A stretch of 35,990 nucleotides of DNA from Nanobdellota archaeon (GTDB lineage Archaea; Nanobdellota; Nanobdellia; Woesearchaeales; B3-WOES): positions 1 to 35,990 of the forward strand of contig JAGLZG010000078.1 of the NCBI GenBank assembly GCA_023131705.1, written 5' to 3'. Shown one piece after another: positions 1 to 35,990 of this stretch. Every line of letters starts with the position of its first letter. Positions within the stretch are counted from its first letter, which is position 1. A program made the translations under genes and the position numbers. Below the pieces are notes generated by a model, which saw nothing but the letters and a program-made list of their open reading frames with translations, was not told the origin of the DNA and ran no database searches.

Positions 1-252
1 GGAAGTCCAAAGAGGATCAATGCAATCCTTGACAAGACAAAAAAGGAGCAGAAAAAAACAGGATGGGAATTCATTTCACTGCTGCAAGCTGGATTTGAAT
101 GTGGAGGGAAGGTCTCAGTCACAAGCAGAGAGATTCCCAACAGGACTGAATTCAAGATTGAATCAATCAGGCATACTGGAGATACAAATGGCATGTCATT
201 CAATACGATTCTGGAGACATCTGATCTGGCTGTCCCAACTGGAGCATCATAA
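1..252 (+). CDS. Baseplate hub protein, C-terminal part (5'-truncated)
   Basis: Frame 1 is open from base 1: GSPKRIN...GWEFISLLQAGFECGGKVSVTS...FKIESIRHTGDTNG...GAS*. The HxGDT motif and position before the spike gene fit a hub protein. Not in the ORF track. Confidence 0.75.
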   Translation, partial: GSPKRINAILDKTKKEQKKTGWEFISLLQAGFECGGKVSVTSREIPNRTEFKIESIRHTGDTNGMSFNTILETSDLAVPTGAS

Positions 253-414
253 TGTCAAGTAAAATCAATTACGAATATCGTAATGGAAGGGAATCCGGAA
301 TCCGCCGGCCAGAAACTCAATTTGGCATTTTTGATATTAAAAACATCAATTATACCCTGTTGCGAAAAATGCAATGTTTTGCTTGAATATTTACAATTAA
401 GAAGATGAAAAATA

Positions 415-1167
415 ATGCCTAAATCATTGACAGAAGCAATTGAGAATGTTGTCTGGAATATACTTTCAGACCTTCACACTTGCATCCCTGCTGTTATTGA
501 GAAATATGATCACAAAACTCACAAAGCAGATGTCAAGCCAATGATTACAAAGACATATACAGATGGGACAGAGATGAAGCTTCCAGTCATTTCAAGTGTT
601 CCTGTTGTTTTTCCCAGAAGCAAGGAAGCAAGCTTCACATTCCCAATCAAAAAAGGAGATGGAGTGTTGCTTGTCTTCTCAGAGAGACCTCTGGACACAT
701 GGCTCTCAACAGGAAAAGAGAGTCCTCCCAATGATGGGAGAAAATTTGATTTGACAGATGCCATTGCAATTGTTGGGCTCTTCTCATTTGAAGAGCCAGC
801 TCTGGAGGATAACAATGAGGATGCATTGATCAAATATAAAGATTCTGAGATCAGGATCAAGAAGAGTGGAGACATCATCATCAATTGCAAGAAGGCAACT
901 GTCAATGCATCTGGTGATATAAAGCTGGGAGATGGGACAGTCAAGAAGCTGGTCAATGAGGAGTTTGTCAATCTCTACAACAACCATGTCCATAATTATA
1001 TTGACACAAATGCAGCAGCAGTGATCATTGGAAGCACATCAACTCCAGCCTCATTGACAGGATTGGGAGTTGTTCCTGTTGCAACACTTCCAGCTGTCCC
1101 TCCATCTGGGCTGCTGGGAGATTCAATTGGCAACAGCCATATGACTTCAAAGACAGAGGCTGAATGA
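415..1167 (+). CDS. Baseplate central spike (Gp138/gpV-like)
   Basis: N-terminal OB-fold-like segment (VPVVFPR..FTFPIKKGDGVLLVFSER, R.FDLTDAIAIVG); C-terminal HVH metal-binding motif. Confidence 0.85.
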   Translation: MPKSLTEAIENVVWNILSDLHTCIPAVIEKYDHKTHKADVKPMITKTYTDGTEMKLPVISSVPVVFPRSKEASFTFPIKKGDGVLLVFSERPLDTWLSTGKESPPNDGRKFDLTDAIAIVGLFSFEEPALEDNNEDALIKYKDSEIRIKKSGDIIINCKKATVNASGDIKLGDGTVKKLVNEEFVNLYNNHVHNYIDTNAAAVIIGSTSTPASLTGLGVVPVATLPAVPPSGLLGDSIGNSHMTSKTEAE

Positions 1168-1547
1168 TGAAGGATTTGAAATTGACAACAGTGAGCGATC
1201 CAACAACTCAGAATCCAGACCATGATCTGGCGATTGAGAATTATGATCTTGTGCTCATTGATGGGATTGAACAGGTTGCACAAAATTTGAGGATAAGATT
1301 ATGGTTTTTCTTTGGGGAGTGGTTTCTTGACACATCACAGGGAGTCAGATTCTTTGAGGATGTAAATGTGAAAGAGCCTAATTTTCCAAATATAGAATCA
1401 CTGCTCAAGGATATGATCCTGAGCACTCAAGATGTCCAGAGCCTTCTTGAATTTACAATGGAATATGACAGGACACAGAGAAAGTTGACAGTTGAATTCA
1501 CTGTCAATACAACCTTTGGACAGTTACCGATCACAGAGGAGCTTTAA
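1164..1547 (+). CDS. Baseplate wedge / sheath initiator (gp25/gp46-like)
   Basis: Q.LRIRL..F.GEWFLDTSQG motif; lies between spike and baseplate J. Confidence 0.85.
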   Translation: MMKDLKLTTVSDPTTQNPDHDLAIENYDLVLIDGIEQVAQNLRIRLWFFFGEWFLDTSQGVRFFEDVNVKEPNFPNIESLLKDMILSTQDVQSLLEFTMEYDRTQRKLTVEFTVNTTFGQLPITEEL

Positions 1548-1549
1548 AA

Positions 1550-3271
1550 ATGAATTATGGAATCACATCAGATGGATTCTTGAAAAAGAGCCTTGTCATA
1601 TTGAAGGCTGAGAGAGAGGATGCTCTCAGGGCTGTCTTTGGGGAGATCAATGTTGATGCAGCTTCTGTCTTTGGACAAATGATTGGAGTGGAGACAAAGA
1701 CACAGGCTGATATATGGGAGCTGCTTGAGATCATATATCATTCCATGTCTCCATCCAGTGCTGAGGGAGTCCTGCTTGATAATGTCTGTCAATACACTGG
1801 AATCACAAGACTGGCAGCCTCAAAGACTGAAGTTGTTGGAGCTCTTATTGGAGATTCCCTGACATCAGTGCCAGCTGGGACTCTTGTGAGTGTTCAGGAG
1901 ACAAAGGAAATTTTTGAGACAACTGAGCTGAAAGTCATTGACAAAACAGATGTCCTGAAGACAACAATTGAGATTGATGATGTTGCAATTTTATATGCAT
2001 ATACAGTCACTATTGATGGGAGTCCATATGTCTATGTCTGCAATGTCCTGACTGTTGAGGATGTTGCTTCAAATCTGGTTGCTGTCATTGATGCAGGACA
2101 GGATGCTGTTGATGTTGTTGACAATTTGGATGGGACATTCACTCTGACTATTGCCGATAAAAGGACATCCTTCTCAGTTGACATCTCTCCTGCTCATATG
2201 TCATATGTTAATCTGGGGACTCCAGTGGATTTCATTGCTCAGAATACTGGATCAATCATCTGTCCAGCAAATACAATGACAGTGATTGAGACTCCAGTGG
2301 CTGGGCTCTCTTCTGTGGTCAATCTTCTTGATGGAGCAACAGGCAGAGATCAGGAGACTGATGTTGAGCTCAGGATCAGAAGGAAAGAGAGTCTCAAAGT
2401 TGTTGGGGCTGGAAGTGTTGAGGCTATTATGGCAAGGCTGTCTCAGGAAGTTGAGGGAGTCTCAACAGTCAGAGTCATTGAAAATTTTACTTTGATTGAC
2501 AGTCAGAGACTGATCTTTGATGCTGCCTTTGTGACAGGGAATGTGATCAATGGCAAGGTCAATGGAATAGCATGGATTCAAGTGCCATTCAATACAAATC
2601 ATGATCTGACAGCTGTTGATCTGGTTGCTGCAATTGATGCTCTCACAGATGTCTCATGCATCCTTGATCCAAATGATACAGACAACAGGACATTCATTAT
2701 TGACAAGGTTGTTGATGTCAATGTCACTGATGTTGCGGTCACTGGAGGAGCTTCACAGGCAGGGAGTTCTGTTGTGGATTCAACTCCTCCCAAATCATTT
2801 GAGGCTGTCCTTGTTGGAGGAGATGAGGCAGAAATTGCACAGAAGATATGGGAAGTCAAGCCAGCTGGGATTGAGACCTTTGGGACAACATCAGAGACAA
2901 TCACTGACTCACAAGGAATTGATCATGTGATCAAATTCTCCAGACCTGTATATCAATATGCTCATGTCAAGGTCTCTCTCACTCTGAACCCAGAGGAGCA
3001 ATTCCCTGATAATGGAGAGGCAGTGATCCAGCAGAATATCCTTGACATTGGCAATTTGAACAGCATTGGAGATGATATCATCTTGCAGAAATTTTATTCA
3101 GCAATTTTTGATGAGGAGACTGGAGTTGATGGGGTTGCATCAGCTGATATTGAGCTGGCAGTCACTGCAAATCCTCTTGACAGTCCAGCATATTTGACAT
3201 CAAATATACCGATTGCACCGACTGAGATTGCTGTCTTTGACTTAACAAGAATAATAATTCTTATTCTATAA
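1550..3271 (+). CDS. Baseplate J/gp47 family protein with two inserted domains
   Basis: YGITSDGF start, A.GVLLD...GITR, G.DQETDVELRIR, PPKSFEAVLVGG..EIAQKIW..KPAGI.T.G, IKFSRP motifs. Confidence 0.92.
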   Translation: MNYGITSDGFLKKSLVILKAEREDALRAVFGEINVDAASVFGQMIGVETKTQADIWELLEIIYHSMSPSSAEGVLLDNVCQYTGITRLAASKTEVVGALIGDSLTSVPAGTLVSVQETKEIFETTELKVIDKTDVLKTTIEIDDVAILYAYTVTIDGSPYVYVCNVLTVEDVASNLVAVIDAGQDAVDVVDNLDGTFTLTIADKRTSFSVDISPAHMSYVNLGTPVDFIAQNTGSIICPANTMTVIETPVAGLSSVVNLLDGATGRDQETDVELRIRRKESLKVVGAGSVEAIMARLSQEVEGVSTVRVIENFTLIDSQRLIFDAAFVTGNVINGKVNGIAWIQVPFNTNHDLTAVDLVAAIDALTDVSCILDPNDTDNRTFIIDKVVDVNVTDVAVTGGASQAGSSVVDSTPPKSFEAVLVGGDEAEIAQKIWEVKPAGIETFGTTSETITDSQGIDHVIKFSRPVYQYAHVKVSLTLNPEEQFPDNGEAVIQQNILDIGNLNSIGDDIILQKFYSAIFDEETGVDGVASADIELAVTANPLDSPAYLTSNIPIAPTEIAVFDLTRIIILIL

Positions 3272-3287
3272 ATTAAGGAGTTAAATC

Positions 3288-6200
3288 ATGGGTAAATTAG
3301 TTCAACCAGTTGGATTTGTTGGAGATTTCAAAGAGGATGGAGCAGTCCATTTCAAATGGTCAACAGCAGATCAGAATGGAGCTTCAATCACAAGGTCAAC
3401 TCAGGGGACAGTCAAAGTCTATAAGGATAACAATACAGCTCAGTCAAGCACTTCAGGAATCACCGACACAAAGGATTTCCATGCACTCACTGGAATCCAT
3501 GCTTGCACAATTGATCTCTCTTCAGATGCATTCTATGCTCATGGACATAATTATACTGTTATATGTCAAGATATGGTGGTTGATACAAAGGCAGTCTCAG
3601 ATGTGATTGGTCAATTTAGCATTGAAAACAGGGCAGCAGATATCAGAAAAATAAATGGAGGCAAGACAGATGGGAATAATGCAGTATTGAAATTGAAACA
3701 ATTACATATTATCAATGATGCAAATTCAGCCGCAATCCATTCTGAGGGAGCTGGAGGAGGAGCTGCAAGTCATGGCATCAAGGCAATTGGAGACACAGGA
3801 GCAAATGGAATTGATGCAGAGGGAGCTGTTGCTGGGATTAATGGAAGAGGAGGCTCTGGAGCTGGAGGTCAATTCACATCTGTCTCAGGGAAGGGAGTCT
3901 ATATTCAAGGAGCTTCTGGACAGATAGGACTCCATGTTGCAGGAATCAATCAAGCAGCTGTCAAGCTGGAAGGCTCAGGGACAGGCTCTCCATATGGTCT
4001 CTGGATTCTGTCAGCAGCGAATTCCCCAGCCTGTTATATGCAGGGATATGGAGATGGAGCTGGTCTCTATTGCAAAGGAGGAGTCACAGGAAAAGGAGTC
4101 CAGATTCTGGGAGGCAACACTTCTGGAAGTGGACTTGAGATCACAGCAGTTGATGGACATGGAATCCAGATTGTGGCTCAGGGCAACAAGCAGGGAGTCT
4201 GGATTGAAGGCTCTGGGACTGGCAATGGAATGTATATCAAAGGAGGAGCTTCTGGTGATGGAATTCACACTGAGGGAGGAGCAACCATTGGAGAGGGAAT
4301 CCATGCCAAATCAACAGGAGCAAATGGAATTCTTGCTCAGACAGTCCTTGCAGCTGGAAATGGTATCAAAGCTCAGGGAGGAGGCTCTGGAGCTGGACTG
4401 ATTGCTTCTGGAGGGACAGGAATCACAGGAGAGGGAGTGACTCATGGGATTGAAGCAATTGGGAATCAGGATGGAATCCATGCTGAGACAGTCTCTCCAT
4501 CATCAGGTCATGGGATCAGAGCAATAGGTCTTGGAGGTCATGGAATCTATGCAACTGGAGACACTGACTTTGATGGGATCAGGGCTGTTGGGACAGGGAC
4601 AGGATCAGGATTGAAGCTTGTCAAAGGTGCAACAGGGAAGGGAGTTGATGCTCAGGAGATCGGCTCTGTCTTCAATATTGATGGAGTCTCTGGAGCTGGC
4701 ATCCTTGACATATTGAAATTATTTGCAGACTCTGTTGGAGGAGGCAATTTTGACAAGACAACAGACAGCCTTGAGAAAATATCAGAAGGTCTTGGATCAG
4801 TCACTGGAGATGTCAATGTTGTTGCAATCTCAGGAGATGGAGGAGCTGCTGATGCTCTTGAGGCAATCCTTGACGGGACAGGAGCAAGGATTGACTTGAC
4901 AAAGCTGAAGATCAATGCAAGTGATGCAAATGGAGCTGTTGAGATTCTGAATGCTGCTGGCAAGGGAATCAATATTGTTGCAACAGGAGGAGAGGGAATC
5001 TATTGTCAAGGAACAACAGGAGTATATACCAAAGCATCCTCCAGCACTGGAAAAGGAATGATGATTGAGAGCGGGGCAAATGGAATTGCTCTGTATCTCA
5101 AGGGGACAAATGTTTCTGGATTAGAAATCTATGGAGGCGGATTTGGAGGAGCTGCTGTCCATATAAAGGCAAGGGGAGGCAGTAGAGGAGATGGAATCAG
5201 AGTTGATGGAGATGAACATGGAGTCTCATTCTATTCAGGAGGAGGCGGCACATATGAGAGACATGGATTTTATTGTGTCGGAAATGGGAAGGCAGGAAGC
5301 TCTGGAATAAAAGCAAATGGGACATCAAATGGATCAAGAGGAATGACACTTTTTGGAGCTGGATTTGGAGCATATGGACTGGTCATTCAGAATGGATCAT
5401 CAGCTGGAGTTGCAACATTAAAAATCAACAATACAGGTTCTGCTGCTGCTCCAGCGGTTCAGATCACAGGATATGGCTCTGGAGCTGGAGTGGAGATTGT
5501 TGGAGGCGACAATGGTCATGGCATTCACTCAAAGGGAGGATCATCAATTGGACATGGAATTCTGGCTGAGGGAGTTGCTGGAAATTATGATGGATTCAAG
5601 GCTCTGGGACATGGAGATGGAGCTGGGATCAGGGCTGAGGGAGGAGACAACAACAGCAATGGAATTGAAGCTGTTGGGATCGGCTCAGGTTCAGGACTAA
5701 AGGCTCTGGCTGGAGTGACAGGTCATGGCATCCTTGCTCTTGGAGGAGCAACATCTGGAGATGGGATCAAGACTCTTGGACAGACTTCTGGATCAGGGAT
5801 CAACTCAATTGGAGCTGGAGGACTGGCTGGAATGAAGATCAGTGCTGCTGGGACTGCTGTTGGACTTGACCTCTCTGGAGGAGGCACTCAGGGAGCTGGA
5901 ATCCATATTCAGGGAGGAGGAGGCAACAGTCAAGCAATGCTCATTGAGGGAGCTGGGAATGCTGCTGGAGTTGATATTCTTGGAGGAACAACAGGGATTG
6001 GAGTGAGCATTAAATCTCAGGGAGGAGCTGTTGGAATGTTGATTCAGGGACAGGGGACTGATGCTGTTGGAATCAGGACTCTTGGCAATGGAGCTGGAGC
6101 TGGATTCAAAGTTGAGGCTGGGACAGGGAAGGCAATTGACGCAGGAGAGATTGACACTATCCTCAGCAGAATTGGAGTGCCAGCAAATATTGACACAGGA

Positions 6201-6755
6201 GGAGCCTCTCTTGCAGATAACATCAAGAAGATGTGTGATGATTCAGCAGGGACTGTCTTTGATGCAACATCTGACAGCCTTGCAAAGCTGAGGCTTGCAA
6301 TTGATGCAGCTGGCATCACTCCTCAAGCTGTCAGGGATGCAATGAAGCTTGCTCCATCAGGAGGAGCTCCTGCTTCTGGATCAGTTGATGATCATCTGGA
6401 TGATATCCTTGAAGACACAGGGACAACCATTCCAGCAAGCCTCACTGATCTGAACAATGATCTTGCAGTGGTTGATGGAGTTGTTGATGATACAAATGAC
6501 AGAGTGAAGCTCATCGAGCCTCAATCTCAGGCAATATATGACAAGCTCCCAGCTGGAGACATTTCAGACTTTACAGAGGAGACATTGCTTGATGGAATAC
6601 AGACTGGAGTGATCCTTCAGCTTGTTCTTGCAATGGTTGATGGAAGGTTCAGAGTTGACTATCCATCAGCAGGGAAGTTGACATTTTTCAAGAGAGACAA
6701 TGTGACTGCTCTGACAGTGGTTGATGTGACAGCTGCTGGCAGGACAAGAGATTGA
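3288..6755 (+). CDS. Large Gly-rich beta-solenoid virion fibre protein
   Basis: Hundreds of residues of G-x-G(I/L)x(A/I)xG repeats in two blocks; located in the baseplate module. Confidence 0.7.
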   Translation: MGKLVQPVGFVGDFKEDGAVHFKWSTADQNGASITRSTQGTVKVYKDNNTAQSSTSGITDTKDFHALTGIHACTIDLSSDAFYAHGHNYTVICQDMVVDTKAVSDVIGQFSIENRAADIRKINGGKTDGNNAVLKLKQLHIINDANSAAIHSEGAGGGAASHGIKAIGDTGANGIDAEGAVAGINGRGGSGAGGQFTSVSGKGVYIQGASGQIGLHVAGINQAAVKLEGSGTGSPYGLWILSAANSPACYMQGYGDGAGLYCKGGVTGKGVQILGGNTSGSGLEITAVDGHGIQIVAQGNKQGVWIEGSGTGNGMYIKGGASGDGIHTEGGATIGEGIHAKSTGANGILAQTVLAAGNGIKAQGGGSGAGLIASGGTGITGEGVTHGIEAIGNQDGIHAETVSPSSGHGIRAIGLGGHGIYATGDTDFDGIRAVGTGTGSGLKLVKGATGKGVDAQEIGSVFNIDGVSGAGILDILKLFADSVGGGNFDKTTDSLEKISEGLGSVTGDVNVVAISGDGGAADALEAILDGTGARIDLTKLKINASDANGAVEILNAAGKGINIVATGGEGIYCQGTTGVYTKASSSTGKGMMIESGANGIALYLKGTNVSGLEIYGGGFGGAAVHIKARGGSRGDGIRVDGDEHGVSFYSGGGGTYERHGFYCVGNGKAGSSGIKANGTSNGSRGMTLFGAGFGAYGLVIQNGSSAGVATLKINNTGSAAAPAVQITGYGSGAGVEIVGGDNGHGIHSKGGSSIGHGILAEGVAGNYDGFKALGHGDGAGIRAEGGDNNSNGIEAVGIGSGSGLKALAGVTGHGILALGGATSGDGIKTLGQTSGSGINSIGAGGLAGMKISAAGTAVGLDLSGGGTQGAGIHIQGGGGNSQAMLIEGAGNAAGVDILGGTTGIGVSIKSQGGAVGMLIQGQGTDAVGIRTLGNGAGAGFKVEAGTGKAIDAGEIDTILSRIGVPANIDTGGASLADNIKKMCDDSAGTVFDATSDSLAKLRLAIDAAGITPQAVRDAMKLAPSGGAPASGSVDDHLDDILEDTGTTIPASLTDLNNDLAVVDGVVDDTNDRVKLIEPQSQAIYDKLPAGDISDFTEETLLDGIQTGVILQLVLAMVDGRFRVDYPSAGKLTFFKRDNVTALTVVDVTAAGRTRD

Positions 6756-6777
6756 TCTTTTAACATAAGGGAATAGT

Positions 6778-7509
6778 ATGACAATTGAGATCGGTGATCC
6801 TTTTAATATCTCCAAATTTGGGATCAAGATTCCATTCAGGGCTGGACTGATCGCAACTTTTGGATATATAGATTGGGAGGCTGTTGATCCCATTTATATC
6901 CCTGATTATATGGACAGAGTGAGAGGTCTCCTGATTGAGCAGCTGGAGAAAAAGAAGAGAGTCAATGACTACCTCCAGACCAATATTGACATCTGGCAAG
7001 AGATCGAAAAGGTTGCTCATGATGTTTATATCCTGAGAGGAATTTCTAATGCTGGAGGATACACTCTTGACATCATTGGAGAGATTGTTGGACTGGAGAG
7101 GAAGGGGCTGGATGATGATGAATATAGAGCTGCAATATACTTCCAGATATTCATCAATCTCTCAAATGGAGAGCCAGAGACACTGATTGCAGCTCTCCAA
7201 TTCTCAACCAATGCAGAGCTCATCAGATATCTTGAGATATATCCAGCTGAGGTCTTCATTCATACAGATGGAGACATTATTCCAGTTGACACAGCAGCAT
7301 CCATGCAATTAATTGCTCCAGCAGCTGTCAAGGTTCATGTTGCATATACTGGAGACCATGAGGAGAGACCTTTTTGCACTGGAGATGATGATGGATTCCC
7401 TCATCCAGCTGAGGGTGGTCATTGGGAAGAGCTGGGATATTTTGGAGCTGATCCAGATTATAAAAAGGGACAGCTTGTTGAATTGATCACAAACAGATTG
7501 CCAGTATAA
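6778..7509 (+). CDS. DUF2612-like baseplate wedge protein
   Basis: A.GYTLDIIGEIVGLER.GLDDDEYRAAI motif; YPA..; ~38-aa N-terminal extension. Confidence 0.8.
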   Translation: MTIEIGDPFNISKFGIKIPFRAGLIATFGYIDWEAVDPIYIPDYMDRVRGLLIEQLEKKKRVNDYLQTNIDIWQEIEKVAHDVYILRGISNAGGYTLDIIGEIVGLERKGLDDDEYRAAIYFQIFINLSNGEPETLIAALQFSTNAELIRYLEIYPAEVFIHTDGDIIPVDTAASMQLIAPAAVKVHVAYTGDHEERPFCTGDDDGFPHPAEGGHWEELGYFGADPDYKKGQLVELITNRLPV

Positions 7510-7528
7510 AAATAAAGGAGATTTACAT

Positions 7529-8188
7529 ATGACAAAGCCAGCCGAATTTCCAGATTGGGCTCTGAATAATGTCACAAGTCCAGTGTCAGGACAGCCAAAT
7601 GTCTCAGAGCCTTCAACAGCTGCAAAGAATCTTGGATTTGATTTCAAGCAATTTCCTCCCAGACAGTGGATCAACTGGCTGTTCAGATATATTGGTCAAT
7701 GGATTCACTGGCTTGATGATAATTTTGAAGAATTAATCGAGGGCGATATTTTATGCACATATCATGATGATGATGATGGGTCTCCTTATAATCAACCAGA
7801 ATTTAATTGTCATTGGATAAAGGATGTTAAAAAGAATTTATTATTTTTTAGAATACAAGATCATACTGTAACAAAATTAATTACTACAACTACTACATTG
7901 CGTATACGACCAAAAACAGGTAATTTTCCAAGTGAAATTATCCCAACTGATACCAATCAATTTTATGTTCCAGTGTTATTTCATTATGTAAAATTCGGGG
8001 TTGCTGGAAATAAAACTGTCTCAGGTGCTCTCATGTTTGAAAATAATTTTGCAGTAACAGACCCAATATATGTTTGTACATGGGATAACCCCTTAGTCTT
8101 GGTAAATTTCCATCTTACACCTTTTGGTTTTGATACAAATGGGAATGTTATTTTTAGAAATCAACAACTAATGTGGAGTTTATTATAA
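7529..8188 (+). CDS. Short tail fibre / receptor-binding protein
   Basis: N-terminal anchor KP..FPDWA...EP....K..G.....PPRQWINWLF typical of fibres following DUF2612; variable C-terminus. Confidence 0.75.
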   Translation: MTKPAEFPDWALNNVTSPVSGQPNVSEPSTAAKNLGFDFKQFPPRQWINWLFRYIGQWIHWLDDNFEELIEGDILCTYHDDDDGSPYNQPEFNCHWIKDVKKNLLFFRIQDHTVTKLITTTTTLRIRPKTGNFPSEIIPTDTNQFYVPVLFHYVKFGVAGNKTVSGALMFENNFAVTDPIYVCTWDNPLVLVNFHLTPFGFDTNGNVIFRNQQLMWSLL

Positions 8189-8245
8189 AAATACGAGATT
8201 AAAAATAGCTGTGTGATTATTTCTTATCTATGGATAGTATAAAAA

Positions 8246-8518
8246 ATGACAGATGATTTTGCAAAGAGAAAAGAATTGAATGGACTTGGAATGAGAGTCC
8301 ATGAGGTTGAGTTGACATCTGCAAGGCATGATGAGAGAATCAGCACATTGCAACTTAATACAGCAAAACATCAGAATGCTCTCTGGCAAGCAATAGATGC
8401 TCTCAAGGAATCCTCAACATCCATGATCATCAAGATATCAGTCATAATGGGAGGCATTGCAACAGCTGGATTTATTCTGACTCTCCTGATCCAGCTCTAT
8501 TTTGCATCAAAGGGATAG
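8246..8518 (+). CDS. Holin-like membrane protein (coiled coil plus one C-terminal TM helix)
   Basis: Hydrophobic ISVIMGGIATAGFILTLLIQLYF; directly upstream of the endolysin. Confidence 0.55.
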   Translation: MTDDFAKRKELNGLGMRVHEVELTSARHDERISTLQLNTAKHQNALWQAIDALKESSTSMIIKISVIMGGIATAGFILTLLIQLYFASKG

Positions 8519-8522
8519 TCAC

Positions 8523-8942
8523 ATGATCCTCAGATATATTCCAGTCTACTTCAGACCAGAGGAGCTTGTCCCAAAAGTTGTCTTTGAATTATTGGGAGCA
8601 GAGTCCCTCAATTTATTTGATCCAAGAATCCTGATCACTGCCGATCAGCTGAGATCACACTTTGGCAGATGCAACTGCAACACATGGCTTTGGGGAGGGA
8701 GATTCCATGAGAGAGGATTCAGACTGAGGCACTCTCAGACAGGAGCTCCTGAATCCATGCATAAGGATGCCAGAGGTCTTGATCTTGTCTTCATGGAGCT
8801 CACAGCAGCTGCTGTGAGGCAGGAGATCATGAGGAAGAGACACCTCTTTCCATTCATCACCAGAATGGAAAAGGGGAGGAGCTGGCTGCATTACGATAAC
8901 AAAGAGACAGGATCAAGCAAGATCATTTTATTCAAGCCTTAA
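8523..8942 (+). CDS. Endolysin, peptidase M15 family
   Basis: RGFR...SMH..ARGLD...WLHYD zinc-peptidase motif; start moved to ATG 8523. Confidence 0.85.
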   Translation: MILRYIPVYFRPEELVPKVVFELLGAESLNLFDPRILITADQLRSHFGRCNCNTWLWGGRFHERGFRLRHSQTGAPESMHKDARGLDLVFMELTAAAVRQEIMRKRHLFPFITRMEKGRSWLHYDNKETGSSKIILFKP

Positions 8943-8957
8943 TCACAGGAGGTACGC

Positions 8958-9869
8958 ATGAAGAGAGTCCTTGTTCTTGATGGAGGAGGAGCAAAGGGAG
9001 TGATCCAGTCTCAAGTCCTGAAGGATATTGAGAGGATCAAAGGCAGGAGGATCAGTGATATTTTTGATCTCATAGTTGGGACATCAGTTGGAGCTATTCT
9101 TGGAGGAATCTATGCATCAGGGAAGATGGATGCAAAATATATCCATGCTCTGCTGATGGACACTCTTCCAAAAGTGTTCAGGAAAAGACTGTTCAGGATT
9201 CCAAAATATAGCAGGAAGGCTCTTGACAATGTGTTGTCAAAGACAATTGGAAATGAATTCAGGATGAAGCAATGCAAGAGCAGATTCATTTGCACTGCTG
9301 TCAATATGGTTGATGGAAGGACTCACTATTTTAAAAGCTGGGAGGCTGTTGATGGAGAGCTCAGACTCAATGAGGCAATCACCAGATCATATGCAGCTCC
9401 TCTCTTCTTTGGATCAATAATTGACAACAAGAACAAAGCTGTCTGGCTTGATGGAGGGACAGGGAATGCCAATTGTCCTCTTCTGGAGGCTGTCATTGAG
9501 ACAGTCAGACAGAAGTGGCTGGGAGACAAGAATCAACATCAGAGTCCTGAGAAGGTTCATATCCTGAGCATTGGGACAGGTCACGTTGATTTCTCCATGT
9601 CATTCAAAAGAGCAAGGAGAGCAAGAACAATCAGGCAAGTCCTATTTTTCCTTGATCCGGCTGAGGGAGGACTGGCAAGGAACCAATCAACAGTGAGCAG
9701 AGTCCAGAAAATTAAGTCCCTCTCAACAATTATGAAAGAGCTCTCTTTCCAGAGATTGAATCCAGAAATCTCAAAAAGGCTGGACAGGATGGATGGAGTC
9801 CGATATCTTGAGACTTATCAAAATATAGGGGAATCCCTCTCAGACGGTATTGATCACTCCAAATTGTGA
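8958..9869 (+). CDS. Patatin-like phospholipase
   Basis: DGGGAKG oxyanion loop, GTSVG nucleophile elbow, SYAAP, DGG catalytic Asp; RBS CAGGAGG. Confidence 0.93.
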   Translation: MKRVLVLDGGGAKGVIQSQVLKDIERIKGRRISDIFDLIVGTSVGAILGGIYASGKMDAKYIHALLMDTLPKVFRKRLFRIPKYSRKALDNVLSKTIGNEFRMKQCKSRFICTAVNMVDGRTHYFKSWEAVDGELRLNEAITRSYAAPLFFGSIIDNKNKAVWLDGGTGNANCPLLEAVIETVRQKWLGDKNQHQSPEKVHILSIGTGHVDFSMSFKRARRARTIRQVLFFLDPAEGGLARNQSTVSRVQKIKSLSTIMKELSFQRLNPEISKRLDRMDGVRYLETYQNIGESLSDGIDHSKL

Positions 9870-9911
9870 TGGTGATGGTGACAGCTGATTCCTGCTTGCA
9901 GGATGATGCAT

Positions 9912-9962
9912 CAGCCTGATGCTCATGCTCCCCTTGAGTGTCAGGCTGCCTTTATTTTTTTT
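9912..9962 (+). terminator. Intrinsic terminator ending the late/lysis operon
   Basis: Stem CAGCCTGATGCTCA / TGAGTGTCAGGCTG followed by a T tract. Confidence 0.75.
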
Positions 9963-10037
9963 AAGAATTCCTCAAAAAAACCTCAGATTTTTCCCAGATT
10001 GAGCTGATAAAAATATTTTGCAATCTGTTGATTTATC

Positions 10038-10066
10038 TTGACTTGGCTCAAAATATCGGGTATACT
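10038..10066 (+). promoter_or_regulatory. Sigma70-type early promoter
   Basis: TTGACT-17 nt-TATACT. Confidence 0.8.
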
Positions 10067-10173
10067 TAAAATAAAAACAAATATAACTATAAATATAATG
10101 TATATTAACTATTATAAAATAGTCATTCTCAATGAGGCAACCTCAATCATTCAACCTTAACAAAGGAGGAAGT

Positions 10174-10347
10174 GTGTCAGATGAAATCTCAAAAGCAAAG
10201 GTCAAGCTGTATAGTCTTTTGCTTCAGAAGGATGTTGATGATCTGACTCAGCCAGAGGTCTCTACAATGTATGATCTCGCAACTGATCCAGATATCCAAA
10301 AAGTGCTGGCTCATTCAATGAAGGAGAATGAAGATGCCAAAAATTAA
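10174..10347 (+). CDS. Hypothetical protein (57 aa)
   Basis: GTG start after AAAGGAGG; track ORF 10132 trimmed. Confidence 0.6.
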   Translation: MSDEISKAKVKLYSLLLQKDVDDLTQPEVSTMYDLATDPDIQKVLAHSMKENEDAKN

Positions 10348-11209
10348 ATATGATATTTTCAACTTTACAAAGAAGACTCTGGCTGTCATTGGACAAGCAA
10401 ATGAGATCATTGTTGAATATCAAGCTCAGGGATTCAGCTTGACTCTCAGACAGATATATTATCAATTTGTATCCAGAGACCTGATTCCCAATAGGCAGAA
10501 TGAATATAATAAACTTGGGAATGTGCTTAACAATGGGAGACTTGCTGGCTTGATTGACTGGAATGCCATTGAGGACAGGACAAGATTTGTGAGGAGTTTG
10601 TCTCATTGGAATAATCCTTCACAGATCATTGATGCTTGTGCTGATCAATATAGAGTTGATAGATGGGAAGATCAAAAGTACAGGCTTGAGGTCTGGATTG
10701 AGAAGGATGCTCTCACAGGGATCATTGAGGGAATTTGTGAGGAGCATGATATCCCATATTTCTCATGCAGAGGATATGTTTCTCAATCTGAAGTCTGGAG
10801 AGCTGCAATAAGACTGAATGGATATTTTGGACAGGACACAAGAATCATCCATCTTGGAGATCATGATCCATCAGGAATTGACATGACAAGAGATATTCAA
10901 GATCGGCTCAGGCTCTTCAAATGTTCTGCTGATGTTGAGAGGATTGCTCTGAATATGGATCAGGTTGAACAGTATTCTCCTCCTCCAAATCCTGCAAAGC
11001 TCACTGATTCAAGATGTGAGGGATATATTGCAGAATATGGATCAGACAGTTGGGAGCTGGATGCTCTTGAGCCTTCTGTCATTGTTGATCTGATCAGAAG
11101 TAAAATTGAGGGATATAAAGATCAGGATAAATGGGAAGAGTCTGAGGACAGGGAAGAGGAAGGCAGGGAAAAGCTGGCTGAAGTCTCAAGAACTCTCAGG
11201 GAGGAATAA
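10328..11209 (+). CDS. Topoisomerase VI subunit A / Spo11-like protein (WH + TOPRIM)
   Basis: LTLRQIYY (catalytic Tyr region), EVWIEKDAL, RGY.S, GDHDPSG (DxD), WELDAL. Confidence 0.8.
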   Translation: MKMPKIKYDIFNFTKKTLAVIGQANEIIVEYQAQGFSLTLRQIYYQFVSRDLIPNRQNEYNKLGNVLNNGRLAGLIDWNAIEDRTRFVRSLSHWNNPSQIIDACADQYRVDRWEDQKYRLEVWIEKDALTGIIEGICEEHDIPYFSCRGYVSQSEVWRAAIRLNGYFGQDTRIIHLGDHDPSGIDMTRDIQDRLRLFKCSADVERIALNMDQVEQYSPPPNPAKLTDSRCEGYIAEYGSDSWELDALEPSVIVDLIRSKIEGYKDQDKWEESEDREEEGREKLAEVSRTLREE

Positions 11210-11427
11210 TGAAAAAGAAGATCAGAAAATGCAATAAATGCAGGACAGGAATGAACAATATTGCTCCCAACTCATTCAGTCCTGCTCATTACTATTGCAG
11301 CAAATGTCAATCTCATCATTATGATGGAAGATATTGGACTAAAAAACAATGGAATAAATATGTCAATGATCTTGAGAGGAAGGTTGTCAGAATGACAGAA
11401 TTTAGTTCCTTTAATCTTAACCAATAA
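11209..11427 (+). CDS. Small zinc-ribbon protein
   Basis: CNKC...CSKC. Confidence 0.65.
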   Translation: MKKKIRKCNKCRTGMNNIAPNSFSPAHYYCSKCQSHHYDGRYWTKKQWNKYVNDLERKVVRMTEFSSFNLNQ

Positions 11428-11448
11428 ACGTCAACAAAGGAGGAAAGA

Positions 11449-12054
11449 GTGGCAAGAGCAACATTTGTCAAGAGTGCCAGAAAAGACTATCCAGATCAGA
11501 AGATCAAGAAGGGAGAGTCATATTACTGGTGGAAATTTAGATTCGGGGGTAAGATCAGATCAAAAAAAGCTCCCAGACCTTCACAACTCACTCAGTCTGC
11601 ATTCAGGAGCACTCTCTGCTCTCTGGAAGAGCAGATTGAGGATGGACTGTTCAGGGTTGATAATACAGATGATCTCCAGAGCAATGTTGAAAGCTTTAAG
11701 GAGGAAATTCAGCAGCTTGCAGATGAGACTCAGGAGAGTCTTGACAATATGCCTGATCAACTGCAAGAGGGAGACACTGGACAGATGCTTCAGGAAAGGA
11801 TTGAAGGACTTGAGAGCTGGATCAGTGAGCTGGATGGAATTGATCTAAATGTTGATGAAGAGGAATTCAAAGAGGAGCTCATTGAAGAGCTCAGGGAAGA
11901 GCACAAGGATGAGAATGAGCTCACTGATGAAGAGGCTGAGAAATATGATCCTCCAGAGGATGATAAATTCAACGAAAAAATGACAGAGAAAGTCAGTGAG
12001 AAGATTGAAGAGATTGCAGATGAGCTGTCTGACACTTATCCAGATATAGAATAG
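11449..12054 (+). CDS. Hypothetical protein with basic N-terminus and very acidic helical C-terminus
   Basis: GTG start with strong RBS; GESYYWWKFRFG; D/E-rich last ~130 aa. Confidence 0.75.
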   Translation: MARATFVKSARKDYPDQKIKKGESYYWWKFRFGGKIRSKKAPRPSQLTQSAFRSTLCSLEEQIEDGLFRVDNTDDLQSNVESFKEEIQQLADETQESLDNMPDQLQEGDTGQMLQERIEGLESWISELDGIDLNVDEEEFKEELIEELREEHKDENELTDEEAEKYDPPEDDKFNEKMTEKVSEKIEEIADELSDTYPDIE

Positions 12055-12063
12055 GGGAAGCAT

Positions 12064-12411
12064 ATGCCAAATAACAAATTTAAAACAGGAGATATGGTCT
12101 TTGTCAAGGAGTACAAGCTTGATGGGAGTCCTCTTGAGATGGAATGGCATGGGAGGATTGTTGCTCAGATAAAAAAAGGAGACTATGCTGATGGAGAGAA
12201 TGTCTGTGTCAAGGATACAAACAGAATTGGCTCATATTTTGGAAGTACTTTTCCCAGACATACAGACAATCTCTCTCACATGGAATGCAGATTCTGTCAC
12301 TATGTTGACCATGACAGGAAGAGCAGCCTCTTTGCTTGTGGTGGTTGTATTATTGAAAAGGATGGGAAGAGAATCCCATCATTCAGGAAATTCAAAAAGC
12401 TGAAAAAATAA
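12064..12411 (+). CDS. Hypothetical protein (SH3-like start, Cys-rich end)
   Basis: KFKTGDMVFV; CRFC..CGGC. Confidence 0.65.
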   Translation: MPNNKFKTGDMVFVKEYKLDGSPLEMEWHGRIVAQIKKGDYADGENVCVKDTNRIGSYFGSTFPRHTDNLSHMECRFCHYVDHDRKSSLFACGGCIIEKDGKRIPSFRKFKKLKK

Positions 12412-12476
12412 GAAGGTTATTTATGTTTCAATTTTTATTAATCATTTTACTTTCAATCTTAACAAAGGAGAGATAT

Positions 12477-13232
12477 ATGTCTCACAAATTCAGTGATCCA
12501 TACACAGATGTCACTGTTGAGCCAATGAAGGTTGGAGATCAGGAGGTTGCAAAGGTTGCTGTCATGGTCAAGGATGATGATGGAGAGAGAGTCATTGCAG
12601 CAGCACTGTCCAAAGATTACAACCTGATAAAGAATCAGATTGCAGCTGATGTCTCATGGGATATCATGTCCAGATCAGAATTCAAATGGAAGCAGCTCAA
12701 AATCTTTTTTGATGGGAAAAAATATGCTGCTTATTATATCACTGAAGATTCGATCATCAATATTGGGAATGGAGATGAGCATCCTCTCCATCTGGGATTC
12801 ATGACAAGGAATGCATATGATGGATCAGGAGCATTTGCTCTGGAGATGTTTGCTTGTAATATGAGTTGCACAAATCAATACATCTCAAGAAATAGATTTG
12901 GATTCTTCCAGATATATCACACTGACTCCCAGCAGTATCTGATTGATGATGCAGTCCAGAATGTGAGTGTTGGAGCAAATAAGCTGATGGAGATTGCTCC
13001 CATGATCAAGGCTCTCAGAAAAGAGCCATTGACAATTGAGCACATCACAGCTGCAAAAGACAAGACAGACATTCCTCATACAAAGTGGGGAGATGTCATT
13101 GACAGGCTGGCGGTCGAGAATGCAACTCTCTTTGGACTTTTTCAGGCTCTGACATATGTGACCTCTCACAAGATGTCTGGATTCAATTCCATATCAGTTG
13201 CAAATTCTGTGACAGATCACATCCTGCAATAA
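12477..13232 (+). CDS. DUF932-like protein
   Basis: SKDYNLIKN, RNAYDGSGAF, CNMSCTN motifs; ATG 12477 follows AAAGGAG. Confidence 0.75.
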   Translation: MSHKFSDPYTDVTVEPMKVGDQEVAKVAVMVKDDDGERVIAAALSKDYNLIKNQIAADVSWDIMSRSEFKWKQLKIFFDGKKYAAYYITEDSIINIGNGDEHPLHLGFMTRNAYDGSGAFALEMFACNMSCTNQYISRNRFGFFQIYHTDSQQYLIDDAVQNVSVGANKLMEIAPMIKALRKEPLTIEHITAAKDKTDIPHTKWGDVIDRLAVENATLFGLFQALTYVTSHKMSGFNSISVANSVTDHILQ

Positions 13233-13256
13233 GAATCCAGCAAGCCCGATTGAGCC

Positions 13257-13291
13257 AGAGGCAGTCTTTTTTGAGGCTGCCTCTTTTTTTT
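13257..13291 (+). terminator. Intrinsic terminator
   Basis: AGAGGCAGTC / GGCTGCCTCT stem plus T run. Confidence 0.8.
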
Positions 13292-13292
13292 C

Positions 13293-13333
13293 TTGCATTC
13301 TCCTCAACCATCATTATATTAATAGTTATATTT
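13293..13333 (+). promoter_or_regulatory. Promoter with downstream operator-like site
   Basis: TTGCAT-16 nt-TATATT followed by AATAGTTATA. Confidence 0.55.
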
Positions 13334-13368
13334 ATATTTATTAATCTTATCAAAGGAGGTTGGCACAT

Positions 13369-13785
13369 ATGGAAGACAAGGAGATTCAAAGGAGGCTGGA
13401 CAATCTGTTGTCTGGGAGAAAACTTGGAAGTGCTGAGAAGGCTCTGAAGGACATGAGCCATGAGCAGCTGTATGAATTTTTATACAAAGACTTTCACACT
13501 GTCCAGCACACTCTTGCTTTTAGAATATTAATTGACAGGCTGGTTGAGTCAGAGAAAAAATTTCTCAGGATTGAGGATGCTCACAAATTTATCCAGTGCA
13601 TTAATGACTGTCAATTTTTATTCAATGGAATTGGAGTCCAGCAAATGGCAAGGAAGCTGATCTCTGATATCAAGGAGATTCTCAAGGGGAGATATATCTG
13701 TCCAGAGTGCTCTGCTGAATGGGATGTTGAGCACAACAGATGTTCTGCGAATTGCCAGACAGAGAAAACTGAAAATATTACGTAG
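13369..13785 (+). CDS. Hypothetical protein with C-terminal Cys cluster
   Basis: ATG after AAAGGAGG; CPEC..CSANC. Confidence 0.65.
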   Translation: MEDKEIQRRLDNLLSGRKLGSAEKALKDMSHEQLYEFLYKDFHTVQHTLAFRILIDRLVESEKKFLRIEDAHKFIQCINDCQFLFNGIGVQQMARKLISDIKEILKGRYICPECSAEWDVEHNRCSANCQTEKTENIT

Positions 13786-13907
13786 CGTTAATATTTTTGT
13801 AATAATCTGTATTTTTAATCATTCATAGAGACTATAATCAATAGGATCACACAGCTCAATCTGAGGAAGTGATCTGTCAACACTTAACCATTTACAAAGG
13901 AGATTGT

Positions 13908-14606
13908 ATGACAAAGACCATTGATATTGAGACAGCTCCAGATATGAAGATGGTCAAATGGCTTCCTGATCCTGATGTCAAATATGGCAACACAAAGGAT
14001 GAGGAAAAGAGGAAGGTCATGAGGGATGATGCAGTCATGAGGCAGATTCAAGGCATGGATCTCAGTCCATTATCAGGGACTGTTGTGTGTGCTGTCATTG
14101 TTCAGGATGGGACTGTGATCAGTGAGTGTCTTGTTGAGAAAAAGGGACTCACTGAATGGGAGCTCCTTGATCTGGTATTTGACAACATGAGACTCTCAGG
14201 CACTGCCAATCCAACTCTTTGCACATGGAATGGGACATCCTTTGATCTCCCCTTCCTGTATAAAAGAGCAATGATCCATGATAAGCTGTTGAACTCTCCA
14301 AAAAGCAAGAGGTTGCTGGTGAACATGCCTCCTCTCTCATATTGGAGCAAGAGATATCAGACAGTCCCTCATTGTGATCTCCCTCTGGTCTGGGGAGGCT
14401 GGGACAGTCAGGCAAAATACACATCATTGCAGAGTGTTGTCCTGCCCCTCCTCCAGAAGTCGAAAATTGAGATTGACTTTGACATGGAGGAACATCACAA
14501 GCTCCTGAAGAGTGATGCAGGAAGACAGAAAATTCTGAAGAGATGTGTTCAAGATACTCTCTTGACAGATGAAGTATATCATCTGGTCAAAGGTGTCTTG
14601 TTCTAA
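13908..14606 (+). CDS. DnaQ/PolB-like 3'-5' exonuclease
   Basis: ExoI IDIET, ExoII TWNGTSFDLPFL, HCDL, ExoIII-like CVQD. Confidence 0.85.
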   Translation: MTKTIDIETAPDMKMVKWLPDPDVKYGNTKDEEKRKVMRDDAVMRQIQGMDLSPLSGTVVCAVIVQDGTVISECLVEKKGLTEWELLDLVFDNMRLSGTANPTLCTWNGTSFDLPFLYKRAMIHDKLLNSPKSKRLLVNMPPLSYWSKRYQTVPHCDLPLVWGGWDSQAKYTSLQSVVLPLLQKSKIEIDFDMEEHHKLLKSDAGRQKILKRCVQDTLLTDEVYHLVKGVLF

Positions 14607-14616
14607 AGGAGGTTTT

Positions 14617-14778
14617 ATGTACGTATATAAAGAAACAGACAAAGGACTCTGGACTGTTGGATTCTATGATCCAGATGGAAAGTGGCATCCAGAGAGTGAC
14701 TTTGACAAGAGGGAAGAGGCGGCAGATAGAGTCTCCTTTCTCAATGGAGGGGGAAAGAGATTCGGGGGGAGTGACTGA
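14617..14778 (+). CDS. Small phage hypothetical protein
   Basis: MYVY...LWTVGFYDPDGKWHPESD...AADRVSFLNGG; strong RBS. Confidence 0.75.
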   Translation: MYVYKETDKGLWTVGFYDPDGKWHPESDFDKREEAADRVSFLNGGGKRFGGSD

Positions 14779-15026
14779 TGAAAAGAGAGATATTGTGCTC
14801 AATCTGTGAAGCTGGCAGGAGGAAGAGATATCCCAATGGACTTCCATATGCTGGGGAGCATCTCAAGCTGGTCAATGGGAAAGCTCTCTGGGGTCTCATC
14901 TGTGATTATTGTGGCAAGATCATCCAGAAGGAAGAGGATTGTTGCGCATCCTCCATCTGGGCTGATAGCATGAAGCTGCAATATTATAAATGGGAACATG
15001 AATATTTGCAATTGCTTCCCAAATGA
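14778..15026 (+). CDS. Cys-rich hypothetical protein
   Basis: CSIC, CDYC; TGATG coupling to the previous gene. Confidence 0.65.
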   Translation: MKREILCSICEAGRRKRYPNGLPYAGEHLKLVNGKALWGLICDYCGKIIQKEEDCCASSIWADSMKLQYYKWEHEYLQLLPK

Positions 15027-15075
15027 TTATATTTATATTTATAATTATTCACTTTAAAAAAAGGAGGTTGTATTT

Positions 15076-16125
15076 ATGGCAGAGGAGAAAAAGCAAGGAG
15101 ACTCAACTGAGATAGTGAAGCTCACAAAGAGAGACCTTGCAACTGTCAATCCTGAGAATGTTGTCAAGCAGATCATGGTCATTCAGAAGGTCATGAAGGA
15201 CAGCATGAAGGATGGAGTCCATTATGGAAAAATTGAGGGTTGTGGAGACAAGCCAACTCTCCTGCAAGCTGGAGCTCAGAAGCTCTCTTTTGTCTTCAGG
15301 CTTGCTCCATATTATGAACCAAAGAGATTTGAGCTGGAGGGAGGTCACAGGGAATATGAAGTGATCACAACTCTCAAGCACATCCAGACAGGAGAGGTCT
15401 GGGGACAGGGAGTTGGATCATGCTCTTCAATGGAGTCAAAGTATAGATTCAGGCAGGGACAGAGAGCCTGTCCTGATTGTGGAGTCATTGGAAGTGTGAT
15501 CAGAGGCAAGCCTGAATTCAACAATGGGATTCCCAACTGGCTCTGCTGGAAAAAGAAGGAAGGTTGTGGAGCTACATTTGAGATTGATGATAAAAGGATC
15601 ATTGATCAGGATGTTGAAAAGGTTGAGAATGAGAATCCTGCTGATCAATTCAACACTATCCTGAAAATGGCAAAGAAGAGATCATATGTTGACGCAACTA
15701 TCAATGCAACATCCTGCTCTGAGCTCTTCACTCAGGACTTGGAGGATGGAAATGTCAATGGAGGAGCTCCTGAGACTCCTGCTGGAATCAATACAAAGTC
15801 AAAGGTCAAAGTCAAAAAGGGAGAGACCTTTGATCCTGTCAAGGAAATTCAGGCTCTATTGAAAAAGGACAGGATTTCAGAGGCTGCATTCAAAGCATGG
15901 GTATTGAAAAGAGGATATAAGGAATCGAAATTTACAACAATGATTGCAGCTCACTTTGATGATATAGTCTCAGAGATCAAGCTCAATCCAGACAAGATCA
16001 GAGTATATGCCAGCATTGAAGATGCAGACTTCACAGATGCAAAGACAACACTTGATGATGATGAGGGACTTCCATTTGAGGCTGATGATGAAAATATGTC
16101 AGCCAGAGTCCCAGATCAGAGCTGA
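15076..16125 (+). CDS. Putative single-strand annealing/recombination protein with zinc-ribbon insert
   Basis: KPTLLQAGAQKL, G.GSCSS.ESKY, NTILKMAKKRSYVDA..LFTQDLED; acidic DDDEGLPF tail; near an exonuclease. Function inferred. Confidence 0.55.
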   Translation: MAEEKKQGDSTEIVKLTKRDLATVNPENVVKQIMVIQKVMKDSMKDGVHYGKIEGCGDKPTLLQAGAQKLSFVFRLAPYYEPKRFELEGGHREYEVITTLKHIQTGEVWGQGVGSCSSMESKYRFRQGQRACPDCGVIGSVIRGKPEFNNGIPNWLCWKKKEGCGATFEIDDKRIIDQDVEKVENENPADQFNTILKMAKKRSYVDATINATSCSELFTQDLEDGNVNGGAPETPAGINTKSKVKVKKGETFDPVKEIQALLKKDRISEAAFKAWVLKRGYKESKFTTMIAAHFDDIVSEIKLNPDKIRVYASIEDADFTDAKTTLDDDEGLPFEADDENMSARVPDQS

Positions 16126-16322
16126 GAGACAGGAGGCAGGCTTCCAGTTGGAGCTGAGGCTGTTGATTATACAATCAATATTGATTTCTGGACTGACATA
16201 TCTCCAGAGGCTGCATATGATTACATTGTCAGGAAGGAACTCCCTGACAGGATTCCTCCTGACAAATGGAAGAGACTCTGTGACAAAGTTGGGATTTTAG
16301 AAGGTTCAGGAGGGAGGAGATA

Positions 16323-16529
16323 ATGGCATATAAAAAAGGAGACAAGAATTATATCATCTTTGATGCCAGATTCACAGTTGATCCAGAGAGGGCTGCTGTC
16401 TTGATGGTATGTGATGATCTGGAAGATGCAAAGGAATACAGAGCTGATGTTCTTGCTGCTGATAGTGTGATTGTTGAGAATGAATTTATTAATAGCAAGC
16501 AGTGTGAAGCAACTGGATTGACATGGTAA
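16323..16529 (+). CDS. Hypothetical protein
   Basis: RBS GGAGG; native codon usage. Confidence 0.65.
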   Translation: MAYKKGDKNYIIFDARFTVDPERAAVLMVCDDLEDAKEYRADVLAADSVIVENEFINSKQCEATGLTW

Positions 16530-16541
16530 AAAGGAGGCAAT

Positions 16542-16799
16542 ATGTCTGAGCTCACAACTTGCAACTTCTGCAATCTCAGAGGGATCAGGGCAAGATACAA
16601 AGGAACAGGGACAAGGCTGTATATGAGACCTTCAAATTTTATGGGAGGGACTGATATCTTTGCTGTCCCTGCTGGAGAGAAGCTCCCTCCCAGAGAGAAG
16701 ATGGTTTCTCCCTGTGATAAATATCCCAATGGGAATGAAGCATATGACAAATATCATATCTCATGGATGATGGAGATTCCTTCTCAGTGTGCGTGCTGA
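16542..16799 (+). CDS. Hypothetical Cys-containing protein
   Basis: RBS AAGGAGG; CNFC...CAC. Confidence 0.7.
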   Translation: MSELTTCNFCNLRGIRARYKGTGTRLYMRPSNFMGGTDIFAVPAGEKLPPREKMVSPCDKYPNGNEAYDKYHISWMMEIPSQCAC

Positions 16800-16854
16800 G
16801 AAGGTTGTGAGGAAAATATGATGAGGAAAGGAGGTTGACAAAATAATATGACAG

Positions 16855-16888
16855 GAAGGGCTCTTCACCCCAGAGTCCTTCTTTTTTT
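16855..16888 (+). terminator. Intrinsic terminator
   Basis: GAAGGGCTCT / AGAGTCCTTC stem plus T7. Confidence 0.75.
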
Positions 16889-16889
16889 C

Positions 16890-16936
16890 TTGACTGTTAT
16901 ATTTTTTAAATTATATTTGTAATTATAGTTATAATT
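16890..16936 (+). promoter_or_regulatory. Promoter plus palindromic operator
   Basis: TTGACT-16 nt-TATATT then AATTATA-GT-TATAATT (16921-16936). Confidence 0.65.
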
Positions 16937-16963
16937 TTCAACACTTAAAAAGGAGGTCAATTG

Positions 16964-17137
16964 ATGTCAAGTGTCAAGTCACTGAAAAAGAGGATTGACA
17001 AAGCTGGAAGGAAGGAAATTGCAAAGAGAACAGGCATTACATATCATGTCCTGTCTCACAAGTTGAATGGTTTTTCAGAATTCAAAGAGGAGGAAATTGC
17101 CAAAATAGAGAAGGCTCTCTCAAAGACTGGAGAATAG
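16964..17137 (+). CDS. Cro-like HTH transcriptional regulator (57 aa)
   Basis: Translated by hand: ...RKEIAKRTGITYHVLSHKLNGFSEFKEEEIAKIEKAL...; RBS AAGGAGG; below the track length cut-off. Confidence 0.8.
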   Translation: MSSVKSLKKRIDKAGRKEIAKRTGITYHVLSHKLNGFSEFKEEEIAKIEKALSKTGE

Positions 17138-17968
17138 ATGTATTGGTTCAAACATATTGCAAGATCAACATCCGATCCAGATATCCTTGAGTCAATTTTC
17201 ACATTTGGGAGCGATGGGTATTTTGTTTTTTTTAACACACTTGAAGTGCTCTCCAGAGAGAATTGTGTTGAAAAACCTTTGAGCATAAACTTCGATGCAT
17301 ATCATTCTTATTTTCCAAGAGTTACAAAGCGAAAGCTCAAGGAGATTCTTACCTTCTTTGAAGGCAAAAAAAGATTTTTTTTAAAAAAGAATTCAAAAAA
17401 AATTCCGTTTTTTGATAAAAGCTTTTCAATTTCTTGTAATAAACTATCAGCATTATCAGATACTTACACGAAAAATGTTAGAAGAAAGTTGTCACAGTCT
17501 GACAATAATGTTTCCAATAAGAAACAGAATAAGAAAAGAACTAAAAAAAACAAACAAAAAAAGATTGCTCCTGATAAAAAGGGAGAACAGAAAAAAGGGA
17601 AGTCTCCTCCTGAGATGATGCCATTTATGATCAATGGACAGGGAATTGAAAAGAGATTCCATCACAATCTAATCAAGGATCATGGGAATTGGAATGCTGA
17701 AAGATATTATTATAGAGCAAGGAATGCAAGAAATGTGAAGGCATATATCACAGGAGGTCTCAAGGATGATCCTGCTGGCAAGCTTGGATATATAAAGCAA
17801 GCCAAAGCTGAGGAGAGTGATCATCCTGAGAGAGTCCAGACATGGATCAAAGAGACTATTCATGGAATCAAGGTCATAAAATTGCCAGACGGAAAAGAAT
17901 CAGAGACAAGACCGATTCAATCAATTGGACAGATAATTGATGATCTGTCTGAAAACAAGCTCAACTAA
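17138..17968 (+). CDS. Putative replication initiator / replisome organiser
   Basis: N-terminal WFKH....DP.I....FG.DGY..FF..LE; A-rich Lys-coding linker; follows the Cro-like gene. Confidence 0.6.
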   Translation: MYWFKHIARSTSDPDILESIFTFGSDGYFVFFNTLEVLSRENCVEKPLSINFDAYHSYFPRVTKRKLKEILTFFEGKKRFFLKKNSKKIPFFDKSFSISCNKLSALSDTYTKNVRRKLSQSDNNVSNKKQNKKRTKKNKQKKIAPDKKGEQKKGKSPPEMMPFMINGQGIEKRFHHNLIKDHGNWNAERYYYRARNARNVKAYITGGLKDDPAGKLGYIKQAKAEESDHPERVQTWIKETIHGIKVIKLPDGKESETRPIQSIGQIIDDLSENKLN

Positions 17969-18098
17969 TTAACCAGAATCAAATGAGAGCTCACTGGAGA
18001 CATTCTGAGAGAGGATCATGGGATATCGTGATGGATACCAGCAGCGGATCAGCTCAAAGAGCTTCTGAGAGCCTCCAGATGATTCTGAGGAGATAAAA

Positions 18099-18350
18099 AT
18101 GGGTATTTATGAATATAGAGCAGCATTCAAATTGCAGAACAATCCATTCTATGCTCTGATTATGGCTGCAATGATGAAGGCTGATTCAAAAAACAGCCTC
18201 AAGCTCAGGACATTATTCCCTGAGATATGGGAAGAGCTCAAGAGGAGGAATCAAGCTCTTGGAGGAATGATTGGAGCCGAGGCAGCAGGAAGATTCAGAC
18301 AGGAGAGGGGAGGCTCATGCAGAATTTTGATAAATACACAGAAGAGATGA
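18099..18350 (+). CDS. Phage hypothetical protein
   Basis: PFYALIMAAMMKADSKN..KL...FPEIWEEL; RBS GAGGAG. Confidence 0.7.
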   Translation: MGIYEYRAAFKLQNNPFYALIMAAMMKADSKNSLKLRTLFPEIWEELKRRNQALGGMIGAEAAGRFRQERGGSCRILINTQKR

Positions 18351-18682
18351 GGCAATTTGAAAAGTCCAGTCTCTTCTCGAAACATTATACAAGACTGATC
18401 AAGGGAATTAAGACAAGGACTCAGGATGAGCCAGTGACATCCAGAGAGATTGAGAAGAGGCTCAATCTGAGTGGCTCACAGATCAGGAGATTGATCCAGC
18501 ATGGCAGGAGGAATGGAGTCCAGATTGCCAGCGGTGATCAAGGATATTATATTGCAGAGAATTATGAGCAGCTGCTGGGGACAATCCAGCACCTGAAAGA
18601 GAGGAGAAATTCCCTCCATTATACTATTGTCAAGATGAGAGAGGGAAGTGGTCAAATTAAACAAATGGAGATGTTTGTATGA
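18317..18682 (+). CDS. Winged-HTH DNA-binding protein
   Basis: PVTSREIEKRLNLSGSQIRRLIQHGRRNG.QIAS...GYYIA; ATG after GGGAGG. Confidence 0.75.
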   Translation: MQNFDKYTEEMRQFEKSSLFSKHYTRLIKGIKTRTQDEPVTSREIEKRLNLSGSQIRRLIQHGRRNGVQIASGDQGYYIAENYEQLLGTIQHLKERRNSLHYTIVKMREGSGQIKQMEMFV

Positions 18683-18996
18683 ATGGAAGTATTATTCAAC
18701 TGGACAAGGACACAGAGGAAAAGATCAAAAAATTCAAGAATGGAGAGATCAACATTCAGGAGCTGAAGGATTATTTTTTCAGCCAGATGCATGACTATTC
18801 TGAGAAGAGGCTGTCTGAAAAAATGGAATCTGTCTTCAGCATAGTTGTTGATGTCAGGAAAAGATATCCAGAGGAAAGCGACAAGCTTGTTAATGGATCA
18901 GGAAGTGCTGATCCTCATATTCCTGACAGCAAATTTGCAGCTGGAGTCAGATTTGGATGTGATCTGATCAATCAAGAGATCAGCGAGCTCAAATGA
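18679..18996 (+). CDS. Hypothetical protein
   Basis: ATGA overlap with the previous gene. Confidence 0.6.
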   Translation: MNGSIIQLDKDTEEKIKKFKNGEINIQELKDYFFSQMHDYSEKRLSEKMESVFSIVVDVRKRYPEESDKLVNGSGSADPHIPDSKFAAGVRFGCDLINQEISELK

Positions 18997-19112
18997 GATG
19001 GATCAATCCTGACTGGCTGGGAAGGCTGATTGTTGCAACTCTTTTTGCTGCAATGGTTGGATCATTGGTCTTCACTTTTATCTGTTTGATCAGGATGTGT
19101 CATATTTTATGA
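18993..19112 (+). CDS. Small membrane peptide (39 aa)
   Basis: MRWINPDWLGRLIVATLFAAMVGSLVFTFICLIRMCHIL; ATGA overlap. Confidence 0.45.
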   Translation: MRWINPDWLGRLIVATLFAAMVGSLVFTFICLIRMCHIL

Positions 19113-19128
19113 TTGAGAATGATGCCAG

Positions 19129-19251
19129 ATGTCAACAATAATTTTTATTATTGCAGGATTTGCAATTCTTTTTTATATTGCTTATAGATTGACACAGGCA
19201 TGGAGAGTCCTGAAAAATATTTCATATATTTACAAAAAGGATCAGAATTGA
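19129..19251 (+). CDS. Small membrane peptide (40 aa)
   Basis: MSTIIFIIAGFAILFYIAYRLTQAW... Confidence 0.4.
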   Translation: MSTIIFIIAGFAILFYIAYRLTQAWRVLKNISYIYKKDQN

Positions 19252-19436
19252 ACATCAAGGCAGAAAAGAAAAAAGACATTAAGCAGCAGCTGAGTGATGC
19301 TGCTCAATATATAGACAAGCTGGAGATCAAGGTCAAGCAGCAGGATCAACAACTCCTCCAAGACTATCTCCTGATTGTCCAGCTCACAAAGAAATATAAG
19401 GAGCTGAAAGCTATTAAGTGGCAATTTCACAATTGA
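19200..19436 (+). CDS. Coiled-coil hypothetical protein (start uncertain)
   Basis: ORF track; helical Q/K-rich. Confidence 0.45.
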   Translation: MESPEKYFIYLQKGSELNIKAEKKKDIKQQLSDAAQYIDKLEIKVKQQDQQLLQDYLLIVQLTKKYKELKAIKWQFHN

Positions 19437-19443
19437 GGATCAT

Positions 19444-19734
19444 TTGCCAACATCAACCGACTGCATAAATCAAAAAGACTGTAAAATTCTGGCTCATGAT
19501 GAGCTGGCTTGCAGCATCAATTGCACTCAATACACTTCAGAAGCATATTCTAAAATGGGAGACAATACTTTACAGGGGGAGATATTCATCAGCAAAAAAA
19601 TTGCAAGAGACATTCTTGGCATGGCTGAGGAGATTCAATCAAAGAGTATAATTTTTGAGAACAGATGGAGGCTGCTGGCTGATGCTTGCCTTCTTAAATA
19701 TCCAGAATTATCAAAGGACTTCACTATTCACTAA
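19444..19734 (+). CDS. Hypothetical protein
   Basis: TTG start after GAGGA; Cys cluster. Confidence 0.5.
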   Translation: MPTSTDCINQKDCKILAHDELACSINCTQYTSEAYSKMGDNTLQGEIFISKKIARDILGMAEEIQSKSIIFENRWRLLADACLLKYPELSKDFTIH

Positions 19735-19761
19735 TTCTTACCTTCACAAAGGGGAGCTTTT

Positions 19762-20118
19762 ATGTTCATACAGATTTATATCAAGGATGAGCTTATCACC
19801 AGATATGGCTCAATATTTCTCCATAAACCAAATCCAGAGCTTGAAGGGACTCAGATGATTCTATCTGGATTTGAATACAAAGTTATTGAAGGAGAAAATA
19901 CTATTGAATTGAGGATTGCACATGATAAGGATGTTATTGGAGGGAAGAGTCCCATCCAAAAAGAACAGTCAGGAGATACACAAGAACAGGAAGACCAGAC
20001 AAAGGTGGATATCTCCCAGCAAGAGATTCCTCCAGTGGAGAGACCAGAGCATGATTCAACTGATGCAGCAGAGAATTCAGAGACAGTCACTCCAGAGAGT
20101 CCAGAAGATAAAGATTAA
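19762..20118 (+). CDS. Hypothetical protein whose 3' half overlaps rusA
   Basis: RBS AAAGGGGAG before ATG. Confidence 0.55.
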   Translation: MFIQIYIKDELITRYGSIFLHKPNPELEGTQMILSGFEYKVIEGENTIELRIAHDKDVIGGKSPIQKEQSGDTQEQEDQTKVDISQQEIPPVERPEHDSTDAAENSETVTPESPEDKD

Positions 20119-20296
20119 CTTCTTTTTTCCTGATCTGAAAGTTGCCGATCTGACAAATAAAGCAGATTCTGTCATGGATTTGCTTGTTGACTTTGGGATC
20201 ATCAAAGATGATTCATGGCTGGTCTGTCCTGAGTTGCATCTGTCAGGAGAGTTGAAGAGAGGCTCTGCTGGTTGTGAAATATTTATCTTAACATAA
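19922..20296 (+). CDS. rusA: RusA-family Holliday junction resolvase
   Basis: G.VPSKKNS start; DLTNKADSVMDLLVDFGIIKDD catalytic motif. Confidence 0.85.
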   Translation: MIRMLLEGRVPSKKNSQEIHKNRKTRQRWISPSKRFLQWRDQSMIQLMQQRIQRQSLQRVQKIKINFFFPDLKVADLTNKADSVMDLLVDFGIIKDDSWLVCPELHLSGELKRGSAGCEIFILT

Positions 20297-20307
20297 AAGG
20301 AGGAAGT

Positions 20308-20766
20308 GTGAGAATATCTAAAATCAAGAATCTCAAGAATTCCATTCTGATTGAATGGGAGACAAAGGAAAGCTCTGGGACTGTCAACTTTCATATGTTG
20401 GAATCAACAGAGAGAGCAAAGCCCACATTTTATCAGGCATTGCTGAAGCTCAGACCTTTTGTAATCCTAATGTGTGAGCTGGCTGATGGGTATGCTGAGA
20501 CAATGAGAGTCTCTGGAGTGTCACTCACAGAAGTTGGAGACTCCTGCTTGATGGGAGCAAAGATCACAGCAATTAAGAAATTGACAAAGAGTGATGATGT
20601 CATGAATGTGATCACTCCATTCAAATCTGCAAAGAATCCAGAGGACAAAAAACAGAATCCAAAAAAGATCATGCCTGAGAAGTGCCTCAAAGCAATCGGC
20701 AAGCTGATCTCTGAAGCTGAAGCATATATCAAGGGAGAGAGGGAGCAGACAAAGCTGGATATCTAA
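20308..20766 (+). CDS. Phage hypothetical protein
   Basis: GTG after AAAGGAGG; ends EAEAYIKGEREQTKLDI. Confidence 0.75.
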   Translation: MRISKIKNLKNSILIEWETKESSGTVNFHMLESTERAKPTFYQALLKLRPFVILMCELADGYAETMRVSGVSLTEVGDSCLMGAKITAIKKLTKSDDVMNVITPFKSAKNPEDKKQNPKKIMPEKCLKAIGKLISEAEAYIKGEREQTKLDI

Positions 20767-20817
20767 TAACTTACAAAGGCAGCAATTGAAACAGCTGCCA
20801 TTTGTATTGTTGGAGGA
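20764..20817. repeat. attC-like hairpin 1 (may also act as a terminator)
   Basis: AAC-t-TACAAAGGCAGC ... GCTGCC(A)TTTGTA-tt-GTT with one unpaired base. Confidence 0.55.
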
Positions 20818-20869
20818 AACTCCAAGATCAGAACAATTTTTATAGACGGCTAACCGATAAGGAGGTTTT

Positions 20870-21184
20870 ATGTTAATTAAAATGGATCCGTATGAAATAG
20901 TCAAAGTTTATGAATCAGCGAAAACTGTGCCTGAATTTACAAAAGTTCTTGTGGATAAGGGGGTGCATCCTGATATAGCGAATAAGTTGTGTCACGTTAT
21001 TGATGCCGCCGCTGATAAATGGGAAGTTGATCTTTCCGCATCCTCCAACAAATCAAGCCCAAAATATCCGAAGTTTAAAGATTTTTGGAAGTTGGTTCCG
21101 AATCGTGATAAAGCACTCGGTATAATGACTATGGATGAAATTAAACAATGGTCTGAAACGGTTTTTAGCGCAGCTCGATTATAG
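20870..21184 (+). CDS. Cassette A hypothetical protein
   Basis: RBS AAGGAGG; atypical codon usage (CG- and TA-containing codons). Confidence 0.75.
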   Translation: MLIKMDPYEIVKVYESAKTVPEFTKVLVDKGVHPDIANKLCHVIDAAADKWEVDLSASSNKSSPKYPKFKDFWKLVPNRDKALGIMTMDEIKQWSETVFSAARL

Positions 21185-21217
21185 TCGGATACTTCGGGCG
21201 TTGATCGCCGTTGTCAA
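21041..21217. repeat. attC-like site 2
   Basis: TCCTCCAAC-aa-ATCAAGCCCAAAATATCCGA ... TCGGATACTTCGGGC(G)TTGAT-cgcc-GTTGTCAA. Confidence 0.75.
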
Positions 21218-21255
21218 TAATTCCAAGCTCATAACGAAAATTGAAAGGATGCCAA

Positions 21256-21576
21256 ATGTTACTTGGTGCTAAAATTTTAAACAAGGATGATGGTTGGTGG
21301 CTTGAGGTTAAATCACCACTCGGATTAAATGGTATGATTAACTTGTCTAATCTTAATGGTGATATAATTCAACAGGCTTTTTGTCAGTGGGCTAATGGAA
21401 ATTGGTCTCACGAAAAAGAGGAAGCTGAACTTTCCACATTTGATAACAACGAAAGGGATGTAATTTGCTCCGATGATCTTTGCGACTATTGTGCCAATAG
21501 ACCAAAGCTTTGTAATTTCTGTGAGACAGGAATCTTTAATAAGTTCAAAGGCAGCAAACTGACACCCATTTCGTAA
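21256..21576 (+). CDS. Cassette B hypothetical protein with Cys-rich tail
   Basis: ATG after AAAGGA; atypical codon usage; CDYC..CNFC. Confidence 0.7.
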   Translation: MLLGAKILNKDDGWWLEVKSPLGLNGMINLSNLNGDIIQQAFCQWANGNWSHEKEEAELSTFDNNERDVICSDDLCDYCANRPKLCNFCETGIFNKFKGSKLTPIS

Positions 21577-21587
21577 ACGTTGTTTTC
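21440..21587. repeat. attC-like site 3
   Basis: TTGATAAC-a-ACGAAAGGGATGTAATTTGCT ... AGCAAACTGACACCC(A)TTTCGT-aaac-GTTGTTTTC. Confidence 0.75.
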
Positions 21588-21607
21588 AATAAAAAAGGAG
21601 GTTAATA

Positions 21608-21835
21608 ATGGCAGTCAAAGGATATGAGAAGGGATGCAGATTTGTCAAGGAGCATCCTGAGAATCCATGTTATTTGAGGGATGGAGATAGTGCTCTCATG
21701 AAGGTTGACAGGGGAGCTGTTGAAATATGCTCAACTTGCAGAAGGGAAAAGAGCAAGCTTGACAAGGCAATCACTGGAGAGCTCAAGGCAACTCTCCCAT
21801 CCACAACATTCAAAGACTCACTGAGGGAGGTCTGA
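21608..21835 (+). CDS. Hypothetical protein
   Basis: RBS AAGGAGG. Confidence 0.7.
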   Translation: MAVKGYEKGCRFVKEHPENPCYLRDGDSALMKVDRGAVEICSTCRREKSKLDKAITGELKATLPSTTFKDSLREV

Positions 21836-21839
21836 GCAT

Positions 21840-22187
21840 ATGGGACAGTGCATGAAGTGCGGAGCAGTGCTGGAAGGGACTGGGACAGTCTGTCCCAATG
21901 GTTGTCCTGAGCCTCAGCCAGCCTCAGACGATAGCAAGGATGCTGAGAGATATATGCTTGAATGTCCAGTTGTCACTGATGCCTGTCAGTGCCTGAAGTG
22001 CCCTCTCTTCACAAAGGAGGATTGTCCCAGAGTTGATCCAGCTCACAAGGTCATGTGTCTTCAATATGATCATGCTTATTATAATTTTTTGAAAGCAATG
22101 CAGGAATTCATTGACGAAAATGGATATATTAAAATAGGGAGGAATGATCTTGCAGCTGGAGCACCCAGGAGGATGCTGAATGTCTAA
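21840..22187 (+). CDS. Cys-rich hypothetical protein
   Basis: CMKC..CPNGC, CQCLKC. Confidence 0.65.
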   Translation: MGQCMKCGAVLEGTGTVCPNGCPEPQPASDDSKDAERYMLECPVVTDACQCLKCPLFTKEDCPRVDPAHKVMCLQYDHAYYNFLKAMQEFIDENGYIKIGRNDLAAGAPRRMLNV

Positions 22188-22266
22188 AAAAAAGAAGGCT
22201 GTCAGGAAAAAGAAGCTCAGGAAGATGAAGAGCCTGAGCAGGAGAATCAACAGGAGGAAAAAATGA
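22180..22266 (+). CDS. Highly basic 28-aa peptide
   Basis: MSKKKKAVRKKKLRKMKSLSRRINRRKK; RBS CAGGAGG; ATGA overlap with the next gene. Confidence 0.6.
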   Translation: MSKKKKAVRKKKLRKMKSLSRRINRRKK

Positions 22267-22571
22267 GAGAGCTGAATATCAAGATAACTTGTGGAGACCA
22301 TGATCCTGAGAAGGTCAACTATGATCAGGCAGCGATCACAGGGAATGAGAGATTTTATCTCTATGAGATACCAATCATCTTGACCAGATTCCTCTGTTCC
22401 CTGCTCTTGGAGGCTGATGTGCATGGGATCAGGCATGATCAGCTGTTGAGGGATGTTGAAGAGATTCCTCATGATTGTGGCACTTGTGCTGCATCAGTTG
22501 AAGAGTGTCCTCACTCTGCTGATGGAGGAGTTGATGGTGGGACTGAATGCACTTCATGGAAACCAGCATGA
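22263..22571 (+). CDS. Hypothetical protein with Cys-rich C-terminus
   Basis: CGTC...C...C; RBS AGGAGG. Confidence 0.65.
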   Translation: MRELNIKITCGDHDPEKVNYDQAAITGNERFYLYEIPIILTRFLCSLLLEADVHGIRHDQLLRDVEEIPHDCGTCAASVEECPHSADGGVDGGTECTSWKPA

Positions 22572-22670
22572 TTGATCCAACATCATTCTGTTATGGATTG
22601 TATGTTGGGGTTGTCATAATGTTGTTTCTCTGGCTTGTTGTTAAATATTAAACGTTAACAAAGGGGAGAG

Positions 22671-23213
22671 ATGAAACTGGCAGAATACAATAAAATCAAA
22701 AAGGATGTCATTGACAAGGGATATATCAAGGATATCCAGTGGGCTCAAAACATAAAGCCTCCAACTGCTGCTGCTGAATTCTGCATTGAATACATTCATG
22801 TTGTGATCAACAGTGGCATGAAAAATCAGATTGCAAATGAGATTTTCAAAAGAGTGATTCAGGCAATTCATCAGGGAGTTGACATTGCAAGAGTCTTCAA
22901 TCACACAGGGAAAGTCAATGCAATCAAATCTGTCTGGATAAAGAGACATAAAATCTGGGAGGAATATCAAAAGACAGACCTCAAATTGAGTTATCTTCAG
23001 ACTCTTCCATATATCGGCAACATAACCAAGTATCATCTGGCAAGGAATCTGGGGACTGATTGCTGCAAGCCAGACAGACATCTGATGAGGATTGCAGCAA
23101 AGTATCACTCAACTCCAGAAGAGCTTTGCGGCGAGTTGTCTGAAAAGTCAGGAGACAGGATTGGAGTTGTTGATGTTGTATTGTGGAGAGCTGGAAATCT
23201 GAAATTGATATAA
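22671..23213 (+). CDS. HhH-GPD superfamily DNA glycosylase-like protein
   Basis: LQTLPYIGNIT helix-hairpin-helix followed by KPDRHLMR (Asp at the catalytic position). Confidence 0.7.
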   Translation: MKLAEYNKIKKDVIDKGYIKDIQWAQNIKPPTAAAEFCIEYIHVVINSGMKNQIANEIFKRVIQAIHQGVDIARVFNHTGKVNAIKSVWIKRHKIWEEYQKTDLKLSYLQTLPYIGNITKYHLARNLGTDCCKPDRHLMRIAAKYHSTPEELCGELSEKSGDRIGVVDVVLWRAGNLKLI

Positions 23214-23234
23214 TCTTAACAAAGGGGAGCAATT

Positions 23235-23813
23235 ATGAATCTAAAGGAAATTGTCCAGCAGTTGGAAGACTGTGAATTCACTTGTCAGGGAGGCAGCATC
23301 ACAGAGAATGCTGCCTTTGATGAATTGAAAAAAGCAGCTGAGACATCATGCCTGATTGATATCCAGTGGCTGGAGCACACAAAGGATGATGTCCTTGCAA
23401 GGATAGGGGTCAGGGATCAGGAGCGAGCTGCTGAGGATAAGATGTATAATACAGGAGCATATAATTTTTATTTCGAGCTTCTGAAGCTGGTCAGGAGGGA
23501 GATTGAGGGGAATCCTCATGATGAAGCTGTCTCCAGATCATTCAAGGCATCATCAGCCTTTGCAATCATCCAGAGTGCTCATGACAAGGCTCTGAAGAAT
23601 TTTCCTGAATTCCCAGCTGATCCTATTCATGCAGCATCCATTCTGGCTGAGGAAGCTGGAGAGGTCTGCAAGGCTGCAAATCAGATCACATATGAAGATG
23701 GACTATATACAGACCTCATGAAAGAGGCAGCTCACACTGGAGCAATGGCAGCCAGAATCCTGACTCACATTCTGGATATGCAGGAGAATCCCTCTTCCCA
23801 GCTGAGAGGATAA
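23235..23813 (+). CDS. Protein with C-terminal MazG-like NTP pyrophosphatase domain
   Basis: ILAEEAGEVCKA...LMKEAAHTGAMA. Confidence 0.7.
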   Translation: MNLKEIVQQLEDCEFTCQGGSITENAAFDELKKAAETSCLIDIQWLEHTKDDVLARIGVRDQERAAEDKMYNTGAYNFYFELLKLVRREIEGNPHDEAVSRSFKASSAFAIIQSAHDKALKNFPEFPADPIHAASILAEEAGEVCKAANQITYEDGLYTDLMKEAAHTGAMAARILTHILDMQENPSSQLRG

Positions 23814-24059
23814 ATGAGAGAGCTGATCTTCAGAATCAGAGATGGATTCAGGAGTCTGATCCATCTCTATTTTTTGGGACAGGCTCAGAAGAGTCTGGAG
23901 ATCATGGATGGACATCTGGAATTCCAGTGTCAATATGGTCTGTATCCAAAGAATTCACTCATTGCAGCTCAACTGAATCTGCTGCTTGTATGGATTGACT
24001 TCATGATTCAGATTGCAACTGTATTCTACAACGTCAAGAACGTCAAGGAGGAGTCATGA
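23814..24059 (+). CDS. Hypothetical protein
   Basis: ORF tiles the operon. Confidence 0.5.
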   Translation: MRELIFRIRDGFRSLIHLYFLGQAQKSLEIMDGHLEFQCQYGLYPKNSLIAAQLNLLLVWIDFMIQIATVFYNVKNVKEES

Positions 24060-24286
24060 TGAAAAAAGGACAATCAACTGCATCTCTTGGAATGGTCAAT
24101 GATTTCACTGGTAAAGAGAGAGACTATGGATTGGCAACAGTGATTGACATTGAAGGAAAATATGTCAAAGTGAAAGCAGTGCCAAAATTAGGAAAAAAAT
24201 TCAAGACATTCTGGCTGATGATCACTCCAGAGATTGAGGAGAAATTTGAAGCAGGAGGAATTAATGTTGAGGGAGGAGGATGCTGA
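24056..24286 (+). CDS. Hypothetical protein
   Basis: RBS GGAGG; ATGA overlap. Confidence 0.6.
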   Translation: MMKKGQSTASLGMVNDFTGKERDYGLATVIDIEGKYVKVKAVPKLGKKFKTFWLMITPEIEEKFEAGGINVEGGGC

Positions 24287-24287
24287 T

Positions 24288-24539
24288 ATGGGAAGGATTG
24301 AAATCACAGGAAGACAGCTCCTTGAGCTCTGCATTCAGGGACTCAAGAATAGAAGAGTCAAGCAGACACTGGAGTTGATGAGGGATGCCTTGAAGCAAGC
24401 TGATGAAGACATGGAGATATTTATTGATAAAAGACAGAAGCTCTCAGGGAATGTCCTTGCATGGCTGGGAGTCAACAGAGACAAGCTGCCAGCTGAGGCA
24501 GTTGACAGACTGCAAAACATCTGCAATAAAGGAGATTGA
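24288..24539 (+). CDS. Hypothetical protein
   Basis: ATG 24288 (MGRIEIT...) after GGAGGA; track ORF trimmed. Confidence 0.55.
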   Translation: MGRIEITGRQLLELCIQGLKNRRVKQTLELMRDALKQADEDMEIFIDKRQKLSGNVLAWLGVNRDKLPAEAVDRLQNICNKGD

Positions 24540-24540
24540 T

Positions 24541-24777
24541 ATGCCAGATATAAAAGAGAATCTGAGGACAATGCTTATTGACAACATAACAAAGACTTTT
24601 AAAGACACTCATCTCAAAATAGAGGTCAAGGATGGATTCCTGACAATTGACATTGTTGATTCAGAAGATAAGGAGCTCTTCTTGATGGACAAGGCAAGGC
24701 TGCCTCATATCAGGAAAGCATTTCAATTCAGATATAAAAGTCCAATAGTCATGAATGTTGATATATCTACAAATTGA
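24541..24777 (+). CDS. Hypothetical protein
   Basis: ATG 24541 (MPDIKEN...) after AAAGGAG. Confidence 0.6.
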   Translation: MPDIKENLRTMLIDNITKTFKDTHLKIEVKDGFLTIDIVDSEDKELFLMDKARLPHIRKAFQFRYKSPIVMNVDISTN

Positions 24778-24788
24778 GGAGATTGACA

Positions 24789-25004
24789 ATGGCAAATATT
24801 AAAACAACAGTGACATTCATATCCTTCCAGATTCAGGAGACTCAGACAATTGCAACTATTCAATATAAGATTGAGCCAGAGGAGGGGGCTGTCTGGGGAG
24901 GAGGGAAGAGAATGAAATCTTTTCCTCCTGAGAAGTCTGTTGTTGATATCATGCTGGAGGAGATTCCTTCTTATAACTTTATGCAATGGGAGAGGGCTGA
25001 ATGA
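24789..25004 (+). CDS. Hypothetical protein
   Basis: ATG after GAGGAG. Confidence 0.6.
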   Translation: MANIKTTVTFISFQIQETQTIATIQYKIEPEEGAVWGGGKRMKSFPPEKSVVDIMLEEIPSYNFMQWERAE

Positions 25005-25474
25005 AGCATAGTGAATTGGTGCAAATTGCTGCAAAGTGGATGAGAGGAAAATATCTGATTGTGATCACTGAAATGGCAAGCGGAGCAGGAGAGGAAGCTG
25101 ATGTCATTGGATTCAATGGATATAACAGCACTCTCATTGAATGCAAAGCATCTATCATGGATTTTAATACTGACAAATACAAATCTTACAGAAGATATCC
25201 AGAGTCAGGCATGGGAAGTCAAAGATATTACTTTACAATTGGAAAGCTCTTGCATCCACAGAATCTCCCTGAAGGCTGGGGACTTCTTGAATTGCATGGG
25301 AAAAGAGTGTATAATATACGTAATTCTGTGAATTTTAAAAAAGATTACAGGAAAGAGTTGTCTCTGTTGACAAGCGCAATCAGAAGGATAGGAAAAACAG
25401 CTCCCAAAGGAATTAGTGTCAGATGTTATCCATACAAGACAAAGAACAGAGCATCTATACATATTGATATTTAA
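25001..25474 (+). CDS. PD-(D/E)XK nuclease-like protein (MmcB-related)
   Basis: EEADVIGF...STLIECKAS..DF..D, RYYF, LPEGWGLL. Confidence 0.7.
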   Translation: MKHSELVQIAAKWMRGKYLIVITEMASGAGEEADVIGFNGYNSTLIECKASIMDFNTDKYKSYRRYPESGMGSQRYYFTIGKLLHPQNLPEGWGLLELHGKRVYNIRNSVNFKKDYRKELSLLTSAIRRIGKTAPKGISVRCYPYKTKNRASIHIDI

Positions 25475-25516
25475 AGATACAACCTCACAGATACAACCTC
25501 AAGAAAACAACCTCAC
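25475..25516 (+). repeat. Three tandem 13-15 bp repeats, core ACAACCTCA
   Basis: AGATACAACCTCAC / AGATACAACCTCA / AGAAAACAACCTCAC. Confidence 0.9.
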
Positions 25517-25571
25517 TTGACAGAGGCTCTGAAAAGAGCTTCATCCTCTCATATTATATCAGGACTCAAAA

Positions 25572-26093
25572 ATGGCTCTTGAAAAGAAGGTTATTGATGC
25601 AGACTTCCTCCTGCTGTTGGAGGACACTGTTGCTGCTGGAGCAGATTCAAATCATAAGATTGCAGAAGCTCTGGATTGGGCTGATTCAACATGGAAAAAT
25701 TATAGATATGGAAGAGGCAAAAAGAAACATTATGCCAAATTCAAGCAACCAATTGAAACTGCCATAAAAAAAGGAATTGCCAGACGCAAGGACACAATCC
25801 TCAGAATTGCTGAAGATGCAATAGTCAAGCAATTGCAAGGATGGGAATATGATGAGGTCACAACCACTGAAAAGAATATCCCTGTTGGAAGATTCAAGAA
25901 TGGGAAAATCATCTGGGGGACAGAGATATCAAGGAAGGTTGTCACAAAGAGAGTCCTCCCCAATGCCATGATCACTATTTTTTCAGCTGTGAATTGTGGA
26001 GATGGAAAGTGGATGAGCATCAACAATCCTCCAGCTGCTGGAGACAGTGACAGAGAAGGAATCCTCAAGAACATTGACAAGATGCTGGAATAA
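25572..26093 (+). CDS. terS: Terminase small subunit
   Basis: N-terminal HTH; GWEYDEVTT...KVVTKRVLPN; directly upstream of TerL. Confidence 0.75.
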   Translation: MALEKKVIDADFLLLLEDTVAAGADSNHKIAEALDWADSTWKNYRYGRGKKKHYAKFKQPIETAIKKGIARRKDTILRIAEDAIVKQLQGWEYDEVTTTEKNIPVGRFKNGKIIWGTEISRKVVTKRVLPNAMITIFSAVNCGDGKWMSINNPPAAGDSDREGILKNIDKMLE

Positions 26094-26099
26094 TGTCAA

Positions 26100-27317
26100 A
26101 TGAAGCTATTTAATAAACAAAAAGTAAGCATCCTCAAGTCCAACAAGAGGATCAACATCTGGGAGGGATCGGTCTCTTCAGGGAAGACCATTGCATCCAT
26201 AGTCAGATGGATTCAATATATTGGCAATGCTCCAACTGGCAATCTCATCATGACAGGCAAGACAGACAGGGCTCTCAGGAGGAATGTTATTGACATCATG
26301 CAGCTCCTGATTGGAAATGATATGCAATACTTCTCAGGGAAGGGAGAGATTGATCTCTGGGGCAGAAAAATATTCACCTATGGAGCAAATGATGAGAGAG
26401 CTGAAGGGAAGATCAGGGGACTGACAGCTGCTGGATCATACTGTGATGAGATCACGCTCTATCCTGAATCATTCTGGAAGATGCTCCTCTCAAGAAATAG
26501 AGTTGGAGGAGCAAAGATATTTGGCACAACCAACACTGACAATCCTCTTCACTGGCTCAAAGTTGACTTTCTTGACAGAATAAAAGAACTGAGTCTGGCA
26601 AGTTTTCACTTCGGTCTGGAAGACAACATCTTTCTTCCAGCAGATTACATTGAGAACATCAAAAAAGAATATACAGGTCTCTGGTTCATGAGATTTATTC
26701 TGGGACTCTGGGTTGCTGCTGAGGGAGCAATATATGATTTCTTTGATGAGGACATTCACACAATCAAGCAAGCTCCAGAGGCAGATTATTATGTTGTTGG
26801 AGTGGACTATGGAACACAGAATCCCTGTGTCTTCCTGCTCTTTGGAGTAAAGAACAGACCGACTCATGGACAGCCTAAAATCTGGTGTGAGAAAGAGTAT
26901 TATTATCATGGAAAGAAGGCTCAGAAGCAGAAAACAGATTCCCAATATGCAAGAGACTTCAAGAACTTTCTGGGAGATATTAAACCGAGAGCCATATACA
27001 TTGATCCCTCTGCAACTTCTTTTATTGCACAATTAAAATCAAAGAGTATATTTAATATTAAGACGGCAGATAATGATGTTGACAATGGGTTGAGACTTCA
27101 GGCAACAATGCTCCAGAAAAGATCATATAAAATATGCCAGTCCTGTCCCATGACAATCAAGGAGTATTATGGATACATCTGGGATCAGAAAGCCTCACTC
27201 AGAGGACTTGACAAGCCCAAAAAAGAGAATGATCACACAAAGGATGCTGAGAGATATGCTCTGTATACTAAATTTGGAGGGAAAGTTCTTGATTATACAA
27301 AACTATTAACTTTATAA
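26100..27317 (+). CDS. terL: Terminase large subunit (PBSX family)
   Basis: Walker A GSVSSGKT, Walker B YCDE, TTN, nuclease VDYG, DPSA, DH.KDA.RY. Confidence 0.96.
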   Translation: MKLFNKQKVSILKSNKRINIWEGSVSSGKTIASIVRWIQYIGNAPTGNLIMTGKTDRALRRNVIDIMQLLIGNDMQYFSGKGEIDLWGRKIFTYGANDERAEGKIRGLTAAGSYCDEITLYPESFWKMLLSRNRVGGAKIFGTTNTDNPLHWLKVDFLDRIKELSLASFHFGLEDNIFLPADYIENIKKEYTGLWFMRFILGLWVAAEGAIYDFFDEDIHTIKQAPEADYYVVGVDYGTQNPCVFLLFGVKNRPTHGQPKIWCEKEYYYHGKKAQKQKTDSQYARDFKNFLGDIKPRAIYIDPSATSFIAQLKSKSIFNIKTADNDVDNGLRLQATMLQKRSYKICQSCPMTIKEYYGYIWDQKASLRGLDKPKKENDHTKDAERYALYTKFGGKVLDYTKLLTL

Positions 27318-27328
27318 AGGAGAATTGC

Positions 27329-28621
27329 ATGGCTGAAAAGAAGGGAATCAAAAAATTTGTTTCTGATGGATGGATCAATCTCCTCACTGGTCTTGGTATC
27401 ATGAACAAGGACAGCAGGGTATCAACAACCTTTGGAGCTGCCATGACCTTGACAGAGTCAATGCTCAATCAGATGTATAGAGGAGATGGATTTGCAAGGA
27501 GGGTTATTGATCTGGTTGCAAATGAAATGGTCAGGAAGTGGATCAAAATTGAGGGAGATGCTGAAGGAAGGCTCCTGAAAAAGCTCAAGGACTTGAAAGC
27601 AAAGAAGATGTTCAGGAAGGCTCTCAAATGGAATAGGCTGCATGGAGGAGCTCTGATTGTTATGGGAATTGATGATGGAAGACCTATGGAAGAGGAGCTC
27701 TATGAGGATGGAATCAGAGACATCCACTATCTGAAAGTATATGACAGATGGAGATGCAACATCATCAAGAGATACACTGATCCAGAAAAAAACAATTATA
27801 GAGAGCCAGAGCAATATATGATCAGCACTCACACTGGAGCAGCCTTCACAATCCATGAGAGCAGAGTGTTGAGATTTGATGGAGCTGAGACTCCAGACTT
27901 GATTCTTGCAAGGAATAACGGCTGGCATGATTCAGAGCTTCAAGCTCCATATTCAGCTCTGAGGTCTCTGGGAAATGTATATGGCAGTGCTGAATCAATC
28001 ATCAGCTTTTTTGAGACTGGCATCCTATCAATACAAGGACTCTCTGAGATGATTGCATCAGGAGAGGAAGAGCACATCAAGACAAGGCTGGAGCTGTTGA
28101 ACCTGTCCAAGAGTGTGATCAATACTATCCTCATTGACTCAGAGGAAAAATTTGAGAAAAAGTCTTCCTCTGTCAGAGGACTTCCTGATCTGATAAATAA
28201 ATTCACAGAGGCATTGAGTGCATCAACAGGACTCCCAATTTCCCTGCTGATGGGAAGAGCTCCAGCTGGACTGAATGCAACTGGAGAGGGAGACAAGATC
28301 AATTTTTATGATAACATTTCCTCTGAGCAGGAAGAGAAGATGTATGATCAGCTGATCAGGCTTTGTCAAATAATCATGATGGGATCACAGACTGACTTCA
28401 AGGGAAAAGAGCTTGAGGAATGGGATGTGATATTCAATCCTCTCTGGCAGCTCACAGAGAAGGAAGAGGCAGAGCTCAGGAAGATCATTGCTGAAAAGGA
28501 TGAGATTGAAATCAACTCCAATATTGTTGAGCCAGAGGAAGTCAGAGAGTCCAGATATGGAGGCAATAAATACAGCATTGAGACTGAGATCAAAGAGGAA
28601 GGCGAAAGAGAAGAGGACTGA
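27329..28621 (+). CDS. Portal protein (DUF1073 family)
   Basis: IHESRVLRF, P.S.LMGRAPAGLNATGEGD..NFYD, FNPLWQ. Confidence 0.93.
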   Translation: MAEKKGIKKFVSDGWINLLTGLGIMNKDSRVSTTFGAAMTLTESMLNQMYRGDGFARRVIDLVANEMVRKWIKIEGDAEGRLLKKLKDLKAKKMFRKALKWNRLHGGALIVMGIDDGRPMEEELYEDGIRDIHYLKVYDRWRCNIIKRYTDPEKNNYREPEQYMISTHTGAAFTIHESRVLRFDGAETPDLILARNNGWHDSELQAPYSALRSLGNVYGSAESIISFFETGILSIQGLSEMIASGEEEHIKTRLELLNLSKSVINTILIDSEEKFEKKSSSVRGLPDLINKFTEALSASTGLPISLLMGRAPAGLNATGEGDKINFYDNISSEQEEKMYDQLIRLCQIIMMGSQTDFKGKELEEWDVIFNPLWQLTEKEEAELRKIIAEKDEIEINSNIVEPEEVRESRYGGNKYSIETEIKEEGEREED

Positions 28622-28623
28622 TC

Positions 28624-29568
28624 ATGGCAAAAAGGATCATAGTCAATGAGGGTGTGAGGAATGCCATGAAGCAAGCAGGGAAGAGGAAGATTGGCAAGCC
28701 TCCAAAGATGCTCCATCCCAGCTCTATTGAGAGGACATACTTCAAATATCTGGCATCACTTGTCAGGGAATGGAGAGGATTGGCTGAGGAGATGATCTCC
28801 CCTCATCTGGAGTCATTGGTTGCTGAGGCTGATATGCTGAGAGGAGATCAGCTCAAGCTTGATGGATGGGGTGAGAATGCAACTCAGATAATCAATGATA
28901 TGCAAATCAAGGTCAATCAGACTCTCAAGGGATTCAGGGATGTTGCTGGAAATATTGGACAGAGGACAGCGAATTGGCATGACAAGGAATGGAGAAAGTT
29001 CCTAAAGTCAACTGTTGGAGTCCCTCTCCTGCCAAGAGAGTTTTGGCTGGGAGATATGGTCTCATCCTTCACAGAGCAGAATTCAGCCTTGATCAAGAAT
29101 GCAGCTCAGTCAGTCCATGATGATATTCAGGGAATTGTCCAGAGGGGAGTTGCCAGTGGAGCAAGGCATGAAAAGATCAGAGGTCAAATTTTCGGGACAA
29201 AGCTGAAAAGGGGAATCTTCAGGAAGCTGATCACCAGAGTCAAGCTTATTGCAAGGGATCAGGTCTCAAAGCTGAATGGAGACCTCAATCAGCAGAGACA
29301 GAATGATCTGGGAGTCAGGAGATACAGATGGAGGACATCCAGAGATGAGAGAGTCAGAGAGAATCATGTTGTCAAGGAAGGCAACATATACAGCTGGGAC
29401 AAGCCTCCTCCAGACACTGGACATCCTTCTGAAGACCCCCAATGCAGATGTTATGCTGAGGCAGTGATCTCTGATATTGTTGGAGAGGAATTTGCAGAGC
29501 CTAAAGAGCTTGAGAAGGGATGGAAAAAAAGAGCTCTGGCAGACATCAAAGCAAAGAGGAAAAAATGA
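28624..29568 (+). CDS. Minor head / head morphogenesis protein (SPP1 gp7-like)
   Basis: LIARDQ..KLNG, YRWRTSRDERVR..H, HP......CRC. Confidence 0.92.
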   Translation: MAKRIIVNEGVRNAMKQAGKRKIGKPPKMLHPSSIERTYFKYLASLVREWRGLAEEMISPHLESLVAEADMLRGDQLKLDGWGENATQIINDMQIKVNQTLKGFRDVAGNIGQRTANWHDKEWRKFLKSTVGVPLLPREFWLGDMVSSFTEQNSALIKNAAQSVHDDIQGIVQRGVASGARHEKIRGQIFGTKLKRGIFRKLITRVKLIARDQVSKLNGDLNQQRQNDLGVRRYRWRTSRDERVRENHVVKEGNIYSWDKPPPDTGHPSEDPQCRCYAEAVISDIVGEEFAEPKELEKGWKKRALADIKAKRKK

Positions 29569-29644
29569 CAGGGATTCACAGGCATCAGACTCCATTTGCT
29601 GGAGATCATGGGATCAGATTTGAACAGAAGGAATTTGTCAGATC

Positions 29645-29851
29645 ATGATGAATCAAAAGACTCAGACATCAATCACTGAATTGATCAAGTCTCTGACTCA
29701 ATATCTTGCTGATTATTTATCCAGAAAATTTACAGGGAATATTGTGGTCACTATAAACTGTAAGGATGGAGGAATTGCAAGCACTTCAGTCAATATCAAT
29801 CATGATTTGCCCATCATAAAAAACGAGAATAAGGCAAGCCCCAAAACTTGA
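29645..29851 (+). CDS. Small DUF2292-like protein
   Basis: KFTGNIVVTINCKDGGI. Confidence 0.55.
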   Translation: MMNQKTQTSITELIKSLTQYLADYLSRKFTGNIVVTINCKDGGIASTSVNINHDLPIIKNENKASPKT

Positions 29852-29879
29852 GCTCCTGTCAACTGCCTAAAAAAAGTTG

Positions 29880-29908
29880 TTGCAATTTCCTGATTTTTTA
29901 ACTATTAT
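29880..29908 (+). promoter_or_regulatory. Sigma70-type promoter upstream of the head operon
   Basis: TTGCAA-17 nt-TATTAT. Confidence 0.6.
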
Positions 29909-29967
29909 TAAGATTGAGGTTGTGTTCTTTTCTGTTGCTGCAATATTTTCTCTTTGTTCAATGGTTG

Positions 29968-30011
29968 AAAGAGCATCCTGATTGTGAAGTGTCAGGATGC
30001 TCTTTTTTTTT
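29968..30011 (+). terminator. Strong intrinsic terminator in the head-operon leader
   Basis: Perfect 14-bp stem AAAGAGCATCCTGA / TCAGGATGCTCTTT plus T run. Confidence 0.85.
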
Positions 30012-30038
30012 ATATAAATTTTCAGGAGATTCTCACAT

Positions 30039-31469
30039 ATGCCATTCCCCAATTTTCATGCTGCCAGAGTCAAGAGTCCAGATGCATTCCAGAATATTGT
30101 TGTCCTCAAGACTCTCCCAGATGGAGTCATGATCTATGGAGGGAAATTGAAGGGAGAAACCTCCTCAACTGCTCAGGCATACAGATTCCCAAAGTCCAAA
30201 TTCTCAGCAGAGCAAGCCAAATCATGGCTGAAGAGTCATGATATCAAAGTCACTCTCTTTGAGAAGGCAGAGAAGTCAGATCAGGATGATCTCCTCAGAT
30301 TTGACAGAGCTGTTCTCAGAGGCAAGGCTGAAGACACTCCAGAGGGATATGTCAGAGCTGATGCTGTTGTCACAAGGACTGGAGTATTGCTGTATCGAAA
30401 TAATGATGGATCAATCAGGAGAGAGCTGAGGCATCCAGATCATGTCTTTGAGGCTGCCTCCCTTGATTCCATGAAGATGATTCCAATCACCAATGGACAT
30501 CCAGCAACAAAGATTGTGAATGCAGACACTGCAAAGGAGCTCCAGATCGGCAACACTGGAGAGAACATCAGACCTGATGGAAAATTTGTCATGGCATCTC
30601 TTGTGATTACAGATGGACAGAGTGTTGATGATGTCAAGAAGGGAAAGAGTGAGCTCTCTCTGGGATATTATTCTGATCTGGTCAAGGAAGATGGAATCTA
30701 TGGAGGACAAAAATATGATCATGTCCAGACCAATATCAGATATAATCATCTGGCAATAGTTGACAGAGCAAGAGCTGGAGCAATGGCAGCTCTCAATCTT
30801 GATGAGAATGAATTTTTTGAGATAGAGAATGATGAGAATGATTTGTCAATAAATGATCCCAACCACAATCCAAAAGGAGGCAATATGCCTAAAATCAATA
30901 TTGATGGAATTGAATATGACTGTCCTCAAGAGGTCATAAATTCACATGGCAAGCAAGCTGCAAAGATTGTTGAGCTGGATGCTGCTGCTGTGACACAAAA
31001 GACAGAGCTTGACACTCTGCAGGCAAAGAATGATGAGCAGACAACCAAGATCACAGAGCTGGAAAAAGCAACAGCTGATGAGGCAATTCAGAAGGCTGTC
31101 AAGGCAAGAGTTGCTCTCATTGATGGTGCAAAGAAGGTGATCATAGATGAAGAGGAAGTCAAGAAGTTTGATTCCTTGACAAATGCTGATATTAAAAAGG
31201 CAGTGATCATCAAAAAGCACACTGACAAAGAAGGCAAGGTCAACATTGACCTTGAGGGAAAGTCTGATGATTATATCAATGCCAGATTTGATGCAATTGT
31301 TGAGGCTGCTCCTGTGAATGACAGTTCTGCTCATGCAGACAATACAAGAAAGATTCATGATGATAATGCAGATCATCAGGATGAAGCTGCCGATCAGGAA
31401 AAGTCTCAGAAAAAAATGGTAACTGATATGCAGGATGCATGGAAGGACAAGAAGGAAGAGAAAAAGTAA
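30039..31469 (+). CDS. DUF2213 prohead protease / scaffold protein with N-terminal extension
   Basis: TPEGY, RTGV..Y, PITNGHP, ELSLGY, Q.NIRYNHLAIVDRARAG; coiled-coil C-terminus. Confidence 0.92.
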   Translation: MPFPNFHAARVKSPDAFQNIVVLKTLPDGVMIYGGKLKGETSSTAQAYRFPKSKFSAEQAKSWLKSHDIKVTLFEKAEKSDQDDLLRFDRAVLRGKAEDTPEGYVRADAVVTRTGVLLYRNNDGSIRRELRHPDHVFEAASLDSMKMIPITNGHPATKIVNADTAKELQIGNTGENIRPDGKFVMASLVITDGQSVDDVKKGKSELSLGYYSDLVKEDGIYGGQKYDHVQTNIRYNHLAIVDRARAGAMAALNLDENEFFEIENDENDLSINDPNHNPKGGNMPKINIDGIEYDCPQEVINSHGKQAAKIVELDAAAVTQKTELDTLQAKNDEQTTKITELEKATADEAIQKAVKARVALIDGAKKVIIDEEEVKKFDSLTNADIKKAVIIKKHTDKEGKVNIDLEGKSDDYINARFDAIVEAAPVNDSSAHADNTRKIHDDNADHQDEAADQEKSQKKMVTDMQDAWKDKKEEKK

Positions 31470-31543
31470 TTTACAAATAACAACAGGCAAAAACTAAGGA
31501 ATATATCATTTAATTTTTTTAACCTCAATTATTGGAGGAAAAT

Positions 31544-32287
31544 ATGAGTCAAACAGCTTACAACAGGAATCTCAATCCATCTTTTGCAGGGATGAAGGCT
31601 GATTCCAGATTTGACACTGTTGAGAGCTTCATTGCTGGTGTAGCAATTGCATTTGGGCTGGGAGTGTCTGGTGAAAAAGGAGAGACAAGGCTGGTTGTCA
31701 TTCCAAAAAATGATAATGCAAAGCTGGTCTTTGATGCAGACTTTGTGGATGGCAATGCAATCAATGGCAAGGTCAATGGAGTTGACTGGATAGAGGTTGA
31801 TTGGGACACTGACCATGACACAACTGCTGCTGCTCTGGCAGCTGAGATCAACAGCATGGCTGGAGTCACTTGCATCCTTGATCCATTGGATGCATCAAAT
31901 AAAACATATCTCATTGAGACTGTTGGACAGGATGCATCTGTCACAGACGTTGCTGTCACAGGAGGAATCTCTCAGGCTGGGAGCACTGTGACATATTCAG
32001 CAGATGATGAGTTCAGAGGAATTGCTATAACAACAGGAGCAAAGGAGCAAATCCTCTTGACAGGAGTGACAGAGTACAAAGCGAATGAAGCTGTCTCAGT
32101 GCTCAGGAGAGGGATGGCATGGGCAGAAACATCAAAGGCTGTCACAGCTGATGATGATGCATATGTTGACATGGATCAGAATGGAAAATTCACAAATGTC
32201 TCAACTGATAACATGACAACAGGAGGAAAATTCAGATCAAGTGTTGCAGCTGCTGGACTTGCATTGCTTGAGCTCAATATCCCTTAA
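31544..32287 (+). CDS. Capsid decoration/cement protein with inserted domain
   Basis: AGMKAD, IAFGLGV, VSVLRRG; between protease and major capsid protein. Confidence 0.8.
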   Translation: MSQTAYNRNLNPSFAGMKADSRFDTVESFIAGVAIAFGLGVSGEKGETRLVVIPKNDNAKLVFDADFVDGNAINGKVNGVDWIEVDWDTDHDTTAAALAAEINSMAGVTCILDPLDASNKTYLIETVGQDASVTDVAVTGGISQAGSTVTYSADDEFRGIAITTGAKEQILLTGVTEYKANEAVSVLRRGMAWAETSKAVTADDDAYVDMDQNGKFTNVSTDNMTTGGKFRSSVAAAGLALLELNIP

Positions 32288-32363
32288 TCAATGGCAATTA
32301 ATCAGGTTATAATAATTGACAAAGAAAAATAATAAAATTTTAACTTAAAAAATGGGAGACATT

Positions 32364-33323
32364 ATGAAAGAAATTGTCAAAGCATTGAATCTGGATGCCA
32401 ATGAGTCCATCTTTTTTGCAAGAGAGCTTGAGCATATCAAAGCGACTGCATATGACATCCGTTATCCTCAATTCAAAGCAACAGTTCTGATTCCTGTGTC
32501 TGGTGAAGCTGGCTCAGGAGCAAATTCCATCACATATGAGCAATATGATATGGTTGGAATGGCAAAAATCATTGCTGATTATGCTGATGATCTGCCAAGA
32601 GCAGATGTCAAGGGAAAGGAATTCACAACTCCAGTGAGAGGGATTGGGAATTCTTTTGGATATAGCCTTCAGGATGTGAGAGCATCTGCAAAGGCTGGCA
32701 AGAATCTCCCCAACAGGAAAGCTCTTGCTGCAAGGAAAGCAAATGATCAGGAAGTCAATGACATTGCATGGTATGGCAATCCTGCTCTTCCAAAATATGC
32801 TGGCTTGACTGGCATGATCTACAATCCAAATATCACAGTGAGCACTGTCCCGACCAGATCGGGCAGGACAAGCTGGATCACTGACGCAAAGACTCCAGAT
32901 GAGATTCTTGCTGATCTCAATGAGATTGTTGGAGACATTGTTGACTTGACAAAGGGAGTGGAAGAGCCAAATACCGTCCTGCTTCCTTATCTGGAATATA
33001 CACATATTGCAAGCACTCCAAGAAGTGCAAACAGTGACACAACTATTCTGAAATATTTTCTGGAAAACAATCCTTACATTGACAGAGTTGAGCCTCTCAA
33101 TGAGCTGAAGGCTGTTGATCCAAAGCCTTCTGGCTCAGGAGCTGCCAATCTGCTTATATGTTACAGACGTGATCCAATGAATCTCACTCTTGAGATTCCT
33201 CAGCCATATGAGCAGCTCCCTGTCCAAGAGAGAGGTCTGGAATATGTTGTTCCATGTCACAGCAGATGTGGAGGAGTTATCATATACTATCCTCTGTCAG
33301 TTGCGATATATGAAGGAATTTAA
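32364..33323 (+). CDS. Major capsid protein (DUF2184 family)
   Basis: FFARELEHIKA..YD, G.AKIIADYADDLPRAD, SRCGGVIIYYPL (alternative start 32352). Confidence 0.95.
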   Translation: MKEIVKALNLDANESIFFARELEHIKATAYDIRYPQFKATVLIPVSGEAGSGANSITYEQYDMVGMAKIIADYADDLPRADVKGKEFTTPVRGIGNSFGYSLQDVRASAKAGKNLPNRKALAARKANDQEVNDIAWYGNPALPKYAGLTGMIYNPNITVSTVPTRSGRTSWITDAKTPDEILADLNEIVGDIVDLTKGVEEPNTVLLPYLEYTHIASTPRSANSDTTILKYFLENNPYIDRVEPLNELKAVDPKPSGSGAANLLICYRRDPMNLTLEIPQPYEQLPVQERGLEYVVPCHSRCGGVIIYYPLSVAIYEGI

Positions 33324-33369
33324 AAGCGGATAGAATACAACCTCACAACCTTCTTTTTTATAATAAATG

Positions 33370-33406
33370 AGGCAGGGCAGTCTGTTCTGTCCTGCCTTGA
33401 TTTTTT
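33370..33406 (+). terminator. Terminator after the capsid gene
   Basis: AGGCAGGGCAG / CTGTCCTGCCT stem plus T tract. Confidence 0.7.
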
Positions 33407-33431
33407 CATATCTTAATTAAAGGGGAGTTTT

Positions 33432-33806
33432 ATGATTACTATTTACAGCAAGAGAACAAATGTCAGGAAGATTGCTGGCATTTTTATTATGCCAGCTGCC
33501 AATATATTGACTGAGGAAAACGCAAAGAAGATCATGGCATCTCCAGACTTCAAAGAGGACAAGCTGATCAATGTCCTGACAGCAGGGAATAAGGGAAGCA
33601 AGCCAGTCTCTGATGTTGATGATATTGATGGAGCTTCCATGACTGCAAAAGAATTGATCAAAGCACTCAAGGGAGTGTTCAGTGTCAAGAAGCTCAATGA
33701 GCTGAGAGAGGAAGAGGAGAGAGTCAGTGTCCTCAATGCAATTGACAAAAGGATTGCAGAGATTGAAGAGGACAGAGAAAACAGAGACTCAGAAGATTCA
33801 GACTAA
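33432..33806 (+). CDS. Head-associated hypothetical protein
   Basis: Follows the capsid gene; E.RVSVLNAIDKRIAEI C-terminal helix. Confidence 0.65.
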   Translation: MITIYSKRTNVRKIAGIFIMPAANILTEENAKKIMASPDFKEDKLINVLTAGNKGSKPVSDVDDIDGASMTAKELIKALKGVFSVKKLNELREEEERVSVLNAIDKRIAEIEEDRENRDSEDSD

Positions 33807-33821
33807 AATCAAAGGCATATA

Positions 33822-34184
33822 ATGCCAATTAATACAGCAAAAAATATCATAATACTTAGAGCTCCAGCATATGCATCAGAGCCGAGACTTGATGATCTCA
33901 TTGCTCTGGCAGAGCTGGAGCTCAGTCAACCTGTATTTGGAGACAAATACAACACAGCTGTTGCACTTAAAGTCCTGCATATGCTTACAAAAGAGAATAC
34001 TGGAGGAGCTGCTGGAGCAATTGCTTCTGAAAAAGAGGGAGACCTTGCCAGATCGTATCACAAGTCTGGAGATGAGACTGATCTGGGATCAACAGGATAT
34101 GGACAGGAGCTCAAGAAGCTGATCAATAATTGTGTATTTGCTCCAAGAACAAACAGGATGGGAAGCAGTGATCAGTTATCATGA
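33822..34184 (+). CDS. Head-tail adaptor (DUF4054-like)
   Basis: IASEKEGDLARSY, STGYGQE. Confidence 0.85.
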   Translation: MPINTAKNIIILRAPAYASEPRLDDLIALAELELSQPVFGDKYNTAVALKVLHMLTKENTGGAAGAIASEKEGDLARSYHKSGDETDLGSTGYGQELKKLINNCVFAPRTNRMGSSDQLS

Positions 34185-34666
34185 CAGTCAGGGACATTGA
34201 CAGAGGCTGGGACAGGATCAAGAGGGAAGTCAAAAAGCTGGATGGAGCATATACAAAGATAGGACTTCCTGAGAATGCACAAGTTGGACAGCCTCAGAGC
34301 ATTGGATCAGGACATCCTCCAGCAGACCAGATGAGTGATTTGGTTGTGATTGGAGCTGTCCATGAATACGGTTCAAAGATAGTCCCTGAGAGATCATTTC
34401 TCAGATCGACAACTGATGAGCAGAGAGTGAAAATTGCCAGATTGCAGGACAAAGCACTTGACAAGATGTATCTGGGAGAGATTAATGCAAAAACAGCAAT
34501 TGGATTGTTGGGAGAATTCATGACAACAAAAGTCAAGCAGAAGATTGTTGCTCTCAAATTCCCTCCTCTGGCTGCAATTACAAAGAAGAGGAAGGGGAGC
34601 ACTAATCCTCTGATTGACACAGGACAGATGCTCCAGTCAATTCAGCATATTGAGGTCATGAAATAA
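34181..34666 (+). CDS. Neck / virion morphogenesis protein
   Basis: HEYGS..VPERSFLRST, PPLA..T..RKGS..PLIDTGQM..SI. Confidence 0.85.
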   Translation: MTVRDIDRGWDRIKREVKKLDGAYTKIGLPENAQVGQPQSIGSGHPPADQMSDLVVIGAVHEYGSKIVPERSFLRSTTDEQRVKIARLQDKALDKMYLGEINAKTAIGLLGEFMTTKVKQKIVALKFPPLAAITKKRKGSTNPLIDTGQMLQSIQHIEVMK

Positions 34667-35010
34667 TGATCCCAAGACAGACATTGACAGTCAAGAGAGT
34701 CGCAGCTGGCTCATATGTGCTGGGAATATATCAGGAGGGAGCAGAGAGTGAATTCACAATCAGGGCAAGTGTTCAGCCATTAAAAGCAAATGAGATGGAG
34801 TTGCTGCCTGATGAGAGGAGACAGTCTGAAGCTTACCGACTTTATACAGACACTCCTCTCCAGACAGCAAAGGAAGGGAAGAAAGGCTCTCCAGAGACAG
34901 TGAATGCAGACAAGGTGATCATATATGGAGATACATTTGAAGTCTATTCAGTTGGGACATGGCAGAATCAGATAATAAATCACTACAAAATCATAGTTTT
35001 TAAAATTTAA
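34666..35010 (+). CDS. Head closure protein
   Basis: IRASVQP....E...LP..R, AD.VI..G..FEV. Confidence 0.8.
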   Translation: MIPRQTLTVKRVAAGSYVLGIYQEGAESEFTIRASVQPLKANEMELLPDERRQSEAYRLYTDTPLQTAKEGKKGSPETVNADKVIIYGDTFEVYSVGTWQNQIINHYKIIVFKI

Positions 35011-35025
35011 CAGAAGGAGAATATC

Positions 35026-35418
35026 ATGGTATTAGAAACCGATCCCAGAAATGATATGCTTGATGGTCTGGTTGATAATGTTGACGAAGGATCAGGGACT
35101 ACTGAGGGAGTCCTTGTCATTGGGACAACAGGCATGGCAACAACTCTGGTCACTATTCCATTAAATAATCCAGCATTTGATGCTGCTGCTGCTGGATCAG
35201 TTGCAATGGATGTCACTCCAGAGCCTGAAGAGGATGCGGTGGCAACAGGAGTTGCAGCTGCCTTTGAGATTCAGGACAGGGATGCAACAAAGATCATGAG
35301 TGGATCAGTTGGGACAACTGGCAAGGACTTGAATCTGAATTCAGTCAACATTGAAACTGGAGTCCCTGTGAAGATCACAGCAGCAACAATCACACAACCA
35401 GCTGGGAGTCCTGCATAA
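35026..35418 (+). CDS. Small acidic beta-rich virion protein
   Basis: RNDMLD...AVATGVAA.F.I.D...GSVGT...DLNLNSVNI; in the structural module. Confidence 0.65.
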   Translation: MVLETDPRNDMLDGLVDNVDEGSGTTEGVLVIGTTGMATTLVTIPLNNPAFDAAAAGSVAMDVTPEPEEDAVATGVAAAFEIQDRDATKIMSGSVGTTGKDLNLNSVNIETGVPVKITAATITQPAGSPA

Positions 35419-35437
35419 TAAATCATTGTAAGTGAAA

Positions 35438-35475
35438 CAGGGAGCAGGATGTCTCAGGATGTCAATGCTCCCTGT
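35438..35475 (+). terminator. Intergenic hairpin (terminator or processing signal)
   Basis: Perfect 10-bp inverted repeat ACAGGGAGCA / TGCTCCCTGT; weak T tail. Confidence 0.5.
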
Positions 35476-35486
35476 ATTGACTAATT

Positions 35487-35990
35487 ATGAAAATTATTTA
35501 CCCAGAATTTGAGAAAAAAAAAGAGATCGACATTGAGGAGATCAATGACTCCTCTTTCAAGGCATCATTCAACTCAATCAGTGAGGTTGAGATAGGTGAT
35601 CCTGACTCTCCTGATTTCATTCCTGAGATTAAGGTCAAGAAATGGAATGATACATTCCTCAAGATAAAATTCCCCTCCAGCAAGAAGCTCAATCCTGTGA
35701 AGGTCAAAAAGGAGGGCAAGCTCAAAAAAGTATACTGGAGAGATGAGATTGATGAGATTGATCTTGCCTTTTATCCAAAGAGTCCCTCAAAGCAATTTGA
35801 ATTTGGCTCATTGGAATTTGAGTTGATATATGGAAAAAAACCAGATTCCAATGTGATCATCCTGCCAATAGAGTCCAAAGGGCTCAGATATATCAAGCAG
35901 ATTCCTTTTGATCAGCAGAGCCTGTCCCCAGAGGATCAGGGAAGAATTGTGACCAGAGATGAGCTCAAGGGATATGATGCTGCTGGGAAA
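35487..35990 (+). CDS. Hypothetical protein, 3'-truncated
   Basis: Open for 168 codons to the window end: MKIIYPEF...EVEIGDPDSPDFIPEIKVKKWND...LEFELIYGKKPDSNVIILPIESKGL...; not in the track. Confidence 0.75.
   Translation, partial: MKIIYPEFEKKKEIDIEEINDSSFKASFNSISEVEIGDPDSPDFIPEIKVKKWNDTFLKIKFPSSKKLNPVKVKKEGKLKKVYWRDEIDEIDLAFYPKSPSKQFEFGSLEFELIYGKKPDSNVIILPIESKGLRYIKQIPFDQQSLSPEDQGRIVTRDELKGYDAAGK

Follow-up and report, generated by a model that had tools for sequence, protein, structure and literature searches.

We identified, at positions 20810-21579 of a CpG-depleted phage contig, what are probably two mobile gene cassettes that the phage has gained, integron-like and of a variant type, on which a site-specific recombinase would act in trans. 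The window referred to below is the whole 35,990-nt stretch of DNA that was analysed. The coordinates and motifs given for this region in an earlier note were as described upon reinspection, and the region is organized as follows.

20308..20766, + strand: native phage gene, phrog_9403, upstream of the island (ORF list; PHROG match, E 6.3e-10; no CpG island in the CpG map)
20768..20811, + strand: site 1, 44-nt hairpin AAC-TT-ACAAA-GGCAGC...GCTGCC-A-TTTGT-ATT-GTTG (fold z -4.1; scanner; 0 CpG)
20810..21210, + strand: cassette 1, 401 nt (21 CpG; junction motifs; cognate end pairing 17/24)
20809..20832, + strand: 5' terminal repeat of cassette 1, GTTGGAGGAAACTCC..., 17/24 complementary to 21026-21049 (inverted-repeat search)
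20870..21184, + strand: ORF1, 104 aa, with ribosome-binding site AAGGAGG (ORF list)
21026..21049, + strand: 3' terminal repeat of cassette 1; its last letters are TCCTCCAAC, and it pairs with the 5' repeat of cassette 1
21047..21212, + strand: site 2, 166 nt, AAC-AA-ATCAA-GCCC...GGGC-G-TTGAT-CGCC-GTTG (inverted repeats, scanner, homologues)
21211..21579, + strand: cassette 2, 369 nt (8 CpG; junction motifs; end pairing)
21256..21576, + strand: ORF2, 106 aa from the ATG at 21256, or 111 aa from the TTG at 21241 (ORF list)
21445..21581, + strand: site 3, 137 nt, AAC-A-ACGAAA-GGG(A)TGT...ACACCC-A-TTTCGT-AAAC-GTTG (5 CpG, fold, scanner, covariation)
21579/21580, + strand: crossover G/TT of site 3 (junction motifs)
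21580..21835, + strand: native phage DNA again, TTGTTTTCAATAAAAAAGGAGG, then an ORF at 21608-21835 (ORF list; next CpG at 21860)

Site 1 is likely the recipient site, with a G/TT crossover at 20809/20810.

The two units are a CpG island in a CpG-depleted phage

The phage contig is nearly CpG free (observed/expected [o/e] ratio of 0.09). By CpG count, positions 20810-21580 hold 29 CpG (o/e 1.05), compared to 136 CpG (o/e 0.09) in the remaining 35,219 nt of the window, an excess with a Poisson P value of 3.5e-19. The island CpG begin at 20847 and end at 21578, and the nearest ones outside lie at 20697 and 21860. Since this segment has a normal CpG content within a CpG-depleted phage, it is foreign DNA, with sharp limits that fit the GTT triplets, and the previously reported coincidence of the two units with a CpG island was confirmed. 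Site 3, with 5 CpG (P = 2e-4 at the native rate), is thus foreign, whereas site 1 has no CpG. A CpG-free phage is a natural marker for recent gene gain, because it makes foreign cassettes conspicuous base by base. The units were also said to have no obvious promoter. Indeed, no promoter-like site was found on the + strand of 20767-21607, which includes the whole island, and 20200-22000 contained 2 such sites compared to 3.2 expected.

Hairpin sites share one architecture with fixed polarity

In the inverted-repeat analysis, 21057-21071 paired with 21185-21199 (at 13/15 positions; the two mismatches are A-C on the top strand), 21449-21466 with 21557-21574 (78%), and 20802-20830 with 21028-21056 (22/29, including the 9/9 match GTTGGAGGA/TCCTCCAAC). 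The three hairpins of the window have a common layout that consists of AAC, 1-4 nt, a stem of 4-6 bp, a purine left unpaired in the right arm, another stem, 3-6 nt, and GTTG. This layout, with its unpaired base on the right arm, had been proposed for all three, and a custom-written structural scanner, the pattern of which was drawn from some of the sites that it later scored, returned exactly 20768-20811, 21047-21212, and 21445-21581. The background in the rest of the MAG was 83 matches in 2,550,434 strand-bases, i.e., 0.33 per 10 kb. Once the pattern was fixed, the scanner picked up two further sites, at 663-792 of metagenome contig L006 and 2-69 of metagenome contig L007.

Comparison with shuffled sequences, which the earlier note had asked for, gave a result that differed among the sites. 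Site 1 folded at -10.8 kcal/mol on both strands (z -4.1 and -3.3; 0 and 2 of 200 shuffles were as good) and site 3 at -23.4 and -23.3 kcal/mol (z -3.9 and -4.2; none of 200 shuffles as good on either strand). The total fold energy of site 2 was ordinary (z +0.2 and -0.2; 115 and 79 of 200 shuffles as good), and its long-range stem was present in the minimum-energy fold. A preference for folding of the bottom strand, argued previously from A-C mismatches that would be wobbles on that strand, was not upheld: energies were equal on both strands, a relative of site 3 has a G-T wobble on the top strand, and the mismatch argument fails across the site family.

The window and metagenome contigs L005 to L007 together contain 11 complete sites with the shared architecture, and 11/11 have a purine as the unpaired base, in the right arm. 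In a polarity control, an extra base on the right arm yielded 8 distinct sites on the ORF strand and none on the opposite one, compared to 1 and 1 for an extra base on the left arm and 0 and 0 for no extra base. Nine of the 11 complete sites have AAC...GTTG ends; L005 1706-1836 ends in GGTG, and L007 897-1006 has AAT...ATTG. Site types differ in peptide and frame yet share the architecture, which is conserved and covarying. No matching family was found in Rfam, where two sub-threshold chance matches were obtained.

Cassette ends pair with their own sites

The sequence at each GTT was reported to complement the left end of the next site, with a 9/9 and a 7/8 match. By itself, a 9/9 match within 100-600 nt occurred at 4/365 GTT positions on the + strand and 4/345 on the - strand (1.1%), which is uncommon and not rare, and a 7/8 match, at 86/365 and 77/345 GTT positions, is not significant alone. 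The pairing of cognate ends itself is real and extends over about 24 nt rather than 9. When the first 24 nt of each of 8 cassettes were compared with the 24 nt of the same cassette that end in the AAC of the 3' site, 13 to 21 positions paired (mean, 16.6/24), compared to 10.0/24 for 56 noncognate pairings (permutation p = 5e-5). Moreover, in 7/8 cassettes the site folded more stably with the cassette's own 5' end attached than with that of the neighbour, and sites joined to the neighbour's 5' end were no more stable than those joined to the ends of other cassettes or to random ends. The exception in stability is cassette 2 of the window, in which cognate pairing is weak (14/24) and site 3 reaches -21.7 kcal/mol with its own end compared to -23.8 kcal/mol with the neighbour's. 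Cognate end complementarity fits a circular intermediate.

Pairing of Shine-Dalgarno and anti-Shine-Dalgarno sequences was considered as a cause of the terminal repeats and rejected as a general explanation, since it was seen by eye in only 2-3 of the 8 cassettes. For site 1, the best candidate for an upstream 5' repeat, located before the gene at 20308, paired at 14/24, which is background (mean, 14.5); we thus do not claim this gene as an older cassette.

A shared block in metagenome contigs delimits the cassette

Four DNA loci in total carry the sites, since arrays with the same site families were found in the three metagenome contigs; similar sites elsewhere had been expected if the proposal was correct. 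Site 2 has a homologue at L007 291-449 and a right end at L006 34-53, and the site 3 family is also found at L005 1706-1836, L006 1036-1166, and L007 608-738. Positions 1460-1834 of L005 and 790-1164 of L006 are 100% identical (375 bp), and their flanks are unrelated on either side. This block starts with GTTG past one hairpin, takes in the whole next hairpin, and ends in ...AAACG, i.e., at the G before the next (G/T)TG. At its left junction, L005 has no homology to L006 beyond GTTG. Site 3 is followed by a different sequence in 4/4 loci, and linkage to the upstream ORF is kept in L005 and L006. The right-hand motif is GTTGT or GTTGC in 10/12 junctions, with T or C at position 5, and only GTTGG... 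fits GTTRRRY. The L005 cassette is solitary, outside an array context, and its right junction reads G/GT. The breakpoints of relatives therefore lie at G/TT(G), as predicted, and the assembled sequences, from which the G/TT crossover is deduced, show that the cassette is discrete and bounded by G/TTG. Together with the CpG limits, this block bears out the earlier description of the two units as discrete foreign cassettes that end in structured sites.

Searches in other collections gave no relatives. The phage DNA had no match among GenBank phages, and the flanking proteins had none in IMG/VR, in the 2 genomes of the MAG's family, or in 401 genomes from the same phylum. No tail patterns (see below) were found in IMG/VR; a search for the right-end pattern of site 2 gave 59 stretches, 0 of them with a left arm, and one for the 5'-end motif returned a single stretch, which lies within a large gene and is a chance match. 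No copies were found in GTDB representative genomes, and no further site copies in the rest of the MAG. Neither blastn of L006 and L007 nor tblastn of the tail matched GenBank phages, and tblastn of the tail did not match PLSDB. Since the sites were thus seen solely in metagenome proteins and contigs and were absent, with the queries used, from IMG/VR, GTDB representatives, GenBank phages, and PLSDB, current integron surveys of those collections would have missed them. Circular junctions, precise deletions, and variants were not seen in the assembled contigs of the source run, the sole run containing the stretch, which, being contigs only, are uninformative on excision.

Cassette genes read through their sites

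All 8 cassette ORFs read through their own sites. ORF1 and ORF2 had no Pfam, PHROG, or NCBIfam family and no atlas lead. The first 57 aa of ORF1 have homologues in proteins P0002 and P0008, which share an identical 56-aa N part and carry different tails, each other than that of ORF1. The N part of ORF2 had no homologues, and its last ~47 aa are encoded by site 3. A profile of this tail recovered 55 proteins at E <= 1e-3; in 50 of them, which are 61-124 aa long, the tail lies at the extreme C terminus, and the 49 N parts of at least 15 aa fell into 47 unrelated BLASTP groups. Near-identical site 3 tails were found behind at least 4 unrelated N parts.

Covariation within the tail was read from amino acids, not DNA, in sequences that are related to each other: a first pair of positions gave E-S/L 24 times, A-A 11 times, and E-A and A-S/L 0 times (Fisher, 2e-9), and a second pair gave V-T 23, E-S 12, V-S 4, and E-T 0 times (5e-7), so that mixed combinations occur. 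This covariation matches compensatory base pairs. The tail also shows protein-like conservation, with I, C.YC, F.G, L, and P invariant in 43 sequences. The possibility that it is a folded domain was rejected, as the AlphaFold2 model was of low confidence (pLDDT 54-66) and had no fold; no Pfam family was found for it. P0009 has 118 residues, and its match to the Lar restriction-alleviation model (positions 1-54 of 55) has ended by residue 63; the tail is an add-on to a complete Lar domain.

Search for a recombinase

In agreement with the earlier note, the window contained no integrase, the search with PF00589 being negative. The MAG (78.8% complete) encodes a single Xer-like tyrosine recombinase, on contig C223, which scored 118 and 102 bits compared to the cutoff of 265 of the IntI model TIGR02249; this lends no support to the integron-type recombinase that had been suggested as the agent. 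Neither a serine recombinase nor a Y1 transposase above the cutoff was found in the MAG, and no intI with attI and Pc lies beside an array in the window or the MAG; contigs L005 to L007 are too short to judge intI, attI, or Pc. The phrog_6247 protein was considered as a recombinase and rejected: it gave only a weak atlas lead (TopoVI-A/Spo11 Toprim, 0.88), and therefore nothing ties it to the sites.

Comparison with known systems and alternative explanations

We considered whether these are ordinary integron cassettes, i.e., a cluster of attC sites lacking an integrase (CALIN) that a host mobilizes with a standard IntI, with all differences due to natural attC variation. The likeness to integrons and CALINs includes small promoterless ORFs with a common direction and, behind each, an imperfect hairpin with AAC...GTT and an unpaired base; unit limits at G/TT; sequence after the GTT that complements the left end of the next site; variable site sequence with conserved structure; and presence in phages without an integrase. 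Indeed, CALINs are documented in 17 phages, and IntI1 recombined 5/6 tested phage attC sites (Qi 2023, PMC9892861). Integron parts in a phage without an integrase are thus not new in themselves, since attC clusters of this kind have been published (Qi 2023, PMC9892861). IntI can also insert cassettes at non-att GWT sites, which the recipient GTT of the window fits (Loot, bioRxiv 10.1101/2022.09.11.507474). The solitary cassette of L005 is likewise reminiscent of attG/SALIN insertions, in which IntI places single cassettes outside att sites, although its G/GT right junction is not GWT.

Against this reading stand the sites themselves. Canonical attC has the core RYYYAAC/GTTRRRY, central spacers of 5-6 nt in each arm, and 2-3 unpaired bases on the arm that carries AAC on the coding strand (Nivina 2016). 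Here, the core is CAAC/GTTG(T), the spacers are 1-4 and 3-6 nt, and a single unpaired purine lies on the opposite, crossover-side arm, a reversal that matters because it bears on IntI strand choice. The shorter spacers and the right-arm extra base had been pointed out before and hold throughout the family. The sites thus have the AAC/GTT-ended imperfect repeat, the G/TT limit, and the cognate left-box pairing of attC, and lack its core, its unpaired-base arm, and its spacers. Moreover, cognate complementarity extends over ~24 nt here compared to 7 in attC, and we know of no description of 24-nt cognate repeats as an attC feature. The ORFs extend across the entire site, neither IntI nor attI nor Pc was seen, and the MAG has no IntI. 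We therefore regard ordinary integron cassettes as unlikely.

A crossover at the left AA/C, where canonical IntI would cut a strand with its unpaired base opposite the AAC, would make each cassette a hairpin plus the head of the next ORF, with ORF tails coming from the next cassette. The ORF-sense strand indeed has canonical bottom-strand geometry (compare Nivina 2016), and both the P0002/P0008 pair and the near-identical site 3 tails behind unrelated N parts agree with it. We consider this reading quite improbable, given that the 375-bp block starts past one hairpin and holds the entire next one, that site 3 has four different followers and remains linked to its upstream ORF in L005 and L006, and that site 3 is foreign while site 1 is free of CpG.

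Exchange without a dedicated recombinase, in which the hairpins are terminator-like borders and units are shuffled by homologous or illegitimate recombination, is given a similarly low probability. Mosaicism at gene borders is common in phages, site 1 lies behind a stop codon as a terminator would, and L005 encodes what we take, from its translation read by eye, to be an ERF-type annealing protein. Such exchange has been proposed for the PeSL cassettes of T4-type phages, which consist of a sigma-70 promoter plus a terminator and recombine by homology, yielding mini-circles, the circular forms being proposed as vectors (Arbiol 2010, PMC2839356). The small accessory ORFs in phage plastic regions and the stem-loop borders are common to both. 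However, no strong sigma-70-like promoter joined to a terminator stem-loop, nor any promoter-like element of the units, was found in 20767-21607; the sites here are sequence-unrelated types with one architecture; the L005 left junction shares only GTTG with L006; and homologous exchange leaves unexplained both the cognate inverted repeats at cassette ends and the single unpaired purine of fixed polarity. Palindromic elements (Rickettsia palindromic elements, Correia, and MITEs) are hairpins of 100-170 nt that are translated within ORFs and recur beside unrelated genes, as the hairpin segments do here. In those elements the inverted repeats bound the element itself, whereas the long repeats here bound the ORF and not the hairpin, and no target-site duplication was seen at the cassettes.

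That the conserved 3' segments are chiefly protein modules, such as a Cys-rich C-terminal tail placed on varied N parts, with incidental hairpins, seems very unlikely. The read-through of all 8 ORFs and the invariant tail residues would suit it, but other site types share the architecture and neither the peptide nor the frame, the amino acid covariation fits Watson-Crick partners, the tail has neither a predicted fold nor a Pfam family, and the Lar domain is complete ahead of it. Chance, i.e., hairpins and junction matches expected of any AT-rich phage sequence, has in its favour the ordinary fold energy of site 2 and the frequency of the 7/8 and 9/9 matches. Its probability is negligible: it is refuted by the shared block, the end pairing, the tail family common to 50 proteins, and the CpG island, and homologous sites occur in three contigs.

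A proposed model for cassette movement

In the mobile cassette reading that we prefer, a cassette consists, in order, of a ~24-nt 5' terminal repeat starting with (G)TTG, a ribosome-binding site, a small ORF, an inverted copy of the repeat ending in CAAC, and a hairpin site through which the ORF reads. The hairpin site comprises AAC, 1-4 nt, a 4-6-bp stem, the single purine left unpaired in the 3' arm, another stem, a centre that varies, 3-6 nt, and GTTG. A site-specific recombinase acting in trans would recognize the folded site and exchange strands at G/TTG, so that two adjacent sites would release a circular cassette. Within the circle, the cassette's own terminal repeats could pair and lengthen the hairpin stem, and the circle could then enter a further site of this kind or a GTT. 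Here, insertion would have occurred at the GTT that ends the site 1 hairpin, directly behind a native gene, and the promoterless cassettes would be read from phage transcripts. The circular intermediate and the single-strand folding are inferred, and the recombinase is most likely a tyrosine recombinase akin in logic to IntI with a different site geometry.

Tentatively, these cassettes might belong to a phage-world system that is integron-like but separate, with reversed-polarity hairpins bearing one purine bulge beside the crossover, ~24-nt cognate repeats that zip only in the excised circle, sites embedded in 3' gene ends, and a recombinase of its own, which would spread small counter-defence genes (e.g., for Lar-type restriction alleviation) among uncultured phages. 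For recombination sites that are recognized by folded shape and not by sequence, integrons are the textbook case. If phages carry a second family of folded sites with another geometry, structure-read cassette exchange would be broader than IntI/attC and would offer phages a concrete route to swap small accessory genes, one cassette relative having a Lar-like antirestriction gene. Our literature searches found no paper describing this site type. One point against the reading that we prefer is the identical N part of P0002 and P0008 in front of different tails, which would suit a crossover at the left AAC better.

Base composition and hairpins of the locus

The phage contig C235 (35,990 bp), which the window covers in full, is one of the 258 contigs of a MAG of 1.31 Mb (78.8% complete), and every gene on it lies on the + strand. 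Its main features are as follows.

Phage modules, + strand: baseplate, tail-fibre, endolysin, terminase, portal, head and neck genes
Replication and recombination genes, + strand: exonuclease and RusA among them
20768-20811: hairpin, site 1
20810-21210: cassette 1, with ORF1 (20870-21184, + strand)
21047-21212: hairpin, site 2
21211-21579: cassette 2, with ORF2 (21256-21576, + strand)
21445-21581: hairpin, site 3, which encodes the tail of ORF2

Across the whole window we counted 165 CpG against 1,533 expected, and TpA was also depleted (observed/expected, o/e, 0.43); most contigs of the MAG have a CpG o/e of ~0.28. The two cassettes coincided, as had been proposed, with a CpG-containing island: the stretch 20810-21580 holds 29 CpG at an o/e of 1.05, compared to 0.09 elsewhere in the window. 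All of these lie within 20847-21578, the nearest outside being at 20697 and 21860 (P = 3.5e-19), and the island is the strongest single feature of the locus. Since this stretch is CpG-normal inside a CpG-poor phage, both units are recently acquired foreign DNA, the limits of which fit two GTT triplets. Six other contigs of the MAG (C117, C20, C164, C169, C2 and C189) are likewise CpG-poor (o/e <= 0.06); the depletion in these and in the phage may be a way of evading a host defence directed at CpG, or the contigs may be further pieces of this or related phages. At 250-415, an intergenic stretch upstream of the ORF at 415-1167, 7 CpG occur in 300 nt of a genome otherwise CpG-free; no cassette-type hairpin site was found at 250-415.

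All three hairpins were confirmed at the positions noted earlier, and a structural scanner returned exactly the same coordinates. Compared to 200 shuffles on both strands, sites 1 and 3 folded far better than expected (z between -3.3 and -4.2, equalled by 0-2 of the 200 shuffles), whereas the total energy of site 2 was ordinary (z ~0; 115/200 and 79/200 shuffles as good on the two strands). Site 2 does contain a long-range stem of 13/15 positions, accompanied by a bulged G and a stem of 5 bp. The earlier note had also described two junction matches. The 9/9 match between GTTGGAGGA and TCCTCCAAC exists and extends to 22/29; of the 365 GTT triplets of the + strand, 4 have one of that kind. The 7/8 match, found at 86 of the 365, is therefore meaningless when taken singly. 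Sites 1 and 3 share a perfect direct repeat of 12 nt, CAAAGGCAGCAA, placed within the left arm in site 1 (20774-20785) and close to the right arm in site 3 (21546-21557), with ~0.04 such repeats expected in 1.2 kb by our estimate. An 829-nt contig from the source run (depth 7.8) matches 20725-20760 (36 nt) with one difference. The similarity breaks off at 20760, shortly ahead of the upstream gene's stop codon, and the contig may belong to a related phage in which another downstream region follows.

A common site architecture in related loci

The only homologues of ORF1 that we found, P0002 and P0008, align with residues 1-57, and the similarity stops precisely where site 2 begins on its left side. 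Homologues of ORF2 have in common only the last ~47 residues, which correspond to the DNA of site 3, while their N-terminal parts are mutually unrelated. Scanning JGI metagenome contigs with this site-3 tail gave three loci, L005, L006 and L007. In L006, three or more cassettes form an array. L007 carries homologues of site 2 and site 3, arranged in the order seen in the window, with conserved ends and differing centres, and holds further sites beyond these. All cassette junctions read ...C|GTTG, with a start codon ~25-45 nt further on. RNAalifold predicted the same outer helices for the three distinct site-3 DNAs.

The scanner pattern runs from AAC through 0-4 nt into a stem of 4-6 bp; a single unpaired base of the right arm and another stem follow, then 3-6 nt and GTTG. 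It was derived from the sites of the window and one L006 site. It recovered two sites missed by eye, L006 663-792 and L007 2-69, both at GTTG-marked junctions. The layout is present in 11 complete sites of the window and L005-L007, the unpaired base being a purine in 11/11, and the background in the rest of the MAG was 0.33 matches per 10 kb of strand. The pattern was fitted partly to the data scored, so these counts overstate independence; the fair tests are the two de novo sites and a polarity control. When the extra base was required in the right arm, eight distinct sites were found on the ORF strand and none on the opposite strand; with it on the left arm there was one on each, and without it none on either. 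The layout is thus polar. Two more ORF tails in L007 (1325-1350 and 1572-1592, ...RVAIC...) are similar to left arms of site-3 family members: one, which terminates in ...GTAACCGTTG at 1692, has the appearance of a degenerate site-3 relative, and the other has no recognisable right arm. Downstream of the array, 63-nt tandem repeats (L007 2010-2250, 94-98% identity) fall in an open-ended ORF with weak LRR/pentapeptide matches.

Cassette limits and the position of the crossover

A block of 375 bp is 100% identical between L005 (1460-1834) and L006 (790-1164), and neither flank matches. It begins with GTTG, ends in ...AAACG, and lies within the array in L006 and between unrelated genes, without an upstream hairpin, in L005. 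Its limits are at G/TT(G), where breakpoints in relatives had been predicted. On the right side of the L005 copy the sequence is G/GT, and this insertion thus used a non-standard target.

We then compared the first 24 nt of each cassette (from GTTG) with the 24 nt up to and including the AAC of its own 3' site, in eight distinct cassettes (the L005 copy was left out as identical to that of L006). Cognate ends were complementary at 13-21 of 24 positions (mean 16.6), compared to a mean of 10.0 for the 56 non-cognate pairings (20,000 permutations, p = 5e-5), which bears out the proposal that a cassette start complements the left end of its own site. Folding a site with its own cassette start rather than with its actual neighbour lowered the energy in seven of eight cases, the exception being cassette 2 of the window. 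These terminal repeats enclose the ORF and not the hairpin, which excludes a MITE-like palindromic element; ORF-bounding repeats are what a circularly permuted unit, that is, an excised circle, predicts.

The bottom strand of attC is the recombined one and is cleaved in its AAC (Nivina et al. 2016). Since the ORF-sense strand here has bottom-strand geometry, a canonical IntI would be expected to cut the left AAC. Crossover at the left AAC is also favoured by the P0002/P0008 pair, but the 375-bp block favours the right-hand G/TTG. Moreover, what comes after site 3 differs among all four loci, yet site 3 is tied to the upstream ORF in L005 and L006, and in the window it holds five CpG (P = 2e-4 at the native rate) compared to none in site 1. 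A left-end crossover thus appears unlikely, and the right-hand G/TTG is the more probable position.

The site-3 tail

We built a profile from three site-3 tails and ran it on 1.84 billion representative proteins, which gave 55 matches at E <= 1e-3; 50 of these were proteins of 61-124 aa with the tail at the very end. Their N-terminal parts of at least 15 aa (n=49) fell into 47 unrelated groups. In the tail-bearing P0009 (118 aa), the match to the Lar restriction-alleviation model has reached its end by residue 63 (35.8 bits, cut-off 39.6), and phrog_599 is matched as well (E 1.3e-8). The tail is thus an add-on. In 8/8 cases the cassette ORF continues across the left arm and the centre of its own site, with a stop within ~25 nt of the junction; the frame of AAC is not always the same.

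We examined covariation from amino acids via the codon positions that they fix; the three available DNAs carry the codons that this assumes. In 24 tails E precedes the conserved R and the final residue is S or L, and in 11 both positions are A, with no E-A or A-S/L (Fisher 2e-9). For the position preceding the conserved I and the one following KL, the combinations were V-T (23), E-S (12) and V-S (4), never E-T (5e-7). The sequences are related to each other, so both tests overstate independence. Mixed combinations exist (e.g. A-A with V-T, E-S with E-S), so compensation occurred more than once. Across 43 tails the residues I, C.YC, F.G, L and P did not vary, a pattern that resembles selection on a peptide. 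AlphaFold2 gave no confident fold for the tail (pLDDT 54-66).

Comparison with known systems

An integrase had been noted as absent from the window, and indeed we found no recombinase in its 35,990 bp. The single tyrosine recombinase of the MAG, on C223, is Xer-like and in two pieces scoring 118 and 102 bits (IntI cut-off 265); no serine recombinase or Y1 transposase of the MAG was above the cut-off. L005-L007, at <= 2.3 kb each, are too short to judge a linked recombinase. A putative recombinase must act, or have acted, in trans.

CALIN-type attC clusters without integrase were reported in 17 phages, with IntI1 recombining 5/6 sites tested (Qi 2023, PMC9892861), and GWT sequences that are not part of any att site were reported to accept cassettes through IntI (Loot 2023 preprint, bioRxiv 10.1101/2022.09.11.507474). 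Integron-type cassettes in an integrase-less phage are therefore not new. The cassettes here follow the same logic, but their sites differ from attC in a single purine bulge beside the crossover, short unequal spacers and a CAAC/GTTG core, and the cassettes differ in ~24-nt cognate repeats and sites embedded in ORF ends. We did not find these features described in the portions of the integron-cassette literature consulted. PeSL cassettes are likewise mobile ORFs bounded by stem-loops, but in the portion consulted are described as needing a promoter, which is absent here (Arbiol 2010, PMC2839356). The original observation is confirmed and much strengthened by the comparative data. Its integron interpretation is supported in part: the L005/L006 block, cognate ends and shared layout argue for mobile cassettes with structure-defined sites, but the sites fall outside attC on three structural criteria and nothing in the MAG scored at IntI level. 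The units are real mobile cassettes that work like integron cassettes, with sites that are probably not canonical attC.

Other features of the phage contig

A 293-aa protein (10328-11209) matches phrog_6247, 'DNA topoisomerase' (E 2.9e-112); it had no match in Pfam, NCBIfam or PDB sequences and only an atlas lead to TopoVI-A/Spo11 Toprim (0.88). A 31-nt inverted repeat of 90% identity (10070-10100 and 13312-13342) encloses 3.2 kb carrying this topoisomerase-like gene and a DUF932 gene. Directly 3' of the endolysin-like gene lies a patatin-like phospholipase gene (8958-9869; PF01734, E 2.6e-17).

What the first reader, a model, noticed from the sequence alone, without database searches (positions are those of the whole stretch)
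21041..21576. The attC-like sites are protein-coding: ORFs read through the left arm and loop
Seen: cassette A protein crosses the left arm as SASSNKSSPKYP, gains ~37 aa from the loop and stops (TAG 21182-21184) immediately before the right arm. Cassette B protein crosses as STFDNNERDVIC, gains a Cys-rich segment (CDYC..CNFC) and stops at the end of the right arm (21574-21576). Established: classical cassette ORFs normally end at or before the left end of attC. Inference: the recombination site doubles as a linker plus variable C-terminal domain, which could allow combinatorial assembly of small proteins.
Basis: partly seen in the sequence, partly recalled or inferred. Interest (0 to 1): 0.7.

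Follow-up and report, generated by a model that had tools for sequence, protein, structure and literature searches.

The report
Phage gene cassettes with translated hairpins
Two small genes in this phage lie on integron-like mobile cassettes whose folding DNA boundary sites are also translated as the tail ends of the proteins, and one such tail is shared by dozens of otherwise unrelated small proteins.

Summary
ORF A (20870-21184) and ORF B (21256-21576) each read through the left arm and loop of an imperfect inverted repeat. ORF A stops directly before its right arm and ORF B stops inside its own.

These are more than chance hairpins:
- A 375-bp unit with a B-type hairpin is 100% identical in two unrelated metagenome contexts, and it breaks exactly at G|TT on both sides.
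- Related contigs carry same-strand arrays of such units.
- Between the window and a relative, the arm codons show 0 synonymous changes. Loop codons show 8 among 11 conserved residues.
- Across 61 tail-bearing proteins, residues encoded by opposite arms co-vary in the way base pairing predicts (0 of 5000 shuffles).
- The B tail sits on about 52 unrelated "heads". Four heads occur with other tails or none.

Weak points:
- No recombinase was found on the contig or in the bin, and no empty site was found.
- Folding energies are unexceptional for several elements.
- The A tail has no relatives.
- The junction is not always at the Asn codon.

The best reading is integron-like cassettes (a CALIN-like pair) whose recombination hairpins serve both as DNA sites and as coding sequence. 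This scan noted the same idea before in other phages. I did not find the translated-site aspect in the papers searched.

The parts
20778..20799 (+). Backbone hairpin GGCAGC-10 nt-GCTGCC followed by a T-rich run, just after the stop of ORF 20308-20766. I read it as terminator-like. The cassettes begin directly behind it.
   Evidence: Read.
20809..20830 (+). Left junction and leader of cassette A. It starts with the core-like GTTGGAG, and the 22 nt are complementary to 21028-21049, the left outer arm of the same cassette.
   Evidence: I1: 29 nt, 76% complementary; own leader against own left outer arm gives -14.6 kcal/mol, reached by 0.5% of random 24-mers; the in-situ neighbour gives -3.8; the 9-mer occurs 5 times on the + strand of the window, so chance placement here is about 1%.
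20810..21210 (+). Cassette A (401 bp), bounded by G|TT at both ends. It has its own AGGAGG ribosome-binding site at 20860-20865.
   Evidence: The boundaries are inferred by analogy with the 375-bp unit.
20870..21184 (+). ORF A, 104 aa. The head is residues 1-57; the tail is encoded by the left arm and loop.
   Evidence: P0002 matches residues 1-57 at 65% identity, keeps the MLIKM start, and ends 4 residues after DLSA.
21043..21216 (+). Hairpin element A (174 bp): outer core CTCCAAC 21043-21049, inner left TCAAGCCC 21053-21060, loop, inner right GGGCGTTGA 21196-21204 (one extra G), outer core GTTGTCA 21210-21216.
   Evidence: Against the A-type element of L005, the left arm is 18/19 identical, the right arm 28/34 and the loop 61/120, which is background.
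21211..21579 (+). Cassette B (369 bp). Its leader GTTGTCAATAATTCCAAGCTCA resembles the leaders of cassettes in L005 and L004.
   Evidence: (D8, D19).
21256..21576 (+). ORF B, 106 aa from ATG 21256, preceded by GAAAGGA. The head is about residues 1-60; the Cys-rich tail starts at NNERDVIC.
21440..21589 (+). Hairpin element B (150 bp): left arm 21440-21470, coding loop, right arm 21552-21590 containing the stop TAA 21574-21576, and the core GTTGTTT at 21579-21585.
   Evidence: I4, I11; the minimum-energy fold pairs the arms on both strands, z = -3.6..
21580..21835 (+). The backbone resumes (TTGTTTTCAATAAAAAAGGAGG) with ORF 21608-21835. The inferred pre-insertion site is ...ATTTGTATTG|TTGTTTTCAA...
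   Evidence: This is inference only; no relative with an empty site was found.

Best explanation
The window is a tailed-phage contig. Behind a terminator-like hairpin in its accessory-gene region sit two integron-like gene cassettes, A and B, with no integrase nearby (a CALIN-like pair). Each is one small gene plus an attC-like imperfect hairpin, and each is bounded by G|TT.

The unusual feature is that the whole hairpin lies inside the gene. The left arm and the 80-110 nt loop encode the last 43-45 residues, and the stop codon sits at or in the right arm. The site is therefore under two constraints at once: the arms must pair as nucleic acid, and the loop must encode a tolerated peptide. In type B that peptide is a conserved Cys-rich mini-domain.

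Shown:
- The reading frames run through the hairpins.
- A relative's whole cassette has moved, with breaks at G|TT.
- Arrays of such units exist.
- The arms are conserved at nucleotide level while the loop diverges synonymously.
- Residues encoded by opposite arms co-vary as pairing predicts.
- Heads and tails reassort.

Inferred:
- The hairpin is recombined as folded single-stranded DNA by a tyrosine recombinase supplied in trans. The enzyme is unknown.
- A second exchange at or near the left arm swaps tails between heads.
- The window's two cassettes entered at a GTT.
For: 1. Mobility. L003 1460-1834 equals L004 790-1164: 375 bp at 100% identity, with unrelated flanks on both sides. The unit runs from G|TTGTAAGAAATTCC through the P0005 gene and a B-type hairpin to ...AAACG|.
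2. Arrays. L005 and L004 carry 3-5 same-strand small ORFs, each ending in such a hairpin. They include an A-type element (L005) and an A-type right arm (L004).
3. The hairpin as a module. L003 and L005 share only the stretch from the left core to the G of the right core (125/132). Their flanks are at background.
4. Circle signature. The cassette leader is complementary to the cassette's own left outer arm in winA (-14.6, p 0.005) and L005 cassette 3 (-20.7, 0 of 400 random). It is weaker in L005 cassettes 1 and 2 (p about 0.06). In 3 of 3 comparisons the in-situ neighbour is at random level.
5. Dual constraint. Between the window and L003, the arms show 15 identical codons and 0 synonymous changes. 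The loop shows 3 identical codons and 8 synonymous changes among 11 conserved residues (Fisher p = 1e-4).
6. Covariation read from 61 tail-bearing proteins. For RD[X]IC against KL[Y]P, 41/61 are fully Watson-Crick compatible (V-T 25, E-S 14, A-A 2), against a shuffle mean of 22.7 (sd 3.4) and 0 of 5000 shuffles. For NN[Z]RD against the last residue, 39/54 are compatible (E-S 25, A-A 10, K-L 3, P-G 1), against 20.5 (sd 2.8) and 0 of 5000. In a register control the predicted partner is the best for both variable right-arm columns. One DNA-level compensatory pair, TGT:ACA to TGC:GCA, separates the B elements from L005 E5.
7. Loop residues C, Y, C, F and G are invariant or nearly so across 34-54 aligned tails.
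8. CALINs in virulent phages are in print, one of them directly downstream of a terminator (PMC9892861, section 3.4 read).
Against: - No integron integrase was found. TIGR02249 scores at most 118 bits in the bin against a cut-off of 265, and is over the cut-off in 0 of 101 genomes (G000 and 100 genomes of its order). The only tyrosine recombinase of the bin is a 295-aa Xer-like gene on another contig, and the phage contig has none (Pfam scans 9, 28).
- The core sites fit the textbook RYYYAAC/GTTRRRY only at AAC/GTT plus 1-3 further positions.
- The elements are 150-174 bp with central parts of about 105-135 nt. That is above the 20-100 nt range quoted for the variable part of attC sites (PMC4889954 passage).
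- Folding is unexceptional for several elements: window A has z about 0, and the minimum-energy folds of L005 E2 and E5 do not pair the arms. The arms are not among the 40 best pairs of a window-wide scan.
- Cassette B shows no leader-to-arm complementarity (-5.1, random level).
- There is no empty-site relative and no skipping contig in the source run.
- Composition is only mildly foreign: GC3 is 0.33-0.34 against 0.42 (sd 0.07).
- The covariation is inferred from amino acids, taking the best codon choice for Ser, Leu and Arg, and it is not corrected for relatedness.
- IntegronFinder's attC model could not be run here.
Confidence: 0.6

Rival explanations
1. The hairpins act in the messenger RNA, not as DNA recombination sites. 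A long stem around the last ~45 codons of each gene would tune stability, processing or coupling to the next gene. Heads and tails would be shuffled by ordinary homologous recombination in the short conserved linker.
For: Covariation supports a stem but cannot tell RNA from DNA. The right arm ends 15-40 nt before the next ribosome-binding site. G:T wobble on the sense strand occurs in E-L (4) and V-A (2) pairs. attC sites are themselves known to affect expression of downstream cassettes (PMC11511950, passages). The break points of head-sharing pairs scatter over about 8 codons, as homologous exchange would give.
Against: An RNA role does not explain a 375-bp unit that is 100% identical in two contexts and breaks exactly at G|TT. 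It also does not explain complementarity between a cassette's leader and its own left outer arm that is absent for the in-situ neighbour. By my hand tally, sense-strand A:C mismatches (about 7), which are bad in RNA, are about as frequent as G:T wobbles (about 8). An RNA role could coexist with the DNA role.
Confidence: 0.15
2. The hairpin alone is a miniature palindromic mobile element, like a MITE or a Rickettsia palindromic element. It would insert in frame into the 3' ends of genes and be translated as a passenger peptide.
For: The same 132-nt hairpin (95% identical) sits on unrelated genes with sharp ends. It has terminal inverted repeats. A head exists without the tail (P0002). In-frame translated palindromic elements are known: about 150 bp, with 44 insertions in Rickettsia conorii genes (PMC10969869, passages).
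Against: I saw no target-site duplication at the module ends when reading the flanks. The two A-type elements share arms but have unrelated interiors (61/120), unlike a MITE family. The whole gene plus hairpin moves as one unit. The elements always sit at gene 3' ends, in same-strand arrays, with the stop in the right arm (9 of 9).
Confidence: 0.12
3. This is just a protein family. A Cys-rich C-terminal domain is shared by many small phage proteins through ordinary domain shuffling, and the inverted repeat is incidental.
For: The conserved residues C, Y, C, F and G lie in the loop and differ in synonymous codons. AlphaFold2 gives a separately folded tail (pLDDT about 78 for residues 71-90) behind a low-confidence linker.
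Against: This reading cannot explain several results:
- There are zero synonymous changes in 15 arm codons while the loop is near saturation.
- Residue pairs co-vary exactly as base pairing predicts.
- The A-type right arm is conserved although it is untranslated in the window and read in another frame in L005.
- The mobile unit has G|TT boundaries.
Confidence: 0.05

Closest known systems
Integron gene cassettes and attC sites, especially clusters of attC sites lacking an integrase (CALINs) in virulent phages (Qi et al. 2023, PMC9892861, abstract and section 3.4 read; Cury et al. 2016, PMC4889954, passages read)
   Same: - Each unit is one small gene without a called promoter, followed by an imperfect hairpin with AAC...GTT ends, bulged bases and a variable centre.
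- The units form same-strand arrays.
- Unit boundaries lie at G|TT.
- The start of a cassette is complementary to its own left core.
- The units occur in a phage without an integrase, directly behind a terminator-like hairpin. One published phage CALIN has the same placement.
   Different: - The whole site is translated, about 45 codons with the stop in the right arm. The known case is an overlap with the stop codon only (PMC11511950).
- In type B the centre is a conserved peptide-coding sequence rather than free to vary.
- The leader-to-left-arm complementarity extends to about 22 nt rather than a 7-nt core.
- The core consensus is only loosely met, and the sites are longer than usual.
- No IntI was found in the bin or in 100 genomes of its order.
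[quoted passage not shown]
   Same: One hairpin family, type B, is attached to many unrelated genes. How a gene acquires such a site is unknown in both cases.
   Different: Here the shared site is read in frame and gives all the genes a common C-terminal mini-domain. The same head is also seen with different sites.
Rickettsia palindromic elements and other intragenic MITEs (PMC10969869, passages read)
   Same: A palindromic element of about 150 bp is translated in frame as part of host proteins and occurs on unrelated genes.
   Different: No target-site duplication was seen. The elements are confined to gene 3' ends in cassette arrays. Gene and hairpin move together. Within one arm type the interiors are unrelated.
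Earlier notes of this scan on other phages (e1-5376961, e1-5697379, e1-6036399, e1-6221728; AI notes, unchecked)
   Same: They describe the same idea: phage cassette hairpins that encode protein ends, with heads and tails reassorting.
   Different: They concern different phages and hairpin families. One of them partly fell on later checking. Their Xer-type recombinase lead could not be tested here, because the contig has no recombinase.

Membership tests
Integron attC site / CALIN | Outer cores 5'-RYYYAAC (left) and GTTRRRY-3' (right), complementary to each other in the circular cassette | tested here: inconclusive
   AAC and GTT are present in both elements. For A, the left core CTCCAAC fits 6/7, and the circular-form right core GTTGGAG is its exact complement. 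The in-situ cores GTTGTCA and GTTGTTT fit only 4-5 of 7. The consensus itself is recalled; quotes G|TTRRRY.
Integron attC site / CALIN | Inner imperfect inverted repeats with extrahelical bases and an unpaired spacer between the outer and inner boxes | tested here: met
   For A, TCAAGCCC pairs with GGGCGTTGA (one extra G), with spacers of 3 and 5 nt. For B there are bulges of 1 and 4-6 nt.
Integron attC site / CALIN | Variable central part of roughly 20-100 nt (PMC4889954 passage) | tested here: not met
   The central parts are about 135 nt (A) and about 106 nt (B), in elements of 174 and 150 bp. They are somewhat above the quoted range, and in type B the centre is conserved as a coding sequence.
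Integron attC site / CALIN | At least two sites in the same orientation bounding single-gene cassettes, with unit boundaries at G|TT | tested here: met
   There are two units in the window, 3-5 in L004 and L005, and a 375-bp identical unit in two contexts that breaks at G|TT.
Integron attC site / CALIN | Detection by the IntegronFinder or HattCI attC model | not testable with these tools
Complete integron | IntI integrase (TIGR02249) with attI and a Pc promoter nearby | tested here: not met
   The best TIGR02249 score is 118 bits against a cut-off of 265, on another contig. There is no PF00589 match on the phage contig. The family is over the cut-off in 0 of 101 genomes (G000 and 100 genomes of its order). 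The bin is 78.8% complete.
Integron attC site / CALIN | Recombination by an integron integrase as folded single-stranded DNA | not testable with these tools
   This needs a recombination assay.
MITE / Rickettsia palindromic element | Terminal inverted repeats, target-site duplication and a conserved interior within a family | tested here: not met
   Inverted ends are present. No duplication was seen at the module ends on reading. The interiors of the two A-type elements are unrelated (61/120).
Known protein families for ORF A and ORF B | A match to Pfam, PHROGs or a solved fold | tested here: not met
   There are no Pfam or PHROG hits at E <= 0.01, no Foldseek PDB match at E <= 0.001, and Atlas scores below 0.9.

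The most novel reading that the evidence does not exclude
The B-type hairpin is a 'coding attC': a self-contained recombination site that is grafted in frame onto unrelated genes. Acquiring the site and acquiring a common Cys-rich C-terminal tag would then be the same event. Exchange at the left arm lets a phage gene pool build small proteins combinatorially from heads and tails. The system would run on a recombinase other than the classical integron integrase.
Probability: 0.3. Interest if true: 0.85.

Novelty: new variant of a known kind. Interest (0 to 1): 0.64.

Why it matters
How integron cassettes are created, meaning how a gene acquires its recombination site, is stated to be unknown (PMC4889954). 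This hairpin family sits inside the reading frame of dozens of unrelated small genes. Its arms are selected as nucleic acid and its loop as peptide, and heads and tails are seen in different pairings. That makes three things testable:
- whether sites are acquired by in-frame fusion;
- whether recombination sites can double as protein modules;
- which enzyme moves such cassettes in phages of hosts that lack integron integrases.

It also gives a practical rule for annotation: the C-terminal 40-45 residues of such small phage proteins belong to the site, not to the gene's ancestry.

Tried and rejected
**Searches for relatives of the backbone or an empty site**
- blastn of 20300-22200 against 50,697 phage records found no match.
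- ORF 20308-20766 in viral contigs found none.

**Searches for tail-family DNA**
- Viral contigs with alignment A1 gave one spurious locus, L002, which shares only DDLCDYC. Alignment A5 gave none.
- The A right-arm DNA pattern found 0 matches in viral contigs.
- Genome contigs with a protein pattern found none.
- Genome contigs with the DNA pattern gave 5 hits. All lie in ordinary coding DNA without a left arm, which is about what chance predicts.
- 100 genomes of the bin's order held only two matches, at E 9e-4 and 9e-3 and both with internal stops, which I do not count.

**Sequencing runs**
- Only the probable source run holds the stretch. Its contigs show no joint that skips a cassette.
- One 829-bp contig shares 36 nt and then diverges at 20760.

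**Energy-only significance**
- The window-wide arm-duplex scan did not rank A or B among its 40 best pairs.
- Whole-element z-scores are significant only for window B, L005 E3 and the L005 742-890 hairpin.

**Function of the proteins**
- Pfam and PHROGs, the Atlas, AlphaFold2 and Foldseek against the PDB gave no assignment.

**A-type proteins**
- ORF A found only itself and P0002. The L005 A-type ORF found only itself.

**Composition**
- The cassettes are only 1.2-2 sd from the backbone in GC3 and T3.

**Literature on translated attC sites or attC-encoded protein ends**
- Searches found nothing that describes it.
- Papers in subscription journals are not covered.

Full report
**Setting**

The window is a whole 35,990-bp contig (C235) of a 1.3-Mb, 258-contig bin that is 78.8% complete. 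All long ORFs lie on the + strand.
- They include terminase, portal, a DUF2213 protease, major capsid, baseplate J, Mu F-like and RusA genes, so this is a tailed phage.
- There is no terminal overlap.
- No tyrosine recombinase lies on the contig. The only PF00589 match of the bin is a 295-aa Xer-like gene on contig C223.

**Observation**

- ORF A crosses the left arm as SASSNKSSPKYP, adds 37 residues and stops at TAG 21182-21184, directly before the paired right arm.
- ORF B crosses as STFDNNERDVIC, adds a Cys-rich stretch and stops at TAA 21574-21576. This stop lies inside the right arm, which pairs up to 21590, not at its end.
- The arms pair in the minimum-energy folds of both strands.
- By energy alone they are not exceptional. 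The duplexes of -15.4 and -17.2 kcal/mol fall near the best 1% and 0.3% of a window-wide scan, and neither is among its 40 best. Whole-element z is -3.6 for B but about 0 for A.
- An open frame over 43-45 codons has P about 0.03 by composition, and the other frames hold 2-7 stops.

**Relatives show that the hairpins are real elements**

- ORF B's relatives share only its C-terminal part. A profile search of 1.84 billion representatives found 65 proteins at E <= 0.001.
  - Three are long repeat proteins that I dropped as spurious (P0022, P0036, P0068).
  - Four match only the head (P0014, P0015, P0029, P0054).
  - The remaining 58, together with P0004-P0006, make 61 tail-bearing proteins of 61-124 aa with the match at their C-terminus.
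- One metagenome scan gave three loci.
- L005 and L004 are arrays of small same-strand ORFs, each ending in such a hairpin.
  - L005 holds an A-type element whose arms match window A (left 18/19, right 28/34) while the loop is at background (61/120).
  - L004 begins with an A-type right arm.
- In 9 of 9 complete elements the ORF runs through the left arm and loop, and the stop lies at the edge of, inside, or just past the paired right arm.

**Mobility**

- L003 1460-1834 and L004 790-1164 are 375 bp at 100% identity, with unrelated flanks on both sides.
- The unit starts at G|TTGTAAGAAATTCC, contains a ribosome-binding site, the P0005 gene and a B-type hairpin, and ends ...AAACG|. That is the anatomy of an integron cassette.
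- In L004 the unit sits in an array. In L003 it sits among larger ORFs that I did not scan.
- L003 and L005 share only the hairpin, from its left core to the G of its right core (125/132). Their flanks are at background. The hairpin by itself therefore also behaves as a module.
- The first ~24 nt of a cassette are complementary to the ~24 nt ending at its own left core:
  - window A: -14.6 kcal/mol, reached by 0.5% of random 24-mers;
  - L005 cassette 3: -20.7, reached by 0 of 400;
  - L005 cassettes 1 and 2: weaker, p about 0.06;
  - window B: no signal (-5.1).
- In 3 of 3 comparisons the in-situ neighbour is at random level. This is what a circular intermediate joined at G|TT predicts.
- One caveat applies to window A: its 9-mer GTTGGAGGA occurs 6 times in the window against 0.41 expected, so the chance of its placement here is nearer 1% than 0.1%.

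**Dual constraint**

- Between window B and L003, the 16 arm codons show 15 identical codons, 0 synonymous changes and 1 replacement.
- In the loop, 11 residues are conserved. Eight of them use different synonymous codons, and 15 residues differ (Fisher p = 1e-4).
- The arms are therefore held at nucleotide level, and the loop at protein level.
- Across 34-54 aligned tails, the loop residues C, Y, C, F and G are invariant or nearly so.

**Covariation**

I mapped the window's stem onto codons and asked whether residues encoded by paired codon positions 1-2 co-vary across the 61 proteins.
- For RD[X]IC against KL[Y]P, 41/61 are fully Watson-Crick compatible (V-T 25, E-S 14, A-A 2). The shuffle mean is 22.7 (sd 3.4), and 0 of 5000 shuffles reach the observed value.
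- For NN[Z]RD against the last residue, 39/54 are compatible (E-S 25, A-A 10, K-L 3, P-G 1). The shuffle mean is 20.5 (sd 2.8), with 0 of 5000 reaching it.
- The non-compatible cases include V-S (5), E-L (4, G:T wobble), V-A (2, wobble) and K-S (3 over the two sites).
- In a register control over all 64 left-right position pairs, the predicted partner is the best for both variable right-arm columns.
- One protein has Cys to Arg together with Lys to Glu, which is compatible with T:A changing to C:G.
- At DNA level, the B elements and L005 E5 differ by TGT:ACA against TGC:GCA.
- Limits of this test:
  - The pairs are inferred from amino acids, taking the best codon choice for Ser, Leu and Arg. 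The shuffles use the same rule.
  - Relatedness is not corrected for.
  - The test cannot tell DNA from RNA.
  - By my hand tally of the pair types, sense-strand G:T and A:C cases are about equally frequent (about 8 and 7), so no strand is favoured.

**Heads and tails**

- The 61 tails sit on 52 head groups without BLASTP similarity at E <= 1e-3. Some heads are only 20-40 aa, so the power of this test is limited.
- Conversely, several heads occur with other tails or with none:

| Head | Relative | Identity | What follows the head in the relative |
|---|---|---|---|
| ORF B | P0029 | 72% over 61 aa | a different tail |
| P0005 | P0014 | 97% | a different tail |
| P0005 | P0054 | 77% | a different tail |
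| P0007 | P0015 | 92% | a different tail |
| ORF A | P0002 | 65% over 57 aa | ends 4 residues after DLSA |

- The break points fall after DLSA, STS, N and NTE. That is a zone of about 8 codons at the left arm, not one fixed codon.
- By my reading of the L004 and L005 sequences, the AAC is not an in-frame Asn codon in 3 of the 9 elements (L004 e1 and e2, L005 E5). The phase is therefore specific to each hairpin type.
- The A tail and the L005 A-type protein have no relatives. For A, only the open frame argues for translation.

**What it is not shown to be**

- No integron integrase was found. TIGR02249 is over its cut-off in 0 of 101 genomes, G000 and 100 genomes of its order.
- No empty site or skipping contig was found.
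- The tail family was not found in 185,579 species genomes with the one pattern tried, N[NT][EK]RDVICS. It was also not found in IMG/VR or in 100 genomes of the bin's order.
- The proteins have no known family or fold. AlphaFold2 gives a head at pLDDT 82-87, a linker at about 60 and a tail at about 78.

**Comparison with what is known**

- CALINs in virulent phages are published, including one directly behind a terminator. Five of six tested phage attC sites were recombined by IntI1 (PMC9892861, section 3.4).
- In most resistance cassettes the attC overlaps the stop codon (PMC11511950, passage). An ORF ending in the site is therefore ordinary.
- What differs here is that the whole site is translated. 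One site family also encodes a conserved mini-domain shared by about 50 unrelated heads, under simultaneous nucleic-acid and protein constraint.
- I found no description of this in searches.
- The nearest analogue for translated palindromic DNA is the Rickettsia palindromic element (PMC10969869, passages).
- Earlier AI notes of this scan report the same idea in other phages, and one of them partly fell on later checking. They are leads, not support.

**Verdict**

The claim that the join is always at Asn is rejected. The recombination mechanism and its enzyme are inferred, not shown.

Noticed in passing
window 2813, 4734, 20809, 25616, 26502 (+) and 21041 (-): The 9-mer GTTGGAGGA occurs 6 times against 0.41 expected from shuffles. 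Four copies lie inside long structural or packaging genes. The reason is unknown; it may be a Val-Gly-Gly codon habit or possible secondary docking sites.
   Followed up: partly
window 8958-9869: A patatin-like phospholipase (PF01734, E 2.6e-17) is encoded in the phage, next to ORFs with no family match.
   Followed up: no
window 21608-22571: Three further small Cys-rich ORFs with backbone-like codon usage follow the cassettes. They have no family match and no B-type or A-type arm motif.
   Followed up: partly
P0052 (protein): This tail-bearing protein reads 10 residues past the usual end (…GRRLSPVV ERVTSTNSAM). The extra residues resemble another left-arm linker, as if a second hairpin followed directly.
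   Followed up: no
P0054 (protein): This protein has the head of P0005, then a different ~45-residue segment, then a second left-arm-like motif (SHNTER…) at its end. It looks like an insertion between two copies of the left core.
   Followed up: no
L005 1754-2275: The last ORF of the array carries tandem ~20-residue repeats (…LDLSGCDLSKVKSWPDK…) and runs off the contig.
   Followed up: no
L005 742-890: The first 22 nt of cassette 3 and the 22 nt before its left core form a near-perfect stem around the head-coding part (-22.6 kcal/mol, z = -3.7). This is far longer than a 7-nt core.
   Followed up: partly
window 20725-20760: An 829-bp contig of the probable source run matches 36 nt at the end of ORF 20308-20766 and then diverges. 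It is probably a related phage with a different downstream region.
   Followed up: no
whole contig / bin G000: The phage contig is binned with a 1.3-Mb genome whose 100 nearest genomes are 0.6-2.7 Mb. The host assignment rests on binning only.
   Followed up: no
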